Source: Carcharhinus longimanus
Lineage: Eukaryota
Direction of reading: 5' to 3'
Assembly: GCA_030264375.1 (NCBI GenBank)
Contig: JASCQW010000190.1
Coordinates: forward strand, 35,696,279 to 35,760,278
Length of the DNA stretch: 64,000 nucleotides
Shown: piece after piece, positions 1 through 64,000 of the stretch
Layout of the letters: every line of letters starts with the position of its first letter
Position numbering within the stretch: the first letter of the stretch is position 1
Program-made: the position numbers and the translations under genes
The notes under the pieces: generated by a model
What the model was told of the DNA's origin: nothing
What the model saw: only the letters and a program-made list of their open reading frames with translations
The model's database searches: none

Positions 1-130
1 GGAGGAAACCCACGCAGACACAGAGAGAATGTGCAGACTCCACACAGACAGTGATCCAAGCCGGGAATTGAGCCTGGGTTCCTGGTGCTGTGAGGCAGCA
101 GTGCTAACCAGTGTGCCATCATGCCACCCT
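1..130 (-). mobile_element. HE1/V-SINE, 5' portion (cut by window edge)
   Basis: Reverse complement matches the tRNA-derived head GGTGGCA..GGTTAGCACTGCTGCCTCACAGC..GGGTTTCCTCC shared by the other copies in the window. Confidence 0.9.
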
Positions 131-169
131 ACTTGACTTAACAGATGGTGAATTTTCATTAGTGACCTT

Positions 170-790
170 TCTTCCATGATAAAGTTGGAATTGGGGATGT
201 TTCCTCGTGTTTGCACAACGTTCGCTACCATTTGCAACTCCTCAGATGCTGAAACATTCCCTGTTCTTCTGCGGCAAAACCTGAACAACATTCAGGTTTG
301 GGCTGGTAATTGGCAAGTTACATCCAGACCACACAAGTGCCAAGCAATAACCATCTCCAACCAGGGAGAATCCAAACATCCCTCCTTCACATTCAATGAC
401 ATTACATTGCTGAATTTCACTCTATCAACATTCTGGGGTTTGCCATTGACCAGAAGCTGAATTGGAATAGTCAAATAAATACTCTGGCTACAAAAGCAGG
501 TCAGAGGCTAGGAATTCTGCAGAGAATATCTCACCTTCTCATTCCCCAAAGCCTGTTCACCATCTACAAGACATAAGCCCAAGAGTGTAATGGAACACTT
601 ACCTGGATTAGGGCACCTGCAGCTCAAAAGAAGCATGACACCACCCAGGACAAAGCAGCCCTGCTTTGGCATCCCATCCGCCATCTTAAACATTCACTTG
701 CTGTACCACTGACACACAGTGGCACAGTCTGCACTGTCTACAAGGTGAACTGCAACAAATCACCAAAGCTCCTTTGACAACATCCTCCTG
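170..790 (+). mobile_element. Decayed non-LTR retrotransposon, RT C-terminal region (clade uncertain)
   Basis: ORF 176-460 reads 'LRQNLNNIQVWAGNWQVTSRPHKCQAITIS', a typical post-YADD LINE RT motif; frameshifted downstream. Confidence 0.75.
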
Positions 791-916
791 GGGCCTCCTC
801 TATCTTTGCCAGTTCAGATTTTAAAATGTATTCTGTATGCTTCAGTTCTGGCTTCCAGCTCTTTTTAAAGCTTGTTTATTTCTCACTGAGTCCATAGCCA
901 GGCTTACCCAATCAAA

Positions 917-1263
917 GGGAGGCGGTGGCATAGTGGTATTGTTATTGGTCTAGTAATTTAGAGACCCATGGTAATGCTCTGGGTATCCAGGTTTGAATCC
1001 TACCATGTCAGATGGTGACATTTGCGTTGAATAAAAATCTGGAATTAGAAGTCTAATGATGACCATGAAACCATTGTTGATTGTCGTAAAACCTATCTGG
1101 TTCCGCAGTGTCCTTTGGGAAGGAAATCTGCTGTCCTTACCTGGTCTGGTGTACGTGTGACTCCAGAGCCACAGCAATGTGGTTGGCTCTTAAAATGCCT
1201 TCAGAGATAGGCAATAAATGGTCCAACCAGCGAAGCTCAGATCTCACAAACAAATAAAAAAAA
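917..1263 (+). mobile_element. tRNA-derived SINE, second shark family
   Basis: A-box-like GGTGGCATAGTGG, B-box-like GGTTTGAATCC, tail GGCAATAAATG and A-rich end; second copy at 18222. Confidence 0.8.
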
Positions 1264-1326
1264 GCACTGGGAGCGTCAATAGTCAACAGACCATCATAAT
1301 CAAACACAGAACAACTGAACACTATC

Positions 1327-1426
1327 NNNNNNNNNNNNNNNNNNNNNNNNNNNNNNNNNNNNNNNNNNNNNNNNNNNNNNNNNNNNNNNNNNNNNNNNNN
1401 NNNNNNNNNNNNNNNNNNNNNNNNNN
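1327..1426. other. Assembly gap (others at about 33105, 40689-40788, 46131-46315, 56528, 60469, 61082, 62424-62523)
   Basis: Runs of N; most lie within or beside repeats. Confidence 1.
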
Positions 1427-2410
1427 GACGTCCCAACTCCTGTATTCAGTGTTCTGACCGATGAAACCAAGCATGCTGAATGCCTTCTTCACCACTCTGT
1501 CCATCTGTGACTTCACTTTCAAGGAGCTATGAACCTGTACCCCTAGATCTCTTTGTTCGATAAATCTCCCCAATGCCCAATCATTAACTGAGTAAGTCCT
1601 GCCCTGGTTCAGTCCACCAAAATGCATCACCTTGCATTTATCTAAATTAAACTCCTTCTGCCATTCATCAGCCCATTGGCCCAATTGATCAAGATCCCAT
1701 TTCAATCCTAGATAACCTTCACTGTCCACTATGCCACCAATCTTGGTGTCATCTGCAAACTTACTAGCCATGCCTCCAAGAGTCTCATCCAAACCATTAA
1801 TATAAATGGCAAATAACAGTGGGCGCAGCACTGATCCCTGAGGCACTCCGCTGGTCACAGGCCTCCAGTTTGGAAACAACTCTCTACAACAACCTCTGTC
1901 TTCTGTCATCAAGCCAATTTTGTATCCAGTTGGCTACTTCACCTTGGATCCTATGAGATTTAACCTTATGCAACAACCTACCATGTGGTACCTTGTCAAT
2001 CCATGTAGACAATGTTGACTGCACTGCCCTCATCTACCTTCTTGGTTATGCCTTCAAAAAACTCAACCAAATTTGTAAGACATGATTTTCCACTCACAAA
2101 GCCATGCTGACTTTCCCTAATCAGATCTTGCTTCTCTAAATGTAACCAGTCCCTTTTGAACAGGTCAGCCCTTCCCCAAAAGAGCTCTCAATGATCCACA
2201 AATCTAAATCCTTGCCCCCTGCACCAGCTCTCAAGCCATGCATTTATCTGCCTAATCTCCTATTCCTACTCTCACCAGCACCTGGCACCAGCAGTAGTCC
2301 AGAAATGACAACCTTTGTGGTCCTGCACTTCAGCATTCAGCCTAATTCTCTATATTCATCCTTCAGGCCCTCATCTCTTTTCCTACCTATGCTGTCGGTA
2401 CCAATGACAA
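1427..2410 (-). mobile_element. CR1 (HER1-like) LINE fragment including RT
   Basis: ORF 1322-1912 has 'VTSGVPQGSVLRPLLFAIYINGLD..SKFADDTKIGG', the CR1 RT signature; truncated by N-gap. Confidence 0.92.
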
Positions 2411-2414
2411 TGGT

Positions 2415-2842
2415 GCCAGAAGACAGTACTGGATCAAGCTAGAGTCCCAGGCTAGCCACACTGACCCCCACCGACTATGGCAAGGTCTGCAAGACATAAC
2501 AGGCTACAAGATGAAGGCATGTAAAATCGCTGGCTCCAAAACACCCCTCCCTGACGAGCTCAGTGCATTTTATGTCCCAATTGAGCAAGAGGTCAGGGAG
2601 AGCACCTCCACCCTGGAAGCCTTGGATGGACCTGTATCTGAGGTCACCATTGCAGATGTCAAAGCAACTTTCTCAAAGGTCAACCTACGGAAAGCAACTG
2701 GATCAGATGGGGTATCATGACAAGCACTCAGATCCTGTAGGGATTAGCTGGCGAGGGTATTTGCAGACATCTTCAATCTCTCTTTACAACAATCTAAGGT
2801 CCCTATCTGCTTCAAGAAGACAACCATCATCCTGGTACCTAA
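2415..2842 (+). mobile_element. Rex1/Babar LINE ORF2 fragment
   Basis: 'LPDELSAFY..VTIADVKATFSKVNLRKATGSDG' and downstream 'FKKTTIILVPK', typical pre-RT motifs. Confidence 0.8.
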
Positions 2843-2854
2843 GCAGTGTGCCTT

Positions 2855-3240
2855 AAGGTTGAGGGGAGACCTGATAGAAGCCTACAAGATAATGAGAGGC
2901 ATGGACAGAGTGGATAGTCAGAAGCTTTTTCCCAGGGTGGAAGAATCAATTACTAGGGAGCATAGGTTTAAGATGCGAAGGGCAAGAGTTAAAGGAGATG
3001 TACGATGCAAGTTTTTTTCAGAGGGTGGTGAATGCCTGGAACTCGCTGTCGGGGAAGGTAGTGGAAGCAGATATGATAGTGAGTTTTAAGGGACGTTTTG
3101 ACAAGTAAGCAAATAGGATAGGAATAGAGGGATATGGTACCCAGAAGAATAGGGGGTTTTAATTAAGTCGGGCAGCATGGTCGGTGCAGATTTGGAGGGC
3201 CGAAGGCCCTGTTCCTGTGCTGTAATTTTCTTTGTTCTTA
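2855..3240 (+). mobile_element. CR1 LINE 3' end
   Basis: 'RGDLIEAYKIMRGMDRVDSQKLFPRVEESITREHRFK' plus tail GGGCCGAAGGCCCTGTTCCTGTGCTGTA. Confidence 0.9.
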
Positions 3241-3262
3241 GTGCCCAGAACTGCTCACAGTA

Positions 3263-3651
3263 TGTCAGGGCCAGAAGTTTATGGGACCCCGGGAGCATGC
3301 TAAGATGGGTGAGGTCATGTCTATCACTTTTCCGAAGGCAGTGTCATATTACCAAAAGCAGGCAAGGTAGCAGGCTCCTCTGTCACCCTCGTGCTAGTTG
3401 AATCCCTTAAGTGGAACTCCATAGTTCCTAGCCTTTCATTTTTTACAAAGTTCTCTGTTCTATCATTTCCACATTGTAGATCGAGTGATCACGTGGATGC
3501 AGGGACTTAAGGGGGTCAGATATCGGGAGTATGGAGTTCTCCTTTGAGCACTTGGAGACACACAGCATGCAAGAACTTCTCGCAGTATTCAATAAATCTT
3601 CATTGTCTACATTCATGGTCATCAGTCATTGCAAACCAATATTTCTAAACA
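3263..3651 (+). mobile_element. Possible solo LTR
   Basis: TGT..ACA termini and AATAAA near 3590; no TSD found. Confidence 0.3.
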
Positions 3652-3982
3652 CTCTTTGCCATTTCTCAGCTTTCCATTTATGGATGATGAATAGGAATTA
3701 ATTAAAGAAGATCAATGGGGAGCTATGCAATAGATGCTTGATTGTTTGCTGCTCTGCTTTGTGTCAGTAGCTTTGGTGGAGGGGAAGAATTATTGCGTGC
3801 CGTTCGGACAATGGTTTACTAATCCAACCTAATGAACCATACAATAGTAAGGCATCTGGATTGGGAGATACTGAGATGCCTCTGGCAGGATCCAATAAGG
3901 ATTCAGGGGCAACTAAGTTGCGAGTGGTTGTCACTTACACAGTCACTAGTAAGACAAGGCCATTAGGTCCAGCAGAGACCGA

Positions 3983-5424
3983 GGGGGCGATTCTCCCAGC
4001 CTGCTGCCGTGAGCCATCAATGGGGGCTGTTTCACGGACTTCCCACTGGGAGCCATGGTCTCTGTGTGCCTCTGCGATAATGTTTTTCGGTGTAATCAGA
4101 TCTGAAAATCAGCACGGAGCTGATTACAATTTGCTAATCGGTATATACATTTCATTAGCGAGTCTGGGACTGAAGTCTCTGGGCCCACTAGCATCTCCTC
4201 CTCTGCTGGGCGTGATTCACACTCTGTGCATCTCAAAATGCCCTAATGGGATTCCCTCTGCAAAGCAGGGGGCAGGGCCTGTTCCCGCCTGAGTGGCTGG
4301 AGCATCGTGTTGAGCAGACAACTGCACATGCGCTGATCTGTTAGCACATGTGCAGTACCAGTACCAGGACTGAGATTTACACAGGCTGGTGCTACCAGCA
4401 TCCCAATTGCTGGCCAATCCTCCATCACCCCCCAGCCCCTCTGAGCCGTGCCCCCCCCCCTCAATCGCTCGACCCTTGAACCTCCCCAGCCAGCTCCAAA
4501 TTCCCCAACCTGCTTCCACGCCCACTCCCCTCCTCCCCAACCCCCCCACCTGGAGTTTACAACAGCTTCCCACTAAAGGGGAACAGGTGGCCTGACCCTG
4601 CTGGAGGGAACAGAGGCTATCTAGGCCCCCCCAGAAGGTCAGGGGTAAGAAGGGGTGCCCCTGGGCAGTGCCAGTCTAGCAGTCCAGCCTGGTCGACTTG
4701 CACTGCCTGAGGGGCAAACTGGCAATGCCCAAGGGGTACTTTGGCACTGCCCATTGGGTAGTGGGCGGTGCCAAGGGAGCTGGGCCAGAAAGGGACAGGG
4801 CCTCTTCGGGGATGATCAGTGGGGTCCTGCTGTCATTCTGCATTGGGATCAGTGGCAGACGGAGGGAGGACAGCAATCATAGTTGGCCATCCAGGTGAGG
4901 GGAGGTGGGCGCAGCTGTCAGGGCATTGGGACTGTCGGGGGAAGTGGGGGTTGGCACTGTCAGGGGGAAGTGGGGATTGGGGGATCGGGAGATCGGAGCT
5001 AGCTGGGAGGGGGTGTTGGGGAGAGAGGGCAGGGTGAGTGGAGTGGATTGGGAACTTTGGAGCTGGCTGGGGAGGCCCAAGAGTCCAGCGATTGGAGGGG
5101 TCAGAGGAGCAGTAAAGGGGGAATTTTAGGGTTAGCCAGCGATTGGAAGGCTGGTAATACCAGCCTGTGTAAATCACAGTGCTGGTACTGCGCATATGCT
5201 GACAGGTTGGTGCATGTGTAGTTGCCTGCTCAGTGCTATGGTGCCGGCCACTCGGGCGGGAACAGACCCTGCCCCCTGCTTTGCAGAGGAAATCCCATTA
5301 GGGCATTTTGTAACACACAGAGCGTGAGAGATTCATTCTGAAAATCGCACTGAAAAAGTGATGTGATTATTCCCTTCTTCAAGCGAATTTGGGATTTAGA
5401 ATTTTTTTGGGAGAATTCTGGCCC
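3983..5424. mobile_element. Foldback/MITE-like non-autonomous element with long internal inverted repeats
   Basis: Termini GGGGGCGATTCTCCCA / TGGGAGAATTCTGGCCC; arms about 4217-4420 and 5129-5330 are reverse complements; C-rich then G-rich interior. Confidence 0.75.
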
Positions 5425-6359
5425 ACATCTTCTTCTAAGGGCTGCAGATGACTGCCATCACCTGATGTGGCAACCTGACCCTCTGGAAGTGCTCCTGTTC
5501 TGCTAAGCGAAGGAAGTTTAGCCTCTAACAGTGCACCCTGTTTTACGGCTAGTGATTCCCTTGAACTGCACCTCTCTTCTGCTCTCCTATCTCCTGCTGC
5601 AGGCCTGTCAACTGTTGCTGCTTCTGACTTCTAGAGACAATCACATTCTTGTTGAATGTAACTATGCCACCACCCAACAATATCCCCTGAACCACCCCAA
5701 CACCCACTATGCCTAATCCACTCACTCTTCCATTTTAAAAATCATCATCACTGCCTGCTAATCTTTATTAGTTAATATATTTAAGTTAATATCTAACAAT
5801 CAAACATTTTGACATTATTAGTATTTTAACAAAAGCAATAAAAGAAATAATGCTCATTTACGATAATATCCTATGGAATACACACAAATAAAATAAAATT
5901 ATGTCGCTGGTTCCATTCATTAATCAGCAATACAGATGAACAAGGTTCCGTTGAAGCTATTTTTTAAAATCAGGTTTATTCAAATTATCAAGCATTGAAT
6001 CAAGTGAAGGACAGAAATGTTCCCATTTCATCACAGGGGCAAAAACTGACTCAATCATCAAGCTAGATTGGTGTAAAGTAAACCAGATTGGAAAAATGCA
6101 TGTGAGCAAATAGGAAGAATGCAACACTGGGCCACTGCTGCTCTCAGGATTGTATCACAGCACGAGCCACTGGCTACTGGAGAGATAGAATAAGGGGCAT
6201 CAGCTGGGGAAGAAATAAGAAGAGCATTTCTGTAATTCCGCTGAAATCAAGTAGAAATATGCACCTCTTGGCTTTTCATCCCAGAAGTGAATACAGTTTT
6301 CCTGAGGATTGCATCTGGAAATAAAGTGAAGGTGATTTCAAAATGTTAATTTTGGTAAT

Positions 6360-6745
6360 GGCAGCCTCCAGTCTCGTAAAACCATATGTCGTGGTGGTCA
6401 ACCCTGTATTAAGCATTGCCTGGGGTTGCTCAGGAGCCTCTCTCTGACATGTAGTCTCAGTCACACTTGCTGCAGAGGGAGACAGTGGGCTGAGAACGTG
6501 TAGGATTCGTTGACCTCTGTTTGCTCTGGACCTACTTCTCCACCAGCTGAGCTTTTTGTTCCTGCTCGTCTCTCCCAATGCCTCTCTTAGCAGTCGGCCT
6601 CCAGAGGTCAGGCCTATGAGTGACTGTCTGCAAGTTGGTAGCATCAATGTCTGCCACTCCATACCTCACTTGCAGGTGTCCTTGACACAGAGTTCGGACA
6701 TCCAAGACATTGTGATCCAGTAGTCAGTTCACCATATAGAAGGAT
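6360..6745 (-). mobile_element. Decayed RTE-like LINE 3' fragment
   Basis: Minus-strand reading resembles the RTE ORF2 C-terminal region, degenerate. Confidence 0.5.
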
Positions 6746-6875
6746 TTTAGGTATGCAGTCATATAAATTAACTTTATGGATAGCAATATTGATCAAACGT
6801 AAAGCTACAATATTTCTGCACATGTATGAAATTGAGCCCAGGATCTTCCTGATATGAAGTCAAAACTCACACACC

Positions 6876-7010
6876 GGACAGGACTTCCCGTTCCCGCCCG
6901 CCTTAAGACGGAAATTCCTGCCTGAATTCAACAGACCTTTTGCAATCTGTCAAATAATCCATCCCACCTGCAACAATTCCTGCAGTGTGTCGGACTGGAA
7001 GATTTAAGCC
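6876..7010. mobile_element. Short palindromic MITE-like repeat
   Basis: Imperfect TIRs GGACAGGACTTCCCG..CTGGAAGATTTAAGCC; similar to the start of the element at 55792. Confidence 0.5.
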
Positions 7011-7085
7011 ACTGAATAAATTTGCTGATGTTCAAGGAAAGCATGGAAAAATGTTTTGAGGAGTGTGCATTTATCTAATAATAAT

Positions 7086-7370
7086 GGGTGGCACAGTAGC
7101 ACAATGGTTAGCACTGCTGCCTCACAGCACTAAGAACCTGGGTTTGATTCCCGGCTCGGGTCACTATCTGTGTGGAGTTTGCATGTCCTCCCTGTGCCTG
7201 CATGGGTTTCCTCCAGGTGCTCCAGTTTCCTCCCAATTTCTGAAAGACGTGCTGGTTAGGTGCATTGACTCGAACAGGCACTGGACTGTGGCGACTAGGG
7301 AAATTTCACAGTAGCTTCATTGCAGCGTTAATGTAAGCCTTATTTGTGACTAATGAATAAACTTTACTTT
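7086..7370 (+). mobile_element. V-SINE, tail type B
   Basis: Canonical head plus tail GGCGACTAGG..TTCACAGTA.CTTCATTGCAG..TGTGAC..AATAAACTTT. Confidence 0.92.
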
Positions 7371-8131
7371 ATCTTGGGGTTTCCAGGTCACTGTCAAACT
7401 TTGCAAAGCTGAGTACTCAGTTGGAATGTCCAGTGTTGTTTATATTAACTCATGCTCCCCAACAGTCTAATTCAGTGATCACTTCATTCTGAACTAGACT
7501 ATTTAATCTTTTGCACATGGATAGTGTTTCAATTTATTGAAAACTTAATGCACAGTATGTACAATCATGTTACTCTCACCAGTGTGTTACTCTTTTTATT
7601 CTCATTACTGGATCCTTAGGGAGGTGAACTAAGCAATTAAGTGAAAAAGAAGATTGTCCGCAACCGTTGAACAGTCTTTTGTTCACTCCAATCTGTTTTA
7701 ATTGATTGTTAAAAGTCAGCTTCTTCTGTATGTCTGTGTCTTCCCCTCATGGTGGAGCTGTGAGACAATTGTACAGTGACCTGCTTCGAAATAAATTTAG
7801 TCAGCTCTGGATCCCTACAGATATGACAAACGAGAATGTACTAAAATCAAAGAAGGAAAGATCACAGGAGTCAAATTAAATGAAATTTGGATAATCCGGC
7901 CTGATGGAGCCTGTCTTATTCTTAAAAATGGTAAAAAGTAAACTTGGTAATTGGCTGAAAACAATTGCAAAAGCGTGGTATTACTTTAAAACAAAGGCAA
8001 AAAGAAATACCTGCTGTTTAATAATCATCAAAAACAATGTTTTTCCTTTTTTTATCCTTTTCTAATTAGCTGCCTTCAACATGCTGACTCATGTTTGTTT
8101 TGTGGTCCAAGAACACCAGCAGCCCTCCTAT

Positions 8132-8412
8132 GGCATGGTGATACAGTGGTTAGCATTGCTGCCTCACAATGCCAGGAACCCAGGTTTAATTCCCGGCTTG
8201 GGTCACTGTCTGTGCAGAGTCTGCACATTCTCCCCATGTCTGTGTGGGTTTCCTCCCACAATCCAAAGGATGTACTGGTTAGGTGCATCGGCTAAATTCT
8301 CCCTCAATGTACCCGTACAGGTGCCGCAGTGTGGTGATTAGGGGATTTTCACAATAACTTCATTGCAGGTTTAATGTAAGCCTACTTGTGACACTAATAA
8401 ATAAACTTAAAC
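8132..8412 (+). mobile_element. V-SINE, tail type B
   Basis: Same head and tail as the 7086 copy. Confidence 0.92.
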
Positions 8413-9463
8413 ATTCTCCCATGCACAATCCTGCATTGGAATAATCATCCCTCTTGATCGAGCTTTTAACATTAATGCTAATTTTGTTGTAAAATTGTAA
8501 ATTAATGTTGAAGATTTAAACGCTGTTTATTGTGCATCTCAGCGACATGGGATTTTCTTCATGTTTCCCTAGAAGTGAGTATTGGAAACTTATTTGACCA
8601 TGAGGGGCGTTAATCCTGTTACTATCCTTATTTGATTTCAAAGCAAGGATTGCTGGACAGCGGTTCACAGTAAAACCCCCTTCTGATTTCTCCTATCCTA
8701 ACACATTAAAGCTGAGGAATTGTATTTCCATCACGACAGATATAGTTGAAATCAGCCAACTGAACACAATAAAAAATTTTCTCATCTGGGCAAGCTGGTA
8801 TCGTAAATAGCATATCTGTTCATTGCCCCTTTGGGTAGCTCTACAGTTATCCACCATCCGCATTAGTTTTTAAAATATTAAATAATATGAATAAGACAAA
8901 TATATTTTTCTACTATTAGTTGTAACTTTTAAAAGAGATCAAACATAAGAAAATCAAAGCAAAATACAACATTCAAAACAGCCTGTTGGACTGATGAAGA
9001 ATATAATGAGGTTTACTCCACATGATTCATCTGGTCTAATCCAAATCTCCTGCTTGCTCTCTTTGCTCTTTGATATTACTCTGCTTTTAACACTAAACAT
9101 ATTCCATCAATGCAAGTTATTGTGTATCAAACAACTACCCAAATCTCTTTGAAAATATTTTATGGAATTTAGTTTCCAGGTTGCAACTTTCTTTTGCACA
9201 AAGAATTATTTATCCAAACTTCCTCTTTCATTTATTTATTTTTACCTTACATTTGTACTCTTTGAATACAATTCCCTTGAGCAGTGGGAATAATTCATTA
9301 TTACATTCATAAACTTTATTGGAACGTCTGTTAGCAACCTCAGCTCTTGTGAACATCTTAAGGCCCTTTCTATATCTATAATTCCATCATTCTTGGTAGC
9401 AGTGCAATTTTAATTTTTCTGTTAAATGTTCTTTTGTATTACATGCTACCTGAAGATGTAGTT

Positions 9464-9942
9464 TTGATTTTGATTTGATTTGATTTATTATTGTCACATG
9501 CATTGGTACAATGAAAAGTATTGTTTCTTGCTATATAGACAAAGAAATCATTCATAGAGAAGGAAAGGAGTGAGTGCAGAATGTCGTGTTCCATTCACAG
9601 CTAGGGTATAGAGAAAGATCAACTAAATATGAGGTAGGTCCATTCAGAAGTCTGATGGCAGCAGGGAAAAAACTGTTCTTAAGTCAGTTGGTCTGTGATC
9701 TCAGATTTTTGTCTCTTTTTCACAACGGAAGAAGGTGGAAGAGAGAATGCCTGGGGTGCATGGGGTCCTTAATTATGCTGGCTGCTTTTCCAAGGCATTG
9801 GAAAGTGTAGACAGTGTCAATGGGTGGGAGGCAGGTTTGTGTGATGGACTGGGCTACGTTTGTGAACCTTTGTAGTTTCTTACAGTTTTGGTCAAAGCAG
9901 GAGCCATACTATCCAGAAAGGGTGCTTTCTATGGTGCATCTG
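9464..9942 (-). mobile_element. Rex1/Babar LINE 3' end
   Basis: (TTTGA)n tail; near-identical to the 30436 copy, which encodes 'IIKDPTHPRHS..LLPSGKRYKSL'. Confidence 0.88.
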
Positions 9943-10028
9943 CACACCAGTTTGAAATTAATGATTTCAATAGGAACCATTGCCAACCAAACTACAGGAT
10001 GGAAACTGGGAATTCAAATCAATCCTTT

Positions 10029-10230
10029 GGGCGGGACTTTTCAACCCCCACCATGGCGTGTTTTCTGTCAGTACAAACAGCTAATCATTGGCCACTGCTG
10101 GGATCTCTTCGTCCCACTGATGCCTCCAGTGTTTTCACCGGGGAACCCATGATGAGAAGGCAGGGGAGGTGGGTTGCCTTCAGTGGGACTGGAAGATCCC
10201 AGCGGCGGCAAAGACGGGCAAATTCAGTCC
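10029..10230. mobile_element. GGGC..GCCC-type MITE-like repeat
   Basis: Termini GGGCGGGACTTTTC..AAATTCAGTCC; related copies at 10352 and 23739. Confidence 0.6.
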
Positions 10231-10351
10231 AATATTGTCTTTTGTGGTTGCTCTCTCTCAGTTACAAATGTATAGCATGAAGACCTCCATCGGAATGAGC
10301 TATTGAACTGGCCAAGAAGTTCAGTTTTCAGAAAAGGAAAGATATTTTAAT

Positions 10352-10498
10352 TGTGCTACATTTTCCAGTGGCAGAGATGGATTGCCATTGGCCAGCGGTG
10401 GGATCTTACGGCCCCGCTGAAGGTAACGGCATTTTCCATTGCTGCACTGCCAGAGAAACCTGTCGTAAGGGTGGGTGGAGGATCTGGAAATCCTGCCC
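10352..10498. mobile_element. GGGC..GCCC-type MITE-like repeat
   Basis: Ends GGAAATCCTGCCC; internal ATTGGCCAGCGGTGGGATCTT resembles the 10029 copy. Confidence 0.55.
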
Positions 10499-11023
10499 AT
10501 TGCTTTGGCTACTCTTGAAGTAACTCCTTTTTGTGACATACAGGTTTTCATGTTATTAACCAGATTTATTCTTGAAACTACAATTTACAGTAAGAAACTG
10601 TTGTGACACAGCAAAACATATTGATTCACGGTAATTAAAGGTATAGGCAGTCACACTATATGTTTATTGTTAGTGTAAAGTGGTTTTAGCTTTGCACTAA
10701 CCACTAACTCTGTTTAATAAAAGACAGGTGTTAAGGCCCCGCTATGAGGGAGTATCATTTTACTTCATTTCAGTGTCAGGTAGCAGTACTGATACTGGAT
10801 CCAGAAAGTCTCACTGAACTCATTCTTCCATTGTCACGCCCTGAGATCAGATTCACATTGACATGACTCTTATAGTTCATATATATACTTAAAAGTTTAA
10901 TTATGATATTATTCAAAGTAGCTCACACCAATCATTATTCATGCTATGTCATCTTGTAATGTGCATAGGAACATGTGTAGGTTGGATTGATATCAAAAAA
11001 AAGACACAGTGAGAGATGGGGTT

Positions 11024-11336
11024 CATTGAATCCCTACAGTGCAGAAGCAGGCCATTCGGCCCATCGAGTCTTCACCAACCACAATCCCGCCCAGCCCCCA
11101 TCCCTACTTATTTATCCTGGTAGTCCCCCGAAACTAAGGAGAAATTAAGCATGGCCAATCAACCTAACCCGCACATCTTTGGACTGTGGGATGAAACCAG
11201 AGTATCCCGGGGGAAACCCACACAGACACAGGGAGAATGTGCAAACTCCACAGACAGTGACCCACGCTGGGAATCTAACCTGGGTCCCTGGCTCTGTGAG
11301 GTAGCAGTGCTAACCAGTGTGCCACTGTGCCACCCT
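11024..11336 (-). mobile_element. HE1/V-SINE, CR1-type tail A
   Basis: Head plus tail GGGCCGAATGGCCTGCTTCTGCACTGTAGGGATTC (reverse complement). Confidence 0.92.
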
Positions 11337-11939
11337 GATATATCAGTGTGGTGTCAAACTCAGTGAGGATTAGGTTCAATCTTTGCTATGCACTGGAGCT
11401 GTAATGGATGTGCTATATTTGGTCTCTATCCCAGAATAATGAGAGGGAATATCTTGGATCCACTTGCTTTCCAGTGTCTTGCTAGTAGTTCTTTTTGTAT
11501 AAAACAGGTGAGGACATGACTATACATGACAATGTGACCCAGAAATTCAACAGCATCCATTTCTGAACATCTCATTTGCAGAGTTCTGGTAGCCTAGACT
11601 CAAATCAGGAGATCTAGGGAGTCTAGAAATTTGAATCTCCCTTGATTCACTCAACAGTAAGGTTTGTACGTCTGGGGCAGGCAAGTGAGTAATATTGTAA
11701 TGTAAGGGGGGAGTAGATGGGCCTCAGAGGGGGATGCTGGAAGTTGGGAATGAACACTGTGGAAGTTTGCTATTTAACTTGACTATGACTGGGGTGTGGA
11801 GGGGGTGGGGTGTGTGGCACAGGTGCTTGGAATGTAAAGCTGGAGCCCAGGTCGATAGGGGCAGCGGTCCTGGAGATCGGAACTTGAGAATATGGCCAGA
11901 GATTTCAGAATTGAGAGTGGCGAGGATTAAGGTGAGTAC

Positions 11940-13391
11940 CAACAAAGGGAACAGAAGCAAGAGTTGAACTGCTTGCTTGCATTTGTTAATGGCCCAACAC
12001 CTGCTTCTGACATGGGGAAAGGTCTTCCTTAACATTAACCAAAATGGCATCTACCGCAGCCTGTAGTTGAATTGTGCACACGTGGTATAGGCACCATTTG
12101 GACATAAAACCCATAGCATCGAAAGCCAGTATGTTACAGAGCCAATCTTTTTGCCATGATTTATTATTGTCACATGTATTAGTATGCATTGAAAGTATTG
12201 TTTCTTTCATGCTATACAGATAAGGCATACCATTCATAGAGAAGGAAAGGAGAGAGTGCAGAATGTAATGTTACAGTCATAGCTGGGGTGTAAGGAAAGA
12301 TCAAGAAGTGCGAGGCTGTGTGAGGACATTATCAACATCCTGGAAATAGAGAGTTGCTGGACGTTCTGTAGCTTCGCTGCTTTGGCTGAGCTCCAATTCA
12401 TTCACCTTGCTGACACTGCTACTTGTGGGGGATTGACCAGCTGCCGTGTTGCTGAGGCAGAGGAGGGCTGCTGTGGTTTTGATCTAGAGCACCCTGCACA
12501 GTGATGCCATTTTCTACATTTGTTGCAACTTTTACAATATGGAAAACAAACTGTTCTGTTGGGAGGGTGCTAGTCACTGCAGTTGGAGCAAGTGCCCCCT
12601 GTACTGCGAATGCTTCTGCTTCCCACTTAAAATCTCTGTTTCTTTCTTCTGATTGTTCATTTAATGTCCAGGCATTAATGTTTGCTTGTAATGTTGGATT
12701 TTTCTCTTGCAGCAGTTGCTTGTGGACCAAATCATTGTAAATTCCACAAACAATTCGATCTCTAATTAGGTCATCAGTGAATGTTCCAAATGCACATTTC
12801 TTTGCCAGTGTTTTCAGGGTGGCCCTGTAAATTTGTATTGATTAGTCTTCTCTTTTGTTTGTTGAATTAAATGCAAGTCTATTATGTTTTTTACTGGGAG
12901 ACAGATATTCTCAAACTGTTTTAGGATTATTTCAGGGTCCTCTTTCTTCTCCTCTGTGTGGAAACACAGACAACTCAAATTTTTAGATGGCCTTAGGGTG
13001 TGATATGTTTAATAAGAATATGAGCCTGTACCTTTCGTGACCTGTCAGGCGATGCAATACTGCAGCAAGTATGCCACTCCTTTTTGATTTTTCCCCCAGC
13101 TATTTGCAATATTTTCACCAAAGATGAATAAAGTGATGCGGTGCAGTCCTTGTGGCATACAACCAATTACTGGCACTGTGTGAATGTGTTGGGTTCTCGA
13201 ATTGTAGACGGCAAGGACTTTCAACAAATTAAAGTTTATTTGCTAGCTTAGCAGCTACTTCAACACTTGTGCTCTGCCCTCGTTCCCAGAGTAACACCCA
13301 TATTCCCGTCACGTGACCTCTTTTGTAACCACACCACCACATTCTCATGTGACTACATGGTCTACACAGTTAAAATTTAATAATATTCAAC
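11940..13391 (-). mobile_element. Decayed Gypsy-like LTR element: LTR (about 13185-13391) and gag remnant
   Basis: Minus strand starts TGTTGAAT with AATAAA near 13240; gag-like 'VHKQLLQEKNPTLQ' and a degenerate Cys/His knuckle near 12000-12080; interrupted by a Rex1 tail. Confidence 0.55.
12157..12305 (-). mobile_element. Rex1/Babar LINE 3' tail fragment
   Basis: ATTTATTATTGTCACATGTATT..GAAGGAAAGGAGAGAGTGCAGAATG, matching the 9464 and 30436 copies. Confidence 0.85.
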
Positions 13392-14089
13392 AGCAGTACT
13401 TTTATGCTTGTACTCCTTTTTGATCTGCAGTACACATTGACATCTGCCTCATTTATAACTGTCGCTGTCATATTGTAATTTTCAAAGACATGTTCACTAA
13501 TGCTTCCACAGCTAGTTCAAAAACTAAATGCATTTTTATTTTAAAAGGTTTGTTGTCAGGATATTCAAAGAACTTACATGGAATTTTGCTGTCATAATTA
13601 TTGCACAGCAGAGTGTTGTGACAGACTTGTCAGTTTTAGCTGAATAAGCACAAAGATAACATAACCTTCACTTTGAATACTTTCCAAAATGGTTCATAAG
13701 GGCTGTGAAATAGAACTCAGAAATAGGAAACATGATTACAACACTATGCACGTTGGAAAGTACTGCCAGTCACAGACAACACTCTAATCAAAAAGAACAC
13801 TGTAGGGTTCCTCCATAACTTAGATTCAACAGGACTGCCTAACCTGATCCTAAACATAAACTTGTGGAAGATATATGATAGTTCAGACCTTGGCATGTCA
13901 TAAAACCATACATTAGGTAGAAAATATCTATTGGAAATTAATAAAGGATGTACAATGCTTTTCTGAAGGTAACAGTGAATTTAAGATGATGATATGGATT
14001 TGTGAGGTGAGAAAGATGTTTAGGATTAGAGTGGAGGATTTTGACACTACGTTTTGAGCATTAGTGAAGCTTCACAATACTGGCGAGTT

Positions 14090-14230
14090 GCAACAACAGC
14101 AACTTGCATTTGTATAGCACCATTGACACAAGCAAACTGTTCCCAAAACATTTCACAGGATCAGACAACCACACAAGAAGATATTTGGGGAGGAGATCTC
14201 AGGCTTGTCAGACTAAAGGAGCTAATATAA
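14090..14230 (-). mobile_element. L2-like LINE 3' tail relic
   Basis: CAACAACAGCAACTTGCATTTGTATAGCAC motif. Confidence 0.45.
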
Positions 14231-15904
14231 GATTGAAATCCCTGCCTTGCGACTATCCTCGCCTCAGCTGTGCTGTGCAATGATTCAGGCAGCAGAGGCC
14301 TGAACTCAAGGGGCTATTCTCAAGTGTCTTTTGCCAGCTGGCCAACAGCAGTATCTGCACAGCTGCACAAACCTTCTCACCTGTATGTAATATAAGTAAG
14401 ATAAGGCTACACTGAGCTCAGGAAAAGGACTGTTGATGTTCTCAGAGTTATTTGGGTTATAGTGAACCACATTTATCACACTTTGGTTGAGATGTGCCAT
14501 TAAAAGTTAAAGGGACATTGAAAAGCAGGATCAACTGAACTGCAAAAACTACAAAACCTTCATATAACTTGTTTTACTTGTCATAAATTATATATATATA
14601 TATCTCATTTGAGACTCATTTGTGCAGGCTTGTGTAAATCCCTTTGTGTGCCCTAGCTTTTATTCATTTCTTTATCTAGTTATCTAAATTCCCTCTCCAT
14701 CCTATTAACTCAAGCTGGGATACGTTCCAGCACCTAGTCCAATGCAGGACTTCTCATGTGAGCCTAGATAGGAACAACAGGAGATTATGTAAATACTGGG
14801 GCCTGTGTACAAGCTTTTTCTCACCATATCTTCATATATATACTTGCAACAAGGGTTACTGGATAGTGACAAGAAGCAGAAGAAACACAATTATTTTTTC
14901 TCCTTCCTCATTTAGAAATTGATGGAGTAAATCATACAGCATCTCTGCTATCCCAATTGATGAATTTTACAGAGCCACAGAATCTTATAGCACAGCAGGA
15001 AGCTTTGAAAGGGCTGACCGTGCCTTTTTTTACCCTCATGTCCCTGCAATTGGTCCTCTTCAGGTACACTCAGTGGTATTTTTTAAGTTAGTACGTTCAT
15101 GTAGTGTTAGTTACTGAATGTTTGAACTTTGAAAGTGTCCACTAACCCAAGGATTTCGAGAATGGGAACCAATGTTTTGTGTTAACTTGACTTTGACAAC
15201 ATAATACGTAAGAAATAAAACTAAAAACAAAATGCTGGAAATACTCAGCAGACCATCTTTGGGGCGAAACATGTCAGTGACCCTTTTGGCAGCAGGAAGG
15301 AAGGAAAGTTGAGGTGGACACAAAAGTTGGATTGAGTGCACTGTCTAAGAAATCAGTACACAAACAGCACAGGGATGGGGGTGATTTTATTTTCAGTATT
15401 CTTATCATCGATGGATAGATGGCCTGTACTATAACCTGTGATATGAGTAGTCAACCAGAATGTAAAAGTATGCTGTTTCTTTTTGCACCCTCGTTTACAT
15501 ATATTATGCTGGTCTTTCCAACTCTAACCCTGTGATTCCAGCTAATTTTTCAGCAGAGCTGAAGCTGGTGGGAGGGGAAAGCATCTCCCCAGAAAGCATG
15601 TTTCCACACCCCTGTCTTTGTGCTGTTTTTGTAGCGATCTTCTTTGCAGTAGATGTTAACCCCTGCTTATAAAACATGCAAGAAAGAAACCAAAGCCTCC
15701 TGTCAGTTAAATTACAGGAATGGGGGGTGAGGGGGGTTGAGTGGGAAGGTGGAAGGGGGAGGTGGAGGGGTGGGTGGGTATCAGTAATATGTAAGGAACC
15801 ACATTCCAACATGAATTAACACGGTTAGGTCAGATGGAGTAACAGGTAAAAATCTGATTTAAGATTGGAGAAGAAAATAAACAAATAATACCTATTCACC
15901 AGTC

Positions 15905-16160
15905 AGAGGTTCAAGCAACAAATATCTGCAGATACTAGGAAAGCAGACACAATGAAATACCTTTGCCAACGAATTTCTCTCAAAGTCACACACGATTTTG
16001 ATTTGGAAATCAATTGCCATTCCTTCAATGTAACTGGATCAAAAATCTGTAACTCCCTTCCTAATACCACTGTGAGTCTATCGACATCACATGGACTGTA
16101 ATGATTCAAGATGATGGGTTACCCCCACCTTCTCAAGGGCAATTGTGGATAGGAAATGAA
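15905..16160 (+). mobile_element. LINE 3' end sharing its tail with the 917/18222 SINE family
   Basis: ..CCACCTTCTCAAGGGCAATTGTGGATAGG resembles the SINE tail GGCAATTAGGGATGG. Confidence 0.65.
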
Positions 16161-16162
16161 AG

Positions 16163-16600
16163 GAAAGACTTGCATTTATATAGTACTTTTCACGACCCAT
16201 CAGACATCTCTGAGTGTGCCTATGAAGTACTTTTGAAGTGTATTGTTGTAACGTAGGAAACATTGCAGCTAATTAGCAAGCATATATCTCCTATTAACAA
16301 CAATATGATAATGACCAAGTAATATGTTCTTGTGATGTTGATTGAGGGATGAATATTGGCCCAGGACAGTAACTCCCTTGCTCTTCCTTGGAATAGTGCA
16401 TGGGAACTTTTATGTCTACGTGAGAGGACCATCATAGTCTTGGTTTTAAAGTCTCAACTGAAAGATAGCACCTCCAACAGTGTAATATTATGGTCATGCT
16501 TCACTGGATTGTCAGCATTGATTTTGTGCTCAGGCCCTGGAGCGAGACCTTAACCTAGAACCTTGTGATCCAGATATGAATGTACCACCAACTGAGCCAA
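16163..16600 (-). mobile_element. DeuSINE (SacSINE1-like)
   Basis: Tail ACTTGCATTTATATAG, Deu-like block GATGTTGATTGAGGGATGAATATTGGCCCAGG..GAAAGATAGCACCTCCAACAGTG, tRNA head ending CAACTGAGCCA. Confidence 0.75.
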
Positions 16601-18221
16601 ATGGACAATAAATAATGAACCTAGACTGGATCTAAGGCCCAACATGGGACCACCAGAGCAGCTCATGCCCCCAAGCAAAGCATGCCCTTCCGCCACCCGC
16701 TATGGTCCCATGTTAAGCTCTGCAGCTCCACCTATTCCCCATGACCCTTCATACCCTAAAGTCAGACTATGGAACTTCCATGCCCAACATGTCTGGGGTA
16801 GCTGGAAGTGTCTGCAGAAGCAAGAGCCAAGCCCAAAACATTTTACTTGTTTATTTTTCCAAAACAATTTGAAAGAAAACGAAGAAAACTTCCCTTATTG
16901 AGTCATACAGATCAAGCAGATTCTAGGTTGAATTTGATTTCCTCTTGTTTGGTGATGGGAGCACTTATATTGATCTTTCAATCCCTGAGCTAAAGCATTT
17001 CAAACTTGGCCAGCAATCCCAATACTTCATTGGTTTCAGATAGATCAGGCTTGGCCTACATGGTTGAGTAGCTTAGTGACGTTCTCTGCCTGCATTCACT
17101 GATAAAGTGTGCCAGTTTATATGAAGGCCACAGATATTCATACTTTAGTAGGCCGTGCTGCTGGGGCAGCCTAACCCAGCTGGTTTAGTGGTAGCAGAAT
17201 AAGCATTGATTAAAGGGATGGTGTGGGTACAGACATATTGACCTGAATTTTCATCCTTAAGGTGGGTAATGGAAATCAGGAAAATCCCAGGCTTGGCCTG
17301 TGCCTCGGGGTAAAGTGTCAACAAAGGTTGGATCTTCATTGTTGTGGGGGGGGTGGGGGGGAAGTAGATGCTCCTGGAGTCAGCTTACCTACCTGGGAAA
17401 ATGTTCAGAGGCAGCAGCAGGGGTTGTTGGATGCAGAGATGGGCTCTTAAAAGGCCTGCCTCAATGCCAGTTAAATTAAAACACAACGGCCCTTTAGTCC
17501 TCACTCCTCATATCACCTCATCCTCCACACGCACTGCATATGCCCCATCCATCCCACTCCATGCCCATCCACTACCCCCCCCCACCCGCCCTGCCCCCCA
17601 CAAGCTATGCCATTCTAATTACTCACTTTTCCCCTGGTTCCAAGTTACGTCCTTACATGGATCCTCATAACAGCTCATTGCCCCAAGACAAACTATGCCC
17701 TTCCATTCACCCCTATGTGCCTTCATGGTCCCATGCTAATCTCCACACTTCCACCTTCTCCCCATGGCCTCTTATACCACTAAAGCCAAACTATTGAACT
17801 TCCATGCCCATTGACCTACTGACACTAAATAGAACTAATGAACTCTATAGGATGTATTTTAAAAGATTTAAAAAATAATTCATTTATAACTTTCTACCAT
17901 GTTTAAAATATAATTTAACTTAGAGGGCAATAAAAGTGTCAATCATTCAGAACTTTGAAAGTATCAATAACAAAAATCACAAGCCTTTGAACCCACTTAA
18001 CAAAAATAAGCACTGTGAAATTGACAGCAGAGATCAGAGAGTCTGGGCTGTCAATCAAGAATATTTTCAGTAAGAGTTTATTTGGTGCTGTGTTGTCTGT
18101 CACTGAGGATATCTGAACTATTGTGACCTGAATCTACTTGTGAGCCCAAATCCAACAAATGTCCACACCTACAGGTCTTACCAATGCGTTGTTCACATTC
18201 TAGCTTGATTAACAGGACAAC

Positions 18222-18548
18222 TGGGGAGGCAGAGGCATAGTGGTATTGTCACTGGACTAGTAATCCAGGGCAAGATCTGATGACCCGGGTTTGAATCCCA
18301 CCACAGCAAATGGTGAAATTTGAATTCAATAAACATCTGGAATTAAGAATCTCATAATGACCATGAAACGATTGTCGTAAACACCCATCTGGTTCATTGA
18401 TGTCCTCTAGGGAAGGAAATCTTCCATCTTTACCCAGTCTGGTCTAAGTGTGACTCCAGATCCACAATAATGCTATGAAATGGCAGGCAATTAGGGATGG
18501 ATAATAGATGCTGGCCCAGTCAGTGACACCCACATCCTGAGAAAGAAC
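18222..18548 (+). mobile_element. tRNA-derived SINE, second family
   Basis: Colinear with 917-1263. Confidence 0.82.
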
Positions 18549-20950
18549 AGAATCTATTTTGAGGGGTGAGATGGTAATTTTAAAGAGATAAAATGGTACT
18601 CAGTCCAAGGAGATGCCAGTGAATTAGTGTAAGGTTTGCTGCAATGACAGGCTGTTTCTTGCCGTACAAGTCACACTGCACAATGAGCATGAGATGTATT
18701 TTCAGTGTATTGGCCTGGATATTGCATCAGATCAGGGAACCGGAAGCAGACAGAACATAGCCATCCTTATAGACACCAGAGGAGGCTATTTTACTGTGTT
18801 TTGTCAGGTTTGTGTTGACTTAAACCAATTTGCAGAAGGCTCCAACCTAAAGGAAATTTGAACTCCTTGCTATTTGGCTGATGTTGACTTAAATACAATT
18901 AGTCACAGGGGAAATTAGAAAGATAGACTGTCCCAGCATTTTCCTGTTGGAAATTACACCAAAGAAACCTCCTGGTAAATGCTGAAGGAGAAGAGAATGA
19001 AATATTTCACATTTCCAAAACCCCGAGTGAACTATAAAGAGATTTCATTACGAGTTTTGTTTGGGCACAAGCAAAGAATATAAATAAGCCTTTCAAGGTA
19101 ATGGGAATTTAAGTTTAATTATGTCCAGTTCATATCGTAAACTTGGAGCATTGGACCTCTATACTAAACAAAGGTAATATTTATCCAATCAATCAACACC
19201 AAATCCAAACCTAGATCTTTGTAGTTTTAACATGTTGTGCAATTCTGTCCCTCATTTCAGATTCCAATCCAAAATATTGAACAGATATGGAGATGTGGTT
19301 TTATTTAATTATCTTTACAGATCATGGAGCCAACAGCACAGAACTTTCATGGAAGGATTACATTAAATGGGTGGGTTAAAGCCCACGATTGGATTGTTTG
19401 AACATGTTCAGAAAAGAAGCAAGATAGTGCGATAGCACGGTCTTGTTTCCATACAGGTAACTTTAAAATAAACATTCGCATGTGAAAAACCTTTCACTCT
19501 GCCCTGATTTTTGACTTGGGAAACCCAGAGCAAGACATGGCCACACACTGGTTTATTCTGCATTTTGTTTTTGTCTATGCGAGACAATGGAAACACTGAA
19601 TGAGAAGTTGGCACTTCATTGTAAATGTGAAATCTGATGAAATTACATTGCGTACGGGCAAACTGGGTAAGATGGGGCTTTATCTGAATAGTGGACCATT
19701 CTTCTCAAAGATATTGAGCTACCCATACTCTGCATTTGATACAGTTGGACCAGTTTTTAAATTCCTTTTTGGTTTGGCATTCATCCTTCCTTTCAGCACA
19801 AATAATTCTATAATTGATGAGTTATTCCTACAGTGAACCCACCCAGACACAACAGGTCGAATGGCCTCTTTCTGTGCTGTAACATTGCTGTGATTCTGAG
19901 ATGATTTAATCCGGGTGCATGATCAGTTTTGTGGGTGGGCGGATTGACTTCCAGTGTAATACATTTCAAACCTGCGCAAAAGATCGCGAGGCCTCGATTT
20001 GCACTGAAAATAACTTGCGCTCCAAAATCCGTGTTCTTTTGCACAGGTTTGACTGATTCTGGGTGAATTGTGCCAGTACAATCTGGCAGAAATTCTACCC
20101 CAGGATCTTTATATAATTGGCATATACAGAAAAACATTGTATTCAAGATAAATAATAACCAATTGCATCTGTAATGGTAGAAAGTGTGCATGATTTCTAG
20201 CAGTGTCAATCTGCTTGAATTCCTTATGTCAGTGTCTGTTAGACTTGTGGTACCAATGTAGTTACGCATGAGTTGTGTTTTTGAATAACTATACTTAACC
20301 AACGTAAATAAGCCAGACCAGGTTCAAACTATCTGACTGAACTAAACTTTTATAAAAACGTAGATTGAACATGTTATTTAATTTAATCTGACAGGTCATT
20401 AAAATTCTTTTTCATTAATCATTTATACAATGGTTCTTTTGTCCGTATTAATTATAGAACATCCACTTTGCAAAGCTATGTTTGTTTTTACGTAACGGTA
20501 ATGGGGTAAAATTGAATTGGTATTCTCATATTTGATGTAAAGTTTGCCACAGTTTTACAGTGGAAACGTCACTTCTAAAGTTGTAAAATTTGTGCCATGT
20601 TTAATTACAAAGGAAAATAAATACATCTATAAAAGCAGAACTATTGGAAGTAATCAGCTTGGCAAGCAGCATATGTGGAGGGAGACGTAGAGCTGACAAT
20701 ACCAGGTTGATAACCTTTCATCAGAATATTTTATTACATGTTTATACATTAAGAATTCATTTTATTTTATTCAACCTTCTATTTAGTCGGGTAAGTCAAT
20801 TAAGAAACAATTCTCATTTACAATAACAACCTGGCAACATAAATTACTCAATAAAATTTGTTTAAACACTAAAAAATAATAAAATACAAATTAGCAGTGG
20901 AAGAGAATCAACAGTCATTATTGTAAATGTAACAATGCCTTTGAAATATA

Positions 20951-21621
20951 GGGCAGAATTTTACATGATCCTGTCAACAGATTTGCAGAAGGAGTCACGT
21001 GAGATTTGGTTGGGGGTGGGTGGATGGGGGTGACTATAAAATCCACCTGCCTCACACCCATTTTGACTTTTTACGATGGGACGGGTGAGGCCTAGGCCCT
21101 TGCTCTAATTGAGGCCCTTGAATGGCCAATTAATGACCACTTAAGGATAATATCCAGGTGGGAAGAGTTCAGGAGTGGGGGGAAACCCAGAAAGTGACTC
21201 TGTACAAGTCCTGGGCAGGAAGATGGTTATGGGGGGAGGGAGGAACATTTCCATCAATGGTTTCCTTACAGGATCTTCGCCCTGTGAGTACTCTCTTCCC
21301 CTGATCTCTGCACCAACAGCCCCACTCCTGCCCGCACCCTCCAGGAATTGTCTTCCCTCCCCATTCTACTCTTCCCACAATAGCCGATCCTGGCCTTTCA
21401 GACTTGGCTTTGGGAGCTGCTTGCAGTCCCAGTCCTGTCCACTGCAGTTTCTGGCATGGCTAGGACAAGCCAGCTGCCTACCAATCAGATTGGCCAACAG
21501 CTCCCTGATGTGGGACTTCCGTCCAAGTAAGGGGCAAAAATCTAATTTCCAGCCAATGGCCTTGGCAATTTTCTCCACTAACAGTTCAGATGGCAAACCG
21601 ACCATCTGAAAACTCCTGCTC
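20951..21621. mobile_element. GGGC..-type non-autonomous TIR element
   Basis: Termini GGGCAGAATTTT..AAAACTCCTGCTC. Confidence 0.55.
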
Positions 21622-21859
21622 TAGGACAATTAGGACTGGCTCAAGAACCGGTTAATTATACTACCAGAAGGTGACCCTATACAGAGCAAAAAGCATGTGT
21701 AACCATGAAGAAGATAGGGATGAATTTAGAAAGTGCCTACAAGATTCCAGGAACCTTCACAAAGCCAGAGCTTCATCTGCTAACTGTGTACCTCTGGGAG
21801 GTATGTCACCAGAAGGGAAGAAACAACAAAAGAAAGAAGAAAAAAAGGAAAAGGTGAAA

Positions 21860-21960
21860 ACTTGTATTTTTTAACTCCTTTCACAATCTTAGATGTCCAA
21901 AACTGCTTTATAACCAATGAATCGCTCTTGAAGTGTACTCACTGTTGTACTGCAAGGCAG
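21860..21960 (-). mobile_element. DeuSINE 3' fragment
   Basis: CCAATGAA..TTGAAGTGTACTCACTGTTG resembles the 16163 copy. Confidence 0.5.
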
Positions 21961-21964
21961 AGAT

Positions 21965-22280
21965 GGGCAGCACAGTGGCACAGTGGTTAGCACTGCTGCC
22001 TCACAGTGTCAGGACCTGGGTTCAATTCCGGTCTTGGGTCACTGTTTGTGTGGAGTTTGTATGTTCTCCCCATGTTTGCATAGGTTTCCTTCTGGTACTC
22101 CAATTTCCTCCCACAGTCCAAAGATGCGCAGATTAGGTTGATTGCCCATGCTAAATTGCCACTTAGTATCAGGGCACTAGCAGGGTAAATACATGGGGTT
22201 ACAAACATAGCATCTGGGATTATTGTCAGTGCAGGCTTGATGAGCCAAATGGCCTCTTTCTGCACTGTAGGGATTCTGTA
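21965..22280 (+). mobile_element. HE1/V-SINE, tail A
   Basis: GGGCAGCACAGTGGCACAGTGGTTAGC head and CR1-type tail. Confidence 0.93.
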
Positions 22281-23369
22281 GATATACAATATACTGCAAG
22301 CAGGCTTCCAGTTAAAGTCCACTGCATCTGTAGCACTTCTAGTAGTTTCTAAAAGGATAACCTCTCCCAACCTTGATTATTCCCACAAAAGCAAATTGCA
22401 GGGGGATCCTGGGCGATCCCCTCTAGCCAATGCTCATGACAGCTCTATGTAATTCCAGGGTACCAGTAACGACCAGACATAATAAAGCAAATGGCTTCAT
22501 AAGAGTTATCATTGATGATGCTGTTGAGGACTAACTTCAGGAGCCTGGATTGATCTGTAATATCCTGCGGTACAGCCTGATGAGAATGTCCAGGGTTGTT
22601 GCAATATGTTGCATGCTATGTTACCCTGAAAACAATGAAGACCAAAGTGGTAATAAAGGAGGAAGAAGAGTAGTGGATATTTATCTTCTAAGAACTTGTA
22701 TGATATCCCAAATTGGCATTGTAAATAAAAGCAGAAAGTGCCAAAAATGGACAAACACGTCAATCCTTTTTTGTAAGTTTCCTAGTGTCACATTCCAAGA
22801 TGCTGTTAAAGGAATTCTGATAAAAGGACATTGACCTGAAGATGAGTTTTTCGCTCTCCACTTTTTGAGTATTTACAGCTTTTCTTGTCCTTGGTTTAGG
22901 TTTCCAGTTTCTACAGTTTTTTTTAAAGGGATACTTGTAGCTGCTTCCTGTTTGGGCAAGTCCTGCAACACAGAATAAAATGGCATTGGGACCCTAACCA
23001 AAGATCCATCTGCATCATAGAATTCAGATAGATATGGTATAATGAGACTGCTCCTGTTTCTGGCAGGGAATGTTGACCTCCTATATTTGGAAATATCATT
23101 TGCTGATATGTAAAACCATCAATGAAGATGCCACAATTGGAGACTTAAGGCTTTGCTTTCAGCATTAAATGGAAAATGCAGGGGAAGTATTAGACTGAGC
23201 GGAAAGTAGGTCAGCTTGTGATTTTCGTGACCTGTTGATTTTTTTCTGTTTAGTATACCTCAAACATAACATTTCTCACAATAAGCTAAGTGGGAATATC
23301 CAAGGAAAGCTAGCTTTTGGAAAATTATATTTTGCTCTACTGTGATAGGAGAGAATTTTCATTTGTGTT

Positions 23370-23622
23370 TAAAGTTTAAGTTTATTTATTATTGTTACAA
23401 GTATGCTTACATTAACACTGCAATGAAGTTACTGTGAAAATCCCATAGTCACCACACTCTGGCACCTATTTGGGTATACTGAGGGAGAATTTGGCATGGC
23501 TGATGCACCTAACCAGCACGTTTTTTGGACTGTGTGAGGAAACCCAAACAGACAAGGGGAGAAACAGTTACACAAGCTGGGAATTGAACCTGGCTCCCTG
23601 GCACTGTGAGACCATGCTGCCC
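23370..23622 (-). mobile_element. V-SINE, tail B
   Basis: Reverse complement of tail B plus internally deleted head. Confidence 0.88.
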
Positions 23623-23738
23623 ATGATGGAGGAGGTGAGAAAAGTTTTGTATGTACTACGATTGGTACAAAAACTAACCAATTAAAAAGGAGAAATGAGG
23701 AAATAAATCTCAGGATGAAACAAACTGGTTGCAAGCAT

Positions 23739-23947
23739 GGGGAGGGATTTTTGTGCCCTTCCTGTCGACGGGATTTTTCAATCTTGTCAAAGGTGACCCA
23801 GCCATGGAGGGTTCTTCAGTAGCGGGATGGGCGAGCCATGTAAAATGGTGTGGACATTGGCGGGACTGGAAGATGCCATCAGCAGCCAAGGATGAGCCTC
23901 CTCTGCCATCATAAACCATGCTGTGGAACAGCAGGAAAATCTCACCC
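23739..23947. mobile_element. GGG..CCC-type MITE-like repeat
   Basis: TIR GGGAGGGATTTT..AAAATCTCACCC. Confidence 0.6.
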
Positions 23948-23984
23948 ATGGTGTGCTGGGCTGAGCATCTGAAACCATATTCTC

Positions 23985-24880
23985 TCTATCTCACAAACTC
24001 TCTACTTTCACTCTGGTAACATTGCCTGCCTCCACTATTGAATCAACTAATCTTATAGTGAATTTCTCATTCTGGCCTTTGACATATTCAGTCTCAATTA
24101 CTTCTTTTCTCTCCTGGTGAATCTTTCATTCTTTACTCTCTTTAGTCTCAGCATATCTAAAATGACATTGTTGGTATCCTATCCCTCAGTAAGTGCCACT
24201 CACTCATCGTCCATGTACTTGTTGACCTAAATTGACACCTGGTTCCCCCCGTCAGTCAATTTTGAAACTCTCATGTTTAAATTTCTCCATGGTCTTGCTA
24301 CATTCAGTGCTACATCCACCTTTCCTGACCTCCCCATTCCACTGACTTTTAAGTGCATCACCTCAATTCTTCACCTCACTATTGACCGATGTATCATCAG
24401 CTTTGTAGCCCACACACTGGGTGGCACGGTGGCACAGTGGTTAGCACTGCTGCCTCACAGTGCCAGGAGCCCGGGTTCAATTCCCAGCTCACGTTACTGT
24501 CTGTGTGGAGTTTGCACATTCCCCCTGTGTCTGTGTGGGTTTCCTCCGGGTGTCCCAGTTTTCTCCCACATTCTGAAAGACATGCTGATTAGGTGAATCA
24601 ACTCGAGCAGGCGCTGGATAGTGGCAACTAGGGGAATTTCACAATTACTTCATTGCAGTGTTAATGTAAGCTTACTTGTGATTAATAAATATACTTTACA
24701 CTGGGATTGCCTCCTTAAATTAGTTTGCATATTCATTAAGACCATTCTTGAATCTTATCTCTTCGACTAATATCTTTTTCTTTTAGTTCTGTCTTCAGTT
24801 CTTTTGTTATAACTCTGTGAAGCATCTTGGAAACTTTTCATTCCGTGTTAATGGCAATATATAAAAGCAAGTTGTTTTGA
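23985..24880 (+). mobile_element. Old L2 LINE 3' fragment interrupted by a SINE
   Basis: Degenerate L2-type 3' end ..TGTGAAGCATCTTGG..GGCAATATATAAAAGCAAGTTGTT. Confidence 0.6.
24419..24697 (+). mobile_element. V-SINE, tail B
   Basis: Canonical head and tail; ACACTGGG occurs on both sides (probable TSD). Confidence 0.92.
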
Positions 24881-25889
24881 GACACAACCAATGACAAATG
24901 ATTAACAGGGACTACAGCCTCGACAGTCACCAGGAAATAATACATTTGCTGGATGGATGGATTTGCTACATATTGTTTAGGTTCAACTTTCTTACTGTGT
25001 TCCCAAAGAAGGATTTCATTTTGGAAGGGTCAGAGCCGACACAGTAACACAGTAAGGGATGGGGAAGAAGGCTGTCAACAGATTAATAGGAAACTTGGCT
25101 TCAGATTTCTTTGGCATTTTTGGGATTGTGTTGTCAGTCCTGTGAGTGCAGCTCCATCAACTTCAATCAGCACATTAATACAATCACTGACAGATGTTTT
25201 CTCTATGGAATCGAGATATATAAGCACATTCTGGTTTAAAAATTGCTAACTTGTAAAACTGTTCCATTTCATTTGGAACCATCAGGCTGAATTTTCTTGT
25301 TTTAAAATAAAATGATTGAACGTTAACTTTAAATTACAGTGATGTCCTGTAACATTTATTTGGTGGTCAGTGGATTGATGAGCAACACCAAAGGAAGATT
25401 AACAATGTTTTCATCTTGTAGCTGGAGACAGAAAACACTCCTACATTTCAAGATATTACAAAGCACCACTTGATCCTTTGCACTTCACATTAAAAAGGAA
25501 GCCCCCTTTCTCTACAAATCCTGCCAAATTCCTTCTTGTCTCCTCCTCCTCTCAATGTTTCCCAGATCTGTCAACTTTCCAACTCCCTATCTTCCACATC
25601 CTTCCATTTCATCCATTGTCCTCCCAATTTCCCATTCATCTAGTGTTTCTTTTCACTCGCACTCTTCATGTTCACACTCTGAGGTTTTGGAGCAGAGTTA
25701 GTCCCAACATTTATTAAAGCTTTGTGTCATTGTATGATTTTTATATTTTAACATAAAAGGTAGAACTGTCAAATATTCAGAATATCGCAAGGCACATCGA
25801 ACAAATCATTTTGAACATTGGAAATAAGAGCAGGAATGGGCTACTGGCCCCTCAAGCCTGTTCAAAATGTTGTTAATTAACTAATATAA

Positions 25890-26075
25890 CAGACAATTAA
25901 GGACCCACAACAGCAACTATGATGAACGAGTTCATCTATGTTTAGTGGTGTTAGTTTAAGTGGAAGAGCCAGAAAACCAGGAGAAAAATCCCCCTCATTT
26001 GAACAATGCCTCTGTGTCTATCTGAGCAGCTAGATGGGACCATAGCTTAATGTTCTGTTTAAAAGGTAGCATTAC
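25890..26075 (-). mobile_element. DeuSINE relic
   Basis: Weak similarity to the Deu block at 16330-16480. Confidence 0.4.
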
Positions 26076-26135
26076 CTCAGAAACATTTAGAGATTTTCAT
26101 TAGGGGAGATTGGTAAGCATGTCACATTAATCGTA

Positions 26136-27118
26136 TGTTTTATAAAGTCTGTTATAATTTACATAAATTGCTTGTATAGTTGCAAAATTGGGTAGGGTAA
26201 TTGTAGATTGGGAGGTAGGAATTTAGAATTTGGTGTTTGCAAAATTATAAAAACTGTAAAATGCTAGGAGGGAAAAGCATTGCATGGTCCCATTAAAAGG
26301 TGATGCTTTTTCTGTGCTTAGAGATTTAAAAATGCAAGTACACAGAGAGCCCAAACTGAAACATTTACATTGAACGGTCAAGCAGTTTTAGCAAGACAAC
26401 AGGCCTCTGAACTTTTTGAACTTAGCCAATAAATTTGAATCAGGCACTTAGTTATCAAAAATCTATTACATTTAAACCTGATGGTTTTGATAGCCTAAGG
26501 CCAGTCTATTGAGGGAAATATTGATATGTCATCACGGGTATAAAAGAAGGGGGCACTGGGACGAAGAGAATAGAGCAACCACCACCTGCCAGAGCTAACA
26601 CCTCTCAGCTCTCAAGTCTCTCTCTCAAGAGAGAGAGTCACTGGCTTTCATGTCTTTATCTTTGTCTTAGAGAAAACACCATCTTGGTAACAAAGATACC
26701 AAGAAAGAAGTTCCAGACTGAAGAATCAACAAAGAAAACCTAGAATATTCCAGACGTCACAGAAACCTGGTTGTAATTTAGAGAGTGACTAAATTCCATT
26801 TCGTTTATGACTGGGAATTGTATTTACTTAGACAACATAAAATCAGAATTTTGTTTTTTTCAGGAATAGTTAATAGAAGGGATTTATTCAGTTTGTTAAT
26901 TGTTTAGTTAATTTGCTCACTGTTGGATAAATAAATTGTTACGTGTTGATTTTAAAGAATGTCAGGGATTGATTTTTATTCAACTACTGGAAGGTGCTGA
27001 AGTTCAGGTCGCACCATTTCACATACACTTCTGACAGATTATAAATAGGGCGAGATACCCCTCTTTAAGTCTTTCAACGTCAGTTCTTAGAGGGGGGATC
27101 AGCCTCCACTTTATAACA
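26136..27118 (+). mobile_element. Solo LTR, about 1 kb
   Basis: TGTT(T)ATAA..TTATAACA inverted termini (alternative start 26150), TATAAAA near 26539, AATAAA near 26930; no clear TSD. Confidence 0.7.
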
Positions 27119-28624
27119 ATACATAATGGATAGAATTTATGACAGGTCTAGAAAATGTGGCAAGCCTTTCAAACTGCCATTGACTTTGGCAAGACTGGAA
27201 CATATTGCAGGTGAGAGGGGTTGTAAAATTCCACCCAATGATTCTGCACAAGTTCTTTGTAATTTACATAACAGTAATACAAACTCTTAATGAATAAATA
27301 CATGTTAATACTTCTGAAACTCCCATCTGCTATCTTTACAGAGTAAGAATAAGGCAAATAGTTTTAGTGTTGAGCTGGAAAGAACCAGAATAGAAACTTA
27401 CCCCACACCATTGATTCAGATACAAGGTGAGAGTTAGTGGTGTGAATGAAGGGAGGGAAACATTGTGCACGAGTGATGAAGAGGAAATATTGATGGAGAT
27501 CACTGAAGGGGTCGTAGGCATTGGGCAGAGATCGGATATGCAGACTGTACCAACTGCATTTTCTATGGATACCCTAGTGAGCTTACCTCAGATAGATGTT
27601 AATAACATGCTCCATATACCCATAGATACAAAGTGGTACATCTAGGTTAGACCAACAGCTATAGTAGTGCTTTTAAGATTGCAGGCCATAGGTACAGATA
27701 GAATGGTATGATGCATGATCAAAATAATACATGTTTCTGAGGAATGCTCAGTCATGTGGAACTTCCTAAACCTTCTCATCATATTGACAACACCACTTTG
27801 TATCTGGGTAAAGTAAATATTTTGTTAACGATGACCATTGCGGTCAGGGCAACAATTATTTTGTTTCCCAGCTTCAGTCTAATTCTGCATCTAATTCCTC
27901 TTCACTAAATATTTAAATTAAAGCTTAATGTAAAAACAAAATCCATAATATTTGAATTTTTAATAGTTCATTTGCAGGATGTGGGCATCGCTGAGTAGAA
28001 CAGCATTTATTGCCCATCTCTTAGCGTAGAGAAAGATTGCACTTCAATTCTGAAACTGAGTTAGGATTTAATAGCCTCAAATGTTGTCCGTATCAGATGG
28101 TGGCGTTTTGCAGAGTCAGGTGGGACCAGCAAGTTGCTGTGCCTTGTGCGTTCTTCATAGGCATCTATGACTGTAATTCCCATTCAGTTTCTGATGGTAC
28201 CACCAGGTGAGGAAGGACTGAACACCTTCCTCTTTTCCCTCTCCCCTTTTGATGACAGCAGTTTTCTGTGTTTGTAAAGGTACTTGTCAAGTCAGTGAAC
28301 ATTTAATTGTTTATGTGCTGTGATCAAAGAAGAATAGGACAGGTTTGCTTATGTTTAATGAAGAAAGAGGTTGCCTGGAACCTTACCTCCATTCACACTG
28401 GCGCGATTTTCCCATCCTGCCGCAGTGAACGGAGATTTGACTGGCTGCCAGATTCTCTGAACTTATTGTGGTTGGACCAGTGCGTGAATGGCAGGTAAGG
28501 TTGCACCTGGTGGCTTTATTCTACTTAATCTGGTCTAAGTAAAATAATAAAATATGCACCAACTTTTACACACACACAGATACGCATAACCACACTTGAA
28601 GTTTTTTTTTACATACATATTACA

Positions 28625-28987
28625 TAGAACCCTATAGTGCAGAAAGAGGCCCTTCGGCCCATCAAGTTTGCGCTGACCACAGTTTACATACACATAAATA
28701 CAGATTACAGAGTAAGGAGGACTATTAGAAGCCAGAAAATATGTGAAAGATTATACAACCTGTAGTTTATGATTCGACTGCCATCAGGCTAAGTTTGATG
28801 GTCTTGATGTTTCCAATTTAAGATACCGATGACTGAGTCAGTAGATTCTTGGGTGAAGGTGGCGCTGGGTTGGTTTCAAACACAGGGAGAATATGCAAAC
28901 TCCACACAGCCACCTGAGCCCGGAGCTGTACCCGGGTCCTTGGCGCTGTGAGGCAGCAGTGTTAATCATTGTGCCACCGTTCCATCC
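28625..28987 (-). mobile_element. Two separated V-SINE pieces (tail A 28625-28682; head 28880-28987)
   Basis: Both pieces match the family consensus; about 200 bp of unrelated sequence lies between them. Confidence 0.7.
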
Positions 28988-29832
28988 TAAGTTTTGCATA
29001 TTTTTACAATTGCACTGCCTTCTTTATGTCAAAAGTGTATGGATACAATTTGTTTTGATATTTTTATTCCAGTACTTTGGGTATAACTACACAACATGGA
29101 TTGCAGCAGTTCATGAAGGGAGTTCATGAACATCTTCTCGAGGAAAATTAAGGACGGGCAGTAAATCTGGCCTGGCCAGTGATGCCAGCGTACCAGGAAA
29201 GAATCTTCCTTTTTAATTTCATGATGTTAGCATGGAATCCCTGATGTCATAAGTATGAATAAAAATATCATTAATGAAGATAAAGCGTCTGGTTTCTGAG
29301 AAATATAGAACTTACCAGTAACTTTAGGGCACTAGACAGGGAAACTTTTGCAAATTAATTGTGTTGAATTTTTGGCTAGTTGTAGCTGGAACCCAGGGAT
29401 CTATATTGGGTTGGGGTGTGCTTTGGAATCTGCAATGGGCTTTGCTGTGGTTCTTCACTGGAATCATGACATTACCATCTGCTTTTGGGTTTCCCAACCA
29501 TTCAGAGAGCCTGAGTGGGATGATGCATCAATTTTGCCAAAGGAAAGATTTTAATTGAAAAGGACCACAGCAATGGCTTGAATGGCTGTACCAGATGTGG
29601 GACCTGAGGCTGCAACAAATATAGGATTGCTGGAAAAACTTCCCCCACTAAGGTCTGTCATTCTTACCTGGAAGTCCTGCTGCGGGATCTGAGAAACTGC
29701 AGTGAGACGATCTTTCCCAAGGACTGGATTAAAACAGCAGCCTCTCCAAACAAGAAGTCATACATGGAAAAGGCTAAGGAAAACAGCAGTAGGAGCATGA
29801 TCCCTCCCATCTGGAGATAGTGCACCAAGAGA

Positions 29833-30095
29833 GTGGCATGGTGGTACAGCCTTTAGCCTTGCTGCCTTACAGCATCAGGGACCTGGGTTCAATTCTGGCC
29901 TCTGGTCACTGTCTGTGTGGAATTTGCATATTCTCCCCGTGTCTGCATGGGTTTCCTACGGATGCTCCGGTTTCCTCCCACAGTCCAAAGATGTGCAGTT
30001 TAGGTGGATTGGCCATGCTAAATTGCCTTAGTGTAGGTTAGGAGGATTTGCGATGTTAATAAATGGGTTATGGGACTAGGGCCTTGGTAGGGACC
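29833..30095 (+). mobile_element. HE1/V-SINE, 3' truncated
   Basis: Head and V-domain match. Confidence 0.88.
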
Positions 30096-30435
30096 AAGTT
30101 GGCTGGGAAAGGCAAGTGGCATAACACTTCCAGGTGTCAAGCCCCATACCATGACTTTCCCAGCGTTCTCCTGTACAGCATTCCTCAGGTCAACACACCT
30201 TGCAGCTTCACACCTTCCTCTCACTGCAGACATCTCACATCCCCATCTGAACACTATAACTCACACTCACTCTTATCATGTTGCCCTCTCCACTTTGCAG
30301 AGAAGGGAGCATACAATTTCAGGAAAAATAGATGGGATGAGGACGGGGTGGAGGTTGCCCTCCAATGAAAAGTATCTTGAAAGCCAATGGCAAAGCTTAT
30401 GGAGCTTGGCCCCTGAAAATGTTATAGCACTCACT

Positions 30436-30920
30436 TTGATTTGATTTGATTTGGGTTATTATTGTCATACGTATTTACATACAGTGAAAAGTATTGTTTC
30501 TTGCAAGCTATAGAAATAAAACATACTGTTCATAGAGAAGAAAATGAGACAGTGCAGAATGTAGTGTTACAGTCATAGCTAGGATGTTGAGAAAGATCAA
30601 CTTAATGCAAGGCAAGTCCATTCAAAAGTCTGACAGCAGCAGGGAAGGAGCTGTTCTTGAGTCGGTTGGTAAGTGACCTCAGACTTTTGTATCTTTTTCC
30701 TGAAGGAAGAAGGTGGAAGGGAGAATGTCGGGGGTGCGTGGGATCCTTAATTATGCTGGCTACTTTGCCGAGGCAGTGGGAAGTGTAGACAGAGTCAATG
30801 GATGGGAGGCTGGTTTGCGTGATGGATTGGGCTACATTCACAAACATTTGTAGTTCCTTATGGTCTTGGGACAAAGCAGAAGCCACGCCAAGCTGTGATA
30901 CTATCAGAAAGAATGCTTTA
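30436..30920 (-). mobile_element. Rex1/Babar LINE 3' end
   Basis: ORF 30602-30886 'KVASIIKDPTHPRHSPFHLLPSGKRYKSLRSLTNRLKNSSFPAAVRLLN'; (TTTGA)n tail. Confidence 0.92.
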
Positions 30921-30924
30921 GGAA

Positions 30925-31430
30925 AGGCATGAGAAACAGTTCAGAGAGATTTACTAGATTAATTCCAGGAATGCCTGGGTTGTCTTTTGAGGAAAGGTTG
31001 GACAGGTTAGGCTTATACCAACTGGAGTTTAGAAGAGTAAGGGATGACTTGATTGAAACCTTTAAGATCCTGAGGGGTCTTGACAGGGTGGAAAAGATGT
31101 TTTCTCTTGCAGGAGAATCTAGAATGAGGCGTCATGATTTAAAATAAGGGGTTTCTCATTTAAGACAGAGATGAGGAGAAATCTTTCCTCTCAGAAGGTC
31201 ATGAATCTTTGGAACACTTGTCCTCAAAAGGCAGTGGAAGCAAGACTTTGAATATTTTTAATAGAGGTGGATAGATTCTTGATTAACAAAGGGGTGAAAG
31301 GTTATTTGGGGTAGGCAAGAATGTGGATTGGAGGTTGTAATCAGATTAGCCATGATCTTATTGAATGGTGGAGTAGGTTCAAGGGGCTGAGGGTCTTACT
31401 ACTGCTCCTACTTTGCATGTCTGTATGTAA
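30925..31430 (+). mobile_element. CR1 LINE 3' end
   Basis: 'RFTRLIPGMPGLSFEERLDRLGLYQLEFRRVRDDLIETFKILRG' plus tail AGCCATGATCTTATTGAATGG. Confidence 0.92.
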
Positions 31431-31858
31431 CTTCAGAGTTTTTGTAATGGTCAGAGGAAATTCCGCTAAACATCTTTGTAAAGTTATTGAACATGTCCTA
31501 AGCCCAACTAGCAAGGGGTTTAATTGATATGTGGTTGAGGGAAAGGAGGTGCATGGAAGAGAAAGGGAAGAAGTATTTATTCATGTTACTACAGCCATTG
31601 TGCTGATACCAGGATAGCTTGGAGAACTGGTCCTTTCCTACCCATTACATTGGTTTGATTGTAATTAAATTCCAACTCACAGTAAGGCACAATTAAGCCA
31701 CAGTGTGATTCAGGGAGTGTGAACATCTTCTAGTGCGATGCTAAGGGACATGGAAAGGATAGTTAAAAAAGCAAATCAGATTTTTTAGACTATCTTGGAA
31801 AGTTGTACAATCCAAAATGTGAGAGTCAGCATTATAAATATTGCAGCTGTCAACTTTG

Positions 31859-32158
31859 GGGGCGACCCAGTGGCACAGTGGTTAATGCTGCTGCCTCACA
31901 GTGCCAGGGACCTGGGTTCGACTCCTGGCTTGGGTCACTGTCTGTGTGGTGTTTGCACATTCTCCCCATGTCTTCATGGGTTTCCTCTGGGTGCTGTAGT
32001 TTTCTCTCACAGTCCAAAGATTTGCAGGTTAGGTGAATTGGCCATACTAAATTCTCCCGCAATGTAGCTGATCAGGCGCTGGAGTATGGTGACTAGGGGA
32101 TTTTCACAGCAACTTCATTGCAGTGGAAATGTAAGCTGATTTGTGACTGATAAATTAG
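31859..32158 (+). mobile_element. V-SINE, tail B, with CTTTG TSD
   Basis: Canonical head and tail; CTTTG at 31854-31858 and 32159-32163; empty site in the right arm. Confidence 0.93.
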
Positions 32159-32664
32159 CTTTGTTTTTTGTGTAGTGGTACGTCGGAACAAGAAAGGCCC
32201 TGGCCTATGATTAGCTACACTCACTTTAAGATTGCTGGTTTTTGGCATGAACTAATGTTCATTCTCTTGGGTAATCATATCTCTTGCTTTAATCAGTTTG
32301 ATTACCAATACACCTTACACAACACTTGCAAAGTTACAGCAATTGGCTCCTTGTCACTCATCATTAATTTAGAAGATGTAAGGAATATTGGAATCTGTTG
32401 TTTATCAAATATGGAATGATATGGGTTGTCAGACTGAGTCTAGGTGATAAAAGTAACATTGGCTATTAGAAACAAGGCATGCCTTTAGGAGTGCGACACC
32501 AAAAACCTGATTATTAAAGAAGCAGAATATTTTTATTCTTAATATTCCAATCTTTCTCAGCCAAACTGCACCAAGTAGACCAGCCCTGAACACTGAAAGA
32601 TGAAAGCATGTAAATATGTAAAATTCATAATTATTGCCAGCTTTTAAAATATGTGAAGAACATT

Positions 32665-32860
32665 ATAAAGTCACCAAAGCCCAAAGGACCTCCTTTGAGG
32701 GAGAGAGCTGTCAGATGATGATTTAACATGAGGATCACCACATCTGAGGTAAAGGGCAAGGTTGAACCTTCATGAGCAACTTCAGCCGGGAATTGAACCC
32801 ATGCTGTTGACATTGCTCTAAATCACTAACCAACTTTCTAGCCAATTGAGCTAAACTGAT
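32665..32860 (-). mobile_element. tRNA-derived SINE, third family (part of left arm)
   Basis: Reverse complement reads TTTAGCTCAATTGGCTAG..GGGTTCAATTCC (A/B boxes)..GTGGTGATCCTC. Confidence 0.75.
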
Positions 32861-32907
32861 CAATGAAAATGATCAAATTACTGTTGTTTTACAATCAAAC
32901 TGGTATC

Positions 32908-33218
32908 ATGGAATCATAGAATCCTACAGTGCAGAAAGAGGGCATTCAGCCCATTGTGTCTGCACTGACGACAATCCCACACAGGTCCTATCCCCATAAT
33001 CCCATGAATTTACCCTAACTAGTCCCCCTGACATTAAAGGGCACTTTAGAATGGCTAATCCACCTGACCCACACATCTTTGGACTGTGGGAGGAAACACA
33101 CGGANNNNNNNNNNGAGACATGGGGAGAATGTGTAAACTCCATACAGATAGTGACCCAAGCCCGGAATTGAACCTGGGTCCCTGGCACTGTGCTAACTAC
33201 AGTGTCACCGTGCCACCA
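32908..33218 (-). mobile_element. HE1/V-SINE, tail A
   Basis: Canonical; small N-gap inside. Confidence 0.92.
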
Positions 33219-34644
33219 ATGTGCAATATTCATTGGAATGAGATGGACGGACAGAGAAAAGAAAGTGCAGTGTTTAATTAAAACAGTGTTTAATATTTAG
33301 TATGCTCAAATTTAGGCACCTAACAATGGTAAACAATAATAATTATGTTACCTCCCACAATCTGTAGTGTGTAAATATGGAAAATTAATAAAATTAATCG
33401 ATTTATGGAACAAAATTACTCAACTGTTCAGTATAGTTTTCATGTTTACAAGGTTTTTAAAATAACACAAAATGTGGTCTTTTTAAAATTCGAATGCCTA
33501 TTAAGATGTTTGCATATCAACTGAACAGTTCTGGAACCATCATAACATTGGACATTACTTGCCATTCACATGCACAGAACACCTTAAATTTACATTGAGG
33601 TAGATGTATCTTCACTTGGCTGTGAGCTTTCCAAATCACCAGACACAAGTATGCACACACAGATTTGTTTTTCAAAAATATACTTTATTCATAAATAATC
33701 TGAAAAAAAATTACATAAACATTTCCGATCATTACAACAGTGAAATGTGATTATATTTGCCTCCCTGAGGTCAAAATGTATGCTGTGTTCGGTCTAAGAA
33801 CGTTACATATATTTCAATACAAAGTCCAAAGTTCTTTATGAAACTCTGTACATTGGTCATGTACGCAAACAGACATATACTATACATGCAGCATAGTTTA
33901 AAACTATTGTCATCACTGTACAGCTCATACAAGCCAATATGGGGGCACATCATGGCACAAGTGAGTGCCTGAACCTACCAGGTCTAGAGCCATCAAAAGT
34001 GGGCTTTTGCACCTTAGGGGACACATCTATGGCATTCCATCCACCAAAGGAGACCACACAGTGTGGTACAAGAGGGGTCAGGGTGTACCCTCTGGAAACG
34101 AAGCCAGAATGAGAATCGAGAGAGATATAAAGTGGGCTGCTGATTCACCATCACTCATTTCCCACATCACACAAGGTCAAAATCCACTCCTTATTCAGAC
34201 TTCAGATACTGGATCGATCACTGGCTAAAAACTGAAGAACAACAAGATGAAAAATAAATGGAGGGTGAAGTGAAGCAGCACTAACCAGGAGAGGAAATAA
34301 GAATCACTGCCTTATCTTGGACGGTGACCTGAATAGTCTCTACTGTTATAAGTTTAAAATGCCTATTATTTTCTGCACTACCATTTGTCACAGAAATAAC
34401 CCAGCCTACATACAAATTGATCATTGCTAATTGAGCATATATGTTCGGTCAAATCTTTATGCAGCAGAACATCTAATGGCATCTGCAAGTTTGAGCCAGA
34501 AAAAAATTGTGTGCTAAAAGTGTGAGTCATAAGGGAAAAATGCAATGTGGCACCTGGGTGAATACAGGAGGCAACACTGTTATCTTCTTAACTAAACAGA
34601 CCGAAGGGTTGTGAAATTAAAAATCTAAGGGCGGAAAAGGAGAT

Positions 34645-35013
34645 ATTGAATACCTACAGTGCAGAAGAAGGCCATTCAGCCCATCAAGTCTGCACTGATC
34701 ACAATCCCATCCAGGGCCTCTTGCTGTGACCTCCCTTATATTTACTCCGCTAAGGACTTTCTGATCGAGCATATTACCCCACACATTCACCATGGCTAGT
34801 CAATCCAATCTATACTTGGGAAACCAAGAGGCAATTGAACATGGTCAATTCACAGCCTACGCATCTTTGGAATGTGGGAGGAAACTGGAGCACCCGGAAG
34901 AAACCCATGCAGACACAGGGAGAATGTGCAAACTCTACACAGTCACCCAAGAATTGAACCCCGGTCCCTAGTGCTGTGAGGCAGCAGTGTTAACTGCTGT
35001 GCCATCGCGTCGC
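34645..35013 (-). mobile_element. HE1/V-SINE, tail A
   Basis: Canonical head and CR1-type tail. Confidence 0.88.
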
Positions 35014-35084
35014 TAGATTAGTGTGGGTTATTGCAATGTCCAATTAAGGTGCAGGAAGAATGATTAGTTTAGAGAGAAAAAAGG

Positions 35085-35245
35085 GCTTCCGTTTTTTGCA
35101 CTTTACACGACCACTGGATGTCTTAAAGTGCGTGACAGCCAATGAAGTAATTTTGAACTGTAGTCACTGTTGCAATGTAGGAAATGTGGTAGCCAATTTA
35201 TGTAGATCAAACTCTGAACAGCAATGTGATAATGACCAGATGATC
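35085..35245 (-). mobile_element. DeuSINE 3' fragment abutting the right arm
   Basis: CAGCCAATGAAGTA..GTAGTCACTGTTGCAATGTAGGAAA..GATAATGACCAGATGATC. Confidence 0.7.
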
Positions 35246-36261
35246 AGGTTTGCTCAGCAGGCTGGACAGCTGGTTAGTGTTGCAAAGTGATATCAATAGC
35301 ATGGGTTCAATTCCTGTATGGGCAGAGGTTGTTCATGAAGGCTTGAGCATGCCCTTGCCTGAGGTGTGGTGATCCTCAGGTTAAATCACCACCCGTCAGC
35401 TGTCCCTCTCAAAGGAGAAAGCAGCCGATGCTCATTTGGGGCTATGATGACTTTATTATGTCCTTCACATAAATATTTTAAAATCTGGCAGTAATTATGA
35501 ATCTCACATATTACGTGCTTTTATCTTTCAGTGTTTAGGGCTGGGCTACCTGATGCAATTTAATTGAGAAAGATTGGAGTATTAGGAACAGAAATATTCC
35601 GCTTCCTTAATAATTAGGAAGGCTGGAACATTCAGGTTTTTGGTGTCACGCTCCTAAAGGCATGCCTTCTTTCTAATAGCTGATGCTATTTTTATCAACT
35701 AGACTCGGTTTGACAACCCATATCATTCCATATTTGATAAACAACAGATTCCAATATTCCTTACATCTTTTAAATTAACGATGAGTGACAAGGAGCCAAT
35801 TGCTGTAACTCGCAAGTGTTGTGTAAGGTGTATTGGTAATCAAACTGATTAAAGCAAGTGATATGATTACCCAAGAGAATGAACATTAGTTCATGCCAAA
35901 AACCAGCAATCTTAAAGTGTGTGTAGCTAATCATAGGCCAGGACCCTTCTTGATCCTACGCATTGCTGCACTCAAAAAACAAAGTTGGCAACTGCAATAT
36001 TTATAACGCTGACTCTGTTGCATTTTGGATTGAATAGCTCTCCAAGATACTCTAAAAATCTGACTTGCATTCCAAAAAAATCTTTTCCATGTCCCTCAGC
36101 ACCGCACTAGAAGATGTTCACAGTCCCTGAATCACACTATGGCTTAATTGTGTCTTACTGTGAGTTGGAATTTAATTACGATCAAACCAATGTAATGGAT
36201 AGGAAAGGACCAGTTTTCCAATCAAGACACCACTATGGCTGGAGTATGATGAATAAAACTT
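35240..36261 (-). repeat. Right arm of long inverted duplication
   Basis: Colinear reverse complement of 31572-32862 without the V-SINE. Confidence 0.95.
35246..35455 (+). mobile_element. tRNA-derived SINE, third family (part of right arm)
   Basis: GGTTTGCTCAG..GGGTTCAATTCC..CCTGAGGTGTGGTGATCCTCAGG. Confidence 0.75.
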
Positions 36262-37729
36262 GACAGAATAAGACATCACCTTTGCCTGTAATCTCCCTTT
36301 ACTGTACAGGGCCCATGTGTTGCACTGTGTGATGTTTTTAAGATTGCCTCACAGCCTCAAATGTATGCATCTTAAAGGGAATGCTGCTTGTCCCTTTTTT
36401 TTGCTGTAAAAAATCTATGATTCTTTAAAAGATATGGGAGTGACAGTCTACGAATTGCTCTTAAAGAGCACTGGTGCTGACATGATGGACCAAATGGCCT
36501 CCTTCTGTGCTGTTACCATTCTACGTTTTTTTCCTCCACCACATATTGCCAATTGTTCTGTGGCAACATACTCAAACAGCTTTGAGAAAATTTTGTTTGT
36601 AACCGTTCATTTTCAGTGCCAGAGAGGTTGATTGGCAATAGTTCACAGGTATCACATTGTTAAACATGTACTCAGTCTAGAACGGATAACACTCAACTCT
36701 CTGTGGCAGGTTTAGTTCATGAATTCATTCTCCACAACTGTAGCAACTTCATGCTGTTCAATGCATTTCAATGACGGGCCATGCAGTGAGATCCATTTCC
36801 AAGATGCTAATGGCAGAATGGTACAGCTTGGATAGCAACTTTCTAAATATTTGAATTTACCCACACATTTGGCCATTGCCTGAAGTTGCTGTGCCATTGA
36901 CAAATAGTTAATGGTGAGCTCCATTAGCTTCACTGTTATTTTGACAGAAAATATGGGCCATTATTAAAAGAACACTGTCATCCTATTCACAATATTAGCT
37001 GAGTTGAATTTATAATACAAAGTAGTGGTAACTGAAAACATAACTGTTATTTGAATATTTCAACCCACGATTACAGGGAATGTTGAATAGAAAACAAACA
37101 CATAAAGGACTCCGTGATGTGTACAGTCAGTGTACCATTGAGTTCTGCACGGATATGCATTCCTCATCTCCAGTATTTATACAATTAATATTTTTATGAT
37201 GCAGCATACCAAGCTTGCTCTCATATTTCAAGCATTGGTGCTGCTTCAAATTTTGTACCCATTGCTGGTCTAACAGCAGTTTCTTTCTTCTCTACATTAT
37301 TTTAATTTTTTTCCATTCTCTTGCTTCTGAAGGAAAAAAGCTCGACATTCAAGTTGTTCTGTTAAAATGAGAACTGTGTCTCTTTTTCCCAGATATAATA
37401 CTGGGGCATCAAGAAGGAAGCTAGTGATGTTTGCTGTTTCTGTAAATGGTCCTTCAGCCCAGCTTCATTCATCCGTGCATAAAGTGTCTAAAGTTGACAG
37501 TGTGGAAATTGGCTTGAATTGGATCCAACTTTCAATGAAGAACTTATTCTGTGCTGGGGGAGCACTGCATGCCCAAATTGGTTAGGCTGCCCTGGAGCTG
37601 TCCAGCACAATTACCTGAAACCAGTGCTGGACACATTCGGTGTGCAAATTCAGGGCTAAGTGTCATTTTTAGACTCCATTTCTATGTTGGATTGCAATTG
37701 AAAGCTAATAGCCGTCCGAGCATTGTAAT

Positions 37730-38260
37730 CTGACAGTGTTCGGAGAGCAGCCGCAGCTGACAGCAAAGGCTCCATCGTGAAGGGATCCTACTGTTGGGTT
37801 CATGGAGTCAGCTGCTTTAGTTCAGGTTAGACAGAATGGCCTAACTGCCCTGGTCTTACTCCTCTTCCTGCTGTGCACCATTTTGTCCTGTAGACAGAGA
37901 GGGAATTGATGAGTATTTCAAAGGAGAAGGAGAGTGTAGATGTGTGGGACTTGAACTGTTTGTGCAGATGCTGAGAGGAGAAAGAAGCTGTAGGCAACCT
38001 GCAGGGAAAAATGACAAATTATTGATAATTGCGTGGAGTGTGAAGTGAGGAAAGGTCCATGAGAGAAGTTGGTTATTGTGTAAAGGCTAGCAAATGAAAG
38101 GAGAATGCTGCTACTGGCGGCTGTGAGAGGAGTAAAGAAAAGGAGGACTTTTTTCCCCTTACACTGACCTCTTCTAGTGGGATCTTCGGAAGGGGTGGAG
38201 GCAGGTGGGGGGGTGGGGGGGGGGGAGCTCAGAGATCCCCCAAGGGCATGTCTGTTACAC
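37730..38260 (-). mobile_element. Harbinger-like Myb/SANT gene relic
   Basis: Minus strand shows gtcagt donor near 38165 and tctacag|GACAAAATGGTGCAC acceptor near 37888, paralleling the 59370 copy. Confidence 0.4.
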
Positions 38261-38537
38261 ATGATGACTCTATTTCTTTCTGCATCACTCCCACCCTATA
38301 TTTTAGAGGAGGGAATGCCACCTTACAGTAAGAAATGCATGCCACTTTAAACAGACTGACTGCCAGCAATTGTACTGCAGCTATAGTTCAGTGCAAAATG
38401 GGAAAACTGCTAAGGAGATTAGAATGAGGGAGGGAGATAATATTTCCTGGGTCTGCATCCATCTGTAGCATATGTGATTTGAATTGTCAGAAGGACTTGA
38501 TTTTCAACCTCACTGGGGTCGGGATCAGGAGCAAGCA

Positions 38538-38765
38538 GGGTGGCACAGTGTTTAGCACTCCTGCCTCACAGTGCCAGGGACCTGGGTTCAATTCTGGCTT
38601 TGGGTGACTGTGTGGAGAACATTTTTCCCGTGTCTGTATGGGTTTCCTCCGGCTGCTCCAGTTTCCTCCCACAGTCTAAAAATCCATGGGTTAGGTGGAT
38701 TGGCCATGTTAAATTTGCCCTTAGTGTCCCAAGCTGTGTAGGTTAAATGGATTAGCCATGGCTGA
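38538..38765 (+). mobile_element. V-SINE, 3' truncated
   Basis: Head and V-domain match. Confidence 0.88.
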
Positions 38766-38859
38766 GTCTTCATGAACAACCTCAGGCTCAGTGACATCAA
38801 TGCTTCCTAACACCCTTATTGGTATGTGGCTATTATGCGAAACTAGGTATTTTTAGAAG

Positions 38860-39140
38860 ATTATTTATTAGCCACAACTAGGCTTATGTTAACATTGCAA
38901 TGAAGTTACTGTGAAAACCTCTAGTTGCCACACTCTGGCGCCTGTTCTGACACAGCAAGGGAGAACTTAGCATGGTCAATGCACCTTAACCAGCATGTCT
39001 TTTGGACTGCGGGAGGAAACTGGAGCACCCGGAGGAAACCCACACAAACACGGTAGAACATACAGACTCCACACCTGAATCAAACTCAGGTCCCTGGTGC
39101 TGCGAGGCAGCAGTGCTAATCACTGTGCCCCATGCCACCC
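38860..39140 (-). mobile_element. V-SINE, tail B
   Basis: Canonical reverse complement. Confidence 0.9.
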
Positions 39141-39714
39141 ACATTGTGCTGTGTACACTGAAATTTAACAGAATTTATGCCAAATGAAATAATATACATC
39201 TATGGGCGTAAATTGGCCCTGTCAGGTATTTTTCACTGCTCAAAAACACAAATGCAAAAGCACTGGCCTAGGGTCCGATCAATGTTGGTAAAATACTGGT
39301 AGCACTGCAAAATGGACTGAGTGGAACATTAATTTGGACAAATTGGCTGCCCGTCTCCTTGGAGTGGGCAGCTAAGGTGGTTCCCAACATCCCCCACCCC
39401 CCAAACCCACCCACCCTCTCCTCTGCGAGAACATCCAGTAGAGGTGGGAATACATTATGGAACGGTCCCAATGCAGTTCCTACTATCTTCTCTGTGATCC
39501 TGCCTCCAATCCAGTCTCCATCATCTATGGAGAAATGAGGAAGTTAAGATAGTATTAAAGTAAAAGAAACAGCACACAATTCTGCAGAGGTTGGTGGTAG
39601 GTCTGAGGATTGGATATATTTTAAGAACCAGTACAGGAAAACTCACGGTGAAACTTTCCATTCTGTGCACCATGTGCTGTGGCTGGCATGAGAAGCAGTG
39701 TAAAAATGAGATGC

Positions 39715-39925
39715 TCTCTTTTAAGACAGAGATGAGGAGAATTTTCCTCTCTCAGAAGATCATTAGTCTGTGGAATTCTCCCTAGAAAGCAGTAGAGGCT
39801 GCGTTATTGAATCTATTCAAGGCAGTGTTAGATAGATAGGCTAGAGGGCTAAAGGGTATGGTGGGGGGAGGGGATGCAGACAGGAAAGTAGAGTTGAGGC
39901 CACAGTCAGATCAGCCATGAACTTC
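39715..39925 (+). mobile_element. CR1 3' fragment
   Basis: TTTAAGACAGAGATGAGGAGAA..CAGATCAGCCATGA, like 31160-31360. Confidence 0.8.
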
Positions 39926-40519
39926 AAACCATGATCGCTACCATCTGGGATGAGGGCAGCACGCACATGGGAACACCAACGCCTGGAAGTTGCCCTCTGC
40001 CTGATCAAGATACCAGAGAGCTGCCAACCGCCATGGAGCTGCATCTCTGCATGAGGAAACAAAAGATAGGAGTAAAGGAAAGAAAATTAAAAAATAAAAC
40101 ACTCGATAATATTTTTCCCTTGAAATTTTGTTAAACAGTTTTTAAAACTAAATCTAAATGTAAAATTATCTTGACCAATCTTCTGTTATAAAATGCTACG
40201 GCATTTTTAATAAGCGTCATCATTAAAATAAATGCAGAATATATATAAAATGTTAAAAATTACAGCCTCCTGTATGCTAATTTTTATTGTAATAAATCAC
40301 TTTCAAAGATCTTTTAATTACATTGTCACTCATTTATCGGATGATATTAAAACATGCTGTTGTATGTATTGATTTTTCTCTGGGTTTCAGACAATGCCTG
40401 AAGGACTGGGTGGGAAACATCTAGTGGTATGACACATTGCATCCAGAAAAGACATCACTTAATAAATGATAGAAGTGTTCATGGCCTACTAATCTCAATG
40501 TGTGAAATAAACGTACTGT

Positions 40520-40688
40520 TTAAGATGGAGTGGCAAAATAATCTGTTTCTGGATAGCCAGTGAAATTGTGGGTCTAATCAAAAAGAAAAAAGAGGCATAC
40601 GTAAGGTCCAGGCAGCTAAAAACAGATGGAGCACTGGAGGAATACAGAGAAAGTAGAAAAGAGCTCAAACAGGGAATTAGAAGGGCAA
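40520..40688 (+). mobile_element. CR1 ORF2 fragment truncated by gap
   Basis: 'LIKKKKEAYVRSRQLKTDGALEEYRESRKELKQGIRRA'. Confidence 0.85.
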
Positions 40689-40788
40689 NNNNNNNNNNNN
40701 NNNNNNNNNNNNNNNNNNNNNNNNNNNNNNNNNNNNNNNNNNNNNNNNNNNNNNNNNNNNNNNNNNNNNNNNNNNNNNNNNNNNNNNN

Positions 40789-41012
40789 TTGAGGGAGAGA
40801 TTATTGTTGCTGCACCAGTTCACCAGGTTCTCTATCTCATTCCTGTACTCTGTCTTGTCATTGTTTGAGATCTGACCCACTACGGTGGTGTCGTCAGCAA
40901 ACTTGAAAATCCAGTTGGAGGGGAATTTGCCACACGGTCTTCAGTGTATAAGGAGTATCGTAGGGGGCTGAGAACACAGCCTTGTGGGACACCCCTATTG
41001 AGGATGATTGTG
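40789..41012 (-). mobile_element. Rex1/Babar RT fragment
   Basis: Minus strand 'KFADDTTVVGQISNNDKTEYRNEIENLVNWCSNNNLSL'. Confidence 0.88.
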
Positions 41013-41434
41013 GATCATCCCACTTTCCTGAGGATCTTGATCCTCTTGGTCCACCGTCTTGTTCTGGAAAGCTACTGATGTCAGCAATGATTTAAAACCA
41101 TGAGCCTCCTGAGGTACTGGTGCTCAGACATGTCAAGAAAGTTGATCCACTGCTTGTAGACAATGTGATGGGCATCTCACTTCCTTGGAGCTGGATCTCA
41201 GTGTCCATTCTCTCTGCCCTGTTTGAATGACATGTTGCTGAGGAGAAGCAGTGAGTGTTGTTGTTGGTGCTGTTTCTGTTGCTGCTGCTGGGTGTTAGAA
41301 TTGCTGCTCCTCTGGTTCCTCATCTGAGGTCCAAGATAGATCTGCAAAAGTTGCTCCCATGCTATAGAGAAGACTGGCAGCAGGAAAATACGGCTGAAGG
41401 TGAGTGAAGAGCAAGATAGCTAAAGTATTTAAAA

Positions 41435-41620
41435 AATCATTCATGGGATTTGGTTGCTATTTGCTAGGCCAGCATTTTATTGCCCATCCCTAGAGAAGAT
41501 GGTTGTGAGCTGCCCTCTTCCTTGCGATGTAGATACACCACACTGCTGTCTGGAAAGGAATTCAAGGTCTTTGACCCAGCAATGGTAAAGGAACAGCGAT
41601 ATAATTCAAAGTCAGGGTAA
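41435..41620 (-). mobile_element. LINE 3' end (same family as 15905)
   Basis: GGCCAGCATTTTATTGCCCATCCCTA..GTGAGCTGCC. Confidence 0.65.
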
Positions 41621-42817
41621 GAGTTTGGTAATTATCTGCCACGTACAGGAAGTACATTATCAGAAGCCTCTCACCGGGAATGAGTTGGGGCTCTTCAGTT
41701 TCACTGTTTAAAGATTTCCTAGCCTGTCAGTTTTACCGAAGGTGTCCTGCTCTTTGTGCACTCACCTCATTTATCATGGCAAGTTGATGGCAGCTCAGGA
41801 ATAGATGCATTGGAAGCCTGAATGGTTAGCAAAAGTAGCAGTTAATAACCTATTTGAATGTTTTAATTTCTGGTGTTGGTAGGGGAAGTAAAGGGTTGGG
41901 GGAGAAGTTGGGGTGGGGGGGGAAGGTTGGTGTTCATTGGGGGTGGGCACGATTGGGGGGTTACTTGTTCCCACTTGGTGGTCCTTCCTGGGGTGATGGT
42001 CATGGTGGGGAGGTGGTGGTACGCTGCACACCTGTAAACCCATCCAGGTGAAACTTAGAAGTGGATGGAATAATGTTGTGATCATTGTGAGGAAGTTTAA
42101 TTTTCTACACCCACCTGAATCTGATTATCCTTTTCATTGCACAATTGTTAAATTATTTCAGGAGATTTACAATTGGTTTTGATTAGTTATTAGCTAGTTT
42201 ATTAGTTATATATATTGGATGGAATGATGTCAATTGGCCAAGAAAACTGGTACCCAGTATTGGCAAGCTGTTGGGGTTTCAACTTGGCAAACAAGAAGTG
42301 ACGGCCTTTGGTATGTTTATGCCCAGATATACATCTGGATCATCAGCTGAGACGTCTCAAGTAGATTATAAACAGCTTTGAAAGTGACAAGTTGGCCGAA
42401 GTTATGGCAAGAAATTGGAAGCAAAGTCTACATATGCAGAAATTTTGTGTCTGGCAATAAGATGTGAGAGATTGTGTATAGTCCAAAACTGAATGATGAA
42501 AGACTTTAATTTTCCCAGAAAATGGCCTGAATTATGTGATTACCAAAAGTCTCAGTTAAAATCCCAGAATCCTGTACAATATAAAGGGGAATTTCATCAG
42601 CTGCACTGATTCCCGACATAGGAAGGACCAGAAAACCCCAGTCAATGTCCCTGGTTATAATTTAATAATTCTCTGTGACAATGTTGACTTGGTATGCAGT
42701 TATATACTCTGCCACATACTTTGCGGCTGACCACTTAAGGTCCTCGGTTGGCCTAAGGACAGGAAGGCCAACTACCAATTTCTTTGCTGCTGCTAAAATG
42801 CCCGTGGCAGCAGAGCT

Positions 42818-43193
42818 GATAGAATCATAGAATCCTTGCAGTGCAGAAGGAGGTCATTTAGCCCATTGAGTCTGCAGCAACTCTCTGACAGAGTATCTTG
42901 CCCAGGCCTGCTCCTCCGCCTAATCCCTGTAATCCCATGTGTTCACCATGGCCAATCCCATCTAACCTACAAAGCTGGGGGTACTAAAGGGCAAATTAGC
43001 ATGGCCAATCCACCAAATCTGAGCATCTTTGGACCGTGGGAGGAAACTGGAACACACCCGGAGTAGGCCAGAGAAAAGCCATGCAGACACAGGGAGAATG
43101 TGCAAACTGCAAGTCACCCAAGTCCAGAATCAAACCCAGGCCCCTGGTATTGTGAGGAAGCAGCACTAACTGCTGTGTCACTGTGGCGCCCAA
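42818..43193 (-). mobile_element. HE1/V-SINE, tail A
   Basis: (ATAGAATC)n tail and canonical head. Confidence 0.9.
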
Positions 43194-43377
43194 TGCAATG
43201 ATCCCACCTGATTTTATGCAATCCTGCCTTCCTGCACACTCTCTCCTGCCCTGTAAATTCTCAGTCAATGATTTTTGGGAGAAATTGCTGCTTATAAATA
43301 CAACTTACACTTCTTAAATAGATATTCTAATTTCTATGTAGTTTAATCTATGTAAACTCTATAGCACAAAATTAAAC

Positions 43378-43828
43378 AGCTTGGTGTGGCTCCGGCTCTG
43401 ACCAAGAGCACAAGAAGCTACGAAGGATTGTGAACAAAGCCCATTCATCATTCAAACCAACCTCCCATTCATTGACTCTGTCTACACTGCCTTGGAAAAG
43501 CAGCCAGTATAATCAAGGACCCCACATACCCAGGACGTTCTCTCTTCCACCTTCTTTCATCGGGAAAAAGGTACAAAAGTCAGATCAAGTACCAATGGAT
43601 TCAAGAACAGCTTCTTCCCTGCTGTCATCAGGCTTTTGAATGGACTTACCATATGTTAGGCTGATCTCTCTCTACACTCTAGTTGTGACTATAAGGCTAT
43701 ATTCTGCACCTTCGCCTTTCCTTCTCCCCTACATACTCTACGAACAGTATGCTTTGTCTGTGTAGTGTGTAAGAAGCAATACTTTTCATTGTATCCCAAT
43801 TCATGCCACAATAATAAATCAAATCAAA
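43378..43828 (+). mobile_element. Rex1/Babar LINE 3' end
   Basis: Reverse complement of the 9464 and 30436 copies; ends AATAAATCAAATCAAA. Confidence 0.88.
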
Positions 43829-43935
43829 TATGTTCAACTGCAATGAAAATATTGTTGGGAAGCTACAGCATATATACTGAACTGTCTCTATTTAAATGTT
43901 TAAATCAAAAAGAATCTAAATTTGAGATGATCATT

Positions 43936-44071
43936 AAAATTTATTTATGAACGTTACAAGTAGGCTTATATTAACATTGCAATGAAGTTACTGTGAAAAT
44001 CCCCTAGTCGCCGCACTCCGCTGCCTGTCCAGGTACACTGAGCGAGAGTTTAGCACGGCCAATGCACCTAA
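43936..44071 (-). mobile_element. V-SINE tail B fragment
   Basis: Tail B only, ending at the LTR boundary. Confidence 0.85.
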
Positions 44072-44073
44072 TG

Positions 44074-45039
44074 TGTTATATAAAAATATTAATTTATGAT
44101 GTCATGACTGGACATACATACGTATTGGACCTTTTTGGAAAAGAACAGTTTTCCTAAGCAAAGGATATTGGTCTATAGCAGCTATTATCTTGCATTTGTG
44201 AAGAACACAAATTGGTTTAATGGATATACTGGCCCTGATTTTACTGGCAAGGCCGCCCCTGAAGTTGGGGCGGGCGAGGCTCGTAGAACAGCATCTCCCG
44301 TTATCCTCAGGCACAATCTTACCAGCCTCGGGCAGCTGTGCCAATAAAATCAGGGCAATCGAGTCTATGGAGCTGTCAGGGAAAGGTCATGTGACACCCA
44401 TCTTGGGTGAACAGATACTGTTTTTTTGTATAGTCAGAGAGAGACTGCCATATGGGCAACAGCTTTACCCATCTCTCTTTTATCTGAAGCTGCCCTCATC
44501 TAAACTAAGCCGTTTGCGTTTTGAAAAACCCTCCAGAAGACCTCATGGCTATCAAACCAAGAGTTTTTAAAGTAGAATTTTGAAGCAACACCATTGTCTC
44601 CAATGAGAGACCCCAAAAATCATCAGCTACTGTGGGAAGGAACCCTTCAGTTGTATAAAAGCCTCTGGACATCGTGTTAATAATTTTTTCTGCTTGTTAC
44701 TTAGCCAAGTTTTAAAGACTTGATTCTCTTCAGGGTTTTTTTTTGCCTGCTTGGGTGGTTTCCATCTAGTTATTTTGCAATAATGGGTAGTTGGACATTC
44801 TTGTACATTTTAAATCTTTAGTTAATAATTTTTGCATCTTTATTTGAGTGAGTTTTAGCAATAAAACTAACTCTTTTTAACTTAAGGAACCTGCTGGGCT
44901 TATTTCTTGCACTAAGAACAGTTGAACATGTGTATTAAATTAGCAATATCACCTCCCTTTGATATTCAAACACTGCTTTAACCAACTCAAGAGTGGGACA
45001 AAGAGGAGTTACTTCACCCCTGCTGACCTGGTCATAACA
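44074..45039 (+). mobile_element. Solo LTR with nested palindromic MITE (44231-44356)
   Basis: TGTTAT..ATAACA termini, TATAAAA near 44654, AATAAA near 44860; nested TIR GCCCTGATTTTACTGGCA..TGCCAATAAAATCAGGGC. Confidence 0.7.
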
Positions 45040-45054
45040 ATATGTTCAGCTGTA

Positions 45055-45450
45055 TAAAGGCCTGATCGGACCATCTGGGCATCTCCCCTTAGGAAGACTG
45101 TATTGACTTTAGAGGGAAAGCAGCATAAATTTAGGTACCTGGATTTCAAGGCTTAAACCATAAAGAGGGATTAAGCAACCCTGGATTCCCTCGAGATTAA
45201 AGGGCGATTTGATCAAAGTTTTCAAGATATTAATACAAGCAGACAGGGTGGAGAGAGAAAAACTGCTTCTAATGTTTGGGAATCTAAAACTGGGGAACAT
45301 TGTCTACAAAATTGAAGGCAGACCTTTGTGAAAATGAAACATCCCCACAAACAAATGATGGTCAATGTTTGGAGCTGTCTTCTGCAAACAGCAACCGACA
45401 CTAGATCAATTGTCGATTTTAAATCTGAGGTCCATCGACAGGCTTTTGTT
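45055..45450 (+). mobile_element. Old CR1 3' fragment
   Basis: 'RLKGDLIKVFKIL' motif. Confidence 0.7.
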
Positions 45451-45718
45451 AACGAAGAAATGATCCACTGAAACATTAATCTATCTTTCTCTCTTTACAG
45501 ATGCTAATATCCTGCAGTGCATTACCACTATTTTCTGCCCTTTTTTGGATCTCCAGGTCTTTTTCTCTGCTTTATGTAAACGATTGACACTTCTTGCCAT
45601 CAATCCAATCCACATTGTGTAGCCAACCATCAGTTCTTAGGCTGTGAGCCAATGGACTGCAAGTGAAAATCCCGTAATGGCTGTTAAATCTCATGAGAGG
45701 CTGAAAACAGGATTTGTT

Positions 45719-46773
45719 GGGCGAGATCTCAGAACGAGATCTTCTCGCCCAACCTCCAATGATGTGACCAGGTTCACGCCTAGGAAGGGTGTGAATTTGA
45801 TTTGCAAAGATTAGCATATATTATAATGTAATTAAGGGGCTTCACATCACAACACCCAGCCTCTCTGTATTCTCCCACTCAGCCGGCATGATGTTTTCAA
45901 AAATGAAAACCAGCCGTGATGACCACACCAGGGGTGCCCAGGTATGTATAGCTCTTGGGTGGGCAAGGGTATATCCAGGCTGTAGTCTGGCATTGCCCCT
46001 GGTATCTTGGCACTGCTCCCTGGCAGTGTCAAGCTCCAGTTGGGAAAGGGGGAGGAGTACCCTTTCTGTATGGTGGAAGGGGGAGAAGTGTGCCGATGTC
46101 TTTGTGGGAATGGGGGTGGGGGGGATGTGANNNNNNNNNNNNNNNNNNNNNNNNNNNNNNNNNNNNNNNNNNNNNNNNNNNNNNNNNNNNNNNNNNNNNN
46201 NNNNNNNNNNNNNNNNNNNNNNNNNNNNNNNNNNNNNNNNNNNNNNNNNNNNNNNNNNNNNNNNNNNNNNNNNNNNNNNNNNNNNNNNNNNNNNNNNNNN
46301 NNNNNNNNNNNNNNNCTGGCTTTCTTAGGCCATGCCCCTCCAGCTGACTGTGTGATTCCACTTTCCATTTGAAATTGTGCAGAGTGTTGTTCAATATGGG
46401 GTGGCACAGTGGCACTGTGGTGAGCTCTGCTGCCTCACAGCACCAGGGACCTGGTAGAGTTTGCACATTCTCCCATGTCCACGTGGGTTTCCTCTAGATG
46501 CTCCGGTTTCCTCCCACAGTCCAAAGATGTGCAGGTTGGGTGCGTTGGCTATGCTAAATTGCCCCTGGTGTCAGAGAATTAGAAGGGTAAATATGTGGGA
46601 TTATGAGAATAGGGCCTGGGTGGGATTGTGGTTGGTGCAGACTCAATGGACCAAATGGCCTCCTTCTGCATTGTAGGGATTCTATGATTCTATGGTAAGA
46701 AAAGCTGGCTGGACAGCCTGAGCTTCACACTGGTTTCCTCACCTGCGCTAATTTTTTTGGGAAGATTCCACCC
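45719..46773. mobile_element. GGGC..CCC-type non-autonomous element (gap and SINE inside)
   Basis: Internal GGGTGCCC/GGCACTGC motifs like the 3983 element; end GGGAAGATTCCACCC. Confidence 0.5.
46398..46694 (+). mobile_element. HE1/V-SINE, tail A
   Basis: Canonical, (ATTCTATG)n end. Confidence 0.92.
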
Positions 46774-48624
46774 TTAGAATCAAGTTGACCCTGACATACT
46801 GAGAAAATCATTGCTAATGAATACAAGTCAATGGATATGGAGGGTGGGGCACAGAGCACCCATGGTTAGGAAAACATTCAAAAGCTTGACTGTTATCAGG
46901 AATTCACACTACCTTTCACTTCACCATCAGCAAGAATAGTTTAGGTCTTGTGTAGGTTGACTTTGATTTAACTGATAGCTTTTGAAAGTTTTAAGTAATG
47001 TGCATTCACATAACAAATGCCTTTTTTAGTACCCAGTGGTCAAAGTTCAGCTACCCCAGGATGCTGATTTTTGAAAATGTTATTTATGTACCTTTCATTG
47101 GTTTTCAGAGAGAAGATGAAGATTCAATTTGTCTTTATTCATCCAGTCGTTCAAGCAACAGATTGCCTAATAAATATTCAATTAAACATCAGCGTTTTGC
47201 AACTAAATATTGCAAGAATTTTAACCTAAAACAGCAAAACCTTGAAAATATTTTAATTATATGAGTTAAGCAGTCGAGTAGCATTTAACATAAGTTGGAC
47301 AAGATCATTTATAACAGTAAATATGTTGTATTGTCAATGAGAAACATAAGAAATTGGAACCAATAGGATAAAAATAAGGACAAAAGACCAATAAATAGAT
47401 ACTGCTCAAAAAAATTAATCCACAACAATTATGAAGTTAAAACTAGGAAAGCCTGTTGAATTTACATCATGTGGAAATACCGTTTTCAGAGCTTGTTTGT
47501 TTTTTCCTTTTCTCTGATGAAACTTTCTACATAGTGTTCTGCGAACAATGTAAAATCAAATGCAAGTTTTTCCTTTCTTTTGGGATATTTCAGCTGGAAA
47601 TGACATAAAAGGCCACATGGCATTTCACTACAGAAAGGGTGGTGCAGGTAATTTTAAATTCTTGCGCTTATTTAAGCTTATTCCAATTCTCGTGAAAAAT
47701 AATTTGCCATCTGTTGATGCTCTTAAATCACCATTCTGACAGAGTTTTATGGCATTCTAACACATGGTGTTTAAACCAAACACAAATGGAGTGGCAAGGT
47801 TCATGAGTAGCATTACCATACTGTTAGGTTAAACAATCTGAATGTACCTTAACCCTTTGCATGCTAATGAGAGATTGTATTGTTATGAAAGTAATGTGTG
47901 GACCTACTTTTGAAATACTGTTCCTTTTATAAACAGGGTGCCACTTCAAAGCTTTGGGATGTTGAGTTAAAATGTGTTCTCAAGTGTAGAAAAGTACCCA
48001 GCCTATTATCTGCGTTAAACTCCTACTGGATATATAAATAAAACAGTGCTCCTGGAGCACCCTGTGCCATCTGTTCCTTTTCAGCTGTGTCCTGCTGTGT
48101 ACTCTTTGTGCTCTTTCTGGAAGTTAATCTCCATTCTGGTATTTTCAGGATTTTAGTTTGGCCTCTTTATACCCAAAGAGCAACCACATGGCACGCATTT
48201 GAAACTTATTAGCTTTCGGGATAAAGGATTCAAGACCACAAGAATTGAAAACACAAGCAAAAATAACCATCAAAAGACACATACTAAGTAGTTGTTACAT
48301 CAAGAATAATGAATACCTAGGAATGTTCATAAAGCTGCAGGTTACATCCATCAATCAAGTTCTGTGAATATGTACTTTTGGGGGTAGATGCAACTTCATT
48401 ACTGTGGTTCTTTGTGGTTACAGTACTTGCAAACAAATGCTGGAAATCCTGTCTTTATATGAAGTTCTTCTCATTGACAAGAGTAATCTATAGAAGATTA
48501 GATCACACGTTGGTATCTTTCTATTTAAAATAATTACTGTTTCAATTGTCAGGCCAATTTACTTCCTGACAGTTTCAGTATCAGCAGTGGCTGTCTGTGT
48601 CTACTCCCAGATCCTAAATATAGA

Positions 48625-48790
48625 AATATAAAAAAAAGTAGCATGAGTAGGCCGTTCGGCCCCTCTAGCCTGCTCCACCCTTCATTTTGTTCATGGCTAA
48701 TCATCAAATTCAATATCCTGATCTCACCTCCCTCTTCATATCCTTTGATCGCTTTAGTCCTTGGAGTCATTTCTAATTTCTCCTTCTGAT
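48625..48790 (-). mobile_element. CR1 3' tail
   Basis: GAGTAGGCCGTTCGGCCCCTCTAGCCTGCTCC..CATGGCTAATC. Confidence 0.8.
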
Positions 48791-49619
48791 GACATTTAAA
48801 CATGGATTAACACCAGCAAACTAATATAATATTCAGTTAAATACTGCAAAATTCTGTCGGTAAAATATTTTGCTTCAGCAGTGCTGCATGTTAATTTATT
48901 GTGTGATACTCTGAATTTGAAGCATTCAGAAGTAGCTGCAGAAGTAGTGGAACATATGTTTGTTAATTCTGGATATAATTCTAAAACTTATTGAATTAAA
49001 AGACTTCAAGGAATGCATTCTGGTGCTCATCAGGGAGGGATCTGTCAGCACTGTGTTAGCCATGTACATTCAGAATGCTGTTCAGAGACTAATGTCTGAT
49101 GGTGATCAGGTTCAGCTGATGCCAATATCCTGATCTTAGATGTCTCTAGGAAACCTTGTGGCATGTTTGGTTCTGAAAGGAGGTGATTGTTACACAAAGC
49201 TCATGGAAGCAGCAAACCTCAGGTAGTTTCTGTCTGTTCTCTTTTATTTTTCTCAAACTACCAGTTCAAGGTCTTCATGTGCCTCTTGTGTTGAAATCTA
49301 CTGTAGGTAAGGATGTTCTGACTTAGGGATTCTGCCGATAGCAGTGTCAATCTCCGCATAAAACAGTTTTCTTTCACCTCTGTGGAGAAAAGTGTTGGAG
49401 CATAGAGGTTAACTGACCCTGTTTGAACTGAGAGACGGATGAAGTGGTCACATTTTGAACTATTTGTGGGTGATTCTGTCATCGAGAGTAGTGAGTTCCT
49501 TCCACAAAGCCTATACATTACTCACGTGTTTCCTTTGAACTCTCACCTTCCAGATGAACACTTTTCTTTCAGTGAAATGCTCTTGGAAAGCCTGATTCCT
49601 TATTGAGAAGCTACAAGCT

Positions 49620-50215
49620 ACTGGCAGCTATCAGTGGTCATTCTTGTTTGAACATCAGTCATACTGCTTACCCAGTTAAAAGCCAACAGCTTCTTGAATC
49701 AAGTGCTCTCTGACATTCCCACACAGAATGCAGAAGCAAGATGGGACATATTTCAAGACACCATCTACAATGGACACTCTCTACATATGGGAAACATGAG
49801 TGAAAAAGTGCTAACAGGTTCAGGGCTCAATCCATTGTGATCTTCCCTATTATTCTCATTAATTCCAAGAGTGAGAAGATCCTGAAAGCCTTTCAAAGTA
49901 AAATCCAACCAATTGCTAGGCAATGTGTCAATGGAAACTGTTTACAACTTTGCCAGAATATCCAGATGTACTTCCAAAATAGGAAATAGTAGGGGAAAGT
50001 ATGAAGGGATCAAAAAGGCAACAGGTCCATCAGCAAAGAAAATAGCTCCATTGGAAACAAATTGGGAGACCAACACTGACTCCGATAAACAGTTGAAGAG
50101 ATGGGAGGAACACCACCTTGAGTTGTACACTAGCTCTGGACACCATAGAATACCTGGCTGTAATGACAGAGTGGGATATCAAACTCAAAATAAAGGAGAT
50201 TAGTGAAGCTATTAA
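49620..50215 (+). mobile_element. Decayed RTE-like LINE ORF2 fragment
   Basis: 'YEGIKKATGPSAKKIAPL..TDSDKQLKRWEEHHLELY'. Confidence 0.7.
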
Positions 50216-50216
50216 C

Positions 50217-50525
50217 TCGGTGCTGGGTCCACTGTTATATGTCATTTATATTAATGATTTGGATGAGAATTTAGGAGACATGGTTAATAAGTTTGCAGAT
50301 GACACCAAGATTGGTGACATAGTAAACAGTGAAGAAGGTTATCTAGGATTGCAGCTGGATCTTGATCAATTGGGCCAGTGAGCTGACGAATGGCAGATGG
50401 AGTTTAGTTTAGATAAAAGTGAGGCGATGCATTTTGGTAGATTGAACCAGGGCAGGATTTACTCAGTTAATGGTAGGGCTTTGGGGAGAGTTACAGAAAA
50501 AAGAGGTCTAGGCATTCAGGTTCAT
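50217..50525 (+). mobile_element. CR1 RT fragment
   Basis: 'SVLGPLLYVIYINDLDENLGDMVNKFADDTKIG'; same subfamily as 1427-1912. Confidence 0.92.
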
Positions 50526-51399
50526 CATTTTGGCTTCATCCAACTTAATCCACATTTTGACGTCAGTGATTTGACACTCAATGAGCTGATTCGCTTATGA
50601 ACACAAAAAGCCAGAGTTCCACGCATTTTAGGCAGCCAATGACAATTGACTTTTTGAGACTGCAAGATCAACCTGTTGACTGCCTTTGACTATTCGGAGA
50701 CCACTGTCTTACCGAGGTGGAAGGCTGCTGTTGTATTCATGAACATTTAAAAGTTGAACACTGGCAGAACTTTTATATTTGGACCAGCGAGAACGCTTCT
50801 GAAACCCTGAATGTAAGTGGAAATATATCAGTGTAACATTTCTAGATATTTGGCAAGCAATGTCTGGTTTATTTTGATGCTCTGATCAAAATAAGGGTAA
50901 TTATAGGTGTTTGATGTTGTCACTTTAGTAAATTTGTATGGGGTTTGCTGCTGGCTTTGTGATTGCTGTGTTTTGGAAATCCAGAGAGCTAATTGCCCGC
51001 TGACGCAAGAGTAAATGAAGATGGCTAACTATATAATCAGTCAGGTTCAACAGTACTATGATAAATGCTTCAAAACATGGTGCAAATCTGAGGACTCCCC
51101 ACACATCCTGAAACATAAATTACTAAGGCCATAAATTTCCTGGCCATGGCTGGGTCCCACCAGCAGGAGAGCTGGGAAAAACTGCACTGCTGCAATTCGC
51201 AGAACCTCCAATGGGATTGCATGCCAAAGAGGCAGGTGCTGCCACTCAGTCAGATGGCCAGCAATTCCTCAGTCCCAGCCTTTCCACGAGGGGTGATGAC
51301 CATTGCTGGGACTGCAGGAGGCATGGAGCAGCAGTGGTAGAGGAAGCCCTGACATTAAGGTTTGTTCCATCGCGTGTGTCTGACTTTTGGGATGTCTTC

Positions 51400-52480
51400 T
51401 AAATGTGCTATTTTTCAAAGGACAATGGCTGCCATGAGTTATTGTCTACCTTGATAATTGGTTCAACAGAAGCTGGACACCCACCTAACTTAGAGGAGGT
51501 GCTGAAGAAATTTCAAGAGGCTGGAGTTTGTCTGAAGAAGGAGAAATATACTTTTGAAGTCACTGAGGCAGTCTACTTGGGGTAACGGTAATGATGCACA
51601 AGGATTACACCCCATGGAAGACAAGGACAAGGCCATAAGGGAGACACCAGCCTCGTGAATCTGAGTTCAAGTCATTTTTAGAAACGGTGAATTACAATGG
51701 GTGTTTTTTACAGAATTTGACGGCGTTATTGAATATGCTGCTAAAGAGGCATTAGCATTGGTTTTGGAAGATGTCCCAGAGAGGAGCTTTTAACATGTAA
51801 AGCAATTGCTGCGTTCTTTAAACTTGTTGGTACATTTCAACCCGTCTAAGAAACTGGTGTTAACCTGTGATGCTCCTCCATATGGCTTTGGTGTGGAGTT
51901 GTCCCATGAAATGGATGATGGATCTGAAAGGTCAATAGGATATGTCTTGAAAACCTTCTCAAAAGCCGCAAAAAGGCTACTCATAAATTGAGAAAGAAGG
52001 ATTATCAGTAGTTTTTGGTGTCAAGATATTCCACCAGTATTTGTACAGCAGGCACTTTAGCATTGTTTCTAATCACACACCACTTTTGGGTTTTCTAAAG
52101 AAGACAAGGCTATTCTTCCCATCGCAAGGGCAAGAATTCAGCATGGGTGTTAATCCCCTCTGCCTACGAATATACCTTTAAGCATCAGCCCAGAACACAC
52201 ATTGTGATTGCGGGTGCACTTAGTTACTCACCATTGCAAGTGGCTGTTGCACCTCCCCTGGTGAAATTGTCACGATGTTGAATTTCTTGGGCACGTTGTC
52301 AGTCTTGGCAAAACAGATCAATTAATGGCCCAGTTCTGTCCAAAGTGAGGCACAGGATACTAGTGAGTTGGGTTAATGAGCCAGGTTCTGAAGAGATGAA
52401 ACCATATTTTAAATGAAAAGATGAGTTGAGTTGTCAAGATGATATCATTCTCTGGGGAGCAAGAGTAGTCATCCCTGACT
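51400..52480 (+). mobile_element. Gypsy/Ty3 pol pseudogene (RT and RNase H)
   Basis: 'NLEEVLKKFQEAGVCLKKEKYTF..VYLG' and 'LVHFNPSKKLVLTCDAPPYGFGVELSH..ERSIGY'; stops and frameshifts. Confidence 0.88.
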
Positions 52481-52719
52481 GCGTACCACTATGCCCTCAC
52501 CTCTGCTGGGTCTGTTTTGACACAGGGACTGAGATGTTTGGCTTTCAACAACCATAAACATCATCCTTTGTGCAACAAACAATGGTGATTGCCAACTCCA
52601 TCTCCCCGCCCCTCCCCCCCCAGCCAAGTTCTATTGCCCGTGTCCCAAATATTCTGTATGATCAATCAAGAACAATATTTTGTATTTATAAAGTATCCTT
52701 AATGGGAAAAAAAGTCATG

Positions 52720-53080
52720 ACATTCCACAGAGGGGGAAAGAGAATAGATAGAAGGAATTAAGGATCAGATCAAGAAGGTTGACTCGTAGGCAAGTTAGGA
52801 ACTGTGACCCAAAGCTGGATTGAAACTAAATTTTCAGGAAGTGTTAAAAAATGGAGAGGCTGAATGGCATAAGGAGGAGATCCAGACTGCAGTCCTTAGA
52901 TGTTTGAACCTTATCCTATTAATGATGGGGATTATTCAAAACCTCAGCATCCAAAAACCAAATGGGTCAGGAAAGTCCATAATGACGGAGATGGTTCCAG
53001 AAATGATGGGGGATTATAAAAGTGAGGACAAGGAATTTTAATTAAATGTCACCAAGGAGAGTAGGACAGGGCAAGACAGC
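52720..53080 (-). mobile_element. Old L2-like LINE fragment
   Basis: Degenerate similarity only. Confidence 0.4.
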
Positions 53081-53454
53081 AAATCCTAAACCATGTGATT
53101 TGGTTCTACTTTTACAAAAAGAAATGATGAATTTGTAGAAACGCTAAAAAAAGACTTCTTCAGTATTCTGTGATTTGTTCAAATGTCTCTGACTGTCAGG
53201 TAGCTTTCATTGTAGATATTTGTTCTTTTTTAGCACTGTGCTCCAAATCAATGCCTGCAAAGTTCAGCCTATTTAAGCTTCATTACTGGCTGTTTGATGT
53301 TCCAGCAGGCAATTTCTAATGTCTGTTTCATATTCAATATGGATTATCGAGTCCTCCAGCTCACAAAGTGCTGTGTATGGAGTCATCTGGTGAAAAAAAC
53401 GATGTTGCATTTTTTACTGTCAAAGTTTATAAACTGAACGTCGATTAAAAGAAA

Positions 53455-53735
53455 TTAAAGTTTATTTATTACTCAGAAGTAAAGCTTACATTAATGCTGC
53501 AATGAAGTTACTGTGAAATTCTCTCAGCTGCCACACTCCGGCACCTGTTTGGGTCAATGCATCGAACCAGCAATGTCTTTCAGATTGTGGGAGGAAACTG
53601 GAGCATCCGGAGGAAATCCAAGCAGATACAGGGAGAATGTACAAACTTCACACAGACAATGACCCAAGCTGGGGATCAAACTTGGGTCCCTGGCACTGTG
53701 AGGTAGCAGTGCTAACCACTGTCCTACTGTGCCCC
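53455..53735 (-). mobile_element. V-SINE, tail B
   Basis: Canonical reverse complement. Confidence 0.9.
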
Positions 53736-54532
53736 GTATTTAGTTTTAAGAAGGGAAAAAGAAAGGGGCATAACACTCAAAAGCCCTGCGTTATAGAGCT
53801 GCTCGGGATAATCCTTGACCAAAACTACTCCATCTCTTTTCTGCCCATTTTTGCAAAGGTACATTCTAGAAGGAGATGGGCAAAGGTCACTTCCCCTTTA
53901 CAGCTGCCGGGTGGGTGCGGAGACGGTGAGACTCCAAACATACAGGAAGGATCTGACAGAGAGGGCTTTTCTCATCACCAGTCAAGCTAGGCCTTGGTAC
54001 TTGTCTGAAAGCTTGAGCAATGAGGCATTGTTCCAAATGACTTTGATGGTCTGTTCAGGGAACCAACCAACAGGATTCACTGGGTGGAATTTTCTCAGAA
54101 ATCGGTAAAATATTTGGATGGGTTAAGTGGCGTTTAGCCCATTGATGCCAATGGTACCATGGCCTGCCATATTGTGTGGCACTTTGATGAAAATATGTGG
54201 GGTCAGGGGTTTCATGTCTGAGCACTGGCGGGGCTGAACACTGATTCCCCTTCCCTATCATCACACCAAGCTTTTAGTAAGATGAGCACCATTTTTATAG
54301 GGCATCCTGCACTGAGCTAGCTCTTTGAAAAGGATAGGAAGCTTTCAGGAGTTCTGGTCACCAAATGCAAGCCCAAGCATTCAGATTGATGCTTGATGAA
54401 AACTCCACCTACATCTGCCCCACACCACATGACAGAGTGGTGGCAGCTTTGACCACTCAGTTGCTTGCTCTTGACACAAGCACTGGCATTAGCCTAACCT
54501 GAGGTCCCAGGCTGAGCAGTTTGCTTGGACCA

Positions 54533-54851
54533 GTGGCACAGTGGTTAGCACTGCTGCCTCACAGCACCTGGGACCCGGGTTCAATTCTGGCCTCGGATCA
54601 CTGTCTGTGTAGGGTTTGCACATTCTCCCCATGTCTGCATGGGTTTCCTCTGGGTGCTCCAGTTTCCTCCCAATAGTCCAAAGATACGCAGGTTAGATTG
54701 ATTGGCCATGCTAAATTGACCCTAGTATTAGGCGACTAGCAGGGTAAGTATGTGGGGTTATGGGAATAGGGCCTGAGTGGATTGTGGTTGCTGCAGACTC
54801 AGTGGGCCGAATGGCCTCCTTCTGAGCTGTAGGGATTCTATGAATCTATGA
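54533..54851 (+). mobile_element. HE1/V-SINE, tail A
   Basis: Canonical. Confidence 0.93.
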
Positions 54852-55791
54852 GGGTTAATGATCCATGCCTATGTAACAATAATTCTGGACGTTCTAAATA
54901 CCACTCTCAGAAGGTGGTCCATGCCTAGAGGATACTCAAACTTGCCCAATTGCCCAATGGTTCTGCAGCCCCATAAGTTGATTCTGAAGCCTGCAGACTA
55001 GGAGTTAAGACTGCAGGAGAAATTGTTGGCACTCTGAGGAATTAGTATTGCTTGATTGGGCTTAAATTGCTTCAGAAGCCAGGCTCCAAGCATGACAGTG
55101 GAGAGATAATGAACTGTCTCAGCTGTGGAAGAATGCTCAATCTTGAAGTGCTTTGCCAATTGCACGCACAATTGCACCCCCTGCCCCCCTCAAACGCCCA
55201 CTCTGTACTGCTGTGCTCGCTCTCAAGTCCCCTTCTCTCTCTTCTCTCTTGCACTGCTCTCATTGTCCCAGCAACACAGACCTGCCATGAAGAAGTTGTT
55301 GTGGAGACCTGTCCCTGCTCCCACCAATCCTGGATGCGTGGAGCTTGCATTGGGATCCTGTGAACTCTGCACTAAGGTCTGTGCACTAATCTCTGAATTC
55401 CCTTTGAAGTTCAGGTCGGCAAGTGTGTGCCTTTTGAATCGAGTTGTAAATGCACCTTTCTGAAATCATGCTGATGTGGGATTTAAATTTGACACGGGGG
55501 AATGATTCAGGTGTGTGTCCACAATAATAAGGTGCAGACTTGTTAAAATTAAGTTCCTGACATTTGGCAGAGGCAAATGCAGCCCACCATTAAAGGGGGG
55601 AGGGGACAGTTTTTTTCCTGCAGGATCTCGAAGACAGGACATGTGAACTGTTGGCTGATGGACTCTTGATTAAAGGGTTTGTTTCTGCACGTATTGCAAG
55701 GTCCAACAGAATGGAGCATTCCCCAGCAATGTGATCACACCCATCCTTCACAACACTGGGGAAAATGGAACTTAATCACATATTGATACTT

Positions 55792-56870
55792 GGGCTAGAA
55801 TTTTACTGCCCTGCCTGCCCACCATGGGAATGGTAGCGGGTGAAGGGCGGACAATGGGAAGGTCCGTTGACCTCGGGCAGGATTTTACAGTTTGGGATGA
55901 GCAAGGCCATTCAAATCCCACAGTTAGTGTTGGCACAGCCTTTTGCAACTGCAAATACATCCTTCTTAGATAGCCAGTGGAACTTTTTGTGTTTTGCACA
56001 GAGTGCTGGCCGAGGCGAGAGAACTGGTGTGCAGCTCAACAGCTGTAAGGTCGACCTTTCTCACCACATTGTGCAGCACCCTCTGCAAAAAACCCCTCTG
56101 CTGGGAAGGGTCGGGGGGGGGGGGGGGGTGCATGGAAACAGCAATAATGGGAATCACAGGCACCCCAATTACCAATTTAAAAAAATGTACACTCGGGCCC
56201 TTCCCCATACACACAAGGAAAATTGTAATGACTTCAATCAGGCCATTGAAGTTAGCCTATTGGAATACAAACTCTCTGATTAAGGAGCCAATTGATGGGC
56301 CAATCAGGGAGACTTTTCCTTTCTATATAACCAGGAGAGTCAGTTCCCCTTCCATCGCGGACTGACAGCACTCTGTATACTACTGTTGGAATTGTAAATG
56401 AAGAAATTCTGGTGAAGGGACATCTGCCTCCATGAACTTATTACAAAAAATTCCCCCTCCTGGACATGAAAACACCCCCCACTCCTCACCGATAAGGGGA
56501 ACCCTCCAATAGAGCTCCACAGAGGGANNNNNNNNNNCCCCCGGCACCCTGGCATTAACCTGTGCACCCTCTGCCCCCCGCCCCCCTCCTCCCAGCTGAT
56601 ACTGTCTGCCTATTTGCCATCCTTTAAAAACCTGTTGTAATCCTTACTGGGTAAGATCCCAATATAAGGGGACGATATGCCAGGGAAGCCTTTTAATGAC
56701 ATTATAATTTATTTAAATGAGGTTCCTGTCCTTCCTGGGTGGGAACCTCATTATGTCACCGGGGGGAAAGGGGTGCAGGAAAAATCTGAAAACAAGATAT
56801 CACCGGCAAGATTCACCTTTTCTGACTCGCAAATACCCAGTCAGCAGGTGGTATGAGGCTAATGCAAAAT
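55792..56870. mobile_element. GGGC..-type non-autonomous element with nested solo LTR
   Basis: Starts GGGCTAGAATTTTAC; G-rich then C-rich halves. Confidence 0.5.
56224..56445 (+). mobile_element. Short Gypsy-type solo LTR (222 bp)
   Basis: Perfect TGTAAT..ATTACA termini, two CCAAT boxes, CTATATAA, degenerate polyA signal. Confidence 0.72.
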
Positions 56871-56891
56871 CTCTCACTATAACACTTGTCA

Positions 56892-57435
56892 TGATGTGGA
56901 GATGCTGGTGTTGGACTGGGGTGGGCACAGTAAGAAGTCTCACACCACCAGATTAAAGTCCAATAGGTTTATTTGGGAGCACAAGCTTTCAGAGCGCTGC
57001 TCCTTCATTCTGGTGACTGGAGAGTTGGGTTCACAAGCAAGGAATATATAGACACAGGTAATCAAGTCTTTACAGCTGCAGACAATGCGAGTGGAGAGAG
57101 GGTTAAGCACAGGTTAAAGAGGTGTGAATTGTCACAAGCCAGGACAGTTATTAAGATTTCGCAAGCCCAGGCCAAATGGTTACAGATAGTGCGACATGAA
57201 TCCGAGATCCTGGTTGACGCCCTCCTCATGTGTGTGGAACTTGGCTATCAGTTTCTGCTCAGCCATTCTGCGTTGTGTGTCTTGAAGGCTGCCTTGGAGA
57301 AGGCTTACCCGAAGATCGGAAGCTGAACGCCCTTGGCTGCTGAAGTGCTCCCCAACAGGAAGGGAACACTCCTGCCTGGTGATTGTCGAGCGGTGTCCAT
57401 TCATCCATCGTCGTAGCGTCTGCATGGTGTTGCCG
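56892..57435 (-). mobile_element. 5'-truncated Penelope-like element (GIY-YIG C-terminus and pseudo-LTR), 13-bp TSD
   Basis: ORF 57180-57449 'IGNTMQTLRRWMNGHRSTI..PVGEHFS..RRMAEQKLIAKFHTHEEGVN'; ATAACACTTGTCA at 56879-56891 and 57436-57448. Confidence 0.9.
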
Positions 57436-58359
57436 ATAACACTTGTCACTAATATTTGGTTTGTAGCACTAAATCTTTTTTGTTAAAACTTTAAAAATTT
57501 CCTGCAGAAGATCAGTAACTTCTTACATCTTGTTAAAAAAAATCTAAATTGAATTAAAACATCTTACTGCTTTAAGCAACAAACGTGCCTAGCATAGTAC
57601 AGTGAAATGAAGTCCAGTGTGGTACATGGGATAGGACAGATCATTGATATAAACCTGTTGTCTCCTGTAAATTATTCAGATTGCTGCAGGCACTTTCTTT
57701 GCTCAGAATTATAATGATTTTTCTCTTGTTGCCTTTTAAAGATCGCTTGCTTGCTACATTTGGCATGCGTGGTCTGCGACCGATTATGTTAAGTGCTGTC
57801 TTCTGGTAGTACTGGGATCGGGAACATTCCGGGGACTTCAGCAAAAGTTCTCCTGTGCTTTGAACTTGGTAATTAAAGAGTGTTTTGGCCTTAGATGATT
57901 TATACAGCAAAACATCTGCAAGAACAGATCAAATGCTGTAAAACAGAACTAAAGAAATAGACAGAACCACAGGTGATTTCTATTCTCATTCCTGCTTCTT
58001 GGTGTTTCAGGAATGATACCTTAGCTGAAGAGGTTTGAGACCCACATCTACAATTCTTTCAGCCTCTTGAAGTGGCAGCTTTCTTCAGTTTGGAGCTGCT
58101 TTGGAAAAAACCTTCGGAAAATATTTGACTGGGATTGAGACAGTTCCAGAAGAGTACCACACAAATAGAGAAACACTTTCACTCTGGTTCTTGACTTGAT
58201 AAGTAGGATTCTGCAAATGTTTCCTCCCGGATTTACTTTAAAATAATAACTGTTGTTTTACCATTTTTTCTACCATCTGGAGAGGGGATAAGAGAAATCA
58301 GACATTAGTTTACTAATCCCTGGGGGAAAAATCCTTGCAACTTGCAAAACAAACAAATG

Positions 58360-58500
58360 TGATGTGAGAAAAAGCTTTGCCTGGAATGCACTGCCAGGAA
58401 GTGTGGTGGAGGCATCTGAAAGGGCACCCGAGAGGGCGTTTGATGATAATTTAAATAAAAACAATGCACAAGGGTATGGGGAAAACATAGGAAATAATGC
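58360..58500 (+). mobile_element. CR1 3' fragment
   Basis: 'AWNALPGSVVEA'. Confidence 0.75.
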
Positions 58501-58505
58501 TAATT

Positions 58506-58805
58506 TGGTGGCACGGTCGCACAGTAGTCAGCACTGCTGCCTCACAGCGCCAGGGACACGGGTTCAATTCCTGGCTTAGGTCACTGTCTGTGTAGAGTCT
58601 GCATATTCCCCCCATGTCTGTGTGGGCTTCCGCTGAGTGCTCTGGTTTCCTTCCACAGTCCGAAAGAGGTGTTGGTTAGGCATATTGGCTATACTAAATC
58701 CTCCCATAGTGTACCCAAACGGGCGCTGGACTGTGGCGACTCGGGATTTTCACAGTAACTTCATTGCAGTGTTAATGTAAGCCTACTTATGACACTAATA
58801 AATTA
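58506..58805 (+). mobile_element. V-SINE, tail B
   Basis: Canonical. Confidence 0.9.
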
Positions 58806-58962
58806 ATTAATTTTATGAGCTGTTGCAACACAATGGGCAGAATGGCCTCCTTCTGCCTTATAAGAATTCTGTGATTCTGTATTTTGGTTGAAAAAACAAT
58901 TAATTCACTGCAACAAAAATAAAACATGTTGGAAACATTTAGCAGATCAGGCAGAGAAGATG

Positions 58963-59290
58963 AGGTTGAGAGGAGATTGATAAAGGTGTTCAAATCACGA
59001 TAGTGAGAGATTGTTTGTATTGAAGGAAGATTGGGAATTAGAGGATACCAATGTAAGGTGATTGGTAACTAAATGTAACATGAGGAAGAACTTCTTCTAT
59101 GTAGTGAGCAATTCCGATTTGGAATGCACTGCCAGAGAGTGTGATAGGGCCAGATTCAACTGTGGCCTGCAAAAAGGAATTGGATAATTATCTGAAGCAA
59201 AAATATTTACTAGGCCACAGGAGAAAGACAGAGGAGTGGGATTAGTTAAGTTGCTTTTGCAGCAAGCCATCATGGACAAAAGAGCTTGCA
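58963..59290 (+). mobile_element. CR1 3' fragment
   Basis: 'RLRG(D)LIKVFKI' and 'WNALP' motifs. Confidence 0.75.
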
Positions 59291-59369
59291 CTCCTTAAAG
59301 CCAGCCTGCATTTTTTAAAAAGAAGATATGTTCTGATTGAGAAAGTGTTGGAATTGTCTCGTGAAATAT

Positions 59370-60100
59370 TTCTCACAAGGAATGAAGACTACCAATGGAG
59401 TAGATCAGAGCGGGGATACGGAGTGGTGCTGGAGGCCTTCACCCAGGAGGGAGAAAGAAGGAGGCCCTCAACACAGTATGAAGGGAATGGGAGTGGGTCG
59501 CCATGCAGATTAAGGTTAGGAGTGTGGCCCAAGGCTCTGGATGCAGTGCAGCAAAAAATTCAATAACTTCACATAAGCAGTCAAGGTCAGTGAATAGATC
59601 GTTAAATGTCATCTCCTACTCAGTGTGCCACCAATCACACGCATGTTCAATGCACCAAATCCCCATCACTCACCCATCAACCATTTCTAGAAATCAATTC
59701 ATATGCTTCATCTCACCCTCATACACTTACTAATGCTACAAGTCTCACGTCCTCATCTTACAGTTTCCACATTCTTCCAGATATTCATCTATGACAGTTG
59801 CTCGAACACTTTGCAACACACTCATTGGCACTCTTCCCTCTGACTTGCAGGACAGGTGTCACAGGACAGAATAAGCTGCAAGAGGATGGTGGAGAATAGA
59901 TACACAAAGAACAAAGAACAACACAGCACGGGAAACAGGCCCTTTGGCCCAAGAAGCCTGCACCGCCACCTGCATCTTCTGAGCCCCTTGGAGGAGATGG
60001 TGCCAGAAATGATTGGCACCACAGTCAGTGATGTCCTTGCAACCAACGTCACTGAAACCATCCAGGATGACAGTATGTTCCTGCCTTTGGCACTTCCTGA
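59370..60100 (+). mobile_element. Harbinger-like Myb/SANT gene relic with intron (about 59586-59850)
   Basis: 'MQCSKKFNNFT*AVK|gtcagt' then 'ttgcag|GAC..LSPLEEMV'; CR1 tail inserted at about 59907-59966. Confidence 0.5.
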
Positions 60101-61461
60101 AATCCCACTGCATCTGCATCCTGCTATCTGGTATGATATAAAACCGTAATTGGGATGACCAGAAACATCTTGCTGTCCCCCCACACCTCTTTCAATCATG
60201 CCTATCCTTCCCTTCCACACTTTTGCTTCCTGATACCCAGAACGTATGACAGAGTCAGAATGGGGATATGGTAAATCACTTGGCACAAGAAGGTGCTAGA
60301 TAGGGAAAGGATAGTGTGAGTGCCAGCTCCCTTGAGGGTGAAGACACAAAAGGTTCTGCTACAGAAGACTTGGATAAAGGCGTTGATAGCATACATACAG
60401 GAGAAGACTGAGGGGTTGGGGGGTGGAGGGGAGGTGAGGGAGGGTGGGCTGCCACAGAGATATTGTAGNNNNNNNNNNATCCACAGTACTCCCCTCTAAA
60501 AGGCTTCAAACTTTTACCAACTATGTTGCAGCAATTGGGAAAGCACAAGAGGCCAGATAAAGAAACCTGCAGTGGAACAGGCACTAGAGGAATGTAAAGG
60601 TAAAGAGTTGAGTTTTGGGTGTAATATTTTTGGATGTCTTGGTGGAATTCTTTATGTTGCATTTTATTTCAGGATTTTGGGCTGATGGGCTGGAAGATTC
60701 CAGTCAGGCCTTCATCAGTATCCCCTCAGTGGGGTGCACATTGGTTTCAGGCTCGCCTCTGGCGGGTTTTCCAAACCACTGTTCCGGGCACCAGAATAAG
60801 ATCCCGTGGGAAATTCACAGTGATGTAAAACTGAGTTTTGGATTCCTGCTGACTTCTTCACCTCCCCAGCCCACAACCGAACCTGCTGGCGGGGTGGTGG
60901 GGTGGGGGGCAGGGAAGAATTCAAGTTGCAGTCTTTTCATTAGTGAATTTATTATTTCTTTCCACCATTATGAAACTCTAAATCTTATTTCTTACATGAA
61001 TGAATTGAAAGGTTCCAGTCAAAAGTTGGTTTGTGACTGAATTGGTGTATCAGCTGCATTGATACTTCAGGCAAGGATTGTNNNNNNNNNNCATAAGGGA
61101 GCCACAGCTTCCTGACTGAGCTGAGACACATTTAGACCAAGTAAAGGTTTCACACATCAGTTCCATTTCCTGGCATCCAAATTCCATTTTAATTTAATAT
61201 AAGGAAAGAACCAATGAAGAGATCAACTCCTTACTTTAAAAAATATTTTAAAATCTTCCAGCGTTGACTGCAGATATACTGTGAAACTGTAGTGGTGTGC
61301 GACTTTAAACAAAAGTGAGTATTCTTGTGATTATGGATGAAAATATTTTATATTGTACATATATTATACATTTTTAAACATATGCAATATCTATTTATGT
61401 GTAAGTCTGTATGAAGAATCCTGCATGAATGAGAAAAGTGGACAACTTGTTTTTAAGGGCA

Positions 61462-61745
61462 AAGTTTATTTATTTGTTATTTGCTCGTGTCACAACTAGG
61501 CTTACATTGCAGTGAAGTTACTGTGAAAATTCCCTAGTGGCCACACTCCGGCGCTTGTTCGGATACACTGAAAGAGAATTTGCATGGCCAATGCACCTAA
61601 CCCACACATCTTTGGACTGTGGGAGGAAACTGGAGTAAACCCATGCAGACACAGGGAGAACATGTAAACTCTGCACAGATAGTGATCCAAGCTGGGAATC
61701 GAACTTGGGTCCCTGGCACTGTGAACCACTGTGCCATTGTGTCAT
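61462..61745 (-). mobile_element. V-SINE, tail B
   Basis: Canonical reverse complement. Confidence 0.92.
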
Positions 61746-62351
61746 TCCTAAGTACCAACCAGAGGAGACTTTCCTGGGTTTCTGACTACATGCACATGAT
61801 CTTTGGAGTTAAGCAAATACTAGAAAAGTATGTGGGTTACCTAAAACACATATTCTGTTAATCTTTTTCCTTTTCATCCGGTTTAGGATTTGGCCTGGAC
61901 ACAGATCTAGGAAAAGCTTCTCTATTGTTTATGATTTGCTAACAGTGTGACGAATGTACAGTATTTACCAGTCATTGCATAGCTCCCGATGGGAATATTA
62001 TCAGGAGTTCCTTATCCTGGAATTATCGAAGATATGTTTTTATCAAATTTCTGACTTAAAATTGACCTCACAGCGTGTTTGCGAATGGATTCTAGGTGAA
62101 ACCAGTTTCTGAGCTATAATGGCTGCATTTAGTTTGTGTTATGATCTGAAATTTTCCATACCAATACTCACCACCAGTGCTGGGAGGCTATTACCATATA
62201 TTAACATAAATGGTAATAGAGATGGACTCCTCAAATCGAATGAATTGCAATCCATTGCACCAATGGTAACTTCAGCTTAAATAAAAGTTGTGTTTGTGTT
62301 GTCAGTATAAGCTGATACTCATGGAAAGGGATATTTTGGAGCCTAAACAAG

Positions 62352-62606
62352 AGGTTATTGCAGAAGGTCAGGGGACATGGAGTTGGGGGTAGGGTGTTAG
62401 CGTGGATAGAGGACTGGTTGTCANNNNNNNNNNNNNNNNNNNNNNNNNNNNNNNNNNNNNNNNNNNNNNNNNNNNNNNNNNNNNNNNNNNNNNNNNNNNN
62501 NNNNNNNNNNNNNNNNNNNNNNNGCCATGATCTTATTGAATGGCGGGGCAGGCTCGAAGGGCCAGATGGCCTACTCCTGCTCCTATTTCTTAAGTTCTTA
62601 TGTTCT
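62352..62606 (+). mobile_element. CR1 LINE spanning a 100-N gap
   Basis: 'LQKVRGHGVGGRVLAWIEDWLS' before the gap; CR1 tail after it. Confidence 0.88.
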
Positions 62607-63084
62607 AAAAGCAACAGAAACTTTCAAACAGGAGATTGTCTCTAACAGCCTGAGGGCTTTCGAGACCACCAGAATTGCTTTGACCTTACACACAGCAAGA
62701 GGCTTGGAGCACCAGGTATAGGATTCCCTGTGGATGTTCCCTTGTATGCAATTTAAATCGAAAGAAGGAGAATAAGACAGCATTTGAAAAGTCAGTATCC
62801 TACAAGATATTGCCATCCCCTGTAAATGTTACGGGTCTTGTAAATACTATGAGGACCAATGAAACTTTAGCTCTAGCTGTGTTACAAGAGTGTGCTTCAT
62901 TATAGAGGCTATAGAAGACAAGCAGCCAAGATGATGGGCAGAATCTTCCCCCAGACTTCAGGACCCCAACTGTAGGCGGGCTTCAATGCTGCTGACCAAA
63001 TCAGAGGATTGGAGCAATGGCTGCTCTACCAGGAGAGCTGAACGCTTCTGATGCAGGTCCACAAAGGATATTGGAAATCGGGAA

Positions 63085-63240
63085 CTCTTAATGCCAAAGA
63101 GTTGTGGATGCTGCTTCAACTGACATTTTCAAGATCGAAAATGATAATTTTTCTGTTAAGTAATGGAGTCAAATGATATGAAAGAGAGGAGGATAAATGA
63201 AGTTGAGGTACAGATAAGCCATAATCTAGTAGAACAAGCA
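63085..63240 (+). mobile_element. Old CR1 3' fragment
   Basis: ..GTTGAGGTACAGATAAGCCATAATC. Confidence 0.6.
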
Positions 63241-63729
63241 TAAGAGTCTGTGTGGTCTAGTCTATATTTAGCCAACATTTACACTATATGATTTTGGAAG
63301 TGATGGAGTGTTCCCAGCCGATGCAGAGGCTGCCAATTCAATGGGGATAACTTGCCTGCCACAGGCCACTGGAACTAAAGACTCCACAAAAAGGGGGCTG
63401 CATTGGTGAAAGGCAAACATGGCTGAGCCCAATCCATGGAAGGGCCTTCCTCTTCACCTCAGTTCACCCACAAGGTTCAGATTTTCATGACACTTTTGAA
63501 ATAACTCCTCAGAGGCTGGTGTCCTTTCACCAGATTGCCTTTATTTACAAACACTATTCCCCTCCTAGAGTGCTTCAGGTACAAAGTCAGAATCAGGAGT
63601 GCCGGTGGCCCTGACATTCCCATCTTCATATACAGGCTCCCTGATGGGGCAGGCAATTACAACCTCAATCAGGGAGCTCATACTCCAAGAGCCCAACCTC
63701 ATGGTGCTCATTGAAGTCATTACATGATC

Positions 63730-63862
63730 TGATTTTGATTTGATTTGATTTATTATTGTCAAAATGTATTAACATGCAGTGAAAAGTATTGTTTCTTGCG
63801 TGCTATACAGACAGGCGTACCGTTCATAGAGAAGGAAATGAGAGACTGGAATGTAGTGTTAC
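63730..63862 (-). mobile_element. Rex1/Babar 3' tail
   Basis: (TTTGA)n followed by the conserved tail. Confidence 0.85.
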
Positions 63863-64000
63863 AAACAAAGCTGAATAGCCCTAAGTACCCCAGCACTAAT
63901 TTTAAAATTATTCCCCTTTATTCTGGATTCTTCCTAATCCGAGGAAGTAACTTTTTAATATCAAATTTATTGAATAGTTTTACTATTTCAATCACCTTGA

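Follow-up and report, generated by a model that had tools for sequence, protein, structure and literature searches.

Two inverted, slowly diverging copies of a putative enhancer between BRD7 and a naked-cuticle gene in a shark

Duplicated conserved non-coding elements (dCNEs), as described by McEwen et al. (2009, PMC2781166), are retained as two constrained non-coding copies in the regions of developmental genes. UCNEs, for which the criterion is 95% identity between human and chicken over 200 bp (PMC3436827), include a cluster of 60 around IRX3/5/6 and SALL1 with which BRD7 and NKD1 are also listed; by the rule of that paper, the listing of BRD7 places a UCNE within or adjacent to the gene. 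NKD1 is named among GRB regulators (PMC5585340), and a limb-enhancer candidate situated 31 kb upstream of the gene in birds (10.1101/181826) is possibly, at most, the same element as the one described below. Exchange between duplicates has been studied separately. Interlocus gene conversion leaves neutral rates unlowered (Fawcett and Innan 2011, PMC3924837), and in primate palindromes it lowers divergence only from 2.00 to 1.44% (PMC3723533). Like dCNEs, the locus described here contains two retained, apparently constrained non-coding copies in a developmental-gene region; like converting duplicates and palindrome P6, it contains close inverted copies.

Self-comparison by BLAST of the 64,000-nt stretch of Carcharhinus longimanus DNA analysed here (the window) gives two inverted pairs, 31571-31858/35980-36261 and 32159-32885/35217-35984, which global alignment joins into one continuous arm of ~1 kb, its left copy split by a 300-bp SINE. 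The two highly similar segments noticed in the first-pass annotation, termed here the core and block B, are parts of this same arm and not separate repeats, a point absent from that annotation. The left arm, on the plus strand, begins with an outer part (31571-31858, 83.8% identical to 35980-36261 over 291 BLAST columns) that contains block B (31619-31755, with three TAATTR sites) and is followed by the SINE (31859-32158, plus strand), the core (32201-32431, with TAATC/GATTA at 32209, 32272, 32290 and 32300), an inner flank (32432-32689) without 18 bp that are found at 35615-35632, and an old SINE-like repeat at the inner end (32690-32885, minus strand). A 2.3-kb spacer (32886-35216) of unique DNA and SINE copies (~32904-33219 and ~34645-35013) leads to the right arm, which opens with its own copy of the old repeat (35217-35431, plus strand, placed by alignment) and continues on the minus strand with the inner flank (35432-35710), the core (35711-35940), a middle part that holds the empty SINE site (35941-36084; empty site ~35980-35984), block B (36085-36222) and a decayed outer end (36223-36261). 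The left-arm SINE is bounded by a TSD (CTTTG at 31854-31858 and 32159-32163), belongs to a family with many copies within the window and recurs as loose contig ends in two of the organisms compared below (C and E); the alignment indicates that it is an insertion later than the duplication.

The copies are inverted, 2.3-4.7 kb apart and within one gene desert. BLAST-type searches of the 2.68-Gb genome returned at least two matches each for the core and block B, and only the two arms were found. No third or ancient paralogous copy emerged from the four other exact genomic 16-mer matches, all of which have unrelated flanks. A short near-perfect palindrome elsewhere (L045:1449-1515; G000:C27, ~14,249,280) carries the same TAATCAGTTTGATTAC word between two inverted SINE copies, its flanks being unrelated to the element. 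The inner repeats (32690-32885 and 35217-35431) are 75% identical to each other, compared with 74-86% to four unrelated copies in 664 kb; dating the duplication by this repeat was rejected, the two copies being no closer together than to unrelated family members. At least the ends of the repeats were probably co-duplicated, to judge from their junction with the unique flank, which the arms share. Two pre-existing inverted copies of the repeat may have seeded the duplication.

Neighbouring genes were sought in 600 kb of DNA flanking the window, and by the exon searches run the element is intergenic, in the order adenylate cyclase - BRD7 - element - naked cuticle. An adenylate cyclase exon is present in the flanking DNA. 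The top PDB matches of a bromodomain gene on the minus strand are to BRD7 (E 2e-25, vs 3e-20 for BRD9), and the element lies 40-45 kb upstream of its start. On the plus strand, 327 kb downstream of the element, starts a gene that we take from its motifs to be naked cuticle; it is the first match in the Atlas (0.95), with a recognition value under the tool threshold, and synteny, partly presumed, makes it likely NKD1 and not NKD2. No gene was found inside the window among 150 of its 213 ORFs of 70 or more codons (up to 50.4 kb) and a further candidate set. None of these gave a Pfam match above the curated cut-off, a screen that short exons could escape; weak sub-threshold matches of two of the 150 were disregarded. 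Rfam gave zero matches over the entire window, ARAGORN no tRNA in 32200-36500, and the window holds no CpG island. The element is non-coding within the ORFs and regions so scanned, and the gene order together with the listings in PMC3436827 and PMC5585340 places it within a genomic regulatory block.

Other local repeats occur in the same region. A direct duplication of ~700 bp (G000:C190:36017391-36018081 vs 36019378-36020075, L038-L039; 87.6%, 1.3 kb apart) lies ~40 kb upstream of the naked-cuticle gene, is two-copy within the 464 kb compared, and may represent a further duplicated element or the remains of a repeat. A direct repeat of 172 bp (G000:C190:36057535-36058054, L042; 89.5%) precedes the naked-cuticle start codon by ~1.3-1.8 kb, and the window itself holds a short inverted pair at 4217-4550 and 5006-5327 (76% over 340 columns, 456 bp apart).

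Divergence between the arms is not uniform along their length. The left core differs from the reverse complement of the right by five substitutions and one 1-base indel (97.4% over 231 columns) and block B by nine substitutions in 138 (94.2%), close to what the first-pass annotation had read from the letters. Its statement that adjacent parts are more diverged is also borne out: substitutions (indels extra) amount to 13.7% in the inner flank, 19.4% in the middle part, 22.4% in the inner repeat and 22.9% in the outer end, vs 2.2% in the core and 6.5% in block B. The most similar 229 columns of the arms hold 5 mismatches, a count that 20,000 permutations never matched (p=5e-5); the lowest minimum among them was 8, or 7 when the inner repeat was left out. 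Over 994 aligned columns the whole arms show 12.9% mismatches, unlike a palindrome maintained by conversion, whose arms are near-identical throughout.

Contigs of organisms C, E, F and I (four of the 23 runs listed) were compared with the right arm at 35430-36440. Left-arm letters of the other species were read from contigs matched to the right arm, and variable sites, 40 of 162 being listed, were mapped onto the left arm of the window; contigs of this kind may drop variants, a caveat for readings of collapse. Left-arm and right-arm contigs are both present in all four organisms, so the duplication is older than their splits. Organism E is the best resolved, its flanks assembling as a separate contig per arm. 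Its right-arm orthologue differs at 22 positions in the 290 bp of the inner flank (35432-35721) and at 43 in 569 bp outside, 7.6% in both cases; since divergence between the arms outside the blocks is 14-19%, the duplication would be about twice as old as the split of E from the window if rates are even. The E core differs by only two substitutions and one indel in 149 bp (1.3%), vs 65 differences in 859 bp of all flanks (Fisher, p=0.006 against the inner flank and p=0.002 against all flanks), a rate about six-fold lower than that of the flanks between species; corrected for a scan of any 149-bp window with at most two of the 67 differences of E, p=0.06. All three core differences match the left-arm letter of the window. 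Comparing copies gives a core/flank ratio of 0.14-0.16 and comparing species one of 0.18; because these values are alike, one level of constraint explains both comparisons and selection suffices for the core.

The flanks of E cluster by arm in the comparison of arm-wise with species-wise grouping that the first-pass annotation had proposed. Fourteen listed arm-specific substitutions, the 18-bp deletion of the left inner flank (seen in one E contig) and the SINE are shared arm by arm, indicating that the flanks of E and the window have not been homogenised since the split. By this count 14 of the 40 listed sites group by arm and two by species, the latter (35879 and 35967, a CpG) being the only ones at which the two E arms share one letter and the two window arms another; at 17 sites both E arms carry the left letter of the window. 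Signs of exchange appear in F, in I and at 35879.

Core constraint varies among the other comparisons. Between species the core is slower than neutral in E. In organism I the listed differences number four within the 230-bp core and 25 beyond it, and p ranges from 0.0009 to 0.20 depending on the placement of five others. No such slowing appears on the short C-window branch, where at least 3 changes fall within the 230 bp of the right core and 5-12 within 473 bp of flank, with no depletion in the core (p 0.41-0.72). One of these changes abolishes an ATTA word. The core changes on the C-window branch may be noise or polymorphism, or constraint on one copy may have relaxed recently.

These comparisons are best explained by an old inverted duplication of a likely homeodomain-bound enhancer, in which purifying selection on both copies is probably the main cause of the 97% identity of the cores. 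An old local event doubled a non-coding module with two slow blocks, a putative developmental enhancer bound by homeodomain factors and with NKD1 as its predicted target. The low rate of the core would then reflect selection on DNA binding sites in both copies. Near-identical cores 3.3 kb apart might in turn provide a substrate for occasional ectopic recombination, with conversion tracts or crossovers reaching the arms of individual lineages from time to time. The first-pass annotation had set purifying selection (a CNE or required RNA pairing) against local gene conversion; the slow core and arm-wise flanks favour selection as the main cause, sporadic exchange is retained beside it, and RNA pairing is not. 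Selection and conversion are not mutually exclusive, since the contigs show sporadic exchange between arms too.

The motif content of the core fits homeodomain binding in part. The richness in TAAT/ATTA claimed at first does not extend to plain TAAT (7 vs 4.1 in shuffles, p=0.11), whereas TAATC is over-represented (4 vs 0.67; p=0.005 before any correction for the 8 motifs and 4 segments examined). The inverted pair TAATCA-GTT-TGATTA is present as described, at 32290-32304 (no strand assigned) with its mirror at 35837-35851, and no listed difference between arms or species falls within it; likewise, no listed variant hits the four TAATC sites. We take the pair to be a candidate homeodomain double site and the TAATC and TAATTR words of the two blocks to be probable sites for homeodomain factors. 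SOX, TCF, PBX and MEIS-like motifs, sought by presumed consensus, show no enrichment.

A bolder version of the enhancer reading, unlikely as it stands, would make the element an ultraconserved enhancer shared across vertebrates that serves the NKD1/SALL1 block, is single-copy in bony vertebrates and was doubled in situ in a shark ancestor, both copies staying near-invariant although fully redundant and their identity seeding recurrent conversion and inversion of the spacer. If true, it would offer a natural experiment on ultraconservation in which an adjacent spare copy did not relax constraint. A pattern scan of metagenomes for host DNA of other vertebrates found homologous flanks in 0 of 52 matches, the scan itself being uninformative; the best match had 30 of 80 flanking positions in agreement (mean 19.6), and all were taken as chance. 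A human UCNE at the matching place could be listed in the coordinate supplement of PMC3436827.

The main competitor to selection on an enhancer dispenses with function altogether, attributing the likeness of the cores to repeated conversion between the inverted arms with a bias towards the ancestral base, and is unlikely although several contigs bear signs of exchange. Both window arms and the C contig have A at site 35879 (32262 in the left arm), where F, I and the two E arms have G; the probability of parallel mutation here is 0.02-0.16. In F, one of two contigs carries right-arm letters at 35553/35564 and left-arm letters at 35589/35591, and its partner the reverse. Because 35564 and 35589 fall in one 31-mer, the swapped phase is probably real, and on these letters it suggests that a single lineage underwent a crossover or conversion. 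The phase swap at 35553-35591 may also indicate that the 2.3-kb spacer was inverted in the F lineage. F further yields one 85-nt contig whose depth is doubled, across a stretch with nine differences between the window arms (P=1e-5 to 3e-3), and I yields one 610-nt contig into whose inner end both arms feed, the window arms sharing 0 of 218 31-mers over 35463-35710. At all 11 arm-specific sites the I contig carries the left-arm letter, yet it has neither the deletion nor the SINE; it may result from merged assembly paths, from conversion over a long tract, or from a slow lineage that branched early. Depth-based arm identity in C, F and I is too noisy to give more than hints. Such assemblers may merge near-identical paths, and the collapse in F and I is therefore weak evidence. 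Taken together, these contigs suggest that occasional exchange between the arms has probably occurred.

As the sole cause of the conserved core, conversion fares less well. Over 35722-35870 E gives a single 150-nt contig in which the arms are identical (depth 28.6 = 15.1 + 13.4), an identity that conversion would yield as well; within the same 149 bp, however, zero positions separate E from both window arms, where conversion alone predicts ~11 (Poisson P(0)=1e-5). A bias towards the ancestral state is documented (PMC3723533), but at ~1.4-fold and not the six-fold difference seen here. The presence of two separate conserved blocks and the arm-wise flanks of E and the window are likewise at odds with conversion alone.

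It is quite improbable that the core is a conserved non-coding exon, a promoter, a segment of a lncRNA or a mutational cold spot instead of an enhancer. Conservation alone names no function, and UCNEs include splicing regulators and ncRNAs (PMC3436827), but the ~230-bp core is 65% AT with two CpG, and the absence of a CpG island from the window and of Rfam and tRNA matches from the scanned regions also speaks against these identities. Less probable still, to the point of being a marginal case, is that both arms belong to one RNA in which pairing is required, as a long dsRNA or a substrate for editing or small RNAs. The inverted orientation and a 3.3-kb loop permit a 230-bp duplex, which should leave compensatory double changes specific to species; the check for these returned no more than a single joint change within the core (35879), and what is conserved is sequence and not complementarity. 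Single-arm folds of the core on both strands are not more stable than those of shuffled sequences (z -0.14 and -0.84), and the window scans revealed no exon and no Rfam match. It is extremely improbable that an assembly artefact produced the 1-kb inverted arms flanking a spacer, or that these are the terminal inverted repeats of a DNA transposon or foldback element, given only two copies found in 2.68 Gb (lower bounds), no dispersed copies, no TSD seen at the outer ends, 13% divergence between the arms, and the presence of both arms in four other organisms.

If selection on both copies of an enhancer is the right reading, a conserved enhancer was duplicated beside itself and both copies stayed constrained, which bears on redundancy vs selection in non-coding DNA. 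Core/flank ratios taken from copies and from species, set side by side, also offer a way to tell selection from conversion. This is one locus, with a putative enhancer in a known kind of region, and its general impact is modest. In the literature covered, which lies outside subscription journals, nothing was found that describes this element or any CNE duplicated locally in inverted orientation in sharks.

Among described systems, the UCNEs of the IRX3/5/6-SALL1-NKD1-BRD7 cluster (PMC3436827, PMC5585340) share with the element an orthologous neighbourhood, a length of 230 bp, AT-richness and an intergenic position; those UCNEs are defined by human-chicken identity, whereas the element is known from shark comparisons. 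Palindrome P6 and converting duplicates (PMC3924837, PMC3723533) provide further points in common, in that selection for similarity favours conversion, TE insertions and indels end it, and rare inversions swap phase. The arms of P6 on the Y, however, are >99.9% alike throughout, with a 1.4-fold drop in divergence, whereas homogeneity here is confined to two slow blocks. The dCNEs of McEwen et al. (PMC2781166) adjoin paralogous genes, and many stem from early vertebrate genome duplications; here the duplication is local and inverted, with 97% identity, and both copies occupy one intergenic interval in which no third was found. On the sequence evidence, the element is a real feature that acts like a duplicated CNE in an unusual, local and inverted arrangement.
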